Below are positions 1-64,000 of a stretch of 64,000 bases of DNA, piece after piece. Each line of letters opens with the position of its first letter. The first letter of the stretch is position 1. The stretch spans positions 32,001 to 96,000 of the forward strand of contig CAVXWP010000009.1 of NCBI GenBank assembly GCA_963765495.1. Direction: 5' to 3'. The position numbers and the translations under genes were made by a program. Under the pieces are notes generated by a model that saw nothing but the letters and a program-made list of their open reading frames with translations, made no database searches and had not been told where the DNA came from. Source of the stretch: Blastocatellia bacterium. Its GTDB lineage: Bacteria > Acidobacteriota > Blastocatellia > UBA7656.

Positions 1-55
1 CTGTTGAAGAGGTTCAACCTGCTGCGTGAGCCACATCCGGACATTTTCATAGTAG
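1..55 (+). mobile_element. 3' end and right end of an attC-inserted IS110-family element (continues beyond the window edge)
   Basis: Reads VEEVQPAA-stop (TGA 27-29), like the C-terminus TVEEVEQAA* of the IS110 ending at 7301. Followed by ATTTTCATAGT-AG-GC, matching that element's right end, the AG core and the GC remainder of an attC core. Confidence 0.75.
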
Positions 56-167
56 GCTTGCGCAGAGACCGCCAGAACTCTGGTTGGGTTTATCCATTGA
101 AAAATCAATCGCGGTTGATTCGACGATTAACAATTTGTTATAAGTGAATAGTTGATCGGAGACTTTT

Positions 168-383
168 ATGCATAATGAATTTACTGCTATTTTTGAACAG
201 GACGGTGATTGGTTCATTGCCTATTGCCCAGAGATTCCAGGCGCTAATGGTCAAGGTCTCACTATAGATGAGTGTCGTAACAATCTCGCCGAAGCTATTG
301 CTCTCATTCTCGAAGATCGACGCGAGGATGCTTTGCGTGGAGTGCCTGAAACAGCTATCTGTGAAACGGTAGTCGTGCAATGA
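168..383 (+). CDS. hicB: HicB-family antitoxin
   Basis: 71 aa, FTAIFEQDGDWFIAYCPEIPGANGQG...EAIALILE signature; overlaps the next ORF by 4 nt. Confidence 0.88.
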   Translation: MHNEFTAIFEQDGDWFIAYCPEIPGANGQGLTIDECRNNLAEAIALILEDRREDALRGVPETAICETVVVQ

Positions 384-565
384 AGCGAGGCTCTTTACTC
401 AAGCACTTACGAAGAAATGGGTGCTACCTAAAGAGAGAAGGACGAGAGCATTCTCTGTGGTGTAACCCAAAGACAGGACAAATCGAAGCAGTGCCGCGTC
501 ACATTGAGATTCCGAACCTACTTGTAAAGAAAATATGTCGTGGGTTATCGATTCCGGAAATCTAA
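380..565 (+). CDS. hicA: HicA-family mRNA interferase toxin
   Basis: 61 aa basic protein, REGREHSLW...AVPRHIEI...KICRGL motif; coupled to hicB. Confidence 0.88.
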   Translation: MKRGSLLKHLRRNGCYLKREGREHSLWCNPKTGQIEAVPRHIEIPNLLVKKICRGLSIPEI

Positions 566-648
566 AAAGAAACAATCAAACCAATTTTGACAAAGCGGAA
601 AGGGTTCTTGTCAAAATGGACATTTGGCCCTTTGAATGAGCCTTCTAA

Positions 649-792
649 CAGCAATTCTCGGTTTAGAAATTCTGTCTTAACAAGAAGTGAACCACTAAAT
701 ACACGAAGCACACGAAATAGAAGAATTATTCGTGTATTTAGTGCGTTTCGTGGTATATCCCGGTGCGATTTCCTCTAAACCGAGAATTGCTG
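649..792. mobile_element. 144-bp MITE with 19-bp terminal inverted repeats and 9-bp target duplication
   Basis: CAGCAATTCTCGGTTTAGA (649-667) / TCTAAACCGAGAATTGCTG (774-792); GCCTTCTAA duplicated at 640-648 and 793-801; internal imperfect palindrome ~691-754. Confidence 0.85.
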
Positions 793-826
793 GCCTTCTA
801 AGTAAGTCACCTGTAAAGTGCTGATT

Positions 827-1326
<500 letters not shown>

Positions 1327-1399
1327 ATTAGGAAGTGATTTTTCTCCACATTGGATTCGTGACTTACTTTCATATACATTTCGGCGCAGCCGGTTGAGG

Positions 1400-1482
1400 G
1401 CCTAACTGGTCGATCAACCGGACGCGCATTCCAACGTTTCGTGTTCCATCATCTACTGGCGCGCCCCTGAATTCGTCGTTAG
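1400..1482 (+). other. Integron attC site, R' core interrupted after GTTAG by an IS110 left end
   Basis: GCCTAAC ... GTCGTTAG imperfect palindrome; near reverse complement of the attC at 4580-4664. Confidence 0.85.
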
Positions 1483-1629
1483 CTGTCATGACGCGAGGCG
1501 TCACCCTCGCTTATGAAAATGTGGTCGAGATGGGTTATGCTCTTTGAAGTCGTCGGCGTTGATCAGGTCGGGGCGTCTTGGTGCCAGCCAGCCCGTGCGT
1601 TAGCTTGACCCGAGAACCTTCCAGGCACC
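1483..1629 (+). mobile_element. IS110 left end with partial putative bridge-RNA scaffold, truncated by IS3
   Basis: Shares CATGA..TGAAAATG..AGGTCG..CTTGGTGC..GCCCG-[TGCGTTAG]-.TTGAC blocks with the non-coding end at 9636-9859 (minus strand) and with the 309-bp repeats. Confidence 0.75.
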
Positions 1630-1683
1630 TGGAGTTGACCTGGTTTAGTGGACAGGTCAACAATTTCCAGAAAGGAGTCCACG

Positions 1684-1983
1684 ATGCCAAAAACACACAA
1701 ACCTTACTCACAAGAATTTCGTCAATCAATGGTCGAACTCGTCCGCGCTGGTCGCTCTCCTAACCAGCTTGCAAAGGAGTTTGAGCCCTCTGCTCAAGTC
1801 ATCCGTAATTGGGTAAAGCAAGCCGATCTCGATCAGGGGCTGCGTGATGATGGGCTGACCACTTCCGACCGTGAGGAGTTGACTCGCTTGCGCCGCGAAA
1901 TCCGTCACCTTAAAGAAGAGCGCGAAATCCTAAAAAAAGCCGCGGCCTTCTTTGCTCGCGAAACAAACTCAATACCTCAGTGA
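1684..1983 (+). CDS. IS3-family transposase OrfA (HTH)
   Basis: YSQEFRQSMVELV...LAKEF...IRNWVKQ...EEREILKKAAAFF. Confidence 0.9.
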   Translation: MPKTHKPYSQEFRQSMVELVRAGRSPNQLAKEFEPSAQVIRNWVKQADLDQGLRDDGLTTSDREELTRLRREIRHLKEEREILKKAAAFFARETNSIPQ

Positions 1984-2846
1984 TATTTGAGTTTGTCAGA
2001 GCAAATCAGGCAGAACATTCTATCTCAGCGATCTGTCGAGTCCTTGATGTCTCAAGATCAGGCTACTATGCCTGGCTCGCACGAAGCCCATCAAGGCGAC
2101 ACCTTGAGGATGTGGCCCTGAGTCAACGCATCACAGAAATTCATCAGATTTCAAGAGGCACATATGGGTCACCCCGGATACTGGAGGAACTAAAGGCTTG
2201 CGGCAAAGGATTAGGGAGAAAGCGTGTGGCTCGCTTGATGCAAGTGTGTGGGCTGGTTGGAGTAAGCCGTAGACCGTTTACAACAACAACTCAAAGAGAG
2301 AGATCAAAACGACCAGCCCCTGATCTGGTGAAAAGAGCGTTCAAGGCCGATTGTGCCAACAAACTCTGGGTGGCGGATATAACCTATATCGCGACCTGGG
2401 AAGGATTCCTATATTTGGCTGTAGTGATGGATGTATGGAGTCGAAAGATCGTAGGATGGTCAATGAAAAGGCATCTTAGAACTGAGTTGGTCCTTGAGGC
2501 GCTCGATAGTGCAGTAGCACAAAGAATGCCTCTAAAAGGAGTGATACATCACTCGGATCAAGGGAGTCAGTACACATCTCTAGGGTTTGGGAAGAGATGT
2601 CGAGAATTTGGAGTACGCCCCTCAATGGGAAGTGTGGGAGAAGGCTCGGACAATGCGATGTGCGAGAGTTTTTTCGCGACACTCGAATGCGAGTTACTGA
2701 ATCGAGAGAGATTCAAAACCGTAGAGGAGGCCAAAATGAAAGTCTTCGAATATATCGAAGGATGGTACAATACAAGGAGGAGGCATTCAGGGATAGAGTA
2801 CAAATCACCGATGGAGTATGAAAGGCTTCATCAAATGATTGCCTGA
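1980..2846 (+). CDS. IS3-family transposase OrfB (DDE integrase core)
   Basis: WVADITYI, HHSDQGSQY, DNAMCESFFATLECE motifs. Confidence 0.92.
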   Translation: MIFEFVRANQAEHSISAICRVLDVSRSGYYAWLARSPSRRHLEDVALSQRITEIHQISRGTYGSPRILEELKACGKGLGRKRVARLMQVCGLVGVSRRPFTTTTQRERSKRPAPDLVKRAFKADCANKLWVADITYIATWEGFLYLAVVMDVWSRKIVGWSMKRHLRTELVLEALDSAVAQRMPLKGVIHHSDQGSQYTSLGFGKRCREFGVRPSMGSVGEGSDNAMCESFFATLECELLNRERFKTVEEAKMKVFEYIEGWYNTRRRHSGIEYKSPMEYERLHQMIA

Positions 2847-2887
2847 TAGCCAAGTCACAAACTGTCCACCAAACCGGGGCAGGCCCA

Positions 2888-3692
2888 GGCCCCGATGCAG
2901 GATGAAAACGGGCAGATGGTGGAGCGAACTAGAGGAACTCCGCAGGGGGAGTAGTCAGCCCGCTGCTTGCGAATCTGTTCCTACACTACGCGTTTGATGT
3001 CTGGGTAAGTCGCAACCTGCCGACTGTGCCGTTCTGCCGCTACGCCGATGATGGACTGCTGCACTGCAAGACTCGGAGGCAGGCGGAGTATGTCATAAAA
3101 GTCGTGGGGAGAAGGTTTCAAGAGTGTGGGTTAGAACTGCACCCTGAGAAATCGAAGATCGTATACTGCAAAGACATCAACCGCAGAGGCGACTATGACA
3201 ATATCTCGTTTGACTTTCTCGGCTATACATTTCGGCCACGCTCATCAAAGGACAAATATGGGCGACGGTACGTCAACTTCTCGCCAGCCGTGAGCAATTC
3301 GGCAAAGAAAGCGATGCGGCAGGAAATAAGAGGCTGGCACCTACAGCTGAAGAACGACAAGAGGCTGGAGGATCTGTCGAGGATGTTTGATCCGATATTG
3401 AGAGGGTGGGCGAGCTATTACGGCAAGTTCTACAAAAGCGGCATGAGGGGGATTTGGAATCACTTTGATATGTATCTCACACGATGGGTAATGCGCAAAT
3501 ACAAGAGGCTGGCCGGGCATCGGCGGAGGGCAAGCAAGGAGTTAGGCCGAATCGCGCGGGATAAGCCGAATCTGTTTGTACATTGGCGGCAAAGGGAAAT
3601 GCGAGCGGTTGGATGATGGAGCCGAATGAGGGGAGACCTTCACGTTCGGTTCTGAGAGGGGCCAGGGGAGAGACTCCCCTGGTCTACTCACC
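2888..3692 (+). mobile_element. 5'-truncated group II intron (RT/maturase C-terminal part plus domains V and VI)
   Basis: GTPQGG(frameshift)VVSPLLANLFLHYAFD...RYADD...FDFLGY and maturase domain to stop at 3616; D5 GAGCCGAATGAGGGGAGACCTTCACGTTCGGTTC and D6 hairpin GGCCAGGGGAG-AGA-CTCCCCTGGTC ending at ~3692. Confidence 0.9.
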
Positions 3693-4132
3693 CCTACATT
3701 CGGTTGCTAGCCAACTGGATGTATCTGGTGGCGATTATCGATTGGCATTCGCGTTATGTCGTGAGTTGGGAACTCGATGACAGCCTGGAAGTGGATTTCG
3801 TCCTCTTGGCCGTCGAGCGGGCCTTGCGCCAAGCGAAGCCGGAAATCTTTAACTCCGATCAAGGGAGCCAGTTCACGAGCCAGGCGTACATCTCGCTGGT
3901 CGAAGGAGCCGGGGTGCGAATCAGTATGGACTCGAAAGGGCGAGCCTTTGACAACATCTTCACCGAGAGATTATGGCGAACCGTCAAATATGAAGACGTC
4001 TATATAAAAGGTTACACGTCGCCGCGCGAAACGCGGGTTGGAATAGGCAGCTATCTGGAGTTCTATAATGACAGGCGCGTGCATCAAGCCTTGGCTTATC
4101 GAACGCCAGCCGAAATCCACTTCGGGCTTTGA
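3693..4132 (+). pseudogene. IS3-family OrfB 3' fragment (host exon of the group II intron)
   Basis: (T)YIRLLANWMYLVAIIDWHSRY...NSDQGSQF...DNIFTERLWRTVKYE; begins right after the intron 3' end. Confidence 0.88.
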
Positions 4133-4159
4133 ATTGAACAAGAACCATGTTTATAGCCG

Positions 4160-4208
4160 ACTCAAATGAATCGTTGGCACGCGGGTCCGCTGTATCCCCC
4201 TGTTAGGC
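4160..4208 (-). other. Partial attC site (R''/L'' half)
   Basis: GCGGGTCCGCTGTATCCCCCTGTTAGGC resembles the same arm of the attCs at 4580, 9860 and 15633; other arm lost. Confidence 0.65.
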
Positions 4209-4579
4209 GGCTCTCTCTTTCTTCTTCTTCTCTTTGGCTCAGTTTTATCTTCCACTTCTACCTCCGCCTTCCCCTACTCTCTCTTACTCGCCCCTGCCAA
4301 GCCCTCTTGTTTGTCTTCTTTATCTCTTCCAGGCAACTCTTCTCTGCTTCATTGCTGAACATCAATTTGCAGTGTGACGCTGCCCAGAGACTCAGCCTAG
4401 TTGAATGATCTGGTTTGGTGAAGCGAAAGGTTGATGAGCAAGAGTGTGGCTAATCAAGACGAATCGAGGCGAGATCAAGCATTGATAAGCGAGCAGATTC
4501 TTTGTCCCCGCAGTCTCTTTGCTGTCAGGTCTTTGAACGATTGTTTGCTGAGTCGTTTCCATTTCACCGATACCCTGAC

Positions 4580-4664
4580 GCCTAACGACGAATTCAGCGG
4601 CGCGCCGGTAGCTGATGGAACATGAAAACGTGGTATGCGCGTCCGCTGGAATGAGCAGTTAGGC
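4580..4664 (-). other. Integron attC site (intact, 85 bp)
   Basis: GCCTAAC-GACGAAT-TCAGCGG...CCGCTGGA-ATGAGCA-GTTAGGC: RYYYAAC/GTTRRRY cores with paired L boxes and bulged bases. Confidence 0.92.
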
Positions 4665-4672
4665 TGCTTGCT

Positions 4673-5711
4673 GGCTTTGTTGCGTAAATATGGCAACAGG
4701 TGCGCGAGGGTTTGTATAATCTCTTTATGACCAAGAAAAACAAACCCACTTATCGCACCCGTAACTGGAAACAGTATAACTCCTCTCTTCGTAATCGTGG
4801 TAGTCTAACAGTCTGGCTCTCTCAAGATGTCCTTGATCAGTGGCTACACCGCTCTCCTCAAACACGCCCCGGCGCTCCATTGAGATATTCTGACACTGCT
4901 ATCATAACAATGCTCTCGATCAAGGCCGTCTTCCATCTGCCGCTTCGCCAGACTCAAGGATTCGTCTGCTCATTATTCAAGCTGATGGGAGTAGAGTTGC
5001 CCGTTGCAGATTACAGTAGAGTATCAAGGCGAGCCCCAGGGCTAGAGATAAGGTTGAGGCGCGATACAAGCAAGCCAATAGCGGACCTTGTAATAGACTC
5101 AACAGGAGTTAAGATTTACGGAGAAGGGGAGTGGAAAGTTCGCACACACGGGAAGGATAAACGACGAGAATGGAGGAAGTTACACATAGCAGTAGATACA
5201 GAGACGTGGGAGATAACAGCCGTAGAGTTGACCGACAAGGGAGTTGTTGACCCGCGAGTAATGCCTCGATTGATAGAGGAAACGGAAGGGGAAGTAGGTC
5301 GGATATATGGGGATGGAGCATATGATACAAACCAGTGTCACAAGGCGATCTATAAGAAGGGAGCGAAGCCATTGATCCCGCCGCGAAAGGGAGCAGTCGA
5401 GAGCAAGTATTATTATATGGGGGAAAGAAACCTGGCGATAAGAGAGAAGGCAGAGAAAGGAGAGAAGGAGTGGAAGAAAGAGAGTGGGTATCACAAGAGG
5501 AGCTTGGTAGAGACACAGATGGGCAGGCTGAAGGGGATATTAGGAGAGCGAATGAGCAGTAGGAAGATGGAGACACAAATAACGGAGGCAAGGATCAAGT
5601 GCATGGTGATGAATCGGATGAGCGAGTTAGGGATGCCCGACACAGTAGCATTCTAAAAGAGGTCGAAGTCTGGGTGAAGTCTATCTTCATCTCGAATTGC
5701 GCAACAAAGCC
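4673..5711 (+). mobile_element. IS5-family (IS903 group) insertion sequence
   Basis: Ends GGCTTTGTTGCG / CGCAACAAAGCC; CTTGCT repeated on both flanks (4667-4672, 5712-5717). Confidence 0.9.
4727..5656 (+). CDS. IS5-family transposase
   Basis: YRTRNWKQYNSSLRNRGSLTVW, IDSTGVKIYGEGEW, DGAYD, GYHKRSLVET motifs. Confidence 0.93.
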   Translation: MTKKNKPTYRTRNWKQYNSSLRNRGSLTVWLSQDVLDQWLHRSPQTRPGAPLRYSDTAIITMLSIKAVFHLPLRQTQGFVCSLFKLMGVELPVADYSRVSRRAPGLEIRLRRDTSKPIADLVIDSTGVKIYGEGEWKVRTHGKDKRREWRKLHIAVDTETWEITAVELTDKGVVDPRVMPRLIEETEGEVGRIYGDGAYDTNQCHKAIYKKGAKPLIPPRKGAVESKYYYMGERNLAIREKAEKGEKEWKKESGYHKRSLVETQMGRLKGILGERMSSRKMETQITEARIKCMVMNRMSELGMPDTVAF

Positions 5712-5736
5712 CTTGCTCCGGTGTATTGTCGAATTG

Positions 5737-6108
5737 CTAACGACTATTGGATCTTAGCAATATGGTCACATCTTTTCCGGTTGGAATTGATCTGTCATCC
5801 AGGTGCTCTATCTCCTCTAGAAAATCACAGATTTCATTGAATACCGCTATTGGAAGCAAACCTGTTTTCTTCAATTCCGTTTTATAGCTTTGAACACTGT
5901 GCATCAAGACTTCTAACAAGAATTTTGCCGGGAATTGAATCTGTAATGATCTCGAGGGATCAAGAAACTCATGATAAACAGTTTGCCAGTGTACGGTAGC
6001 TTCTTTAAAGAAAGCTTGCTCATTAATTCCAACCCCAAACTCATGGATTACTCTATTTCTATATATTCTGTAAAGTAAAGCATCGAAAGAAAAATCCTTC
6101 AGTAACAC
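5737..6108 (-). pseudogene. 5'-truncated hypothetical cassette protein
   Basis: AT-rich open frame that extends upstream only to the collapsed attC at 6137; no recognisable motif; ends next to attC 4580-4664 once IS5 is removed. Confidence 0.45.
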
Positions 6109-6136
6109 AGAGAAACTTTCTATGGCTTCTAAGAGC

Positions 6137-6160
6137 TCCTAACAAAATGAGCAGTTAGGC
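6137..6160 (-). other. Internally deleted attC remnant
   Basis: TCCTAAC-AAAATGAGCA-GTTAGGC; AATGAGCAGTTAGGCTG is identical to the end of attC 4580-4664. Confidence 0.65.
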
Positions 6161-6195
6161 TGGTTCTTGTTGGCATACTTTCTTCGCAACAACAA

Positions 6196-6537
6196 TTAGC
6201 CTCCGGGCCGATTTATGCGAACGAGTTCTTTGGCAATATCTGCAATTAACCCGAGAGCCGAATCTATTCGCTTGGCCTGACCTTCAAAATCGGGATCAAA
6301 TGTGCAAACAATAATTCCTGCATGTTCTTGCTGTTCCTTGTGCAACCGTATGAAGTGTTTCCGATTTATGGTTAGAATTGCGCGCCTATCTTGAGAGGCC
6401 AACTCAAGGACGGCATCATCTGGAAAGGACTGGTTTGCTTTGCCTGCCTCGTAAATCGTCAGGACATCATGCCCAAGCTGGCGAAGTTCGATTACAACTG
6501 GGAGTGGGAAATTTTCATCAGCAAGCAAACGAGCCAT
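6196..6537 (-). CDS. DUF5615 (PIN-like, VapC45-type) toxin
   Basis: RLLADENFP...LRQLGHDV...DDAVL...ILTINRKHF...HAGII. Confidence 0.88.
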   Translation of the reverse strand: MARLLADENFPLPVVIELRQLGHDVLTIYEAGKANQSFPDDAVLELASQDRRAILTINRKHFIRLHKEQQEHAGIIVCTFDPDFEGQAKRIDSALGLIADIAKELVRINRPGG

Positions 6538-6540
6538 TGT

Positions 6541-6870
6541 TCAAGCTGCCTCATTTTCATGAATTTGTTGCTCAATCTCATTCCTATGCGAGCGAACAAA
6601 TGCCCATGCATTAGCAATATCTACTGCTCGCAACGAAGGATAGATTCGTAGCAATTCGGCTTCGCTTGTACCGAGGCGTCGGGCTTGCTCAAGAACCCAG
6701 ACAGGAATCCTTGTTCGGACAATACAGGGTTCACCGCCGCAAACATCAGGATTGCTCTCGATGCCAGGAAAAGCATCGCCAAGGTCACGCACAACCCATT
6801 GAAGAAGTTGAGCTTTTTCAGCCCGTGAAAGGTCAGAAATAATTTTTTCCATTTCTTCCAGTGTATCCAT
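6541..6870 (-). CDS. DUF433-domain antitoxin
   Basis: NPDVCGGEPCIVRTRIPVW...ELLRIYPSL...DIANAW; immediately upstream of the DUF5615 gene. Confidence 0.9.
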   Translation of the reverse strand: MDTLEEMEKIISDLSRAEKAQLLQWVVRDLGDAFPGIESNPDVCGGEPCIVRTRIPVWVLEQARRLGTSEAELLRIYPSLRAVDIANAWAFVRSHRNEIEQQIHENEAA

Positions 6871-6963
6871 TGATGAATACCTCGCGTTGTCTCTAGTTTC
6901 AACAAAACAAATGATTCCATAAATGAGGCGATTAGAGCAACAGGTTACGCTTGCCATGAGCCT

Positions 6964-7272
6964 GCTCTGAAAATAAAAGGGGTGCTAAATGTTGATAACG
7001 AGTAGATGAAGACAAACAACTCCGAGCCTGTGCGATATTACTTCTGCACAGCTTCATCAAACTGGTTGTCGGTAGGGCATTGGTTAATAAGCATGAGTCT
7101 GCTCTACGTGCTCAAAGGCAACAATTCGGGGTACCAGAAATATGCCCAGGTCAAACTGCTATACAGGCTCGAAGCACCAAGGACCGTTCGACCTTCATAC
7201 CGACATACAAAATTCTATCATGGCTCTCACACATTTTCATCATTCGAAGGTGAGCCGCAGGCTCATGATGAA
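6964..7272 (-). mobile_element. Non-autonomous IS110 derivative carrying a putative bridge RNA, copy 1 (309 bp)
   Basis: Near-identical to 13515-13823 and 13826-14133; bounded by CT (AG on minus) at 6962-6963 and 7273-7274; homologous to the non-coding end of the adjacent IS110; no transposase. Confidence 0.85.
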
Positions 7273-7300
7273 CTGCTATGAAAATAAGAGTAGGTGTTGA

Positions 7301-9635
7301 TCAGGCAGCTTGCTCGACCTCTTCAACAGTTACTCTCAAGCCCGTCCCCTCAAGCTGTCGGATTAATCTTCGCCGCTGCTTCTCTACATTCCTTTTGTCC
7401 AGATAATCTACTCCCAACTCTTTGTAACCGGCTCTCTCTTCTAAGACGTGATATACAATCACAAGTATCGAATGTGCTATTGCTACCAGCGCCTTCTTCT
7501 TCCCCATTCTCTTGACCAGCCTTTTGTACTTCGCTGCAAGGAAACAATCCTTCTGATGCTTGCTGCCCAGGCTGCCTGCACAAGGGCTGCTTTTAGATAG
7601 CTATTGCCCTTTTGGGTTCTTCCACTCTTTCGTTTTCCTGCCGATTGATTATTACTGGGACAGATCGAAGCCCAACTTGAGAGATTCTTGTCTGTTGGGA
7701 AGCAGCTCATATCTACTCCAATCTCAGAGACAATGATCTGGGCTAAGGTCTTTGCGACTCCTGGAATAGAATCGAGAAGCTCAACAGCTTGCTTAACAAA
7801 AGGGTCTGGGGAAGTTTCGACCTCCTGGCTGATCTTCTCTTCAACCCTCTTAATAGAGGATTCAACCGAGTCATACTGATCGAGGAGTTCTTTAAGAATC
7901 CAGCGTTGGGCAGAAGTGAGGCGACCGTGCAAAGCACGCTTCAAGTCAGCCTTCTTACGCTTCATCCTCCGACGAGCAAGGTCGCTGATCTTGTCAGCAT
8001 CGGTTTGACCATCAGCCAAAGCTCTCAGCATCAGCCTGCCGCTAACCCCCAAAGCATCACTAGCGACTTGAGCGAGCTTGATATTGGCGCTTTCAATCAA
8101 CTTCTGAATGCGATTGGCAAGAGCAGTCTGCTCACGGATAAGGCTCTGGCGGTAGCGAGTCAAATCCCTGAGTTCACGGATATGAGGAGGAGGGATAAAG
8201 CTGGGACGAAGCAGACCGTGACGAAGCAGGTCAGCAAGCCACTCACAATCCTTAACATCAGTCTTTCTGCCAGGAACAGCTTTGACGTGGCGGGCATTAA
8301 CCAAAATAACCTCCAGGGAGGATTCGAGGATATTGAAAACAGGCTTCCAGTAAACGCCAGTACTTTCAATAGCGACGTGAGTGCAGCCTTGAGAAGTGAG
8401 CCAGTCGAGCAATAATAGAATTAGATAGTTTTTTGTTTGTTGTGTTGGTGTTTTTTTTTTGTTTTTTTGTGTGTTGGTGTGTTTGGTTTTTTTTGAAGTT
8501 GATATTTAGTTGTTGTTGTTTTATGGATAGGAGTAGAATATAGATGATTTTATGTTTAGATGGATGTTTATGATATATGTTGTGTGTAAAAAAATATTGG
8601 TTGATTTTTTATGTTGAGTGAGTAGGATTGATTTAAGTAAGGATTGTGAGATGTGTTGGTAGTAGGTTGAGTTATTTGATATTAGTGAGTAAGTTTTTAT
8701 TATAAGTTGTTTTAGTTATAGTGAGGAGATGTTATAAGTATGGATTGATGATATTATATAAAGTTATTATTTTACGTTTTGTGGTGTATTAGTGTTTGTT
8801 TAGTGGGAGTATTATGAAGTTTGTTGATATTTTGTGATGTTATATGTGTGAAGGGAATAAAAGTGATATATTTGGTTTTAATTTGAGTTGTTGTGATTTA
8901 GTGTATGTTTATATTGTATTTGTTGTGAGGTTTGTTTATTATGATTGTAAATTAAGTTTGGGGTATTGATATACTTATATCTGATTTGTGGTGTGTGGAT
9001 GTATTGGTAGTATTGTTGGATTGTTATTAGTGTTATATATTGAGTTGGGAATTGGATTAGAGTTTGGAGTATTTTTTCGTGATGGTAGTATTAGAATAGG
9101 TGTTTGTTAAAGTTTGTTTAGGAATTTGGAACTCTGATTAGGGGAGTTACTTCACTAGTTTGTAATATATATATCGACTGAAAATGGTTGGGTTGTAAAT
9201 CAGTATGGATGGTAAAGGTTGTGTTTTGGATAACATCTTTACGTAGTGTTTATGGAGAAGTATCAAGTATGAAGAGGTCTATCTGTATTCTTATGTTTCA
9301 CGAAGAGAAGCTCGACAAAACATTACTAGGTATATGTGATTCTATAATGAAGAGCGTCTACATCAGTCACTCGATTACTGGACACCGGTTGAAGTCGTAT
9401 TTCAGTTGTGAGAATGAGAAACATCAGCGAAACGATTCTATAATGAAAGGAGAAAAGTCCACTTTAGGCATAGGTAATTTTTTGTCTTGATTTTGTGGAC
9501 CACCTTAAGGGCAAGCAAATCATCAGTCATGGTCGAGAAAGTGCGAACCTCTTTGTTGCCGTCAGTGATGAGGCAGGCGACAACGGTGCGAGCGTGAACA
9601 TCAATACCACAGCAAGAGTTGTAAAGAATCTGCAT
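7301..9635 (-). pseudogene. IS110-family DEDD recombinase, split by an insertion (8413-9507) and a frameshift near 7550
   Basis: MQILYNSCCGIDVH...TDDLL / LDWL...VAIESTGVYWKP...GRKTDVKD...CPSNNQSAGK / KKALVAIAHSIL; RBS AAAGGAG upstream. Confidence 0.9.
8413..9507 (+). mobile_element. Degraded IS3-family element with near-complete C-to-T conversion on the + strand
   Basis: Only 4 C in 8411-9131. The 3' part translates ISMDGKG(C)(V)LDNIFT*(C)LWRSIKYEEVYL...FYNEERLHQSLDY(W)TP(V)EV, i.e. OrfB with CGN>TGN and GCT>GTT changes. Poly-A frameshift site at ~8588; right end TGTCTTGATTTTGTGGACCACCTTA. Confidence 0.85.
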
Positions 9636-17972: not shown

Positions 17973-18032
17973 TTATATGAAGGGACATCAGAGATTCAAA
18001 GACTCGTAATCGCAAATCAATTGTTGAAATAG
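17973..18032 (+). pseudogene. Isolated 3' tail of an acyl-CoA dehydrogenase gene (possible island att remnant)
   Basis: Translates LYEGTSEIQRLVIANQLLK-stop, the conserved acyl-CoA dehydrogenase C-terminal motif; no upstream part. Confidence 0.75.
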
Positions 18033-18194
18033 GAGCCAATACCAAATCTTTTCAGATGATTAAGTTTGACATTCGAATTCGTAGAATCATAGAGATTTTC
18101 AAAACGCAGGTTAGAATAATTGAGATACGCCGCATCCGCGTTCGTCCCGGCCTATCCTCCTCTGTCTTTCATTCATACTCACTAACGGCGCTTA

Positions 18195-19043
18195 CTACTT
18201 ATCAAAATGTGATTGTATTTGTTCAAGCAATTGTTCAGCCATGTACTTAAAAGGATTTATCAATGGGTTTGAGGAATTCTCTCCACTCTCTTTGAGTTGT
18301 AGTTCCAGTTTATCCGAAATCGAAATTAGAGATTCGTACTCCTGCGTCGCCGCTTCTCTGTTTCCGCTCTTGATAAGGAGTTCCCCTATGCCGATATGGG
18401 CCGTAATATCGTACGGGTTCAAATGAACGGCCTGTCTGAAGGCTTCCAGTGCTTCGTCATATTCCTTCAAACCCATGGACGCAGTTCCCAATCCAACATA
18501 CGCCTCGCCAAAATCAACTTTGATTTGTAGCGCGTTCTTGAAGGCTTTTTTTGCGAGTTTCAGGTCTTTTTCCGTCTCCGGCAATATGACCTTGTCATCA
18601 AGCTTTTCGCGCAAATAATAGTACCCCATATAGAGATATGCATCAGCATAATTCGGTTTAAGCTGGATGGCTTTTTCAATGGCTTCCAATGCTTTATCCT
18701 GCTTCCCCAGGTTTACATACGCTTTCGAAATTCCAAAGTAAGCTTCGGCATAATCGGGCTTGAGCGAAATTGCCTGCAAGTATTCATTGGCGATTTCTTT
18801 TGGAGTATCAGATTTCTGTGGCCCATTTGAAAGGGCCTCGGCAAGATGAAAGTGCGCATCGGCTGAATCAGGGTGAGCTGCAACTTCCTGTCGCCCTTTG
18901 TCTACAGCGTCCAGAAGGATTTTTGTTTGCTCCTGGGCCTGTTTCATCCAGTCGCTCATGGTATCTTTCGGCCCGGCGCTTTGTTTCTCCTGTGCTTGAG
19001 CAAGCGTGGGAAGAAAAAACAGCGCGATCAAGATGTATTTCAT
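18195..19043 (-). CDS. Secreted tetratricopeptide-repeat protein
   Basis: Signal peptide; repeated AEAYFG...ALEAIEKAIQLKPNYADAY TPR units. Confidence 0.85.
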   Translation of the reverse strand: MKYILIALFFLPTLAQAQEKQSAGPKDTMSDWMKQAQEQTKILLDAVDKGRQEVAAHPDSADAHFHLAEALSNGPQKSDTPKEIANEYLQAISLKPDYAEAYFGISKAYVNLGKQDKALEAIEKAIQLKPNYADAYLYMGYYYLREKLDDKVILPETEKDLKLAKKAFKNALQIKVDFGEAYVGLGTASMGLKEYDEALEAFRQAVHLNPYDITAHIGIGELLIKSGNREAATQEYESLISISDKLELQLKESGENSSNPLINPFKYMAEQLLEQIQSHFDK

Positions 19044-19136
19044 TTCATCTCCTCTTCTCCGGCTATTTATTCGATTTTATGCAAAATTTCCTGTGCCAGG
19101 ATAACGCGCAAGCGTCTAAGACGGCTTCACTATAAA

Positions 19137-20195
19137 TCAACTCCCCGGCGGCTCATTTTTTAGGAGATTCAAGCCTTCGACGAGCGGCGGGAATTCAAGC
19201 AGGTTTTCCTTTTTTACTCCCCATGTCGTAAACAGATGGCCCAATAATCTTCGATCCGCGTGCGCTTCGCCAAATCTTATCAGCGCTTCTGTCGCCTCCG
19301 GACTTTTCCAGCCTGATGGAAGCACGCGGAACCCTTTTTCAAGAAAGAGAGGTATGGAAGGGTAAGTATCTCTAATTTCGTAATGCCAGGGACAAATAAT
19401 TATATCCTTCGGGATCAGGTCAATGGCTGCGGCGGTTCCATTCGTTGATGATTCCCATTCGCCAAAATCATATTTCTCGCCGTCAATCAACCGATCACCC
19501 CACATCAACATTTCCACGTGGCGTTTCTTTACAAGATGATCGTAAATATCGTTGACCGCTCGGGCAAAAAGCTCCGCCGGGTTTTTGCCTCTGGTCGTTG
19601 GAGAATGCTCCGAACCGAGCAAAAAGACTTCGTCCATCCCCACGTGTAGCGCATCGGCTTCAAAGGCGGCAATAATTTCATCGATCAATTCGAAGACGAT
19701 ACGGTTGACTTCCCGGTTCAAGGGGTCCCATTCCCGGCAATATATATCCTTGTTTTCGGGGAAGGCTCCCGGGGTCAAATCGAATTGAGGATAGACGGTC
19801 AGAAGCGGGAAGGTCTCCGATTTCCAGGACTGATGACCGAGGCATTGAAACTCGGGAATCAATCTGATCCCCGATCTGCGGCAGGTTTCGGCAAACTTGC
19901 GGGCTCCTTCCTTCGTGATAGGGTTGCTACCCTGGCGAAGCTCCGGGTGTGACTTGAAATCAAAATGGTAATCAACCTCAAAAACGATCACATTGACTCC
20001 CATATCGGCAAGTTCAGGTATATTTTTGCCCAGCGTTTCCAGATCACCGTCAGTTGTGTAATCGAGCAGGTGTAGGGCTCTCCATTTCGCTTCTCGTTTC
20101 AACCCGGCATAGGGCTTTGGTCGCGGCGCGCACGAGCAGACCGCCACCAGCAGGATAAAAGAAACGAGAAATTTACTAATTTTCATCTGAGACAC
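19137..20195 (-). CDS. Family 20-like glycoside hydrolase (lipoprotein)
   Basis: IPEFQCLGH and LHVGMDEV catalytic motif, MLMWGDRL; lipobox-like AVCSC. Confidence 0.8.
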   Translation of the reverse strand: MSQMKISKFLVSFILLVAVCSCAPRPKPYAGLKREAKWRALHLLDYTTDGDLETLGKNIPELADMGVNVIVFEVDYHFDFKSHPELRQGSNPITKEGARKFAETCRRSGIRLIPEFQCLGHQSWKSETFPLLTVYPQFDLTPGAFPENKDIYCREWDPLNREVNRIVFELIDEIIAAFEADALHVGMDEVFLLGSEHSPTTRGKNPAELFARAVNDIYDHLVKKRHVEMLMWGDRLIDGEKYDFGEWESSTNGTAAAIDLIPKDIIICPWHYEIRDTYPSIPLFLEKGFRVLPSGWKSPEATEALIRFGEAHADRRLLGHLFTTWGVKKENLLEFPPLVEGLNLLKNEPPGS

Positions 20196-20320
20196 CCTTG
20201 TCGGATTTAATATACCCGGTCAGGCCAGCGGTAAGAGACGACCGACCTTCGCGGATCAGATTCGTTACGGCTTCAAGATCACCCGCAAAATACTACTGAC
20301 AATGGATGACGAGCGATGGA

Positions 20321-20791
20321 TTAATTCTCCATATCGTCGAGCGCGTCAAGGACCTCACGGCTGTGAGTGGCGGGGCTGACTTTCTCAAACACGCGGGCGA
20401 TGCGTCCCTTTTCATCAATGATAAAGGTGATTCGCTTGATGCCCCAGTATTTACGCCCGTACATGCTTTTCTCCTGCCACACGCCGTAACTTTCAGCAAG
20501 TTTGTGATCGGTATCCACGAGCAGGGGGAAGTTCAGGCCAAATTTTTCGCTAAATTTCTGATGCGAGCGCTCGTCATCGGTAGAGACGCCGAGCACGACA
20601 CTGTTTCTTCGCTCGAATTCGGCCAGATCGGCCTGGAATCCGCACGCCTCTTTCGTGCAGCCAGAGGTATTATCTCGCGGGTAAAAATAGAGAACTACCC
20701 GCTTGCCTTTGAAATTAGACAGCTTTACCCGACGACCCTCGCCGTCCTTCACATTAAAAGATGGGGCCTTCTCTCCTGCCTTTGGCAACAT
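20321..20791 (-). CDS. bcp: Thioredoxin-dependent thiol peroxidase BCP/PrxQ
   Basis: [18 protein letters not shown] motif. Confidence 0.93.
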
Positions 20792-20937
20792 TGATGTTTT
20801 CTTCTCCTTCAATCTGTTTCGCGCGCTGTGCTAGAATGATGCTTGATTGGAACGATCACTATTATATTGTCGGCTCTCTAAAGAGTCAAAACCGACACGA
20901 GTCAATTGGAAACCTGATAGAAACTGGAGCTTGAGGA

Positions 20938-21531
20938 ATGCGTAAGGAATACATCAGCTATGTGGTAATCGGCATAGTGGCTGGAATAGTTCTGGGATTT
21001 CTGGTGGCGAACTGGACAGGCGCGGGCACGGGCGCGGCTCAACAGACGGTCGCTACAAACGGAGCCTCATCGGAATCCGTAAACAGCAGCAGCAGCCCCG
21101 AACTGCCGCCGGGGCATCCCCCACTCGACAGCGCGCCGACTCAAGCGCCGCCGCTGCCGCCTGGCACCGGGACCGAAGGAACGCCTTCGATGCCTGCCGC
21201 CGAAACAAGCGGATCGGTTGTATTGCCTTCGCTCGATCCGCTCCCCGCCGACAGCAAGGAGGAGCGGGCCGAGCAAAAGTATAAAAACATCCAGCTGCTC
21301 AAAGGGATACCCTCGGATCGGTTGATGAAAATCATGTTTGCCTTCAAAGGCTCGCTCGGCGTCGATTGCACTCACTGCCACATAAAGGATCAGTGGGAAA
21401 AAGACGACAAACCCGAAAAACAGATGGCCCGCAAGATGATCGCCCTCGTGCGCACCGACAACGAAAAGCTGGGCGCTGCCCGCATCTCGTGTTATACCTG
21501 CCATCGCGGACAGGTCAGGCCGCCGCAATAG
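20938..21531 (+). CDS. Membrane-anchored diheme c-type cytochrome (reaction-centre cytochrome c-like domain)
   Basis: N-terminal TM helix, Pro-rich linker, YKNIQLLKG...LGVDCTHCH...ARKMI...ISCYTCHRG. Confidence 0.8.
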   Translation: MRKEYISYVVIGIVAGIVLGFLVANWTGAGTGAAQQTVATNGASSESVNSSSSPELPPGHPPLDSAPTQAPPLPPGTGTEGTPSMPAAETSGSVVLPSLDPLPADSKEERAEQKYKNIQLLKGIPSDRLMKIMFAFKGSLGVDCTHCHIKDQWEKDDKPEKQMARKMIALVRTDNEKLGAARISCYTCHRGQVRPPQ

Positions 21532-21584
21532 TAAGTGCCGCAATAGCAAATAATTATGTGTAATGCGCGATTGAGGATCGAGCG

Positions 21585-22175
21585 ATGACCGAAAAGAGCG
21601 AAACAGAACAGACGGAAAGCAAAGCGCAACGGCTGGCGCTCGATACCGGAACCGGCAATATGCCCTTTGGCAGAGAAGAGGTGCTGGACGAACAACAGAT
21701 GGCTTCAAAGCGCGAGGCGCTTCGCTTCTTTCAGGAGGCCTACGAGGCGCAAATGCGCGGCGATCTGGACGAAGCGATTGACCTCTACACTCAGTCAATA
21801 GAGACTTACCCTACGGCCGAAGCCTACACCTTTCGCGGCTGGACCTATTCATTTATGGGGATGGTTGACCGGGCTATAGAAGAGTGTCACCGGGCCATCG
21901 AGGTTGACCCCGACTTTGGGAACCCGTATAACGACATCGGCGCGTACCTGATCGAAAAAGGAGAGACCTACGGCGCGGTCGAGTGGCTCGAACGAGCAAA
22001 GAAAGCCGCGCGCTATGAGGCGTATTTTTACCCGTGTTTCAATCTGGGCCGGGTCTATGAAGCGCAGGGCAGGCTCTGGGATGCGATCAGAGAGTACAAG
22101 GCGGCCATCGATTTGAACCCGGATTACAGGCTCGCGATCCGGGCGTTTAGAAAATTGCAGGGCAGACTCAATTAA
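21585..22175 (+). CDS. Tetratricopeptide-repeat protein
   Basis: TAEAYTFRGW...AIEVDPDFGNPYNDIGAYL TPR units. Confidence 0.85.
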   Translation: MTEKSETEQTESKAQRLALDTGTGNMPFGREEVLDEQQMASKREALRFFQEAYEAQMRGDLDEAIDLYTQSIETYPTAEAYTFRGWTYSFMGMVDRAIEECHRAIEVDPDFGNPYNDIGAYLIEKGETYGAVEWLERAKKAARYEAYFYPCFNLGRVYEAQGRLWDAIREYKAAIDLNPDYRLAIRAFRKLQGRLN

Positions 22176-22189
22176 GGAGAGAGGGATTG

Positions 22190-22816
22190 ATGGACGGACT
22201 CAACCCGAGGGGAGGTTGGATAGAGGTAATCACAGGCGGCATGTTCAGCGGCAAGAGCGAAGAATTGATTCGCCGCATACGACGCGCCGAGATAGCACGC
22301 CAGCGCACGCAGATTTTCAAACCCGCGATCGACAACCGCTTCGACGGTAAGCGAATCATCTCGCGGGACAATCGCGGGCTCGACGCCCTGGCCGTCGGCA
22401 ACGCATCCGAGCTTCGCGCCAACATCTCGTTCGGCGTAAAGGTAATCGGCATAGACGAGGTGCAATTTTTTGACGACCCCATACTGGATGTCTGCATGGA
22501 GATGGCCGATGCGGGCGTGCGCGTGATTGCGGCCGGGCTTGATCAGGACTACCTGCGCCGACCCTTTGGCCCAATGCCGGCGCTTCTTGCGGTGGCGGAA
22601 TACGTCTCAAAGATGCACGCCGTCTGCGTACGCTGTGGAGGGCTTGCGCATTACACGCAACGGGTTTCGGGCGGCGATTCACAGATCGAGATAGGCGATG
22701 TTTCTTATGAAGCGCGATGTCGGCTCTGTTACGAGCCTTATCGCGCGGAGTCCCATCCAGAACATAACGGAAGACCTGCGGGCGCAATTGTGGGCGCACT
22801 CACGAACTCGGAATAA
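22190..22816 (+). CDS. tdk: Thymidine kinase
   Basis: GGMFSGKSEELIRR, IGIDEVQFF, AGLDQD, CVRC...YEARCRLC. Confidence 0.95.
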   Translation: MDGLNPRGGWIEVITGGMFSGKSEELIRRIRRAEIARQRTQIFKPAIDNRFDGKRIISRDNRGLDALAVGNASELRANISFGVKVIGIDEVQFFDDPILDVCMEMADAGVRVIAAGLDQDYLRRPFGPMPALLAVAEYVSKMHAVCVRCGGLAHYTQRVSGGDSQIEIGDVSYEARCRLCYEPYRAESHPEHNGRPAGAIVGALTNSE

Positions 22817-22873
22817 GTTCCCGGCGCTTCGAAGGAATAAGTCTCACCAAACGATTGGATCAATAAAAAGACT

Positions 22874-23866
22874 ATGCACGTATTTGAGTTGACCAGGCAT
22901 TTGATTGCCATTCCATCCATCAGCGGCGACGAAGAGGATGTCGTCGAGTTTCTGGCCGAGTATCTGATTCGCGCCGGGTTTGAAGTGGAGCTCCAGCCCG
23001 TAGCCGACAACCGGTCAAATGTTTACGCACGCCTCGGCGACCCCGTTGTCGTGATGTCAACGCACAGCGACACCGTGCCGCCTTACATCGAATTCAGAGA
23101 AGACGAGGAGTATATTTACGGTCGCGGTGCCTGCGACGCCAAGGGCATAATCGCGGCGATGATAAAGGCGGCCGAGAAGTTAAAAGAGAGGGGCACCGTG
23201 GATTTCGGATTGCTGTTTGTGGTGGGCGAAGAGGCAAGCAGCCCCGGAGCACTTGAGGCCAATGCCATAGCGAACCGCTCGCGCTTCTTGATAAACGGCG
23301 AGCCGACCCGCTCTCGTATCGCGCTGGGGTCGAAAGGCGCGCTTCGCGCCCTGATCAAGGTCACGGGACGCGCAGCCCATTCCGCCTACCCCGAGATGGG
23401 AGTGTCGGCTGTGGACAAACTGCTCGAAATTCTCGCTGACCTCAAGCGCGAGCCTATGCCCACGGACGAGACGCTTGGCCCCACTACGATGAATATAGGC
23501 GTCATCAAAGGCGGAGTCGCGGCCAACGTCATACCTCCTATGGCGGAGGCCGAATTAATGTTTCGCGTCGTAAGCAGCACAGATGCGCTCAAGCGCATCA
23601 TAGAGCGCGTAATCAAGGATCGAGCCGAAGTGGAATACACATTTGCCTGCGACCCCGTCTTTACGGAGCGAGTCGCAGGGTTCGACACAGACGTGGTGTC
23701 GTTCACAACCGATATACCGCTTTTGAACCGATGGGGCAGACCCGTACTGTTTGGCCCCGGCTCCATACTTGACGCGCACACGGCGCATGAGAAAATCTCT
23801 AAGCGAGAACTCTCCGCGGCCGTAGACGCTTACGCAGAGATGGTAACAAGACTACAGAAGGGATGA
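22874..23866 (+). CDS. M20/ArgE/DapE-family metallo-deacylase
   Basis: THSDTVPP, GRGACDAKG, VGEE, GEPT, AAHSAYPE, AHTAHE; upstream of the lysine genes. Confidence 0.88.
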   Translation: MHVFELTRHLIAIPSISGDEEDVVEFLAEYLIRAGFEVELQPVADNRSNVYARLGDPVVVMSTHSDTVPPYIEFREDEEYIYGRGACDAKGIIAAMIKAAEKLKERGTVDFGLLFVVGEEASSPGALEANAIANRSRFLINGEPTRSRIALGSKGALRALIKVTGRAAHSAYPEMGVSAVDKLLEILADLKREPMPTDETLGPTTMNIGVIKGGVAANVIPPMAEAELMFRVVSSTDALKRIIERVIKDRAEVEYTFACDPVFTERVAGFDTDVVSFTTDIPLLNRWGRPVLFGPGSILDAHTAHEKISKRELSAAVDAYAEMVTRLQKG

Positions 23867-23979
23867 GGGATGAGGGATGAGGGATGAAAAGGACTCTGGG
23901 GAAACATTTCGATTAATGCGGTTGACCTTATAATCGAGAGCTACCCTGACGGTCCTTTTCATCCCTCATCCCTCATCCC
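23860..23979. repeat. Palindromic element with (GGGATGA)n / (TCATCCC)n arms
   Basis: 4 + 3 heptamers around a ~70-bp core that recurs inverted at 50780-50906. Confidence 0.9.
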
Positions 23980-23999
23980 TCCAAAGGGGTGTGCATCTG

Positions 24000-25052
24000 A
24001 TGGCAAACAAGATACCCGTCGGGGTGTTAGGCGCGACCGGGGCGGTCGGGCAAAAATTTATCATGCTGCTTGAGAACCATCCCTGGTTCGAGCTTACCGA
24101 GATAGCCGCTTCGGACCGCTCGGTGGGCAAGAAATACAAAGACGCAACCACGTGGCGGCAGTACACGCCTATCCCCGAAAAGATCAAAGAAAAACAGGTC
24201 AAAGCGTGCGAGCCGGGTCTTGATTGTAGGCTGGTATTTTCCGGCCTCGACTCATCGGTTGCCGGCGAGGTCGAAGAGGATTTTGCCCGCGCGGGTTATC
24301 TCGTTCTCAGCAACTCGAAGAATCATCGCATGGATGAAGACGTGCCTCTGCTTGTGCCGGAGATCAATCCCGACCATCTGGGCCTGATAGAGGCGCAGCG
24401 CCGGGCGCGCAACTGGACCGGCGCTATCGTGACAAATCCCAACTGCTCTACGATTGGGCTTGTGATGGCGCTCGCCCCGATTCACTATACATTCGGCGTG
24501 CGTCGTCTGATAGTCGCAACCATGCAGGCGATATCGGGCGCGGGTTATCCCGGAATTTCAGCGATAGACATGCTTGGCAACGTGATCCCCTTCATCGGCG
24601 GCGAAGAAGATAAGGTCGAAACCGAACCGCGCAAAATAATGGGCTCGCTCGACGCTGATCGGATTCGCTTCGCCGATTTTGCCATCAGCGCGCATACGAA
24701 TCGCGTCTTTGTCGAAGACGGTCATATGGAATGCGTGTCGGTCGAGTTGGAAAAGAAAGCCTCTCCCGAAGAAGTGGCACAGGCGCTCGCCGGTTTCAGC
24801 GCGCTTCCGCAAGAGTTGAAACTGCCGACCGCACCCACCCGCCCCGTGATAGTGACGGATGAGCGCGACCGTCCGCAGCCCCGATTCGACCGCGACGCGG
24901 GGCACGGCATGAGCGCAGTCGTCGGGCGCGTGCGTACGTGCCCGGTCTTCGATATTCGTTTCGTAGTCCTTTCCCACAACACGATAAGGGGTGCAGCCGG
25001 GGCCGCCATCCTTAACGCCGAATTGATGAAGGCCAAAGGCTATCTGCAATAG
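24000..25052 (+). CDS. asd: Aspartate-semialdehyde dehydrogenase
   Basis: GVLGATGAVGQ, TNPNCST, QAISGAGYPG, HNTIRGAAG. Confidence 0.95.
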   Translation: MANKIPVGVLGATGAVGQKFIMLLENHPWFELTEIAASDRSVGKKYKDATTWRQYTPIPEKIKEKQVKACEPGLDCRLVFSGLDSSVAGEVEEDFARAGYLVLSNSKNHRMDEDVPLLVPEINPDHLGLIEAQRRARNWTGAIVTNPNCSTIGLVMALAPIHYTFGVRRLIVATMQAISGAGYPGISAIDMLGNVIPFIGGEEDKVETEPRKIMGSLDADRIRFADFAISAHTNRVFVEDGHMECVSVELEKKASPEEVAQALAGFSALPQELKLPTAPTRPVIVTDERDRPQPRFDRDAGHGMSAVVGRVRTCPVFDIRFVVLSHNTIRGAAGAAILNAELMKAKGYLQ

Positions 25053-25082
25053 GCTCAATCTGACAGAGAATCTGAAAAGCTT

Positions 25083-26486
25083 ATGATAGTGATGAAATTT
25101 GGCGGCACCTCGGTTGAGGATGCCGCCTCGGTCGAGCGCGTGGCCCAGATAATCCGGGAGCGGCTTTCGCTCAGACCCGTCGTAGTGGTCTCGGCGATGG
25201 GAAAGACTACGCGCAAACTGCTTCAGGCGGCCGAGCACTCGGCGGCGGGCGACAGCCGCACAACCCTCGGGATAGTAGCCGACCTAAAGGCCCGCCACAC
25301 AAGCGAAGCGCGCCGACTGATCGGCACATCGAGCGCTCGTGAAACCTTCGATCTGATTGACCGGTACTTTGACGAGTTAAAGAAGCTTCTCGAAGGATTG
25401 GCGATCCTCGGAGAAGTGCCGCCGCGCGGTCTTGATAAGATTCTCTCTTACGGAGAGTTGCTCTCTTCGGCGATAGTCGCGGGCGCGATAAATGAAAGAG
25501 GCATCCTCGCACGTCTTCTCGACTCGCGCGAGTTTATCAAGACCGATGATCGCTTTGGCGAAGCCTCTCCGCTTTTCGAAATCACAAACCAGCTGATTAA
25601 AGAGACGATAGCTCCGGCAATCGAACGCGGCGAGGTTCCTGTAATTCAGGGGTTTATCGGCTCTACCCGAGCGGGCGCAACCACTACGCTTGGCTTCGAA
25701 GGTTCAGATTACACGGCGGCCATCGTAGGCGCGGCGATGGAGGCCGCAGACATTCAGATATGGAAAGACGTATCGGGGTTGATGACCGCCGACCCCGCCG
25801 TCTTTGCGGGCGCTCGCACGGTGAAAACCTGTACGTTTGCCGAGGCGGGAGAGCTGACTTATTTCGGGGCGAAGGTGCTCCACCCCAAAGCGATCTACCC
25901 GGCAGCGCGCAAAAATATCTCCGTCCATATTTACAATTCGAAACGGCCCACGGCTACAGGCACGTCCATAAACGCATCGGCCCCGGCGTGCGCGAACCTG
26001 ATAAAATCGATAGCCTACAAACGCCCCGTGAGCGTAATCAACGTCGCCTATGAGACAAGCCCCGAGCAGATGCTTGCCGTTTCCTCCGACGATTTTCTGA
26101 GAACACTTTTTGATGTGCTCAGCAGGCGACGCATACGCCCGCTACTGACGGCTGTTTCGGCTTCGCGGGCGGCGCTTGCGGTGGACTCAATCGCGATTGC
26201 CGATGGAGACGAACGCAGCCTGATCGAAGAATTATCGAGATTTGCCCGCGTCAGCGTAGAGTCAAACAGGGCTATCGTGTCTTTAGTAGGTCAGGAACTG
26301 GGCAGCGACCCGAAGCTTACGGCCCGCGTCTTTAAGGCGATTGAAGAGACGAGGCTTGGAGTGATAATGCACGGCTCTTCGCCAATCAGCATGAGTTTCA
26401 TCGTTGCCGATCACGATGTAGAAACCGTGATAGCCAGATTGCACGAGATATTTTTCGACAAGCTCGACCCACAGGTGTTTGAGTGA
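25083..26486 (+). CDS. lysC: Aspartate kinase
   Basis: VMKFGGTSV, VVSAMG, GSDYTAA, IWKDVSG, YFGAKVLHP; C-terminal ACT domains. Confidence 0.95.
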   Translation: MIVMKFGGTSVEDAASVERVAQIIRERLSLRPVVVVSAMGKTTRKLLQAAEHSAAGDSRTTLGIVADLKARHTSEARRLIGTSSARETFDLIDRYFDELKKLLEGLAILGEVPPRGLDKILSYGELLSSAIVAGAINERGILARLLDSREFIKTDDRFGEASPLFEITNQLIKETIAPAIERGEVPVIQGFIGSTRAGATTTLGFEGSDYTAAIVGAAMEAADIQIWKDVSGLMTADPAVFAGARTVKTCTFAEAGELTYFGAKVLHPKAIYPAARKNISVHIYNSKRPTATGTSINASAPACANLIKSIAYKRPVSVINVAYETSPEQMLAVSSDDFLRTLFDVLSRRRIRPLLTAVSASRAALAVDSIAIADGDERSLIEELSRFARVSVESNRAIVSLVGQELGSDPKLTARVFKAIEETRLGVIMHGSSPISMSFIVADHDVETVIARLHEIFFDKLDPQVFE

Positions 26487-26650
26487 TCTAAATTCAAAAA
26501 GAGAGATTGTTCGCCACAGAGACATAGAAATTTTTGTTCTCTTTTCTCTGTCTCTGTGTCTTTGTGGCAACTGCTAAACTCTTTACAGAAGTTTGGCTCT
26601 TCGCGGGTAGTTCGCGTATCATTAATAGCTCCAGCGTTACTATTGATAAG

Positions 26651-27247
26651 ATGGAAGATCAGAATTTCATGGCAATAATATCGAAATCATTTCTTCGAGC
26701 AGGCGCAATCTTCGCTCTTGGGATCGCACTCGTTTCCGTTCATATGGCCGAGCCAAATTCGGCGGCGGCCAGAAACTCATCCAGAAACTCATCCAGAAAC
26801 TCATCCAGAAACTCATCCAGAAACTCATGGCGAGGCATTACGCCTCTCAGATCGTCGTCAGCCGATGTGGCCAGAGTCCTTGAACTGGACTCCGACCCGT
26901 CAGATGGGATGTTGACCGGCCCTTTTGAAGTGGAAGGCGGCGAGGTGACTTTCTCTTATCTGACTCCGACTCTTGCGAAGGAGTATCGCGCCCCGCGCTC
27001 GATGATAGGCAAGGTCTTTACAATCTACTTCAAACCCGGCGGCACGATTTCGCGTGACGAACTCAAGCTCACACGCGATTTCAAACGATGCGTCGAGAAA
27101 TGGACCAGAAGCTCTTACTATCTGGTCTGCGCGTCTGGAATCGCTTATCAACTGCGCCGCGCTGATGACAGCGTCGAATCGATAATTTACCAGCCGTCGA
27201 GCGGCGAAGTCCGGCGGCTCGCGGTCAACACTGAATGCGTGTTTTAA
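26651..27247 (+). CDS. Hypothetical exported protein with an (RNSS)n tract
   Basis: Hydrophobic signal-like segment then SWRGITPLRSS..DV motif; start uncertain. Confidence 0.65.
   Translation: MEDQNFMAIISKSFLRAGAIFALGIALVSVHMAEPNSAAARNSSRNSSRNSSRNSSRNSWRGITPLRSSSADVARVLELDSDPSDGMLTGPFEVEGGEVTFSYLTPTLAKEYRAPRSMIGKVFTIYFKPGGTISRDELKLTRDFKRCVEKWTRSSYYLVCASGIAYQLRRADDSVESIIYQPSSGEVRRLAVNTECVF
26769..26828 (+). repeat. 12-bp tandem repeat CCAGAAACTCAT x5 (in frame)
   Basis: Five perfect units. Confidence 0.95.
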
Positions 27248-27318
27248 CAGGGGCCAGGGGTCGGGGGCCGGTGAAAGCCTTCTCGCCCTGATCCCTGACC
27301 CTGATCCCTGACCCCTGA
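27248..27318. repeat. Heptamer-type palindrome (CAGGGGY/GGGGGCC vs CCCTGAY units)
   Basis: Fills the whole space before dapB; related arm at 30050-30080. Confidence 0.7.
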
Positions 27319-27320
27319 TT

Positions 27321-28007
27321 ATGAAAATAGCACTGCTTGGATACGGCAAGATGGGGCGGATGGTTGAAGAGGCCGCTCAGAGGAACGGCATCGAGGTCGC
27401 CTGTGTCATTGACCCCGTTGCCGGTTCGCGCGGTCAAATCACCGATGCCCGGGTATGCGTAGATTTTTCGGAACCTGGCGCAGTGATTGAAAATATCAGG
27501 CTCGTAGCAGGTGCGGGCCGTTCGATGGTCGTGGGCACTACGGGCTGGTACGACCGGATGGATGAAGCCCGCCGGATTGTGGAAGAGGTTGAAATCGGAT
27601 TTGTCTACGGCTCGAATTTCAGCATCGGCGTCAATCTGATGTTTCAGATCGTGCGGCGCGCTTCCCAGCTATTCAGCCGGTTTTCGATTTACGATCCATT
27701 CATCGAAGAGGCCCATCACAAATTCAAGAAAGATGCGCCGTCGGGCACGGCCATCTTTCTGAAGCGAATAGTCGAAGCCGAATACGGCTGCGAAACGCCT
27801 ACTGCCAGCACACGCGCCGGTTACATTCCGGGCACACACACGGTCGGGTTCGATTCCGAAGCCGATACTCTTGAAATCACTCACACGGCGCGCAACCGCG
27901 CGGGGTTTGCGGAAGGCGCAATACTTGCCGCCCGCTGGATAGCGGATCGCAAAGGCTTTTATGAATTCTCAGAAGTGATAAGCGAACAGTTGAAAAGCGA
28001 TACGTGA
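27321..28007 (+). CDS. dapB: 4-hydroxy-tetrahydrodipicolinate reductase
   Basis: GYGKMG, VGTTGW, SNFSIGVN, EAHHKFKKDAPSGTA, GFAEGA. Confidence 0.95.
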   Translation: MKIALLGYGKMGRMVEEAAQRNGIEVACVIDPVAGSRGQITDARVCVDFSEPGAVIENIRLVAGAGRSMVVGTTGWYDRMDEARRIVEEVEIGFVYGSNFSIGVNLMFQIVRRASQLFSRFSIYDPFIEEAHHKFKKDAPSGTAIFLKRIVEAEYGCETPTASTRAGYIPGTHTVGFDSEADTLEITHTARNRAGFAEGAILAARWIADRKGFYEFSEVISEQLKSDT

Positions 28008-28104
28008 TTCGTGATTCGTGACTTTGAGACGAAAGGCTTTTCCCAGTCACGTGCAGATCTCACCAATCACGCATCACGCATCACGTATCACTTTTCACGT
28101 ATCA
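28003..28104. repeat. Heptamer palindrome (CGTGATN)n / (TCACGCA)n
   Basis: Same family at 45313-45407 and 48240-48328. Confidence 0.8.
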
Positions 28105-28133
28105 GTGATCGCATCATCGAAAGGAAAAAGACG

Positions 28134-29024
28134 ATGCTTGAGATTGCGAATTTGAGAGGATGCGGGACGGCTCTTGTAACACCGTTCAAGGAAGATTTAT
28201 CTATTGACGAGGAGGCATTGCGCCGCCTTGTCGAGTTCCAGATTACAGAGGGCATAGATTTTCTGGTCCCCTGCGGCACTACCGGCGAAAGCGCCACGAT
28301 GAGCGATGAGGAACAACGCCGCGTGGTCGAGATAGTATTGCAGGAGGCTCGCGGACGCGTGCAGGTCATCGCCGGAGCGGGCGGCAATAATACGGCTCAC
28401 GTCATAGAGCTTGCCAGAGAGTATGAGCGATTGGGTGTGCGCGGGCTGCTTTCGGTTTCGCCTTATTACAACAAACCGAATCAGGAAGGCGTCTATCAGC
28501 ACTTTCGCGCCGTAGCCGAAGCCACCGACTTGCCCGTTATTGTTTACAATGTGCCGCCGCGAACCTCGGTCAACATACTGCCCGATACCCTTCTGCGGCT
28601 GGCCGAGATCGCAAACATCGTCGGAGTCAAGGAGGCATCGGGCGACATATCGCAGATCGCCGAGATCGCCACCCGCGCACCCGAGGGGTTCAAGATACTT
28701 TCAGGTGACGATTCGATCACCCTGCCTTTGATGGCGCTCGGCGGGGCGGGAGTGATATCGGTCGCATCAAATCAAGCGCCCCGCCAGATAACGGCGCTCA
28801 CAAGAGCATGTCTTGAAAATGACTGGGACGAGGCGCGGAGGCTTAACCGGGAATTATTCCCGTTGATGAAGGCAAACTTCATCGAACCAAATCCCGGCCC
28901 GGTCAAGGCGGGGCTTGCCCTGATGGGCAGGATCAAAGAGGTCTATCGCCTGCCGATGGTTCCGGTTCAGGCCGAAACAAAAGAGAGACTGCGCTCAATT
29001 CTGGTTGATCTGAAACTGGTCTGA
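28134..29024 (+). CDS. dapA: 4-hydroxy-tetrahydrodipicolinate synthase
   Basis: ALVTPF, GTTGES, PYYNKP, YNVPPRT, GVKEASG, SGDD. Confidence 0.95.
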   Translation: MLEIANLRGCGTALVTPFKEDLSIDEEALRRLVEFQITEGIDFLVPCGTTGESATMSDEEQRRVVEIVLQEARGRVQVIAGAGGNNTAHVIELAREYERLGVRGLLSVSPYYNKPNQEGVYQHFRAVAEATDLPVIVYNVPPRTSVNILPDTLLRLAEIANIVGVKEASGDISQIAEIATRAPEGFKILSGDDSITLPLMALGGAGVISVASNQAPRQITALTRACLENDWDEARRLNRELFPLMKANFIEPNPGPVKAGLALMGRIKEVYRLPMVPVQAETKERLRSILVDLKLV

Positions 29025-29111
29025 TCAGGATTAAATCCGAAACCGTTGCCTGCTCTGCGCCTTTAACAGAGCCTGGCGCTCATAAAATGGTGTCCATAAA
29101 GAAGACGTCCG

Positions 29112-29951
29112 ATGGAGAATATGGAGTTAGCCGAAAAAATCAAAGAGCTTTTTGACAGCGGGGCCGATGAATTTACGGATGAGCATTACCGCCTGTTTGA
29201 TGAATTCAAACAGAAGCTCAATCGGGGCGAGGCGCGAGCGGCGGAAAAAGTTGACGGCCGATGGAGAGTGAATCGCTGGGTCAAACAGGGAATCCTTCTC
29301 GGATTTCGCCTTGGGCGCGTCGAGAATTTTTCTACCGGCTTTCAGTTCCGCTACTACGACAAGCACACATTTCCGCTCAAGCGCATCTCAATCAACGACG
29401 GCGTGCGAATCGTTCCGGGCGGGTCTTCAATCCGCGACGGCTGCTATATAGGGCGCGGCGTCACCTGCATGCCGCCGATGTTTGTAAACGCAGGCGCATA
29501 CGTTGACGACGAAACGATGATTGATTCGCACGCGCTGGTAGGTTCATGCGCGCAGGTGGGAAAGCGGGTCCATTTATCTGCTGCCGCGCAAATAGGCGGC
29601 GTGCTTGAGCCCATAGGCGAGATGCCCGTAATAATCGAAGACGATGTGCTGGTGGGCGGCAATTGCGGGGTGTATGAGGGCGCTATCGTGCGCGAACGCG
29701 CCGTGCTTGCGGCGGGCACGATACTGACGGGCGGCACTCCGGTCTACGATCTGGCGCGCGATCAGGTCTATCGCAAGACCGCCGACCAGCCGCTTGAAAT
29801 CCCGGCGGGCGCGGTCGTAGTTCCCGGCTCACGCGCCATCACCAAAGGCCGGGGCGCTGAACTCGGCCTTTCCGTCTACACGCCCATCATTATCAAGTAC
29901 CGGGATGAGAAGACCGATCAATCGGTCCAGCTTGAAGATTATTTAAGATAG
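29112..29951 (+). CDS. dapD: Tetrahydrodipicolinate N-succinyltransferase
   Basis: WVKQGILLGF, RIVPGG, VGSCAQVGKRVHLS, IGGVLEP hexapeptide repeats. Confidence 0.93.
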   Translation: MENMELAEKIKELFDSGADEFTDEHYRLFDEFKQKLNRGEARAAEKVDGRWRVNRWVKQGILLGFRLGRVENFSTGFQFRYYDKHTFPLKRISINDGVRIVPGGSSIRDGCYIGRGVTCMPPMFVNAGAYVDDETMIDSHALVGSCAQVGKRVHLSAAAQIGGVLEPIGEMPVIIEDDVLVGGNCGVYEGAIVRERAVLAAGTILTGGTPVYDLARDQVYRKTADQPLEIPAGAVVVPGSRAITKGRGAELGLSVYTPIIIKYRDEKTDQSVQLEDYLR

Positions 29952-30080
29952 AGGCAAACCCGAGCCGATAGCGACTGGTCTGTTCGAATTTGAATGGTTG
30001 GGAAGACGGCGGATTTCCAGAGATCAGATTCCTCTCGACTCCAGGACTACCGACCCCCGGCCCCCGACCCCTGGCCCCCG

Positions 30081-31736
30081 CTACTGCCTATCTGCTCTTG
30101 CGCGCTGCGCGTTGTCGGCCAGCATACGGGCCTGATCGAGCGAGTCGAGCGCCTTGAGCATCTGAACATCATCGGATAACAGATAAACCTGATCGCCCGC
30201 TTCCGGGCCGTAGGCGGCAGTGACGATCTCGCGCCGTATCTGGGAACGAATGTAATTCAGATTAGCCGTAAATTGCTCGTCGGTGACATTGAATTGCGGG
30301 CGGGTTGAAATATGCTGCCGGAAGGCCGCTAACATCTCTTCGGTCACGGGATAGCGATTGAGGTCTTCCTCAGTAGGCTGTGGATTATTCGATGTCTCGG
30401 AGATGCGATACTGACGCATCCCGGCTATCTGCCCCTGGACAAGCTGGCGCACGAAATCGAAGGCTCCGTAAAAGAGCTTGCGCCGCACAACTCCGGTCTC
30501 GGGCGATTTCACTTCAATATCGGGAGTAATGCCGCCACCACCATAAACCGTGCGTCCGAGGTCGGTCTGAAGCGCGTCTCCGTGTGGCGCGCTCTTGATA
30601 CCTTCTTCGTCTTCGGTCCGGTTGTTGTAATAATCGTAGAAGCTGACCTTTGAATAATCGCGTTGAATCAGGCGTCCGGTCGGCGTGTAATACTTCGCAG
30701 TCGTAAGCGTAAGTCCCGCGCCTCCCCACAACCGGATGACGCTTTGCACAAGCCCTTTTCCAAAGCTGTTTTCGCCCACTATCAGGGCACGGTCGTGGTC
30801 CTGTAGCGCGCCCACTACGATCTCGGATGCCGAAGCGGTCCCGCGATTTATCAACAGAACCATAGGCATCGTTTCAGGTTCGTTGTTTAAGGGCACTTCA
30901 TATGTGCGCTCGCCGCGCGAATCGCGCCCGCGCTGGTCGAGTATCTTCAAACCCGGGGCCAGAAACTTCTGCGCTACCTCGATGGCCTGATCGAGCAAAC
31001 CGCCCACGTTGCCGCGAAGGTCGAGTACGAGTTGCCGCATTCCTTCTTTATTCAACTGATCGAGCGCTGCTGTCAGTTCTTCCGAAGTCTTGCTGGAAAA
31101 ACCGCCTGTGAGCGCAATATACCCGATGCCGGTCTTTCCCACCATGAATGCGTTTCTGACCGAAGGCAATCTCACTTCGTCGCGGCGAAGCGGGACGATG
31201 ATGGGGTTTGGCGCGCCCGCCCGCTGAACCGTCAGTTCGACAACTTCGCCAAGCTCGCCGCGCACGCGATGCATCACCTGATCGGCCGTCCACTCTTCGG
31301 CATTCTGGCCGTCAACAGCCACCACGGCATCGCCGTAACGCAGACCCGCCTTCGCAGCCGGACCTTCGGGCACCACCGAAATTATATAGACCCGATCATA
31401 GCGTTTTTGAATCGTCACCCCGATGCCGTAGATTCGGCTTCGGGTCTCGGTTTGAAGATCGTCGAATTCCGCTTTTGTGAAGAAAGCCGAATGCGGGTCG
31501 AGCGTGGAAAGCATCCCCTGTATCGAGTTCTTGCCCAATATCTCAAGGTCAGCCTTCCCGGCGTAGTTGTCCTGAACCGCGTTGAGCGCCTCTTCAAACT
31601 CTCTGGACAGATCATAAGGGACTATGGATTCGGTCGCGGTCGCATGATTTGCGCGCGAGGATTCGTAATAGCCGCCCGCAAGCGATGCTGCCGCGATTAC
31701 AGCAACCATAAATAGCAGCATCACCCTGTTTTTCAT
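30081..31736 (-). CDS. S41-family C-terminal processing protease
   Basis: LDPHS, PDZ domain, LDLRGNVGGLL, TASASEIV, FGKGLVQ. Confidence 0.93.
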   Translation of the reverse strand: MKNRVMLLFMVAVIAAASLAGGYYESSRANHATATESIVPYDLSREFEEALNAVQDNYAGKADLEILGKNSIQGMLSTLDPHSAFFTKAEFDDLQTETRSRIYGIGVTIQKRYDRVYIISVVPEGPAAKAGLRYGDAVVAVDGQNAEEWTADQVMHRVRGELGEVVELTVQRAGAPNPIIVPLRRDEVRLPSVRNAFMVGKTGIGYIALTGGFSSKTSEELTAALDQLNKEGMRQLVLDLRGNVGGLLDQAIEVAQKFLAPGLKILDQRGRDSRGERTYEVPLNNEPETMPMVLLINRGTASASEIVVGALQDHDRALIVGENSFGKGLVQSVIRLWGGAGLTLTTAKYYTPTGRLIQRDYSKVSFYDYYNNRTEDEEGIKSAPHGDALQTDLGRTVYGGGGITPDIEVKSPETGVVRRKLFYGAFDFVRQLVQGQIAGMRQYRISETSNNPQPTEEDLNRYPVTEEMLAAFRQHISTRPQFNVTDEQFTANLNYIRSQIRREIVTAAYGPEAGDQVYLLSDDVQMLKALDSLDQARMLADNAQRARADRQ

Positions 31737-31844
31737 AAACCCTGACTCCTTACAATTGAGCATAATATAAAAGGCGAACCCACGTCAAAAGGCTGGCGCG
31801 CAGGCCGCGCCACATAGATAATCGATTATCGAGGCGAAGACTAT

Positions 31845-33005
31845 ATGACTGAGACTGCGGATGTGGTAATCATTGGCGGAGGCATTGTCGGATCGAGCAT
31901 TGCCTATCACCTGACAGAGGCGGGCTGCGCCCGCGTTGTAGTACTTGAACGCGAGTCGCAACAGGGACTCTGCTCCACGGGCAAAAGCGCGGGCGGGGTG
32001 CGGGCGCAATTCTCTACCCCGATCAATGTGCAGATGTCGCTCTACTCGATTGATTTCTTCAATCATTTCGAAGAGATGACCGGCGACGACGCGAGCTACA
32101 AACCTCACGGCTATCTTTTCATAGCCACAACCGAGCCCCATCTGGACTACCTCAAGGCAAACCGCAAACGCCAGCAAGGGCTGGGGCTTACAAATGTAGA
32201 ATTGCTTTCGCGTGAAGATGTGCTCGAAATCATCCCGCAATTATCGGGCGAGGATGTGTTGGGGGCTACTTTCTGCCCGACGGATGGTTTCGTCGATCCT
32301 TACATTATCATGCGCGGATTTATGACCTGCGCGCGCAATCGAGGCGCAAAAATCCATCTCGATACCGAAGTGATCGGAATCGATCTGGAAGGAGACCGCG
32401 TAAAAGGGGTCACAACCAGTCGCGGGCGCATCTCGACAGGCGTCGTCGTCAACGCGGCAGGCCCGTGGGCGGCTCTGGTCGCCCGACTTGCAGGCATAGA
32501 GATTCCCGTATCTCCGCTTCGCCGCCAGATCGTCAACACCGAAGCCTTTGACCTTCTGCCCGCCCGCCTGCCTATGGTCGTTGATATGTCGAGCGGTTTT
32601 CATTTCAGACCCGAAGGCTCGGGCTACATGATGGCGTGGCCCGACCCGGAAGAGAATTTCAGCTTCAATACGGGTTTCGATCAGGAGTTTATTGAAAAAG
32701 TGCTCGTGCGAGCCGTCAAGCGAATACCGTGCTTTGCCGAGGCCGAAGTGAATCCGCGACGCTGCTGGGCCGGATTGTATGAGATGACGCCCGATCATCA
32801 CGCAATCATTGGCCCCGCCCCGGGAGTGGAAGGATTGTATCTGGCAAACGGGTTTAGCGGGCATGGCGTTATGCATTCACCAGCCACGGGCCGCATAATC
32901 TCTGATTTGATTATGAGCAAAGAAACGCGCCTGCTCGACGCTACACCGCTTGGAGCCGAAAGATTCGCCGAAGGCCGATTGTTGCACGAGACGGCCGTGC
33001 TCTGA
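31845..33005 (+). CDS. FAD-dependent oxidoreductase (sarcosine oxidase beta/DAO family)
   Basis: [36 protein letters not shown]. Confidence 0.9.
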
Positions 33006-33191
33006 GATTTGAGATCTCAGAGCACATCTGATGTCTGATACTTGCAGGCAGGTCCGAACCCCTTCGAGACACTGGATTTAGTCAACAGGCGTTGAAAGAG
33101 GCGCGCTTGACTTAAATTACCAAAGAGCCTACCCTTTTTAGACCGTGCCCGGCTATAATTGGGTTCATTTCTTAGTAAGGAGAATAACCAT

Positions 33192-36100
33192 ATGAAGTTC
33201 ATGAAGACGCTCACTCTAGTCTTAATTCTCGCGCTAAACGTCAGGGTGGATGCGGTTTTTGCACAGGCATCAGTCTCAACGGCGGAAGTGCGCGGTCAGG
33301 TCACAGATGCGTCGGGCGCTGTGATTGCCGGAGCTACGGTTTCGGTCACCGATGTGGGGAAAGGCACTACCCGCACGGTCACGACCGATGAGGGCGGCAG
33401 CTATAGTATTCTCGCTCTGCTTCCAGCCACATACAATATGAAGGTCGAGGCTAGCGGCTTCGCAACCAAAACCTTGTCTAATCTGACGCTCGATGTAGGC
33501 CAGGTAGCGAGAATCCCCGTCGTGATGACGGTCGAAGGCGTGACGGCCGAAGTCAACATAACGGCGACCAGCGACGTGGTCGAAGTAGAACGGACTCAGC
33601 AATCTTCGGTCATCAACGAAGTGCAGATAGATAATCTGCCGATCAACCGGCGGAATTTTCTCGATTTCGTGTTGTTGACTCCGGGCGTAACCGATTCGGA
33701 CAACATAAACGATTCTTCGGATTTCCGCGTAGCCCAGACGCCGCAAACGGGGCTCTCCTTTGGCGGCAACAACGGACGGGGAAACTCGATCATGGTTGAC
33801 GGCGCGGCGGCCGACACAAACTCCGGCGCGGCGCGTGAGGTCGTAGCGCAGGAGGGAGTGCAGGAGTTTCAGGTCAATCGCAACAGCTACAACGCGGAAT
33901 ACGGCGGCGCATCGGGCGGCGTGGTCAACATAGTCTCCAAGACCGGCTCGAATGAGTATCACGGCAGCATCTTCGGGTATTTCCGCGACGATACATTCGA
34001 TGCGCGCAATGCATTTGACTTCAATCCCAACGGTATATCGCCGTTCAACCGCCAGCAATTCGGCGGATCAATCGGCGGCCCGCTGAGCCAGGACAAGACA
34101 TTTTTCTTCGGCTCTCTCGAAGCGTTGAAGCAAAAGCAAACCAGTTTTGTGAATCTGGTCAATGATCCGACCATATTCGATATAACTCCGTCGCAGGATA
34201 CGCTCTTTGACTTCCTCGACAACACGCCGTTTGCGGCCCTGTCGGCAGGTCTCAGAGGCGCGCTGAACACGCGGAATTTTCCGGGAACGGTTCAACTGTT
34301 TCAGGATGCCAGCGGGCAGTTTCCCTTCGACTCTTATGACACGGTAGGCTCGTTCCGCGTAGATCATACATTCAGCCAGACCGATAGCGGGTATCTTCGT
34401 TTCAACTTCAACAAGTCGAAGTTTGATAATCAGGCGGCCGGAGCGCTGACGGCCGTTTCGCGAGGGCGTGAAATAGCGACGTTTTCTACGGGGCTGTTAT
34501 TGTCCGAGACTCACCTTTTCAGCCCCACGACTATAAACGAGATAAAAGCGCAGGCTAGCTATCTGAAAAACGACGTGTTGCCCAACGACACCGTAGGGCC
34601 GGAATTCAACATAGAAGGATTCGGCAATTTCGGGCGCGACATATTCCTGCCTTCGCGCGCCATCGAGCGCCGCTATGAGATCAGCGATAATTTTTCAAAA
34701 GTGTTGGGCGCTCACACCTTCAAGTTTGGAGGCCAGTTTCAGGCCATAGACAACTCTTCAAACTCTCAGACTTTCTTCGGCGGGCGGTTCAATTTCGGGA
34801 CCGCGTTGCCGCTGGGGCTGCTGATCCCGGCAAGCGTTCAGGCGCAATTGATACCGTTTCTGACCGCGCAGGGCCGCACCGATCTGCTCGGAATAATCGG
34901 CTCGCCGATCACCGCGCTTCAATCGTTCAATCTGAATCTGCCTATAGTCTATCAGCAGGGCTTTGGCGAGTCGGGATTCGATGCCTTCAGCTATCGCTAT
35001 GCCGCCTACGGGCAGGATACCTGGAAAGTGCGTCCCAACTTTACCTTCAATTTCGGATTGCGTTATTTCCTTGAAGATGATGTCGCGCCTTTCGAGACAG
35101 ACACCAATAATTTTCAACCGCGCGTCGGTTTTGCCTGGGACCCCTGGTCGGATGGGAAGACCGCTATTCGCGGCGGGTTTGGAATATTCACCGGGCAGAT
35201 TGACAACCAGATCGTCAACGTGGTCAACGAGCTTAGCGGGTCAGGCGATCCGAGCAACATAAATATCGTTCTTGCCACCGCCACATCAAACGCCTTAGGT
35301 CTTCCCACCTCGTTTGCGATTTACCAGACGTTGCTCGCGCAGGGAGTGATAGGCCACCGCACGATAGAGGCTTCCGATCTTTTGCAGTTCGGACTTGTGC
35401 CGGGGCCGGGCAAACCTCTTGAGGTTCGTTTCCGCGCAGGCGACAACTATGAAAACCCCTACACCGAGCAGGCGAGCCTTGCCGTACAGCGCGACCTCGG
35501 CGGAGGATTTTCAACCGAAGTGAGTTATCTGTTCAACCGGGGGCTGCACATCACGCGCAACCGCGATGTGAATCAGTTCAAGATGACCGGGCCAATCAAT
35601 CCGTTATCGGGCACAGGGTCGTTTATCCGCTTCCCGTCCGCTGCACAGGCTGCGGCAGGCCTCACAAGCGACTTCCGCAACCCGCTCATACTTCAGGACA
35701 ACCGTTACGAATCGACCGCGAGTTCCTTCTATCACGCGGGCACGATTCAAGTGACCAAGCGGTTCTCAAACCGTTACAGCATAAACACAAACTACACCTA
35801 CTCGAAGACGATAGACGAAGTGACGGATTTCAACAGCGACTTTTCGGCGCAGAATCCGCTGGATTTCAGGGCCGACCGGTCGCTTTCGGCCTTCGATCAG
35901 AGGCACAGGTTTGTCTTCAGCGGCGTGTTTCAAAGCCCGCTTGAAGGCGATTCGGCCCTGGACAAAATCTTTGGCGAATGGGTCTTTTCGCCGATCTTCA
36001 TAGCCGGAAGCGGCAGGCCCTTCAACCTGCTGCTCGGCTCCGACGCAAACGCCGACGGGCGCTCGCAAAGCGACCGGCCCTGCGTACGCGAAAGCTCCAC

Positions 36101-36407
36101 CGCCCCGTGCAACCCCGGCTCAAACATCGGGCGCAACACGGGCCGGGGCGAGCCTGTCTATACCGTGGATGTACGGCTTGGCAGACGCTTCTTCAGCCGC
36201 GAGAGGCGGTTCCTTGAGTTGACCGTTGAAGCCTTCAACCTGTTCAACCGGACCAATTTCAACGGCATCAACAATGTAGTGGGAACCACGCCGATCACCA
36301 CCGGGAACCCGCGCGGCATCGAAGGTCTTTTCCCAACGCGACCGCTGGCCTTCACATCGGCTGCGCCTGCGCGTCAGTTGCAATTCGGGGCGCGATTCAA
36401 CTTTTAA
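33192..36407 (+). CDS. Oar-like TonB-dependent receptor with carboxypeptidase regulatory-like domain
   Basis: Signal peptide, [25 protein letters not shown]...AEYG, QDTWK, C-terminal [11 protein letters not shown]. Confidence 0.92.
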
Positions 36408-36409
36408 AA

Positions 36410-36555
36410 GGGATGAGGGAAGTTTGAAAGGATGAAGGATGAAGGATGAAGGATGAAATCGGATGTCGGGCATCACTCTTTCATAAAGAGTGAACCGTTT
36501 TTATCAGGATTAAACAAAACATGTTTTCATCCTTCATCCTTCATCCTTCATCCTT
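36410..36555. repeat. Palindromic element with (AGGATGA)n / (TCATCCT)n arms
   Basis: 4 + 4 heptamers around a unique core. Confidence 0.88.
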
Positions 36556-36570
36556 CCGAGGATCTGAGAG

Positions 36571-37431
36571 TTGGAGCCTATATCGCATTACTATTATTCT
36601 CACCGGCTGAAGCTGCATTTCTGGGACTGGGGGCAAAACGGGAAGCCTTCACTGATCCTCGTCCACGGAGGGCTGGACCACGCGCGAAACTGGGACTGGG
36701 TGGCGCGCTGCCTGCGCGAAGACTTTCACGTTTACGCGCTGGACCTGCGCGGGCATGGCAATAGCCAGTGGGCACCGGGCGCGCTCTACTCGATAGCCGA
36801 GCACGTGCTCGATCTATCGGCGCTTGCCGACATCATAGACGACTTTCCCCTCTACCTCGTAGGCCATTCGCTTGGCGGCGTCATCGTTTTGCTTTACTCA
36901 GGGATATACCCGGATCGGGTGCGCAAGGTAGTCTCAATCGAAGGGCTTGGGCCGCCGCCCAGACACAGGGTATTCGCCCCGGCATCTGAACGAATGCGCG
37001 GGTGGATCGAAGCTATCAGAAACACCGAGAGGCGCGAGCCTCACAGTTATCCTGATCTGGAAGCGGCGGTAGCGCGGATGAAAGAAGCCAACCCGCATCT
37101 GTCGGACGAGGTGGCTCGGCATCTGACGCTGCACGGAACAAACTGGAATGCGGACGGCTCGCTGATATGGAAGTTCGACAACTATGCCCGCCCGTTTGCG
37201 CCCTACGGTCACAACATGGAAGACCTGGGCGAAATACTGGGGCAGGTAAATTGCCCGACCCTTCTGTTTTGGGGGATGGAAAGCTGGTCCGCAGACCCCG
37301 AGACCGACGGACGCGCGGCGCGGCTCAAGGATTACCGTCTGGTCAAAGTACCCCGCGCGGGCCACTGGCTGCACCACGATCAACTCGATATATTTCTTGA
37401 TGAAACAACCCGCTTTCTCAGAGAGGATTGA
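36571..37431 (+). CDS. Alpha/beta-fold hydrolase
   Basis: LVHGG, DLRGHGNS, GHSLGG, AGHWLHHD. Confidence 0.9.
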   Translation: MEPISHYYYSHRLKLHFWDWGQNGKPSLILVHGGLDHARNWDWVARCLREDFHVYALDLRGHGNSQWAPGALYSIAEHVLDLSALADIIDDFPLYLVGHSLGGVIVLLYSGIYPDRVRKVVSIEGLGPPPRHRVFAPASERMRGWIEAIRNTERREPHSYPDLEAAVARMKEANPHLSDEVARHLTLHGTNWNADGSLIWKFDNYARPFAPYGHNMEDLGEILGQVNCPTLLFWGMESWSADPETDGRAARLKDYRLVKVPRAGHWLHHDQLDIFLDETTRFLRED

Positions 37432-37452
37432 CAGGATTTCTCGTGATCCTGT

Positions 37453-38181
37453 CTAACCGCTCCGGTTTTCTAAAAGGAACTGCAAAGATTGATCGGGACT
37501 GTATTCGACCGCTTCCTTACCTTTCAGGAATATCCGCGTCTGCTTATTGCCCAGCAATTCAATTTTTGAGCCTTCGATCTTCAGGATACTGCCTTCTCTG
37601 AGTCCGACGACATAGACGCCGGGGTTGGCCTCGATGTATTCGAGCAGGCGCTCTTCTCTGGTTTCGCCCTGATGTTGGGGCGTGTGAAAATCGGTGTAAT
37701 GAGGATTGATCTGAAACGGCACAAGGTCAAAAGCGCGGAAGCTGCGCGGCTGAACTATGGGCATGTCATTGGTCGTCGAAATGGTTGGGCAGGCAACATT
37801 CGACCCGGCGCTCCAGCCTATATAAGGCAAGCCGTCTGAGACGCGAGCGCGTATGATTTCAATCAGGTCTCTTTCATAAAGCTCGCGCAAAAGGTGAAAA
37901 GTGTTGCCTCCACCCACGACTATGGCTTCGGCGCGACCGACAGCATCTTTCGGGTCGCCCGCTACGTGAATCGATTCCAGGTCGTATCCCATCTGCTGAA
38001 GCCTGTCGCGCACTCCCGAGGCATAATCGTCAAAAGACATACGCACACCGGCAAAAGGGATAAACAGGATTTTCTTGATTTGTTTGCCCAGAAAGCTTTT
38101 TATCGCGGCCTCCGCGTGCGCCAGATAGCCCTCGCCGTAATTCTTTGAATTGCTCAACAGCAGTAATCTTCTACTCGACAT
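37453..38181 (-). CDS. pepE: Dipeptidase E (S51)
   Basis: LLLLSNS, GGGNTF, GWSAGSN, TTNDMPIV, INPHY, GETREERL. Confidence 0.93.
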   Translation of the reverse strand: MSSRRLLLLSNSKNYGEGYLAHAEAAIKSFLGKQIKKILFIPFAGVRMSFDDYASGVRDRLQQMGYDLESIHVAGDPKDAVGRAEAIVVGGGNTFHLLRELYERDLIEIIRARVSDGLPYIGWSAGSNVACPTISTTNDMPIVQPRSFRAFDLVPFQINPHYTDFHTPQHQGETREERLLEYIEANPGVYVVGLREGSILKIEGSKIELLGNKQTRIFLKGKEAVEYSPDQSLQFLLENRSG

Positions 38182-38226
38182 TGAGCCAATTATAGCCGCA
38201 AAAAGCTGAGAATAGAACGTTATGCG

Positions 38227-40647
38227 CTATTCGTACCTGAGAGCGATCATCGGGTCTACTCTGGTTGCTCGCCGCGCAGGGATGTAGCAGGCCGCGAGGG
38301 CTACAATTGCCAGCAAAAGCGAGATGCTTCCAAAGGTCAGGGGGTCGGTGGCGCTCACTCCGTAGAGCAGGGTAGTCATCAGACGAGTAAGCCCGAAGGC
38401 TGCGCCGAGGCCGACGATGACGCCTGTCCCTGCCAGAGTCATTCCCTGCCCCACTACCATTTTGACTATGTCGCGAGTCTCTGCCCCGAGAGCCATTCGT
38501 ATACCGATTTCGTGTGTGCGCTGTGTGACCGAATATGACATCACGCCATAGATTCCTACTGAGGCCAGGACAAGCGCCAGGGCCGCGAATATGCTCATCA
38601 GAAACATCGAGAAACGCTGCGTAGCAATTGATTCGTCCAGGCGCTGCTCCATGGTTTTCACGTCGTAGACGGGCTGGTTGCTATCGGTAGCGATTACCTG
38701 CTCGCGCACCGCGCCCGCAAGACTCATCAGATCGCCCGAAGACCGCACGGTTAAATTCATGTTGCTTGCCACCATCGCGAGAAACTGATCGGGAATCTGT
38801 TCAAAGGCATAGTATAGCTGTGCCTGAACCGGCACTTCGCCGTCGAGACCATAGTGCTTTACATGCTTGACCACGCCTACGATCTCGAAATTCGGTATGC
38901 CGGGGGCCTTCGATACAAACTGTTTTCCAATGGGGTCTTCACCGGGGAAGTAGGTCGCGGCAAGGTCTTCGTCAATGATGGCGACGAACGGGCTGTCTTT
39001 ATTATCCTGACGTGAAAAGTATCTGCCTTTGAGCAAAGGGATATCCATCGTTTTGAAATAATCGCTGCTCACCAGGTAGAAGACGGCCATGTTGGCCTGC
39101 CCCGCCTCGGGGGCAGGTCGCCCTTCGATCAAAAAGCTTGTCTCCGAGGCCCCGGCAAAAGGGAGCCCATTTGAAAAGGAAACGGATTCGACGCCGGGCA
39201 GGCTTTGAACATTTCGTTCAAGTCGGTCAAAGAAATCTGCCACCTTCTTCCCATCATCTTTGCCGACGGAAAGCGACAACTGCATGGTCAAAAGGTTTTT
39301 CTGATCGAAACCCGGTCTTATGTCCCCAAGCTTCAGCAGGCTTTCAATCATCAGCCCCGCGCCTATCAACAAGACAAGCGCGAGCGCGACTTCGGCAATC
39401 ACCAGAGCGCCCCGCACCCGATGACGCGAGCCTGTCGAGCCTCTGTCGCCTTCCTTGAGCGATTCGCTCAGAGTCAGGCTTGAAGCTTGCAGAGCCGGAA
39501 CGAGGCCAAAGACAATTCCAGTGACCACGGATACCAGTAATGTAAATCCGAGCACACTATAATCAATACTTGCCTGTCTGAGCCGAGGGATGTCATCCGG
39601 TATCGAGGATGCCAGAAAATCGGTCCCCCACATCGCTATCAGCAATCCGAAAGCGCCGCCAATCAACCCCAGCAGGACGCTTTCGGTTAAAAGCTGGCGA
39701 ATGATGCGCCAGCGGCTCGCGCCAAGCGCCGTGCGAATCGCGATCTCTTTCTGACGCACGGCAGACCTGGCCAGCAACAGGTTGGCTACGTTTGCGCAGG
39801 CAATCAAGAGTACAAAGGCGACCGCTCCGAGCAGCACCAGCAGCATAGGCTGGATGTCGCCTACCGTGTCTTTGTAAAGCGAGGTCAGATGAATCTGGCG
39901 CTCGGCGTTTGACTGGGGATACTGTTGGCCGAGTCTTTCTTGAATGGCATTCATCCCGGCTCGCGCCTCGTCTTCGGTGACGCCGGGTCTGAGTCGCGCC
40001 ACTACGTAAATACCGGGATGGTTGCCGCGCTCCTGATACTGGTCGGCCCACTGGCCGAGGGGAACAAACAGATCGGCCCCCGACCCGTACTGAAAGGTTT
40101 GCGAGGTGATGCCTATGACGGTGAAGTTTTTATTATTGAGCGTAAGCTGATTTCCCAGAATCGAAGGATCGCCGCCAAACCTGCGCTGCCAGAACCCGTA
40201 ATCGAGAATGACCACAGGGGTTGCGCCTACCCGGTCTTCATCGGCGAGAAAATCACGTCCAAGCGCCGGTTTGATTCCAAAAGTGGAGAAGAAATCTGCC
40301 GAGACCATGCGGCCTTGAAGTCGTTCGGGTTGGTCGCGGCCCGTCAGGTTAAAGCTGTCGCGGCGGGAGGCGGCTATCTTTTCAAAGACCTGATTCTGGT
40401 CTCGCCAATCTACGAAATTGAGATAGGCTACAGAGGTGTCCATCATCTTTGCCTTCTCCCACATGATGACCAGCCTGTCCGGGTCTTCGTATGGGAGCGG
40501 GCGCAGAAGCGTGACGTTGACGACGCTGAATATCGCGCTGTTGGCCCCTATGCCGAGGGCGAGCGCCATCACCGCTACCGCCGTAAAACCCGGACTCTTG
40601 AGCATCATCCGAAGAGCATAGCGAAAGTCGTGAAGGAGTGTATTCAT
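38227..40647 (-). CDS. ADOP-type duplicated MacB/FtsX ABC permease
   Basis: DFRYALRMMLKSPGFT...LGIGANSAIFS, LLIACANVANL, EIGIRMALGA, RVDPMIALRYE. Confidence 0.92.
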   Translation of the reverse strand: MNTLLHDFRYALRMMLKSPGFTAVAVMALALGIGANSAIFSVVNVTLLRPLPYEDPDRLVIMWEKAKMMDTSVAYLNFVDWRDQNQVFEKIAASRRDSFNLTGRDQPERLQGRMVSADFFSTFGIKPALGRDFLADEDRVGATPVVILDYGFWQRRFGGDPSILGNQLTLNNKNFTVIGITSQTFQYGSGADLFVPLGQWADQYQERGNHPGIYVVARLRPGVTEDEARAGMNAIQERLGQQYPQSNAERQIHLTSLYKDTVGDIQPMLLVLLGAVAFVLLIACANVANLLLARSAVRQKEIAIRTALGASRWRIIRQLLTESVLLGLIGGAFGLLIAMWGTDFLASSIPDDIPRLRQASIDYSVLGFTLLVSVVTGIVFGLVPALQASSLTLSESLKEGDRGSTGSRHRVRGALVIAEVALALVLLIGAGLMIESLLKLGDIRPGFDQKNLLTMQLSLSVGKDDGKKVADFFDRLERNVQSLPGVESVSFSNGLPFAGASETSFLIEGRPAPEAGQANMAVFYLVSSDYFKTMDIPLLKGRYFSRQDNKDSPFVAIIDEDLAATYFPGEDPIGKQFVSKAPGIPNFEIVGVVKHVKHYGLDGEVPVQAQLYYAFEQIPDQFLAMVASNMNLTVRSSGDLMSLAGAVREQVIATDSNQPVYDVKTMEQRLDESIATQRFSMFLMSIFAALALVLASVGIYGVMSYSVTQRTHEIGIRMALGAETRDIVKMVVGQGMTLAGTGVIVGLGAAFGLTRLMTTLLYGVSATDPLTFGSISLLLAIVALAACYIPARRATRVDPMIALRYE

Positions 40648-40710
40648 AGCTCGAAACCTCCGATGTCTGAGATTGCCGCTGAATGGATAACCAATTCGCG
40701 TGCCGCCTCC

Positions 40711-40757
40711 GAGATTTGAGATTTGAGTTTTGAGTTTTGAATTTTGAATTTTGAGAT
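40711..40757. repeat. Heptamer tract (TTTTGAR/ATTTGAG)n
   Basis: Six to seven degenerate units upstream of the permease. Confidence 0.75.
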
Positions 40758-40890
40758 TATTAATTGTTTCACAGCAATTTGCGGCGGCAGGAGCAGGACA
40801 ACCGACCATGCTAAAGCGCCGATCAGACAGCACGCGTGTCCGATTGCGGGATAAGGCGTTCCCAAAAACGGCAAGGGCGTAAGCCGGAAG

Positions 40891-41595
40891 TCACAAACTC
40901 ATCGCGGGGCGAAATCCGTAATCACCGTACTTGAATTCAGGCGGGATACTGCTGCGCGCCGCTACGCGAGTGATCTTGATCTGGTGACGCCACGAACCTC
41001 CACGCGAGGCTCGACGCCTGCCCGAAGCCGGGCCTTGAGGGTTTCGCTCGGGCGAGACTCCATAATAATCCGCATCAAACCAGTCCGAGCACCATTCGTG
41101 CACATTCTCGGAAATGTCATACAGACCAAAACCATTCGGCGGACGCCCGCCTGCGCGCTCAGGCCCCGTGCGCCACAACTCTGAATAACGCGGCTGGTCT
41201 TCGGGCAGAGAGTCGCCCCACGTGTAAAGTCTGCCTTCGAGTCCGCCTCGCGCTGCCCGTTCCCACTCGGCTTCGGTAGGCAGTCTGAACGGTTTGCCCG
41301 CGCGCGCGGAAAGCCATTCGCAATACGCGACAGCGTCAAACCAGCTTACGCTCGTCACCGGCTGGTCGGGGTGATTGAATCGCTCATCCTCAAAGCCTTG
41401 CGGTGATGGTCTGCCAGCCTCTTCGATGAAAACGCGGTAGAGGCGATTTGTGAGCGCGTATCGAGCAATAGCGAAACCATCGACCCAGACTTGATGGACA
41501 GGCCGCTCGCTTGCGGCCCCCCTGTCGCAGCCCATCAGAAAACGGCCTCCGGGAATCGTTATCATCTCCGGCTCTAATTGAGATTCTTCGGGCAT
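40891..41595 (-). CDS. Formylglycine-generating enzyme (FGE-sulfatase) domain protein
   Basis: PVTSVSWFDA, RLPTEAEWE, PNGFGLYD, NVHEW, RGGSW, GFR. Confidence 0.9.
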   Translation of the reverse strand: MPEESQLEPEMITIPGGRFLMGCDRGAASERPVHQVWVDGFAIARYALTNRLYRVFIEEAGRPSPQGFEDERFNHPDQPVTSVSWFDAVAYCEWLSARAGKPFRLPTEAEWERAARGGLEGRLYTWGDSLPEDQPRYSELWRTGPERAGGRPPNGFGLYDISENVHEWCSDWFDADYYGVSPERNPQGPASGRRRASRGGSWRHQIKITRVAARSSIPPEFKYGDYGFRPAMSL

Positions 41596-41785
41596 CAATT
41601 TGTCCTTATACAAAGAATGAGGCGGTTGGTTCAAGTCACCGGAGTTGTTCGGTGTTCCCCAATGCGCAGGTCGAACCGGGGTCGCTTGCCCGGAGTCATG
41701 CGGGATAGTATCATCACGGTTTGAATTCTTAAGGCTTAACCTCGTAAACACTTTTGACGGCTCAATCGCTCGATGGAGATTGCAT

Positions 41786-42751
41786 ATGACTCACAGACCA
41801 AAAATCGCAACGGCGCTGCTTGTCGTGATTTGTATTATGTCAGCGCCTGTCGGATGTTTAAGCGATGGAAACCCCGTAGACACGCTTACCTTTCGCGCCT
41901 TTCGCACGTTTTATGATTATGACAAGCAATTGCCTCTCGATGTAAAGATCCGTTCGGACACCGAGGTTGCAGGCTCCGAAAACTCACCGCCACATCGCCT
42001 TATCGCGCTCTCTTTCCTGAGCACGCACGACGAACGAGTGCCCGCGCTGCTATGGATTCCAGCCGGGGGGAAAGCCCCTTTTGCCTGCACATTCTTTCTC
42101 CACGGGCTTGGCCAGAGCAAGATCACAGCGCAAGTGTTCGCCTATGATCTGCTCAGGCGGGGCTATGCCGTTATGGCTTTGGACGCGGCCTATCACGGCG
42201 AGCGCGCAGCAGGGAAACTGCCCATGTACGGCACAAATTTTTATCGTCTGAGAGACGGCTACATGCAGACGGTCATCGATTACCGGCGGGCGCTCGATTA
42301 TCTTGAGACGCGATCCGATATAGATTCAAAGCGAGTGACCCTGATCGGCGTGAGCATGGGCGCGATCATGGGCGCGATACTCGGCGGCGTGGAAGAGAGG
42401 ATCAAGTGCCCCGTTCTGCTTGTCGGGGGGGCAGATCGCGGATTGATGAGCCGCGTGTCTCAGATAGAAGTATGGAAGAAAATAAGGGCGGAAAATCCCA
42501 ATCTCGATTTTGATGAAGTCTCGCGCATAATGGCTCCGGCAGACCCCTTGAATTTCGTAGACAAAATCTCTCCGCGCCCCGTGTTGATGATCAACGGCAC
42601 GAAAGACGAGATAGTCCCCGTAGTCGCAAACAAGCTGCTGCAAGAGACTGCCAAACAGCCGAAGAAAGTGGTCTGGCTTGAGGCGGGCCATTCCCTCCCT
42701 CTCGACAAAACACTGCCGATGATTTCCGTATGGCTCAGAAATAATCTTTGA
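41786..42751 (+). CDS. Exported alpha/beta hydrolase (esterase-like)
   Basis: Signal peptide, FLHGLG, RRALDYL, GVSMGA, GTKDEIV, AGH. Confidence 0.85.
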   Translation: MTHRPKIATALLVVICIMSAPVGCLSDGNPVDTLTFRAFRTFYDYDKQLPLDVKIRSDTEVAGSENSPPHRLIALSFLSTHDERVPALLWIPAGGKAPFACTFFLHGLGQSKITAQVFAYDLLRRGYAVMALDAAYHGERAAGKLPMYGTNFYRLRDGYMQTVIDYRRALDYLETRSDIDSKRVTLIGVSMGAIMGAILGGVEERIKCPVLLVGGADRGLMSRVSQIEVWKKIRAENPNLDFDEVSRIMAPADPLNFVDKISPRPVLMINGTKDEIVPVVANKLLQETAKQPKKVVWLEAGHSLPLDKTLPMISVWLRNNL

Positions 42752-42877
42752 GCAGGGAGTTGAAATCATCCGCCTTGCGCCGGATGACCGGGGCCGTCTA
42801 TTATCGTCTCACTTTATGGCTTTGCGATGTGGCAGAGCCGAAAGCATCGCATCACAGATAATTCAAGGAGGATTCCG

Positions 42878-43831
42878 ATGTTCAAGAATGCGGGTGTTTT
42901 CTTAACTTTTATAGCTTTACTCACCGCGGCGGCGACCTGCGTGGCAGCACAGAAGGGCGCTCCCGCAAGCAAGATTCTGGGTCGCTGGGATATGACCGTT
43001 CAGTCGGCCGAAGGCGGGAGTTTCCCGTCGTGGCTCGAGATCACTCAGGACGGTGACCATCTCACAGGCAGATTCGTAGGGCAGGTCGGCAGCCAGAGAC
43101 CGATCAAGAGCGTCACCTACACAGACGGCGTGCTTAAATTCAGCCTCCCTATACAGTACGAGCAGCGCGCATCTGATCTGAGCTTCGAAGCAAAGCTTAT
43201 GCGAAATATGCTTGAAGGCACGACGACCGACCCGAAAGGGACTATCGTGAAATGGTCCGCCGTCAGAGCGCCTTCGCTTGCGCGCAAGGGGGAGCCGAAA
43301 TGGGGCAAACCCATAGAGCTATTCAACGGGCACGACCTGACCGGATGGAGGATGCGCGACCCGAGCGTCAAGAATGCCTGGGAGGTCGAAGACGGCGTGA
43401 TGGTAAACGCGCCTCACAGCACAGACATCATAACCGAGCGAAAGTTCACGGATTTCAAACTGCACGTAGAGTTCAAGATGGTCGAAAAGAGCAACAGCGG
43501 CGTCTATCTGCGCGGACGCCACGAAGTTCAGATACAGGACGATTACGGCAAAGAGCCTGAGAGCCATCGCATCGGCGGCGTTTACGGTTTTATCACGCCT
43601 ACATCAAACCCGGCAAAAAAACCGGGCGAATGGCAGACCTATGATATAACGCTTGTGGGCCGCAATGTCACGGTAGTCCTCAACGGCGAGACCATCATAG
43701 ACAATGCCGAGATTCCCGGCATCACAGGCGGCGCGCTCGACAGCCGCGAGGGCGAACCCGGCCCGCTGATGCTGCAAGGCGATCACGAAAAAATCTACTA
43801 CCGCAACATCGTGATCACACCGGCGAAATAA
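42878..43831 (+). CDS. DUF1080 (3-keto-disaccharide hydrolase-like) protein
   Basis: LFNGHDLTGW, FTDFKLHVEF, SNSGVYLRG, GEWQTYDI, LQGDH...YRNI. Confidence 0.88.
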   Translation: MFKNAGVFLTFIALLTAAATCVAAQKGAPASKILGRWDMTVQSAEGGSFPSWLEITQDGDHLTGRFVGQVGSQRPIKSVTYTDGVLKFSLPIQYEQRASDLSFEAKLMRNMLEGTTTDPKGTIVKWSAVRAPSLARKGEPKWGKPIELFNGHDLTGWRMRDPSVKNAWEVEDGVMVNAPHSTDIITERKFTDFKLHVEFKMVEKSNSGVYLRGRHEVQIQDDYGKEPESHRIGGVYGFITPTSNPAKKPGEWQTYDITLVGRNVTVVLNGETIIDNAEIPGITGGALDSREGEPGPLMLQGDHEKIYYRNIVITPAK

Positions 43832-43943
43832 GGGATGAGGGATGAAAAGGACTCTCAGGGAAAATTCCGATTAATTGGTTTGACCGTTTGTTGGAGCCTT
43901 CACCGACAGTCCTTTTCATCCCTCATCCCTCATCCCTCATCCC
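43832..43943. repeat. Palindromic element with (GGGATGA)n / (TCATCCC)n arms
   Basis: Same AAAAGGAC...GTCCTTTT inner stem and a core related to 23860-23979. Confidence 0.88.
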
Positions 43944-43957
43944 TTTTATTGGGTGTT

Positions 43958-45310
43958 ATGAGAATGAATAATAAGATTTTGAGATTGCGGCGCGCGGCTC
44001 TTATTATGGTTTGCGTGCTGGCGATGGGAGCGGGATTAGCAGCTTCGCCACAAAGGAAGGCTATGAAGCCAAAGGAGCCTCTTTCAAAGACGATGAATCG
44101 AATCGCGGAATCTTATGCGAAGCTTGCTCTCGCCGTAGGCCAGCACGACGAAGGCTACATCGACGCCTATTACGGCCCGCCCGCCTGGCAGGCGGAGGCA
44201 AAGCGGCAAAAGAGATCGCTCGCGGCGATCAGTCGCGAAGCCGATTCGTTGATCAAAGAACTTGAGTTGCTGAACGTATCGAAGGAAGAAGAGATCGTCA
44301 GACTCAGGCATCAATATCTGCTCAAGCAGTTGCAGGCACTTGGCGCGCGTGTCCACATGCTCCGTGGCGGAAAGCTCTCTTTCGATGAAGAATCGCGCGC
44401 GTTATATGATGCCGAAGCGCCTACCTACACCGAAGATCATTTCAAAGCGATACTTGATCGGCTCGACAAGAAACTGCCCGGAGAGGGGACGCTCATCGAG
44501 CGATACGAGAGATACAAAAAAGACTTCATCATACCGAAAGATAAGCTCAATGCGGTATTCACGGCGGCAATCGAAGAGGCTCGCTCACGCACGCGTAAGC
44601 ACATAGAGCTTCCCGAAGGTGAAAGCTTTGAAATCGAGTATGTCACAAACAAGCCGTGGAGCGGTTACAACTGGTACAAGGGCAACAGCCACAGTCTGAT
44701 TCAGGTAAACACGGACCTGCCTATCTACATTGACCGCGCCGTCGATCTGGCGTCGCACGAAGGTTATCCGGGCCACCACGTCTATAACGTGCTGCTCGAA
44801 CAACATCTGGTAAAAGAGCGCGGCTGGGTGGAATTTTCGGTCTACCCGCTCTTCAGCCCGCAGTCACTGATCGCCGAGGGCAGCGCGAATTACGGAATCG
44901 AAGTCGCCTTTCCGCGCGACGACCGCATGCGTTTCGAGCGCGAAGTGCTCTTCCCGCTGGCCGGACTCGACCCTGCAAAGGTCGAAGAGTATTACGCGAT
45001 TGGAGACCTTGTCGGAGAGTTGAGCTACGCCGGAAACGAGGCGGCCCGCCGTTATCTGAACGGCAAGATCAACGCCGATCAGGCGGCTGAATGGCTGAAC
45101 AGATACGCCATGACGCCTATTGACCGGGCGCGCCAGCGAGTCCGTTTCTTTGACACTTATCGCAGCTATGTAATCAATTACAATCTGGGCCGCGATATGG
45201 TAGGTCGCTATATCGAAAGCCGGGGCGGAACCGAAGACCACCCGGAAAAGCGATGGGAGGAATTCAAGGAATTGCTCTCTTCACCCCGATTGCCTTCGGG
45301 GCTGAAATAG
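43958..45310 (+). CDS. Exported DUF885-like putative metallopeptidase
   Basis: Signal peptide; ASHEGYPGHH and downstream AEG motif. Confidence 0.65.
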   Translation: MRMNNKILRLRRAALIMVCVLAMGAGLAASPQRKAMKPKEPLSKTMNRIAESYAKLALAVGQHDEGYIDAYYGPPAWQAEAKRQKRSLAAISREADSLIKELELLNVSKEEEIVRLRHQYLLKQLQALGARVHMLRGGKLSFDEESRALYDAEAPTYTEDHFKAILDRLDKKLPGEGTLIERYERYKKDFIIPKDKLNAVFTAAIEEARSRTRKHIELPEGESFEIEYVTNKPWSGYNWYKGNSHSLIQVNTDLPIYIDRAVDLASHEGYPGHHVYNVLLEQHLVKERGWVEFSVYPLFSPQSLIAEGSANYGIEVAFPRDDRMRFEREVLFPLAGLDPAKVEEYYAIGDLVGELSYAGNEAARRYLNGKINADQAAEWLNRYAMTPIDRARQRVRFFDTYRSYVINYNLGRDMVGRYIESRGGTEDHPEKRWEEFKELLSSPRLPSGLK

Positions 45311-45390
45311 CTCGTGATGCGTGATACCTGATGCGTGATTTTCAGGCAGATGTCTATAAACCGGCAACTTCCTATTTCACTCATCACGTA

Positions 45391-46167
45391 TCACGCATCA
45401 CGCATCAGCCCTCGCACGAACCGGCGATGTTTGCGCGAAACCGGAAGCCGCATCCCCGTATTTGTCTCGACCCACATCTGGCCGTCTCGCGTAGTGTAGG
45501 CCGATGTGATGGCCGATATTTTCACTATGTTGTTTCGATGTAGCTGCTTGAAAATTGCGGGGTCCAGACGTTCGGCAAGACGATTGAGCGACAAATCTGA
45601 TATGCCTTCGCGCTGGCCGTCGAAATAGACACAGGTGTAATGATCGCGGCTTACAAAACAGGTGATGTCCCGGTCTTCCACTACTGTCAGTCGCCCGCCC
45701 TGCTTTACGGTCAATCTTCGCAGACAACCTTCCTTTTCAGAGATTTTTGATTCGAGCGATTTCAGCCGCTCTTCGTCTGAACGGCGCGTAATCGCGTGGT
45801 CGAGAGCCTGAGCGAAACGCTCCGGCGTGAAGGGCTTCAAAAGATAATCACAGGCGTGCTCTTCGAATGCGCGTATCGCGAATTCGTCATAAGCAGTCTG
45901 AAAGATTATAGAAAAAGGGCGTTCCTCAAACTGCTGCAATACCTCGAAACCCGACAGGCCCGGCATCTCGATGTCCAGAAGTATTATGTCGGGAGCAAAC
46001 CCTTTTATCAGTTCAACGGCCTGCAAGCCTGTCCCCGCTTCCGCGATCGCAAATGATGAGTTGTACTGATTCAAGTAACGGCGAAGTCGCTGACGCGCCA
46101 GCGGCTCATCGTCCACGACGAGGATGCGCATGACTTCGGTCCCTTTTTCATCCGGCGTTTCAGACAA
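45391..46167 (-). CDS. LytTR-family response regulator
   Basis: VVDDEPLAR, LLDIEMP, TAYDEFA, DYLLKP, QLHRNNIV, LPVSR. Confidence 0.92.
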   Translation of the reverse strand: MSETPDEKGTEVMRILVVDDEPLARQRLRRYLNQYNSSFAIAEAGTGLQAVELIKGFAPDIILLDIEMPGLSGFEVLQQFEERPFSIIFQTAYDEFAIRAFEEHACDYLLKPFTPERFAQALDHAITRRSDEERLKSLESKISEKEGCLRRLTVKQGGRLTVVEDRDITCFVSRDHYTCVYFDGQREGISDLSLNRLAERLDPAIFKQLHRNNIVKISAITSAYTTRDGQMWVETNTGMRLPVSRKHRRFVRGLMRDA

Positions 46168-47215
46168 TCTTTTCTCCTGAAAAGTAAAAACTCGCTACGG
46201 TCTTGCCATCATCATCCCGATTGATTTTGAAATCGTGCCGGTCGCCGTAGAGCAAATCCAAACGGGCGCGAGTGTTCGCAAGCCCCGTCCCCTCGCTCGC
46301 GCCTTCCCGGTACGGCTCTCCCGTGTTTGATATGAGCAGGTGGTAACTGCCTCCGTCGGTCTTCGATATAGCTACACAGATGTGACCGCCGTCTATTGAT
46401 TTCGAGATGCCGTGCTTGACCGCGTTTTCAACGAGGGTCTGCACTATCAAACTCGGAATGTAAACTTCTCTGTTATCCCCCGAAGCCTCTATACAGAAAG
46501 TAAGGCGCGAGCCAAAACGCAACTGCTCAAGTTCCATATAACGCCGCGCTATATCGAGTTCGGAGGCAAGGGGCGCGGTCTTCAAAGAAGAACTGGCCAG
46601 TATCTGCCGGTACAGATCAGACAGAGTGTAGGCGGTCTCGGCTGCGCGCTCGTGATCCGACTCTATCAACTCCGCGAGGCTATTGAGCGCATTGAACAAA
46701 AAGTGAGGGCGCATCTGGTGTTCGAGCGCGTTGTAGCGGGCTTCGGCAAGCGTGGCTCGAAGCGAGAGCGCGTCCTCGCGGGCCTGACGATATGCGAAAT
46801 ACAGGAAGAATGGTATCGCCGTGAGCAGGCCGAATAAAATCGCCGCGCCCAGAGGAGAACTCGCGGGCGGCTCTCCGAGTATCCTGGCATTAACGAGTCG
46901 GGCGAGCCAGATTCCACAAACGATTCCAATACTGCCGACCAGGAAAGGCAAAAACTTTGGCACTCGCAAAGGCAACCCGGTCCTTACACGGATACTTATT
47001 ATGGCGGCAAATACGCCGCCGAAAAGAAAGAATATGGCAAGCGAGATCATCACGCCGTAATTCAAAGAGACGATCAACCCGGTAAGGACTGCGCCGCGCC
47101 TTTGCCAATCGCCGAGGCTCAGAAAAAACGGGACGAGCGAGGCCGCTATTCCCCACGGAACATAGATGAGGTTATGGAGAAACTCTTTTCGGTATCTGCG
47201 CCACTCGGGTCTCAT
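46160..47215 (-). CDS. LytS/YehU-type sensor histidine kinase
   Basis: Four TM segments, QMRPHFLFNALN, QTLVENAVKHG, GTGLANTRARL. Confidence 0.92.
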   Translation of the reverse strand: MRPEWRRYRKEFLHNLIYVPWGIAASLVPFFLSLGDWQRRGAVLTGLIVSLNYGVMISLAIFFLFGGVFAAIISIRVRTGLPLRVPKFLPFLVGSIGIVCGIWLARLVNARILGEPPASSPLGAAILFGLLTAIPFFLYFAYRQAREDALSLRATLAEARYNALEHQMRPHFLFNALNSLAELIESDHERAAETAYTLSDLYRQILASSSLKTAPLASELDIARRYMELEQLRFGSRLTFCIEASGDNREVYIPSLIVQTLVENAVKHGISKSIDGGHICVAISKTDGGSYHLLISNTGEPYREGASEGTGLANTRARLDLLYGDRHDFKINRDDDGKTVASFYFSGEKIV

Positions 47216-47275
47216 CGCTACACCGATTCTGGCAGAAATTCTCCGCTCTGCCAATAACCTCAAGGTCGCAAGTGT

Positions 47276-47305
47276 GCAGTTCAGTCGCAAAAACCTGCCG
47301 TTCAG
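47276..47305 (+). promoter_or_regulatory. Putative LytTR binding site
   Basis: GCAGTTCAG-N12-GCCGTTCAG direct repeat between the kinase and the divergent gene; matches the LytTR 9-bp/12-bp spacer pattern. Confidence 0.7.
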
Positions 47306-47394
47306 AAGATTGTTCTTCTGAGCAGGAAGCCCGCCCCGTACACTCTTGCGAGCAAAGAGAACCAGACAGGCAAAGGCTAAGGAGACTAAATACT

Positions 47395-47898
47395 ATGGAC
47401 ACTCTGGGAATAGTTCACATGACCTTTGGCAGCGCGGCGCTCGCGCTCGGGATGGGCGTTGTGGCGCTCAAGAAAGGCACGCGCATACACAGAACCATAG
47501 GCCATCTGTATTTTTCGAGCATGATCGGGTTAAACGTTACCGCGCTTTCGATATACAAGCTCTTTGGCGTATTCGGCCCCTTTCACGCGCTGGCTCTGGT
47601 GAGCCTGGGGTATGTGATTTTCGGAGTGATGGTAGCGGTTCTCAGGCGGCCGCGAAGGACGTGGGTCGCGCGACACGCGAAGTTCATGCTGTGGTCTTAT
47701 GTAGGACTGTGGGCCGCCGCCGTCTCCGAGATCACTGCGAGGGTGCCGGGCTGGAACTTCTGGATTGCGGTTGCGATACCTTCGACTCTGGTAGCGGTAA
47801 TCGGAGGCATACTGATTCACACCCGGGCAGGCGCGATCATAAACCGTTTGATGCAACGCGAACAGACCGCCCCGGAAATGGCCGCGACCGCGCGTTAG
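47395..47898 (+). CDS. DUF2306-like membrane protein
   Basis: KKGTRIHRTIGHLY, FGPFH, HAKFMLWSYVGL; several TM helices. Confidence 0.8.
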   Translation: MDTLGIVHMTFGSAALALGMGVVALKKGTRIHRTIGHLYFSSMIGLNVTALSIYKLFGVFGPFHALALVSLGYVIFGVMVAVLRRPRRTWVARHAKFMLWSYVGLWAAAVSEITARVPGWNFWIAVAIPSTLVAVIGGILIHTRAGAIINRLMQREQTAPEMAATAR

Positions 47899-47917
47899 CA
47901 CAAGAAGTGTAAGTGGA

Positions 47918-48000
47918 AATAGGCCGGGACGGACGCGGATCGGGCGGATTTTCGCGGATTAGCTCATACAGGATCAGATCCGCGTCCGTCCCGGCCTATT
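47918..48000. repeat. REP-like palindrome with 9-nt-period CGGAT/ATCCG arms
   Basis: Perfect 24-bp IR AATAGGCCGGGACGGACGCGGATC; relatives at 55079-55183, 63389-63484 and a half copy at 18128-18155. Confidence 0.85.
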
Positions 48001-48057
48001 ATGACGATCCAATTTTTGCAGTCGGGTTCACGGAATCAACAAAAGGAGACAACAAAG

Positions 48058-48228
48058 ATGACCAGCCGACCAAATACTATCGCCATCGTCCTGACGACGA
48101 TTGGCACGCTGCTTTTCATAATGTCCGGCTTTCAGATACTCCCGTGGAAATACACGGTCTTTGCCGCGATTGCCTGCTACATACTGGCTGGCATGAGCAG
48201 GCGAATCACAAAACAGAGAGAGGAATAA
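48058..48228 (+). CDS. Small two-helix membrane protein
   Basis: AAGGAG RBS before ATG; two hydrophobic segments. Confidence 0.6.
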   Translation: MTSRPNTIAIVLTTIGTLLFIMSGFQILPWKYTVFAAIACYILAGMSRRITKQREE

Positions 48229-48370
48229 TGAGTGATAAATGATGCGTGATACGTGATTCGTTGTCTTGATTGATTGCGATTTCCGGTCACGCATCACGCA
48301 TCACTCTTCACGCATCACTCTTCACGCACCACTATTTCAGAGTCAGCGTCTTCGCCTCCACTTCTGCATC

Positions 48371-48625
48371 TCAGGCTCGCCGGTTCAAGTAAGCGTAGAG
48401 TTTCGCTCCGGCAAATTGCCCGGCGAAAAAGGCTCCCACGAGGACGGGAAAAGTGATGAGTCGCCAGCCGAGCCCTGAAAAGATGCGAAGCGCGATCACA
48501 ATCGGAACCGGCAGATGGATCGCCAGTATCCACTGCAAAGAGAATTTCCGCACGCCCGCCCGCCAGTATCCGAAAGGCACGTTTAAGATAAAGACTATGA
48601 TCGCTACGAGCCAGAGTTTCATCAT
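48371..48625 (-). CDS. Small conserved-looking membrane protein
   Basis: LNVPFGYWRAGVRKFSLQWILAIHLPVP...AFFAGQFAG; three TM segments. Confidence 0.7.
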   Translation of the reverse strand: MMKLWLVAIIVFILNVPFGYWRAGVRKFSLQWILAIHLPVPIVIALRIFSGLGWRLITFPVLVGAFFAGQFAGAKLYAYLNRRA

Positions 48626-48684
48626 CTGCCGGAAGAGTCATTAAACTCTCAGTAAATTGTGTTTGATAAAGCAGGCGATGCTCT

Positions 48685-50757
48685 TCAATTTCCTGCTTCT
48701 TTCTTCTCCTCTTTCGCGTCTTCGGGCACTTGCGGGTTTATGAAATCCGGCAGCGGGTCGCCCCAGATGTAATGGTTGAACCAGTCAAGGTTATGCTGCA
48801 TGACGGCGCGCATGGCTTTTGGCTTTGTGATGCCGTGGCCAAACCCTTTATAGACGACCATCTCGACCTTTACTCCGCGATCTTCGAGCGCCTGTCGCAA
48901 CTCGTAGGCATTTGCAATCGGCACACGGCGATCAAGTTCTCCGTGCTGAATGAGCGTAGGCGTGCGCGCCTGTTTGATATAGGTGATAGGCGAGGTCTTT
49001 TGATATATTTCCGGGTCATCGACGGGGTCTTTGCCCAGATACTGAATCGTGAAAGGCGTGATGTCGGTGTTGTAATAATAGGTCGCCCAGTCTGAAATCC
49101 CCGCGCCGACCGAAATTGCCGCGAAGCGGTCGGTCGAAGCGGTCAGAAAAGCCGAGATATAGCCACCCTGGCTCCAGCCCATGCAGGCAACTCTCTTTGG
49201 GTCCACCCATCCTTTTGCTATCAGGTAATCGACTCCCGAAATCACATCCCACGCATCGCCTACGCCAAGATTCCGCAGATTTAATTGCCGGAATTTTTCG
49301 CCATACCCGGCGCTACCTCGATAGTTCACTTTCAGTATCAAGGCTCCGCGTGCCGCCCAGATGTCGGCAGGGTAATACCGCGTGTCGCGCACCAGCAGCA
49401 CAGGCATGTCGATGCCGGTCGGGCCTCCGTGAATGATGCACAGCAGCGGATATTTTTTCGACGGGTCAAAATCGGCGGGCTTTATCAAAACGCCTTCGAT
49501 AGTAGTCTCATCCTTGCTCTTCCACGAGATGACCTCTCGCGAGCCGAGTATGAAATTCGATGCCTGTTGGCCCAGATGAGTCAGGGCGCGAGGCGAGAAG
49601 TTCTCGACATCCGATATAAACACATCTGTCATCGCCGTAGGCGAACTGGCCGTGAAAGCCACACGCCGCCCGTCGCCGGTAAATGAAAACGAGAAGGCGA
49701 TCAAATCTGCGGGAGAGGTGACGCGGGTGATCTTAGAGCCCGTCGAATCGGTGCGAAAAAGGTGCGCGTATGTCTTTTGAAGCGCGCTGAAATATATGCC
49801 TTTTGAGTTCCACGCAACGAAACCGGGGCTCTCATCGAAGTCGCCGGTAATAGAACGAGGCGTACCGCCTTCGGCAGGGATGATGGCGAGCCGAGAGTTG
49901 GAATGGAAATAGACCGGGTTCCCCATCGCCGTTGAAAACAGAATCTGTTTGCCGTCGGGCGACCATTGCGGCCCGCCATCCGGGCCGGGCTGCGAGACTA
50001 TTTTTCTGATCGAATTATCGGCAACCGTCAGCAGGTAAATGTCCGAGGTTCCGCCCGATATCAGATCGGGGTTGATCGCAGCGCCAAAGGCAATCTTCGA
50101 TCCGTCGGGCGACCATGAGAATGAATTCACGCTGAATTCATTCCCCTTTGTCAGTTGCTTACCGGCGACCGGCCCTTCCATGGCCTCGGCCACGTCGAGC
50201 ACCCAGAGATGCGTGTAGTCGTAATCCTTTCGCACCACAAAGAAATCGCCGAAATATTCCTTTCTATCTTTCTCGGGTTTTGTCGCGGGCACGGTGGCCG
50301 TGAAGGCGATTCGCTTTCCGTCTCTTGACCAGTCATAGCCGCCAACTCCGGTTTCGGATTTAGTCAACTGGATAGCCTCTCCGCCGTTTGGACTGATAAC
50401 GAAAAGCTGATTTTTGTCGTCAGCGCGGCTGCTTGTAAACGAAAGCCACCGGCTATCGGGCGACCACGAAAAGTTGCTCGCGGATTTCTCGCCTCGCGTG
50501 AGTTGAAACGTCTCGGTCGTAGTCGTATTGACAAGCCATATCTGGCTGACATAGGCGTCCTGCTTAAAATTGGATGTCGACACACTGTAGGCGACCCATT
50601 TGCCGTCGGGAGAAATTTCTATGCCGCCCACCGATTTGATGTTCAACAAATCGTCGATTGTCGGCACGTGACGACCATTGGAATCAGCCCTTGCAAAAGC
50701 GACTGTGAGGCCAAGCTGGACAACAAGTGCGATTGAGATAGCTGCTCGTTTGATCAT
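48685..50757 (-). CDS. S9-family (prolyl oligopeptidase/acylaminoacyl) peptidase
   Basis: WSPD beta-propeller repeats, IHGGP, NYRGSAGYG, GWSQGG, HGELDRRVP, GHG. Confidence 0.93.
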   Translation of the reverse strand: MIKRAAISIALVVQLGLTVAFARADSNGRHVPTIDDLLNIKSVGGIEISPDGKWVAYSVSTSNFKQDAYVSQIWLVNTTTTETFQLTRGEKSASNFSWSPDSRWLSFTSSRADDKNQLFVISPNGGEAIQLTKSETGVGGYDWSRDGKRIAFTATVPATKPEKDRKEYFGDFFVVRKDYDYTHLWVLDVAEAMEGPVAGKQLTKGNEFSVNSFSWSPDGSKIAFGAAINPDLISGGTSDIYLLTVADNSIRKIVSQPGPDGGPQWSPDGKQILFSTAMGNPVYFHSNSRLAIIPAEGGTPRSITGDFDESPGFVAWNSKGIYFSALQKTYAHLFRTDSTGSKITRVTSPADLIAFSFSFTGDGRRVAFTASSPTAMTDVFISDVENFSPRALTHLGQQASNFILGSREVISWKSKDETTIEGVLIKPADFDPSKKYPLLCIIHGGPTGIDMPVLLVRDTRYYPADIWAARGALILKVNYRGSAGYGEKFRQLNLRNLGVGDAWDVISGVDYLIAKGWVDPKRVACMGWSQGGYISAFLTASTDRFAAISVGAGISDWATYYYNTDITPFTIQYLGKDPVDDPEIYQKTSPITYIKQARTPTLIQHGELDRRVPIANAYELRQALEDRGVKVEMVVYKGFGHGITKPKAMRAVMQHNLDWFNHYIWGDPLPDFINPQVPEDAKEEKKEAGN

Positions 50758-50779
50758 TATAAAATCCTCCGCTTCAGGA

Positions 50780-50906
50780 GGGATGAGGGATGAGGGATGA
50801 GGGATGAAAAGGACCGTCAGGATAGCTCTCGATTATAAGGTCAACCGCATTAATCGGATTGTTTCCTTAGAGTCCTTTTCATCCCTCATCCCTCATCCCT
50901 CATCCC
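50780..50906. repeat. Palindromic element with (GGGATGA)4 / (TCATCCC)4 arms
   Basis: Core is the reverse complement of the core at 23860-23979 with few differences. Confidence 0.9.
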
Positions 50907-50907
50907 T

Positions 50908-51807
50908 TTATCGCGCCAGCCACATCTTTATGGTGCGCGTCACGAGGTCCGAGGCGTCCTGCTGAACGAAATGGCTTGCGCCGGGAATGGTCACAAGAGT
51001 CAAATCCTGCTCTACCCAATCCCAGGTTCCGTTGAGCGCGCCCGCAAGCAACGCCGTGTCTTTCAGGCCGTGAATCATCAGCACGGGCGCTTTTACTTTC
51101 ACAAGAGGCCCGGTGTCTTCCGTGTAAGGCTCTCGCGGATAATTCCGCTTGTAATAATTGAGCATGGCCTCGAAATCGCTTCGACGAAAAGCCTCGACAT
51201 ATTTCTCTCTTGCTTTGGGGTCTTTGACCCAGAAGGCCAGACGTTCGGGCGTAAGCTCTTTCTCGGCCCCCTCTTTTTGAAAATTGCGCGCATACTGGCT
51301 GTTCTTCTGTTGTTCGGGATTATTGGCCAGTTCTCGGCGCAGGCCGCGCGGATGGGGCAGATTCAGGATGATCAGTTTTTCGGTCATCTGCGGGCGCGTC
51401 ATAGCAAAAGTCCACGCCACGATTCCTCCCCAATCGTGCCCAACTATGACGGCCTTATCGCGGCCAAGATGGCGAATGACCGCTTCCACATCGCCGACCA
51501 GCAGACTGATGTCATAGTTTTCTACGCCCTTTGGCTTGTCGCTCAGGTTATAGCCTCGCTGATCAATTGCCACCACCTGATAGTTTGCTGAAAGCGCCTC
51601 CATCTGATCGCGCCACGTATACCAGAAATCCGGAAAGCCGTGAATCATCACGATGAGCGGGCCTTTGCCGAGGCTCGCGTAATGAATCTTCACGCCGTTG
51701 CTATCGGCATAGCCGTGCTCTACGCGCTTGTCGAGATCGGAATCCGCCTTTGCAGAAACGCTTAGAAGGACCAGCCCCGCAAATATTACCGAAAGGATTC
51801 GTTTCAT
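50908..51807 (-). CDS. Exported epoxide-hydrolase-like alpha/beta hydrolase
   Basis: [29 protein letters not shown]. Confidence 0.9.
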
Positions 51808-52038
51808 TAGGAATCTCCTTGATTGCCTGTTATTCACCTGAAAGATGAATTCCACTGTGCCATATCTGTGGTCGGGTTGACCAGCCTGTTTTAATCTGTG
51901 GCGCAATGGTTTGTCAATCGCGTGATGGATGAAAAAACATAGAAAGGATTAACAGGATTAACAGGTTTCTTAAGGAGGAAAAGAAAAATCTTGTTGAATC
52001 TTGTTAATCCTGTCTGAAAATGTGTTCTTCTTCGGACC

Positions 52039-54258
52039 TCATTTGAAGTTCTTCATGAGAACTACATCGCTGGTCTTAACCCCCTGAGCGTAGACGAGAC
52101 TCTTACCGTCGGGCGACCAGTCGAAACAGAAAATCTGATTATCGCGAAAGGCGGTCAAGGGTCTGGGCGGGCCTCCGTCAAGGGGCCGACTCCATAGATT
52201 AGAGATTCCGCCGCGATTATCTATATAGGTGAGAGAGCGACCATCAGGCGACCACCTGACCGGGACATCCCCGGTCGAGCCCACGGCGGTCGAAGGGAGC
52301 GAAAAGGGTTGTGGTTTCTGCTCTCCGTCAATAGAGATTATCTCTCTCGCCCATTGCTGCGGGTGGGCATCTTCATCCCAGTATGAATAGGCTATGCGCT
52401 TTCCATCGGGCGAGATAGCAGGAAGCGAGGAATGCCTTGTAGTGAGTTTGACAGGCGGACCGCCCTCGACAGCCATTTTCCAAAGCCCTTTATGGCCGGT
52501 CTCGGAAGCGTTGTAGACCACCCAGGGACTTTCGGCCGAGCAGTTTGGCGACCACTCTCCGCTGCCCGTGGTCAATTGCATTTGATTGCGTCCATCAATA
52601 TCCATCCTCCAGATATGAGGCCTGCCCGCGCGGTTTGAAAAGAAGACGATATAGCGACCGTCGGATGAAACGGATGGTTCGATATCTATGCCCGGATCGC
52701 TCGTCAATTGTTTTCGATTGCTGCCATCCTGATCCATTATCCAGATATCGGGGTTGCCGTCGGCCCGCGATACATAAACAATTCTGCCGTCGGGTGTCCA
52801 GCATACGCCTATGCCTTCGATCCTGCCGGAGGTGATCTTTCTCGATTTTGCAAAATCGTCGGACGGCGCTACCCAGACGTTTGAATAGACATCCTCCTGG
52901 ACCGTGACCAGCGTGCTTGAATCCGCCGTCAGGCTCAACCCGCGATAGCCGGTTACCTCGCTTGTAAGTTTTCGAGCCTCGCCGCCGGGATAAGGCACGA
53001 ACCATATTTGGGGCTCGCTCTGCTCCTGATCGAGGGCTATCATCATAAGACCATCGCCCGATCTGAGCCATTCAAACTCGCCTATGTAGGGCCATTTTTG
53101 AGGGCTGATCATATGACCAGCGCTGCCGTCTATCGGCATCTCGCATAGCTGCATGTAACTTACGCCCTTATTGCCTACGCTGCCTACGGCGCAGGCAAGC
53201 GATTTGCCATCCGGCGACCAGGCCACGTAGTTTACCCACTCGCCGCAAGCGCTCGTCGAAAGGCTTTGCTCTTCGGTCCCGTCTATGTTGGCTATTATCA
53301 ACCCCTCTTTTGATTCGGCGGCGTAGCCTCTTATAAAGGCGATATGTTTGCCGTCGGGAGAGACGGAAATTGACGGCAGGACATCGTAAATGATCCTCTT
53401 TGAAACGCCGCCGAGCACGGGCACCTGATAGATAGCCCCGACGCTATTCTTATCCCACAGGTTGTAATAAATATAGTTGCTGTCGCTTGAGAAACTCAGC
53501 CCCTGATAACTCACATCGGCGGGCGGAATTATTTGAACATTGCTCGGCGTGGCGACCTGTTTGATCCACAAAGATTGCTTTGCGGCATCGTTTACCACAT
53601 AGGCCACATATTTGCCGTCGGGCGATATGGCGGCGTCTATGGTCTTGCCTGTGGCAGTAAATCGCGTGACGTTTATTGATTTGTAAGGCGCGGGCGCGAC
53701 TTTATCTCTCAGCAGGAAGATATACGTGATGCCGAAAAGGGCGATAAAGGCCATCACAAGGATTGCCGCCATTTTTTTCTCGCCGCGCGCTTTTGCCGGG
53801 GCCTGATATAGGGCTAAAGGCTGTTCGTACAGTCTGATCGATTCATCGGCAGGAACCGGCACGCGCTCAGGCGCTTCAGCGCTATCGAACGCGGCTTGCT
53901 CGGACTCGGGCTCGGAGGGTTCATCCATCACCTCTATGACATCGGCGATAAATCGGTAGCCGCGTTTGGGGACTGTCTCGATATAATGCTGGCCATTATT
54001 CTTTCCGTTGCCGAGAGCCTTTCTGAGGGTAAAGATGTTTTGAGCAAGCGTGGCCTCTTCAACAAAGGTATCGGGCCAGATCTCTTTCAGCAATTCGTCC
54101 TTCTCAAGCACGTGTCCATTATTTTGAACCAGCACCAAAAGCGTCTCCATCGCCTTTGGAGTGAGCGGAACAAGTTCGCCTTCGCGCAGCAAGACCCGCT
54201 CCCGGCGGTCGAGCCTGAAGGGACCGAATTCGTATAAGTGATGTGTTTGCGTGCTCAT
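52039..54258 (-). CDS. Membrane-spanning regulator: OmpR/CadC-type winged helix + TM + PD40/TolB propeller
   Basis: YEFGPFRLD...LTPKA...WPDTFVEE...IETVPKRGYRF; TM; multiple SPDG repeats. Confidence 0.9.
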   Translation of the reverse strand: MSTQTHHLYEFGPFRLDRRERVLLREGELVPLTPKAMETLLVLVQNNGHVLEKDELLKEIWPDTFVEEATLAQNIFTLRKALGNGKNNGQHYIETVPKRGYRFIADVIEVMDEPSEPESEQAAFDSAEAPERVPVPADESIRLYEQPLALYQAPAKARGEKKMAAILVMAFIALFGITYIFLLRDKVAPAPYKSINVTRFTATGKTIDAAISPDGKYVAYVVNDAAKQSLWIKQVATPSNVQIIPPADVSYQGLSFSSDSNYIYYNLWDKNSVGAIYQVPVLGGVSKRIIYDVLPSISVSPDGKHIAFIRGYAAESKEGLIIANIDGTEEQSLSTSACGEWVNYVAWSPDGKSLACAVGSVGNKGVSYMQLCEMPIDGSAGHMISPQKWPYIGEFEWLRSGDGLMMIALDQEQSEPQIWFVPYPGGEARKLTSEVTGYRGLSLTADSSTLVTVQEDVYSNVWVAPSDDFAKSRKITSGRIEGIGVCWTPDGRIVYVSRADGNPDIWIMDQDGSNRKQLTSDPGIDIEPSVSSDGRYIVFFSNRAGRPHIWRMDIDGRNQMQLTTGSGEWSPNCSAESPWVVYNASETGHKGLWKMAVEGGPPVKLTTRHSSLPAISPDGKRIAYSYWDEDAHPQQWAREIISIDGEQKPQPFSLPSTAVGSTGDVPVRWSPDGRSLTYIDNRGGISNLWSRPLDGGPPRPLTAFRDNQIFCFDWSPDGKSLVYAQGVKTSDVVLMKNFK

Positions 54259-54546
54259 AACTGCCTTTCAAAACTCTTTAAAAACTCTTTCAAGAAAATT
54301 TGGAAGTCGTTTTGAAGCCTCTCTAAAGACTTTTCCCCGGCCCCCTGCGTACGATCGTCTGTGAAGCGAGACGATGTCTTGAATACGAATTTCATTCGCT
54401 TCGGAGTTCGAGAATTTAGTGATTCTCGGGCAGAAACGGTTTCAGGATTTATGAAAGAAGAAAAAGAAAATTCAATCATCGGTTCAGAATGGAGTTTGGA
54501 TGCGGGCTTGCGGGCCTGCTGGACGGAAGTACGGAAGGAGAAAAAA

Positions 54547-54972
54547 ATGAAAAGACATGCCTATAGAGTTTTCGCTACCTTGAGCCTCTTGCTCGCGCTT
54601 GGGCTTACAACAATCAACGCTCAATCGTTTGACAGGCTGGAGGTCAACGTCCCGTTCCAGTTCACAGCCGGAGGCAAAACGCTTCCCGCCGGGGCGTACA
54701 CGATCCGACAGGTAGATACGCGCAGGCTATTGATAGAGAGCGTCGATGGCGACCAATCTGCATTAATCCTGATCAACACCGTTCAGGCAAAGAGATTCAC
54801 ATCGAAAGCGAAGGTGATCTTCAATCGATATGAAAACAGTTATTTTCTTTCAGAGGTGCTCGGCCCCGGTACAGAAATATGGCGGCAAGAGCCCAGGTCG
54901 AACGCGGAAGCCAGGCTTGCAAAAACCGCCGCGCCACCTCAAGTGATCTCTGTCGGCAACGACCGGCAGTGA
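54547..54972 (+). CDS. Small exported beta-rich protein (acidobacterial type)
   Basis: Signal peptide, VNVPFQFTAGGKTLPAGAYTI...VIFNRYENSYFLSEV. Confidence 0.8.
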   Translation: MKRHAYRVFATLSLLLALGLTTINAQSFDRLEVNVPFQFTAGGKTLPAGAYTIRQVDTRRLLIESVDGDQSALILINTVQAKRFTSKAKVIFNRYENSYFLSEVLGPGTEIWRQEPRSNAEARLAKTAAPPQVISVGNDRQ

Positions 54973-55287
54973 GTGCCAACATAGCTGATCCTTTGGGTGC
55001 GCTTCCAATGCCTCGGAGGCGCACCCGTTTTCTCCCCCGATGTTATAGTTCTCCTCATGATCATAGCTATGCGAATAGAAATAGGCCGCGGATGACGCGG
55101 ATGCGGCGGATCTACGCGGATCTGACATAATATGAGCTAATCCGCGCTAATCCGCCGCATCCGCGAAAATCCATGGTCTATTCCCCTTTTCCCTACCTCG
55201 AAATATCCGATATAGTCGTAGACCTGAGCAGCCTCACCAGACATTTTTTTTCAAAGGTGTTAATAAATTCGCTTTTGGAGCGTTTCT

Positions 55288-55866
55288 ATGAGTGGAGACG
55301 ACGTAAAGGAGGACAATGTGCAAATAGCTGTCAAACACCTTAGATCGCTCCCCGATCCGCTCGAAGAGGTGGGAATTCTCTTTCGAGAGCATCAGGATCG
55401 GGTATTTCGGGCCGCCTACCGCGTCACGGGCAGCGTAGTAGATGCCGAAGATGTGTTGCAGACGATCTTTCTCCGCCTTGTGAATCGCAAGGAGAAGAAA
55501 GACCTGTCGCCAAGCCCGGGAGCCTATCTCTATCGGGCCGCGATCAACGCATCTCTCGACCTTATGCGCAGCCGCAGCCGCGTTGTGGCTGTACCTTACG
55601 AAGAGGTAGCCTCACTTTCTGCCGATAGCTCCTCGCAGAATCCCGAGACCGAACACGCCGACCGCGAACTGAAAAAGCATATTCGGCAATCAATCGCCTG
55701 TCTTGGAACGAAAGCCGCCGAGGTCGTAGCTCTTAAATACTTTGAAGGCTACGGCAACCGCGAGATAGCCGAAATGCTCGGCATGTCACAGATGGTCGTG
55801 GCCGTCGTCCTTCACAGGGCGCGCACGCGTCTTCGCAAAGAGTTAGGCAAGTTTTTGGAGGAATAA
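55288..55866 (+). CDS. ECF sigma-70 factor
   Basis: DAEDVLQTIFL, YLYRAAINASLD, EIAEMLG, LHRARTRL. Confidence 0.92.
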   Translation: MSGDDVKEDNVQIAVKHLRSLPDPLEEVGILFREHQDRVFRAAYRVTGSVVDAEDVLQTIFLRLVNRKEKKDLSPSPGAYLYRAAINASLDLMRSRSRVVAVPYEEVASLSADSSSQNPETEHADRELKKHIRQSIACLGTKAAEVVALKYFEGYGNREIAEMLGMSQMVVAVVLHRARTRLRKELGKFLEE

Positions 55867-55868
55867 TA

Positions 55869-58574
55869 ATGAAACCGACTAATAAATACCTTAATGAGAC
55901 CCTTGACCGCGTCACCGCCGAAATCCGAAACGAAGAGCCTGACCCTGCGGCGGTGGCAAACGCAGCGGATCGCGTCTGGGCGCGAATTTCAGCCGAGCCC
56001 GCCGAGGCCGGATTGTCTGCCGCGCCCTCGGGACAAATCCGAAACTGCGAGGACTTTCAATCGCTCATCCCCGCTTACCTGAGCGGAAGTCTCACCGATG
56101 CTCGCGCCCTGTTGCTTGAAGATCACACTCACGAGTGTATCCCGTGCCGCAAGGCGCTCAAGGCAGCAAAGACCGGCAGCGCTCCGTCAAAACCAGTCGC
56201 GATGCCCGGCGCGCAGCGCTCTTTCCTTACCCGACGGCCCGTTGTGAGATGGGCCATCGCCGCTACGGTAGTGCTTGCGCTCGGCATCACCACGATGATC
56301 TTCTCGGAGCGATTCTCGCGTTCGACCGACGCGTTTCGCGCCATAGCCTCTATCGTAAACGGGCCGGTTTACGTAGTGGCCGACACCGAAACCCGCCCGA
56401 TTCAACAGGGCGAACAGATAAAGACCGGCGAAGAGATTCGCATAGCCAAAGACGCGGGCGCGGTCGTGACCCTGCCCGACGGATCTGAGATAGAGACAAA
56501 AGAGCGCTCGGAGTTTTCAATCTCCGAAGGCTCGGAGGGTGTAACCATTCACCTGGACCGGGGCAATATCATCGTCCAGGCCGCAAAACAGCGCTCGCGC
56601 CATCTCTTTGTCGCGACCAAAGATTGTCTTGTGTCGGTGACGGGGACGATCTTTTCGGTCAACAGCGGGACCAAGGGCGCGCGAGTTTCGGTGGTAGAAG
56701 GAGAAGTACACGTAGATTATGCCGGGAAAAAGCGAGTGCTCCATCCCGGCGAGCAGGTCTCGACAACCGAAAGCATAGAGCCGGTGCCGGTAAAAGAAGA
56801 AGTCGCGTGGAGCCGCAATTCCACTCGTTACAACGCGCTGCTTGCCGAAGCGGCCGAATTGCGAAAAGAGCTGGACGCGCGCGTCTCGATGCCCGAAGTC
56901 CGTTATTCGACCAGCCTGCTCGACCGCATGCCCGAAGGCACGGTCCTTTATGCGGCGATTCCAAACCTGAGCGCCACACTGAAAGAGTCGAGCCAGATAA
57001 TCGAGGAGCGCCTACAACAGAACGCCGACCTGCGCGAGTGGTGGGAAGGCAATCAAACAGCAGGCGGCAGGCCGGGTTTCAAGCAGGTTGTAAACAAGGT
57101 CTCTGAATTCGGCGAGTACCTCGGAAATGAGATGGTCGTGAGCGCCCGCCTCAACGCAAACGGCGAGCCTGACGGGCCTCTGGTTCTCGCGGAATTGACA
57201 AACCCGGTCGCCTTTCGCGCCTATCTGGATCAGCAGATAGCCGCAATCGGCGCGGGCGAACACAAAGGGCCGGGCATTCGCATTGTTGACGACCCGCTCA
57301 CGGCCACGACAACCTCTGACGAGAAAGGGCAATCGGACCTGTTCGTATGGATAAATGATTCGCTGGTCGCCGCATCTCCCAGGCTTGAGCTTTTGCAGCA
57401 ACTCGCAACGAGCCTGAAGTCTTCGGGGGCAAACCCCTTCCTGACGAGTTCTTTTCACGCCTCGATTGCCGGGCTCTATTCGGAAGGCGCAGGCTTTATA
57501 GTGGCTGCCGATCTGGAAAAGATCCTTTCCCAGTCGCTCAAAGGAGCCGCGAAATCAGGCGAAGCGAAAGAGGGCGAAGCGAAGGAGGGCGGAGCGTTTC
57601 AACAACTCGGTTTGCAGAACCTGAAGCACTTCATCGTAGAGATGAAGATAAAGGACGGGCAGCCGCAGAACCGCGCCGTCTTGAGCTTTGACCCGGCGAG
57701 CAAAGGCATTACATCGTGGCTCGCAGAACCCGGCCCGATGGGCGCTCTCGGGTTCATTTCGCCCGATGCCAACGTGGTGGCCGCCTTCGTAGTCAAGCAG
57801 CCCGTATCGCTTGTCGATGATCTGCTTGGCGCGATGAATACGGTTGACCCGAACATCCAGCAAATAATCAGCGGGTTCGAGCGTTCAAGCGGCATCGACA
57901 TCCGCAACGACATCGCCGCGCCTCTCGGCGGAGAGTTCGCCTTTGCCGTTGACGGGCCGCTTTTGCCTACGCCTTCGTGGAAGATGGTCTTTGAGGTAAA
58001 CGACCCCGCGCACCTGCAACAGACATTCGAGCGGGTCGTGGACCGATTGAACGCCTATGCCCGTATGGTTGGCAAGAGCGGGCTTGAGTGGGATCGCGAA
58101 GAGATCGGCGGGCGCACTTTCTACACTCTGAAATCGGCTCAGGTCGGGGCTGAGTTAAACTACACCTACGCCGACGGCTATCTGATCGCAGCGCCGAGCC
58201 GCGCCCTCGTTGACCGCGCCATCCGCTATCACGAATCGGGCTATACGCTTGTGCATTCGCCCAGATTTATAGCCGCGCTGCCGGAAGATCGAAACCCCAA
58301 CTTCTCGGCTTTCGTCTACCAGAACCTGACCTCGATGATCGGGTCGGTCGCAGGTCGCGTAGGCGGGGCAAGCGGGAAGATGTCGGAAGATAAACAGGCA
58401 GCTTTGAAATCGCTCACCGACGCGGCCCCGGTGCTGGCTTATGCCTATGCCTACGGTGACCGCATAGTATTTTCCGCAAACAGCGAAGGCAAGCCTTTCG
58501 CTTTGACACCGGGCACGCTGATGAGCTTGCCTTTCGCATTCGGGCCGCACGCATCGGAGGATGAGTCTAAGTAG
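55869..58574 (+). CDS. Zinc-finger anti-sigma factor with FecR domain and large periplasmic extension
   Basis: C...HTHECIPC zf-HC2 motif, TM helix, FecR-like VTGTIFSV...VSVVEGEV. Confidence 0.85.
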
Positions 58575-58613
58575 TCGCGCTCTCTGACGCTGCAAGACAA
58601 TCGAATTTCAAAC

Positions 58614-58647
58614 GCCAGCCGGTAAAGATATATCTTCACCGGCTGGC
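58614..58647 (+). terminator. Stem-loop downstream of the anti-sigma gene
   Basis: GCCAGCCGGT...ACCGGCTGGC; no clear U tract. Confidence 0.5.
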
Positions 58648-58882
58648 ATAGGTGTGTTTGTTAATGAATCATAGACGGCTCGACATTACGGTTAATAAAA
58701 CGTCAGCGGGTGGGAACTCTCTACAATTCGATGGCGTAAGGCTTTTTGACCTCGGATGCTACCGAAGGCGCGGCAAAAAAAAGGCGAAGCAAAAAAAGCG
58801 AAGCAGTTGAAATCAACATGATCTCGAAAGACGCTGCTGTCTGAATTGCGCCCGGCACGATTTGATAAAGGAGAAGGTAAAA

Positions 58883-59713
58883 ATGAGACACAATGCATTT
58901 CTAATGCTGATCATAGCGACGGCCTTTTTAGCGATAACGCTACAGGTCACGGGATGCGGCCACGCGAGAAGACATTCAGACTCCAAAGGAGGTGAAGAGG
59001 ACTTCTCGGAGAAGGATGAAGTGAATCAGAGTTACAAACTCTCGCCGGGCGCACGCGTCGAAGTGTCGCGCATTGACGGTCCGGTCGAGATCGAGACGGC
59101 AGACATAGAAACGGCCGAGGTTCACGTAATCCGCTCTGCCCGCAACAAAGAAGACCTGGAGCACCGCAAAGTCTCTATTGAGGGCACGCCGACAAGTCTG
59201 ATCATCCGTGGCGATAAGGATGAGATGAAAGGAATATTCTCTATATTCGGGCCGCACATCAGAGTTCGCCAGCACGTTATGTTGAGGCTGCCGCGCAAGA
59301 TCGCGCTTGAGACAAGCGGGATAAACGGCACGGTCGCCGTAGGCGAGATCGAAGGCGCATTCGAAGCGAGCGGCATAAACGGCGCGGTCAAGGTAGCACA
59401 GGCCGGAGAGTCTGCGGAGTTTTCAGGCATAAACGGCAGGGTGGAGGTCAACATCAAGAACCTGGGCTCGAAAGGCATTGATCTAAGCGGGATCAATGGT
59501 CCGGTCGATCTCTGGTTTGCCGACGACCTCAACGCCGATCTCAACGTGAGCGGTATTCATGGATCTGTTATAGCCGATCTTCCAAACGTGACTATGGAAG
59601 ACAAGAAAGAGCGCAATAACTACCGCGCTCGCATAGGCGAAGGCGGCGCTTCCATCTCGGTTTCGGGCATCAACGGCAATGTCAAACTGGCGAAAGCGAC
59701 GAGTAAAGGATGA
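58883..59713 (+). CDS. DUF4097-like beta-repeat lipoprotein
   Basis: Lipobox VTGC; repeated SGING units. Confidence 0.8.
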
Positions 59714-59723
59714 AGGACTGGTT

Positions 59724-60638
59724 ATGGATTCAGTAATTGATCTTGACGGACTTGGAGTAGTCTTTGGCGGGCGGCCCATACTGAAAGACCTGCATGGCGA
59801 GTTGCGCGGGCGCGCTATCGGGCTGCTGGGGCCAAACGGCGCGGGCAAGACTACGCTGATTCACACGCTGCTCGGGTTTCATCCGCCGTCAAGCGGGACG
59901 GCCCGCATATTTGGCCGCGATATAAATGGAGAGGCGAAAAAGATTCGCACGCTGATCGGCTACATGCCTGAGCGAGACTCTTTTATCGCCAACATGACGT
60001 GCGTTCATTTCGTCCGTTTGATGGCCGAGCTTTCCGGCCTTCCCTCCGATGCGGCGCTTGAACGCGCGCACGAGGCTCTCTTTTATGTAGGGCTTGGCGA
60101 GGCGCGTTATCGCAAACTCGGCACATACTCGCTAGGGATGAAGCAACTGGCCAAGCTGGCTCAGGCGATAGTTCACGGCCCAAAGCTGATCTTTCTCGAC
60201 GAGCCTACAAACGGTCTCGACCCTCCGGCGCGTCTTCGCATGCTCGAACTCGTTCGTCAGATTCGCGACAGCGGACGGGCTCATATAGTGCTGTCGTCCC
60301 ATCTGTTGCGCGATGTCGAAGAGTGCTGTGAAGAGATACTCGTGATGAAGGAAGGCCGCATAGTCACCTACTGCAATCTGGAAGAGGAGCGAAAGGCAAA
60401 TCTGAGATTCCTCGAACTCGAAACAAGAGGCGATCAGGACGCGTTTGCAGAAGCCGTAGGCACGCTCGGTTGCGAGTACGCAATGACCGGAGATCGCAGA
60501 ATCAAGGTAATCTTGCAGGACGGCATCGAGATACGCGATCTGTACCGGCTGGCCTCGGAAAGTCAGGTTCAGATTCGCCGCCTAAATTACAAGCGCGATT
60601 CGCTCGAAGATATTTTCCTGAAGGCGATGGAGGAATAG
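59724..60638 (+). CDS. ABC transporter ATP-binding protein
   Basis: [24 protein letters not shown]. Confidence 0.93.
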
Positions 60639-60640
60639 CG

Positions 60641-61525
60641 ATGGCAGTTTATGAACACACCTATAAACCCTACGCGGGGAGCCTGACGCCGGAATGGTCT
60701 CGCTTTTTGATTATCCCGCGTCATGCCTACAGAGACATTTTTCAATCGAAGCTCTTTACGGGTTTTTTCGCCATCAGCTTTGTGCCCGCGCTCGTCATGG
60801 CGATTCTGATCTATTTGCACCACAACATCAACGCGCTCGATATCCTCGATTTGAACGTGTCGAATCTGCTTCCGATTGATTCAAATTTCTTTCGAGGTTT
60901 TGTGATGATCCAAAGCACGTTCGCCTTTCTGCTGACCGTGCTGATCGGCCCGGTTCTGATCTCGCGCGACCTTACCAATAACGCATTACCGCTCTATTTG
61001 TGCCGCCCCTTCTCGCGCGCCGAATATATCATAGGCAAGATGAGCGTGCTTGTAATTCTGATGTCGGCGATGACGTGGATACCGGGGTTGCTGCTCTTTC
61101 TTTTTCAATCTTATCTGGAAGGCGGCGGGTGGTTCATACATAACCTCTACATCGCAAACGCGATCTTTATGGTTAGCTGGGTCTGGATCATATTACTCTC
61201 GCTTTTGTCTGTGACCTTATCGGCGTGGGTCAAGTGGAGGATCGCGGCAAGCGCAGGCATCTTTGCCCTGTTTATGATTTCGAACGCGATCGGCATCTTC
61301 ATAAACGAGCTATTTAACACGGCGATGGGAAATCTCATCAATTTGAGCGCGATAATGCAGTCGATCACCGACGGGCTTTTTGTCTACACACGGAATTTTG
61401 AATATGATTATGCGGGTTACATGCCGCCTCCGGCGTGGAGCGCGTGGATTGCGCTGGGCTGTTTTTGCGCGGTATGTCTCGCGCTGCTCTCTCGGAAGGT
61501 GCGGGCTTACGAGGTGATCAAGTGA
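60641..61525 (+). CDS. ABC-2 type permease
   Basis: Six TM segments, ISRD...[16 protein letters not shown]. Confidence 0.85.
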
Positions 61526-62478
61526 TGAGCAACTCTGCTGAACATATGATCGTGTTTGAGGATGTCTCGAAGTTTTACGGAGAGATACTCGGGGTCAATC
61601 GAGTCAACCTCTCGATAGCGCCGGGAATCACGAGCCTGGTCGGGCCAAACGGTTCGGGCAAGACTACGTTGATGAACCTGATGACGGGGTTGATAAGACC
61701 CACGCGAGGGCGGGTCAGCATACTGGGCATCAGCCCCAATCAACCCGAAGAACTCTTTCGCAAGCTCGGTTACTGCTCACAATTCGATTCGTTCCCGAAG
61801 GGTCTGACGGGGTTTGAGTTTATCAGGTCGATGCTCGCGGTTCACGGCTACGCAAAAAAAGAGGCCGAAGAATTATCATTCAAGGCGCTCGACCGCGTGG
61901 GCCTTGTCGAAGCCGCTCATCGCAAGATAGCCGGATACAGCAAAGGCATGCGGCAACGAATCCGCCTGGGGCAATCAATCGCTCATAATCCATCGGTGAT
62001 GATACTGGATGAGCCGATGAACGGGCTTGACCCTATCGCCCGCGCTGAAACCATAAGGCTCTTTCGGCAGCTTGCAAAAGAAGGGTTGCATCTGATCGTT
62101 TCTAGCCACATCCTGCACGAAGTCGACACGATGAGCGATTGCGTGATCCTGCTAAACAACGGCTATGTAGTGGCCGAAGGCGACATACACGGCGTGCGCG
62201 ACGAGATGGAAGAACATCCCATGCAAATCCTTATTCGATGCGACCGCCCGCAGGCCCTCGCGGCGAAAGTATTCGAGCAGGATTCGGTAGTAGAGGCAAA
62301 GCTGCACAAGGACCATCGAGGGCTGTTTATCAAGACGCGCGACGCGGATGGGTTTTATCTGTTATTGAACAGAATAGTGCTTGACAGTGAGATCAATGTG
62401 GAGTCAATTGCGCCGGTTGACGATGATCTGAACGCGGTTTATCAATACCTGATCGGCTCGGGGGGAGAAAATTCATGA
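61525..62478 (+). CDS. ABC transporter ATP-binding protein
   Basis: [25 protein letters not shown]. Confidence 0.93.
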
Positions 62479-63335
62479 GCGCTACAATCGAAGTTGAACC
62501 GCTGGCGGCGTCCGACAATCGCCCGTGGGGTTTGTGGTTTCGTCAAATCAACGCCGTCGTCAGACTCGAAGTCAAGAAGAATTTCTGGGGTCGCCGGGCG
62601 TTTCTCATGTACCTGCTCGCGCTTGCGCCGGTCCTTATGCTGGCGGCGGTGACGCTGTCGGAATCCTCAAGCATAAGCCGCCATTTCGGGCAGGCGCTGA
62701 TCATCTTTGCAAACATCTATGAAGGGCTGATCCTGAGAACCGTGGTCTTTTTCGGCTGCGCGTGGATATTCATGAATCTGTTTCGCGGAGAGGTCATCGA
62801 TAAGAGCCTGCACTATTACTTTCTGTCGCCAATCCGGCGCGAGGTGCTCGTAGCAGGCAAATACATTTCGGGGCTCGTGACTGCTATAACCCTTTTTACG
62901 ATCACAACCGCAGGGTCGCTCTTCTTCTTCTATCTGGCCGTAGGCTACCCGACCAACGTTCGTCACCTCTTCGACGGCCCCGGGCTCGGGCAGGCGCTGA
63001 CATACATTGGAATCACGCTGCTCGGCTGCATAGGTTACGGCGCGGTCTTTCTGGTGATAGGGCTCTTTTTTAGAAATCCGATAATACCGGCGCTCGTCAT
63101 ATACGGATGGGAGTTTATAAACTTCCTGCTTCCGCCCGTGCTCAAGAAGATAAGCATCATACACTATCTTCATTCGCTGGCCCCGGTCCCCATTCCCGAA
63201 GGGCCTTACGCGCTGGTCGCCGAACCTACGCCCGCGTGGCTCTCTATTCCCGGTCTGTTGATAGTGACCGCACTCGTGCTTCTGTTTGCGAGCGTGCAGA
63301 TTCGCAGGACGGAAATCCGTTACGGCGGCGAATAA
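62475..63335 (+). CDS. ABC-2 type permease
   Basis: Six TM segments, [23 protein letters not shown]. Confidence 0.85.
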
Positions 63336-63748
63336 CTGAATCTTGCCGCCCGATACTGTCAATATAAAATTGAATGTAGGCCAGGAGGGAATAGACTGCG
63401 GGTTCGGCAGATCGACGTGGATTAAATCATGTAAGGTCAGACCCGCGTAAATCCGCCCGATCCGCGTCCGTCCCGGTCTATTTCTCGTTACCTTATTTAG
63501 GCACTCCGTAAATTCATACTCGCTCCTTACCCAGCCCGTCTCTCAAATCAATATCTTTTTATCTGCCTCCCTGAAATCGGGGCTTTTCATAATTATTTCA
63601 GATTTTTTTCAGGATTCACCATCGGTTATCGGCTAAATTCCCAACGACTCAAAATATTGGCTGGATCAAAAAATGACTCTTCCAACTGATACGCAAAAGA
63701 AGAATCGAAATCATAGCCTACGAGCGAGAGCGGATTGTCAGACACGCG

Positions 63749-63937
63749 ATGATGCTCTGCCCCGTTTGCCGGACTCACACTGAATTGCTCACTGTTCGGC
63801 AGGCTGCCACGCTGGCTCAGGTGAAATCGCAGAGTATTTATCGCTGGCTGTCCGAGGGAAAGACGCACGGGGTAAAGACGCCGGGCGGTCAACATCGCAT
63901 CTGCCGCTATTCGCTCTTTCTTTCCTTACAAGCCTGA
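63749..63937 (+). CDS. Small excisionase-like helix-turn-helix protein with Cys motif
   Basis: CPVC, LLTVRQAA...SIYRWL..GK...TPGGQHRIC. Confidence 0.7.
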   Translation: MMLCPVCRTHTELLTVRQAATLAQVKSQSIYRWLSEGKTHGVKTPGGQHRICRYSLFLSLQA

Positions 63938-63961
63938 TCGGGGGATTGCCGTATGAAATCG

Positions 63962-63997
63962 AGAGCAGGAATCAGAGCAGGAATCAGAGCAGGAATC
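63962..63997 (+). repeat. 12-bp tandem repeat AGAGCAGGAATC x3 at the start of an ORF cut by the window edge
   Basis: ATG at 63953 gives MKSRAGIRAGIRAGIR. Confidence 0.8.
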
Positions 63998-64000
63998 AGG

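Follow-up and report, generated by a model that had tools for sequence, protein, structure and literature searches.

The locus examined here raises the question of whether a bacterial transposon can lose nearly all of the cytosines of one strand, in the manner of an edited retroviral or fungal element, or whether the assembled letters are wrong. The window, by which we mean the whole stretch of 64,000 nt analysed from one contig of a Blastocatellia bacterium, contains an IS110-family element interrupted by a block whose first 721 nt (8411 to 9131) consist of 353 T, 190 G, 174 A, and only 4 C. A preliminary description made from the sequence had pointed out this nearly C-free stretch, the restriction of the C loss to the insertion, with a normal flank right up to 8410, and the gradual return of C to the right. 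All three observations were confirmed by counting: the flanking segments 7690 to 8410 and 9508 to 10228 hold 180 C per 721 nt each, and 50 of the 54 C in the complete block of 1097 nt lie at 9132 or beyond. The GC skew reaches +0.85 to +1.0 over 8400 to 9000. With C making up 0.2685 of all bases in the genome, a stretch of 721 nt would contain 4 or fewer C with a binomial probability of 2.5e-90. The C-free stretch is truly present in the assembled sequence. What remained to be decided was which of two readings offered at the time accounts for it, a RIP- or APOBEC-like deamination of one strand or an artefact.

A probable IS3-family insertion in an IS110-family element

The features of the locus are listed below; X1 is a public soil metagenome run, and C2 is another contig of the same assembly.

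7273 to 8410, minus strand: 3' part of the host IS110-family element, encoding the C-terminal part of the transposase (99.9% identity to four other copies; DEDD_Tnp_IS110 and Transposase_20; NF033542, 239 bits)
8411 to 9507, plus strand: IS3-family insertion as rendered in the assembly, 1097 nt (limits from uninterrupted IS110 copies; alignment to an IS3 copy on C2)
8411 to 8475, plus strand: T/G-rich junk in place of about 208 nt of the IS3 left end, that is, the left inverted repeat and the start of orfA (alignment no better than that of shuffled sequence)
8476 to 9279, plus strand: end of orfA, presumed A-run frameshift site (8588 to 8594), and most of orfB, with probable T-ward miscalls (843 columns against C2:553739-554578)
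9280 to 9507, plus strand: right part of the IS3 element, with the end of orfB and the right inverted repeat at about 9478 to 9507, partly affected (X1 contig; inverted-repeat comparison with the C2 copy)
9508 to 9867, minus strand: 5' part of the host IS110-family element, encoding the N terminus of the transposase (joined to 8410 in uninterrupted copies; one X1 contig links 8410 to 9508)

Three of the four other IS110 copies (C9:20809-22383, C2:21274-22847, and one on C16) are uninterrupted at this site. Because they read straight across it (...GTCGAGC/AGGGCAAGC...), the extra block is exactly 8411 to 9507, give or take one ambiguous A. The IS110 copy in the window lacks one G after 7559 that is present in all four other copies and in an X1 contig. 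IS3-family elements generate a short target-site duplication of 3 to 5 bp. None was visible at the junctions GAGC/A...TTA/AGGGC, where the left junction lies inside the junk, so that a duplicate could have been lost. A second IS110-family gene in the window is split by an in-frame TAG at 12149; this position and 13513 had been mentioned as possible isolated changes of the same polarity, and the genome holds no second copy of the stretches around either of them.

The identification of the block as an IS3 element held up. Window 8476 to 9279 aligned with C2:553739-554578 at 73% identity as plain DNA and at 92% when C and T were merged, and the copy to which this segment belongs (C2:553588-554578) scored 216 bits with NF033516, against a cut-off of 160. 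The same reference copy matched the profiles HTH_Tnp_1 (49.9 bits), HTH_21 (57.7 bits), and rve (73 bits) and has the layout of an OrfA with HTH_Tnp_1 followed by an OrfB with HTH_21 and rve. The window copy is tied to the family through its DNA alignment to the C2 copy: unlike a regular IS3 element, it has no surviving reading frame of its own, and the ORF that is left at 9188 to 9487 matched no Pfam family. Its proposed membership in the same subgroup as window 3693 to 4132 stands only loosely, with 72% identity over 483 nt in a three-letter alphabet. The window copy does retain other marks of the family. An A9 run in the orfA/orfB overlap of the C2 copy, which we take to be the programmed -1 frameshift site between the two genes, is rendered as A7 at 8588 to 8594, and the right repeat at 9478 to 9507, once reverse-complemented, is similar to the C2 copy's left repeat, with the common core GGTCCAC. 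Judged by these alignments, the underlying sequence is that of an unexceptional IS3-family element, probably lodged inside an IS110-family one.

The left end of the element is badly degraded. Counted from the left repeat at C2:553533, an element of about 1276 nt is expected, and its first 208 nt have shrunk to 65 nt in the window (8411 to 8475), with about 140 nt missing. A global alignment of these 65 nt to the IS3 left end, tolerant of T-ward changes, scored 98, compared with 95.9 +/- 4.5 for shuffled sequences. Only the first 20 nt of the block have some likeness to the left inverted repeat of the C2 copy, with a score of 25.5 that was matched by 0.33% of 3000 random genome segments. At its other end, the C2 copy is cut at C2:554578/9 by nested group II introns (RVT_N/RVT_1/GIIM/HNH), in which one reverse-transcriptase gene is itself split by the second intron. 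The sequence that follows the introns (C2:559394-559580) was considered as a reference for 9280 to 9507 and rejected, since it belongs to a different IS3 lineage and is about 72% identical; the right part of the window copy thus has no reference within the genome. Among 41 genomes, no near copy of window 9137 to 9507 was found: two matched, including the window's own, and the other showed 74% identity over 87 nt.

Nearly all changes run toward T

Alignment to another copy in the genome, which had been proposed as a check, gave the spectrum of changes directly. With C2:553739-554578 as the reference, 190 of the 191 substitutions in the 843 alignment columns end in T (164 C>T, 20 G>T, and 6 A>T), and the remaining one is C>A. 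The 208 C of the reference were converted to T in 164 cases, deleted in 26, kept in 17, and changed to A in 1, so that about 92% (190/208) were changed or lost. Substitution by T also affected 20 of 234 G and 6 of 220 A, and all 175 aligned T were unchanged. There were no A/G transitions and no T>C changes in the 843 columns. Since, T-ward changes aside, there is essentially no divergence from the C2 copy, the template must have been otherwise identical to it. The claim of a strand-specific C-to-T conversion is therefore right in that the changes are mostly C>T and lie on one strand, but they are not specific to C, because 26 of the 191 substitutions begin at G or A. More than half of the G>T changes (12/20) lie within CGG or CAG.

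The indels in the alignment comprise 39 deletions and 3 insertions. Among the 26 C lost in this way, 24 adjoin T or another C, which equals the contraction of T runs after conversion. Counted in 100-nt bins from 8411, deletions number 2 (in a bin with only 32 aligned columns), 14, 5, 8, 6, 4, 0, 0, and 0, and kept C number 0, 0, 0, 1, 0, 2, 1, 8, and 5. The errors thus increase leftward until they end in the 65 nt of unalignable T/G junk, and the rise of indels toward the left that had been noticed by eye is borne out by a climb from 0 to 14 deletions per 100 nt. The indels are not a mere by-product of conversion density, since at 9011 to 9110 deletions are already at zero yet 22 of 24 C are converted. 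Over 8411 to 9110 as a whole, 166 reference C gave 135 converted, 26 deleted, and 4 kept, and with only 4 of 166 kept, no context preference can be read from them.

An unconverted right end in an independent read set

Logan contigs of three public runs (X1, X2, and X3) served as independent read sets. Rare variants are dropped from such contigs, so they demonstrate the presence of a sequence and not its absence, and X1 may differ from the data set behind the assembly. X1 contains 0.68 of the sampled words of window 7000 to 11000, a stretch of which the insert makes up 27%, and its contigs reproduce the flanks of the insertion almost perfectly: 0 letters and 1 gap differ over 7000 to 8410, 1 letter over 9508 to 9869, and 0 over 9944 to 11000. 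X2 and X3 contain 0.08 and 0.00 of the words, and only short, unlike pieces from other elements were found in them. The stretch 8474 to 9143 is covered by no contig of any of the three runs, a result that weighs little because of the loss of rare variants. The edited allele was accordingly not seen in independent molecules, and what X1 does hold of the element is an unedited right end.

This right end is represented by an X1 contig of 194 nt with a depth of 5.4, which covers 9251 to 9443 with 10 differences and one gap. At 9286, 9327, 9337, 9359, 9379, 9389, and 9400, the contig reads C against T in the window, so the normal C that had been sought in other sequence data was indeed present at seven window T positions; further differences are a G>C at position 9302, an A>G at position 9306, and the loss of one letter at 9397. 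The window itself has 28 C in 9280 to 9443, so about one in five C positions in this segment remains converted, in continuation of the gradient. A contig of this kind could stem from a second copy that was left unassembled or from a different strain present in the soil. In X1, the depth per assembled copy is 4.6 for IS4 (27.4/6) and 3.6 for IS110 (17.9/5), and compared with these values, a depth of 5.4 places the unconverted right end at about one copy. No other copy of the unconverted right end exists in the assembly. On the simplest interpretation, the locus in fact carries the unconverted sequence.

Another X1 contig joins 8410 directly to 9508. Its depth is that of all five IS110 copies, and it carries the G that is absent from the window copy; it probably comes from the other IS110 copies and, if so, is no argument against the insertion. 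Scans of metagenome contigs, one with the IS3/IS110 right junction and one with the IS3 3' end, allowing Y at possibly converted positions, returned 0 matches and are uninformative either way. Because the block has an exact right end, a start that resembles the left repeat, and an unconverted right end at single-copy depth in X1, the insertion of an IS3 element into this IS110 copy is probably real.

Other aberrant tracts and the search for deaminase genes

The tract does not stand alone on its contig. A pure run of 497 A (A497) is found at window 828 to 1324, 7.1 kb upstream, and points to signal or assembly trouble. Only five homopolymers of at least 15 nt exist in the 7.3-Mb genome, and the other four lie within an A/G-rich tract on C2. 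The genome scan for comparable tracts that had been suggested was carried out at two stringencies: 150-nt windows with 3 or fewer of any one base gave 9 rows at 5 loci, and a looser scan for base-poor sequence gave 31 loci, 3 of which measured at least 600 nt, namely, the C-free tract, the poly-A tract of the window, and the A/G-rich kilobase on C2. The last of these (C2:165601-166600) was not counted as a supporting artefact, as no template for it was found, and it may simply be low-complexity sequence of natural origin between genes, ahead of one that encodes a Q-rich secreted protein. Insertion sequences and short repeats are densely interspersed in the contig region around the insertion, so the mapping of reads is ambiguous here.

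Seven deaminase families were searched in the genome, which is 97.9% complete, with control genomes alongside. DddA-like, Toxin-deaminase, APOBEC_N, DYW_deaminase, YwqJ-deaminase, and XOO_2897-deam gave 0 matches each; the blanks for DddA-like, Toxin-deaminase, and DYW_deaminase carry little weight, as these three families were also blank in the control genomes. MafB19-deam had 2 matches in the genome, which are of a housekeeping type, and this family also matches 12 of 14 control genomes. The search for DNA deaminase genes that had been advised thus revealed none of the dedicated toxin type among the seven families, a result that covers the genome itself, since an enzyme from another organism would escape it.

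Origin of the C-free tract

We consider it very probable that the tract is a sequencing and assembly artefact, left unpolished over an IS3 insertion that is itself probably real. The artefact reading of the preliminary description, which it had held to be at least as likely as the other, is supported by changes of every base toward T, the contraction of T runs, the junk, and the unconverted right end in X1. In the proposed course of events, an ordinary IS3-family element of about 1.28 kb would have been inserted in the IS110 copy, and the printed letters would not be the organism's sequence but would come from one or very few faulty long reads, perhaps from a single read of a nanopore-like platform. 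Such a read would drift toward T, with nearly every C, some G, and a few A called as T and the resulting T runs then shortened, and the drift would worsen leftward until it ended in pure T/G junk. A draft that lies about 27% off the true sequence would presumably have kept correct reads from aligning, so that polishing left the tract untouched, whereas the repeated IS110 flanks would have been polished cleanly.

Several features of the tract are those of uncorrected nanopore errors in a low-coverage, repeat-rich metagenome assembly. In a published error analysis (PMC8486125), nanopore errors are biased to A/T, homopolymers are usually undercalled and occasionally grossly overcalled, and CGG and CAG are named as error-prone words in high-GC bacteria; the T-ward bias, the shortened runs, and the G>T changes in CGG and CAG correspond to this account, as does the grossly overlong A497 nearby. 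As with other uncorrected long-read errors, an independent read set offered nothing in favour of the tract. A loss of about 92% of one base over 700 nt is, however, unlike the nanopore errors described, and no account of long reads in which C is miscalled as T almost throughout a stretch of one strand was found in the literature searched, as far as the accessible parts of those sources extend. A nanopore signal simply shifted up by one level was rejected as a full account, because it would strike A before G, but G>T (20/234) exceeds A>T (6/220). As an IS3 element, the tract matches the C2 copy in every column except for the T-ward changes, the one C>A, and the indels.

The resemblance to enzymatic editing is limited. 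Like the footprints of APOBEC3 on retroviral cDNA, of fungal RIP, and of the bacterial enzymes DddA and SsdA, the changes affect one strand, are overwhelmingly C>T, and are limited to a mobile element. Unlike those footprints, which are defined by change restricted to C, they include G>T and A>T substitutions, deletions, and junk. They also show no sequence-context preference, whereas DddA is reported to favour 5'-TC (PMC10442228). An enzyme of the SsdA type would be compatible with this lack of preference, as SsdA is reported to be a context-independent bacterial single-stranded DNA deaminase (PMC12494967). The tract further differs from known deaminase systems in that it is without support in the public runs and the genome yielded no such toxin gene in the families searched. 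The RIP- or APOBEC-like reading of the preliminary description is not supported: it leaves unexplained the substitutions that start from G or A, the leftward rise of the indels, and the junk, and no dedicated DNA-deaminase toxin gene turned up among the seven families. The loss of about 92% of C is, to our knowledge, above the levels usually reported for APOBEC or RIP editing.

It would nonetheless be possible to imagine a real event in a soil acidobacterium, in which a context-independent cytosine deaminase acting on single-stranded DNA converted the sense strand of the IS3 element almost completely, at a time when transposition or the repair of the insertion had left it single-stranded. The assembly would then have captured a fixed allele or one molecule, with G>T changes and deletions arising as reading errors caused by uracil; we regard such an event as very unlikely. 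In its heritable form, the bacterial counterpart of RIP or APOBEC, the deaminated strand would have been fixed by replication. The limitation of the tract to the inserted element, with flanks that are normal to 8410 and from 9508, a conversion that falls smoothly from about 100% to about 20% across roughly 400 nt, and the lack of any ordinary divergence from the C2 copy, as after a recent event, would all agree with this. A fixed allele is nevertheless extremely improbable in the face of 26 T-ward substitutions from G or A, 39 deletions, and a junk end, together with a nearly complete and context-free loss of C and an X1 run that holds the unconverted version at about one-copy depth and no converted words. 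Damage that was chemically real but never inherited fares somewhat better, although it too is unlikely: nearly all cytosines of a single DNA strand would have turned to uracil in the cell, in storage, or during extraction, and the strand would have been read once, with the uracils causing miscalls and deletions in their neighbourhood. That C is affected far more than any other base (190 of 208 changed or lost), that 12 of 20 G>T lie in CGG or CAG and hence near a converted C, and that a context-independent enzyme such as SsdA exists are all in keeping with damage of this kind. However, deletions drop from 14 to 0 per 100 nt while conversion holds steady at 96 to 100%, so that indels do not track uracil density, and at the left end about 140 nt are missing and the rest is junk that does not align. 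The nearby A497 suggests trouble with signal or assembly instead, and the genome offered no DNA-deaminase toxin family among those searched, its 2 MafB19-deam matches belonging to a family found in nearly all of the controls.

The site might also contain no IS3 element, in which case the 1097-nt block would be a chimeric or foreign read segment spliced by the assembler into an intact IS110 copy. The invisible target-site duplication, the X1 contig that links 8410 to 9508, and the metagenome contigs that lack a match to the right junction or the IS3 3' end would fit such a splice. However, the joining contig has the depth of five IS110 copies and contains the G missing here, so it may derive from the other copies, and a left target duplicate would fall within the junk. 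Moreover, the right inverted repeat of IS3 coincides exactly with the end of the block, which opens with a degraded 20-mer that resembles the left repeat, and X1 contains an unconverted right end that can be placed nowhere else in the assembly. A splice into an intact element is therefore highly doubtful. The artefact over an inserted IS3 element remains the reading that we prefer.

If the tract were real, it would be the first case in which RIP- or APOBEC-like silencing of a transposon has been observed in bacteria. Read as an artefact, the tract is a warning that one bad long read in a thinly covered, repeat-rich metagenome assembly can mimic the strand-specific footprint of a deaminase, including its smooth gradient and its confinement to a mobile element. 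Three tests separate such an artefact from deamination, namely, whether bases other than C change toward the same letter, whether indels take the form of homopolymer contraction that grades into junk, and whether an unconverted version is present in an independent read set.

Other anomalous tracts

Between positions 828 and 1324, the window consists of 497 consecutive A residues uninterrupted by any other base, with a copy of a 144-nt dispersed repeat on one side of the run and an attC-like repeat on the other. No other homopolymer longer than 18 nt was found anywhere in the 7.3-Mb genome, and the A497 run is almost certainly another sequencing or assembly artefact. The neighboring 144-nt repeat (window 649-792) has 20 more copies with 95 to 99% identity, distributed over seven contigs, and it looks like a MITE.

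On C2, a second contig of the same genome, we observed a kilobase (C2:165601-166600) that is rich in A and G and poor in T (576 A, 264 G, 110 C, and 50 T). It includes four runs of A15 to A18, all three plus-strand frames contain stops, and a gene for a Q-rich secreted protein lies downstream. This tract may be either natural or junk.

Transposase genes and the reference IS3 copy

The IS110 copy in the window lacks one G at 7559/7560, where ATGCGTTGC appears as ATGCTTGC, and this loss causes a frameshift in the transposase gene. The G is present in all four other IS110 copies and in a contig from X1, a public soil metagenome run; its absence is either a genuine mutation or an additional assembly error. 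A second transposase gene (window 11519-12766), single copy and with N-terminal motifs that are IS110-like as judged by eye alone, is interrupted by an in-frame TAG at 12149-12151. The preliminary description had suggested a possible CAG>TAG change at this site; the genome has no other copy of the gene from which the original codon could be read.

Within the reference IS3 copy sits a group II intron, beginning with GTGCG, that breaks the element in two:

L001 (a stretch of C2) 2579-7390, corresponding to G000:C2:554579-559390: group II intron insertion in the reference IS3 copy

The reverse transcriptase gene of this intron is itself interrupted by a second group II intron, and the sequence beyond both introns comes from another IS3 lineage, with about 72% identity.

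A possible integron

An 83- to 88-nt repeat family, with members about 80% identical, includes one copy at window 9858-9942 and occurs at dozens of sites across the first 50 kb of the contig carrying the window (C9:1-50 kb) and at both ends of C2. The repeats begin with GCCTAAC, end with GTTAGGC, and fold into an imperfect hairpin. We take these termini to match integron attC core sites. On this reading, the region would be the cassette array of a chromosomal integron, full of insertion sequences, with the IS110 element next to an attC-like site.
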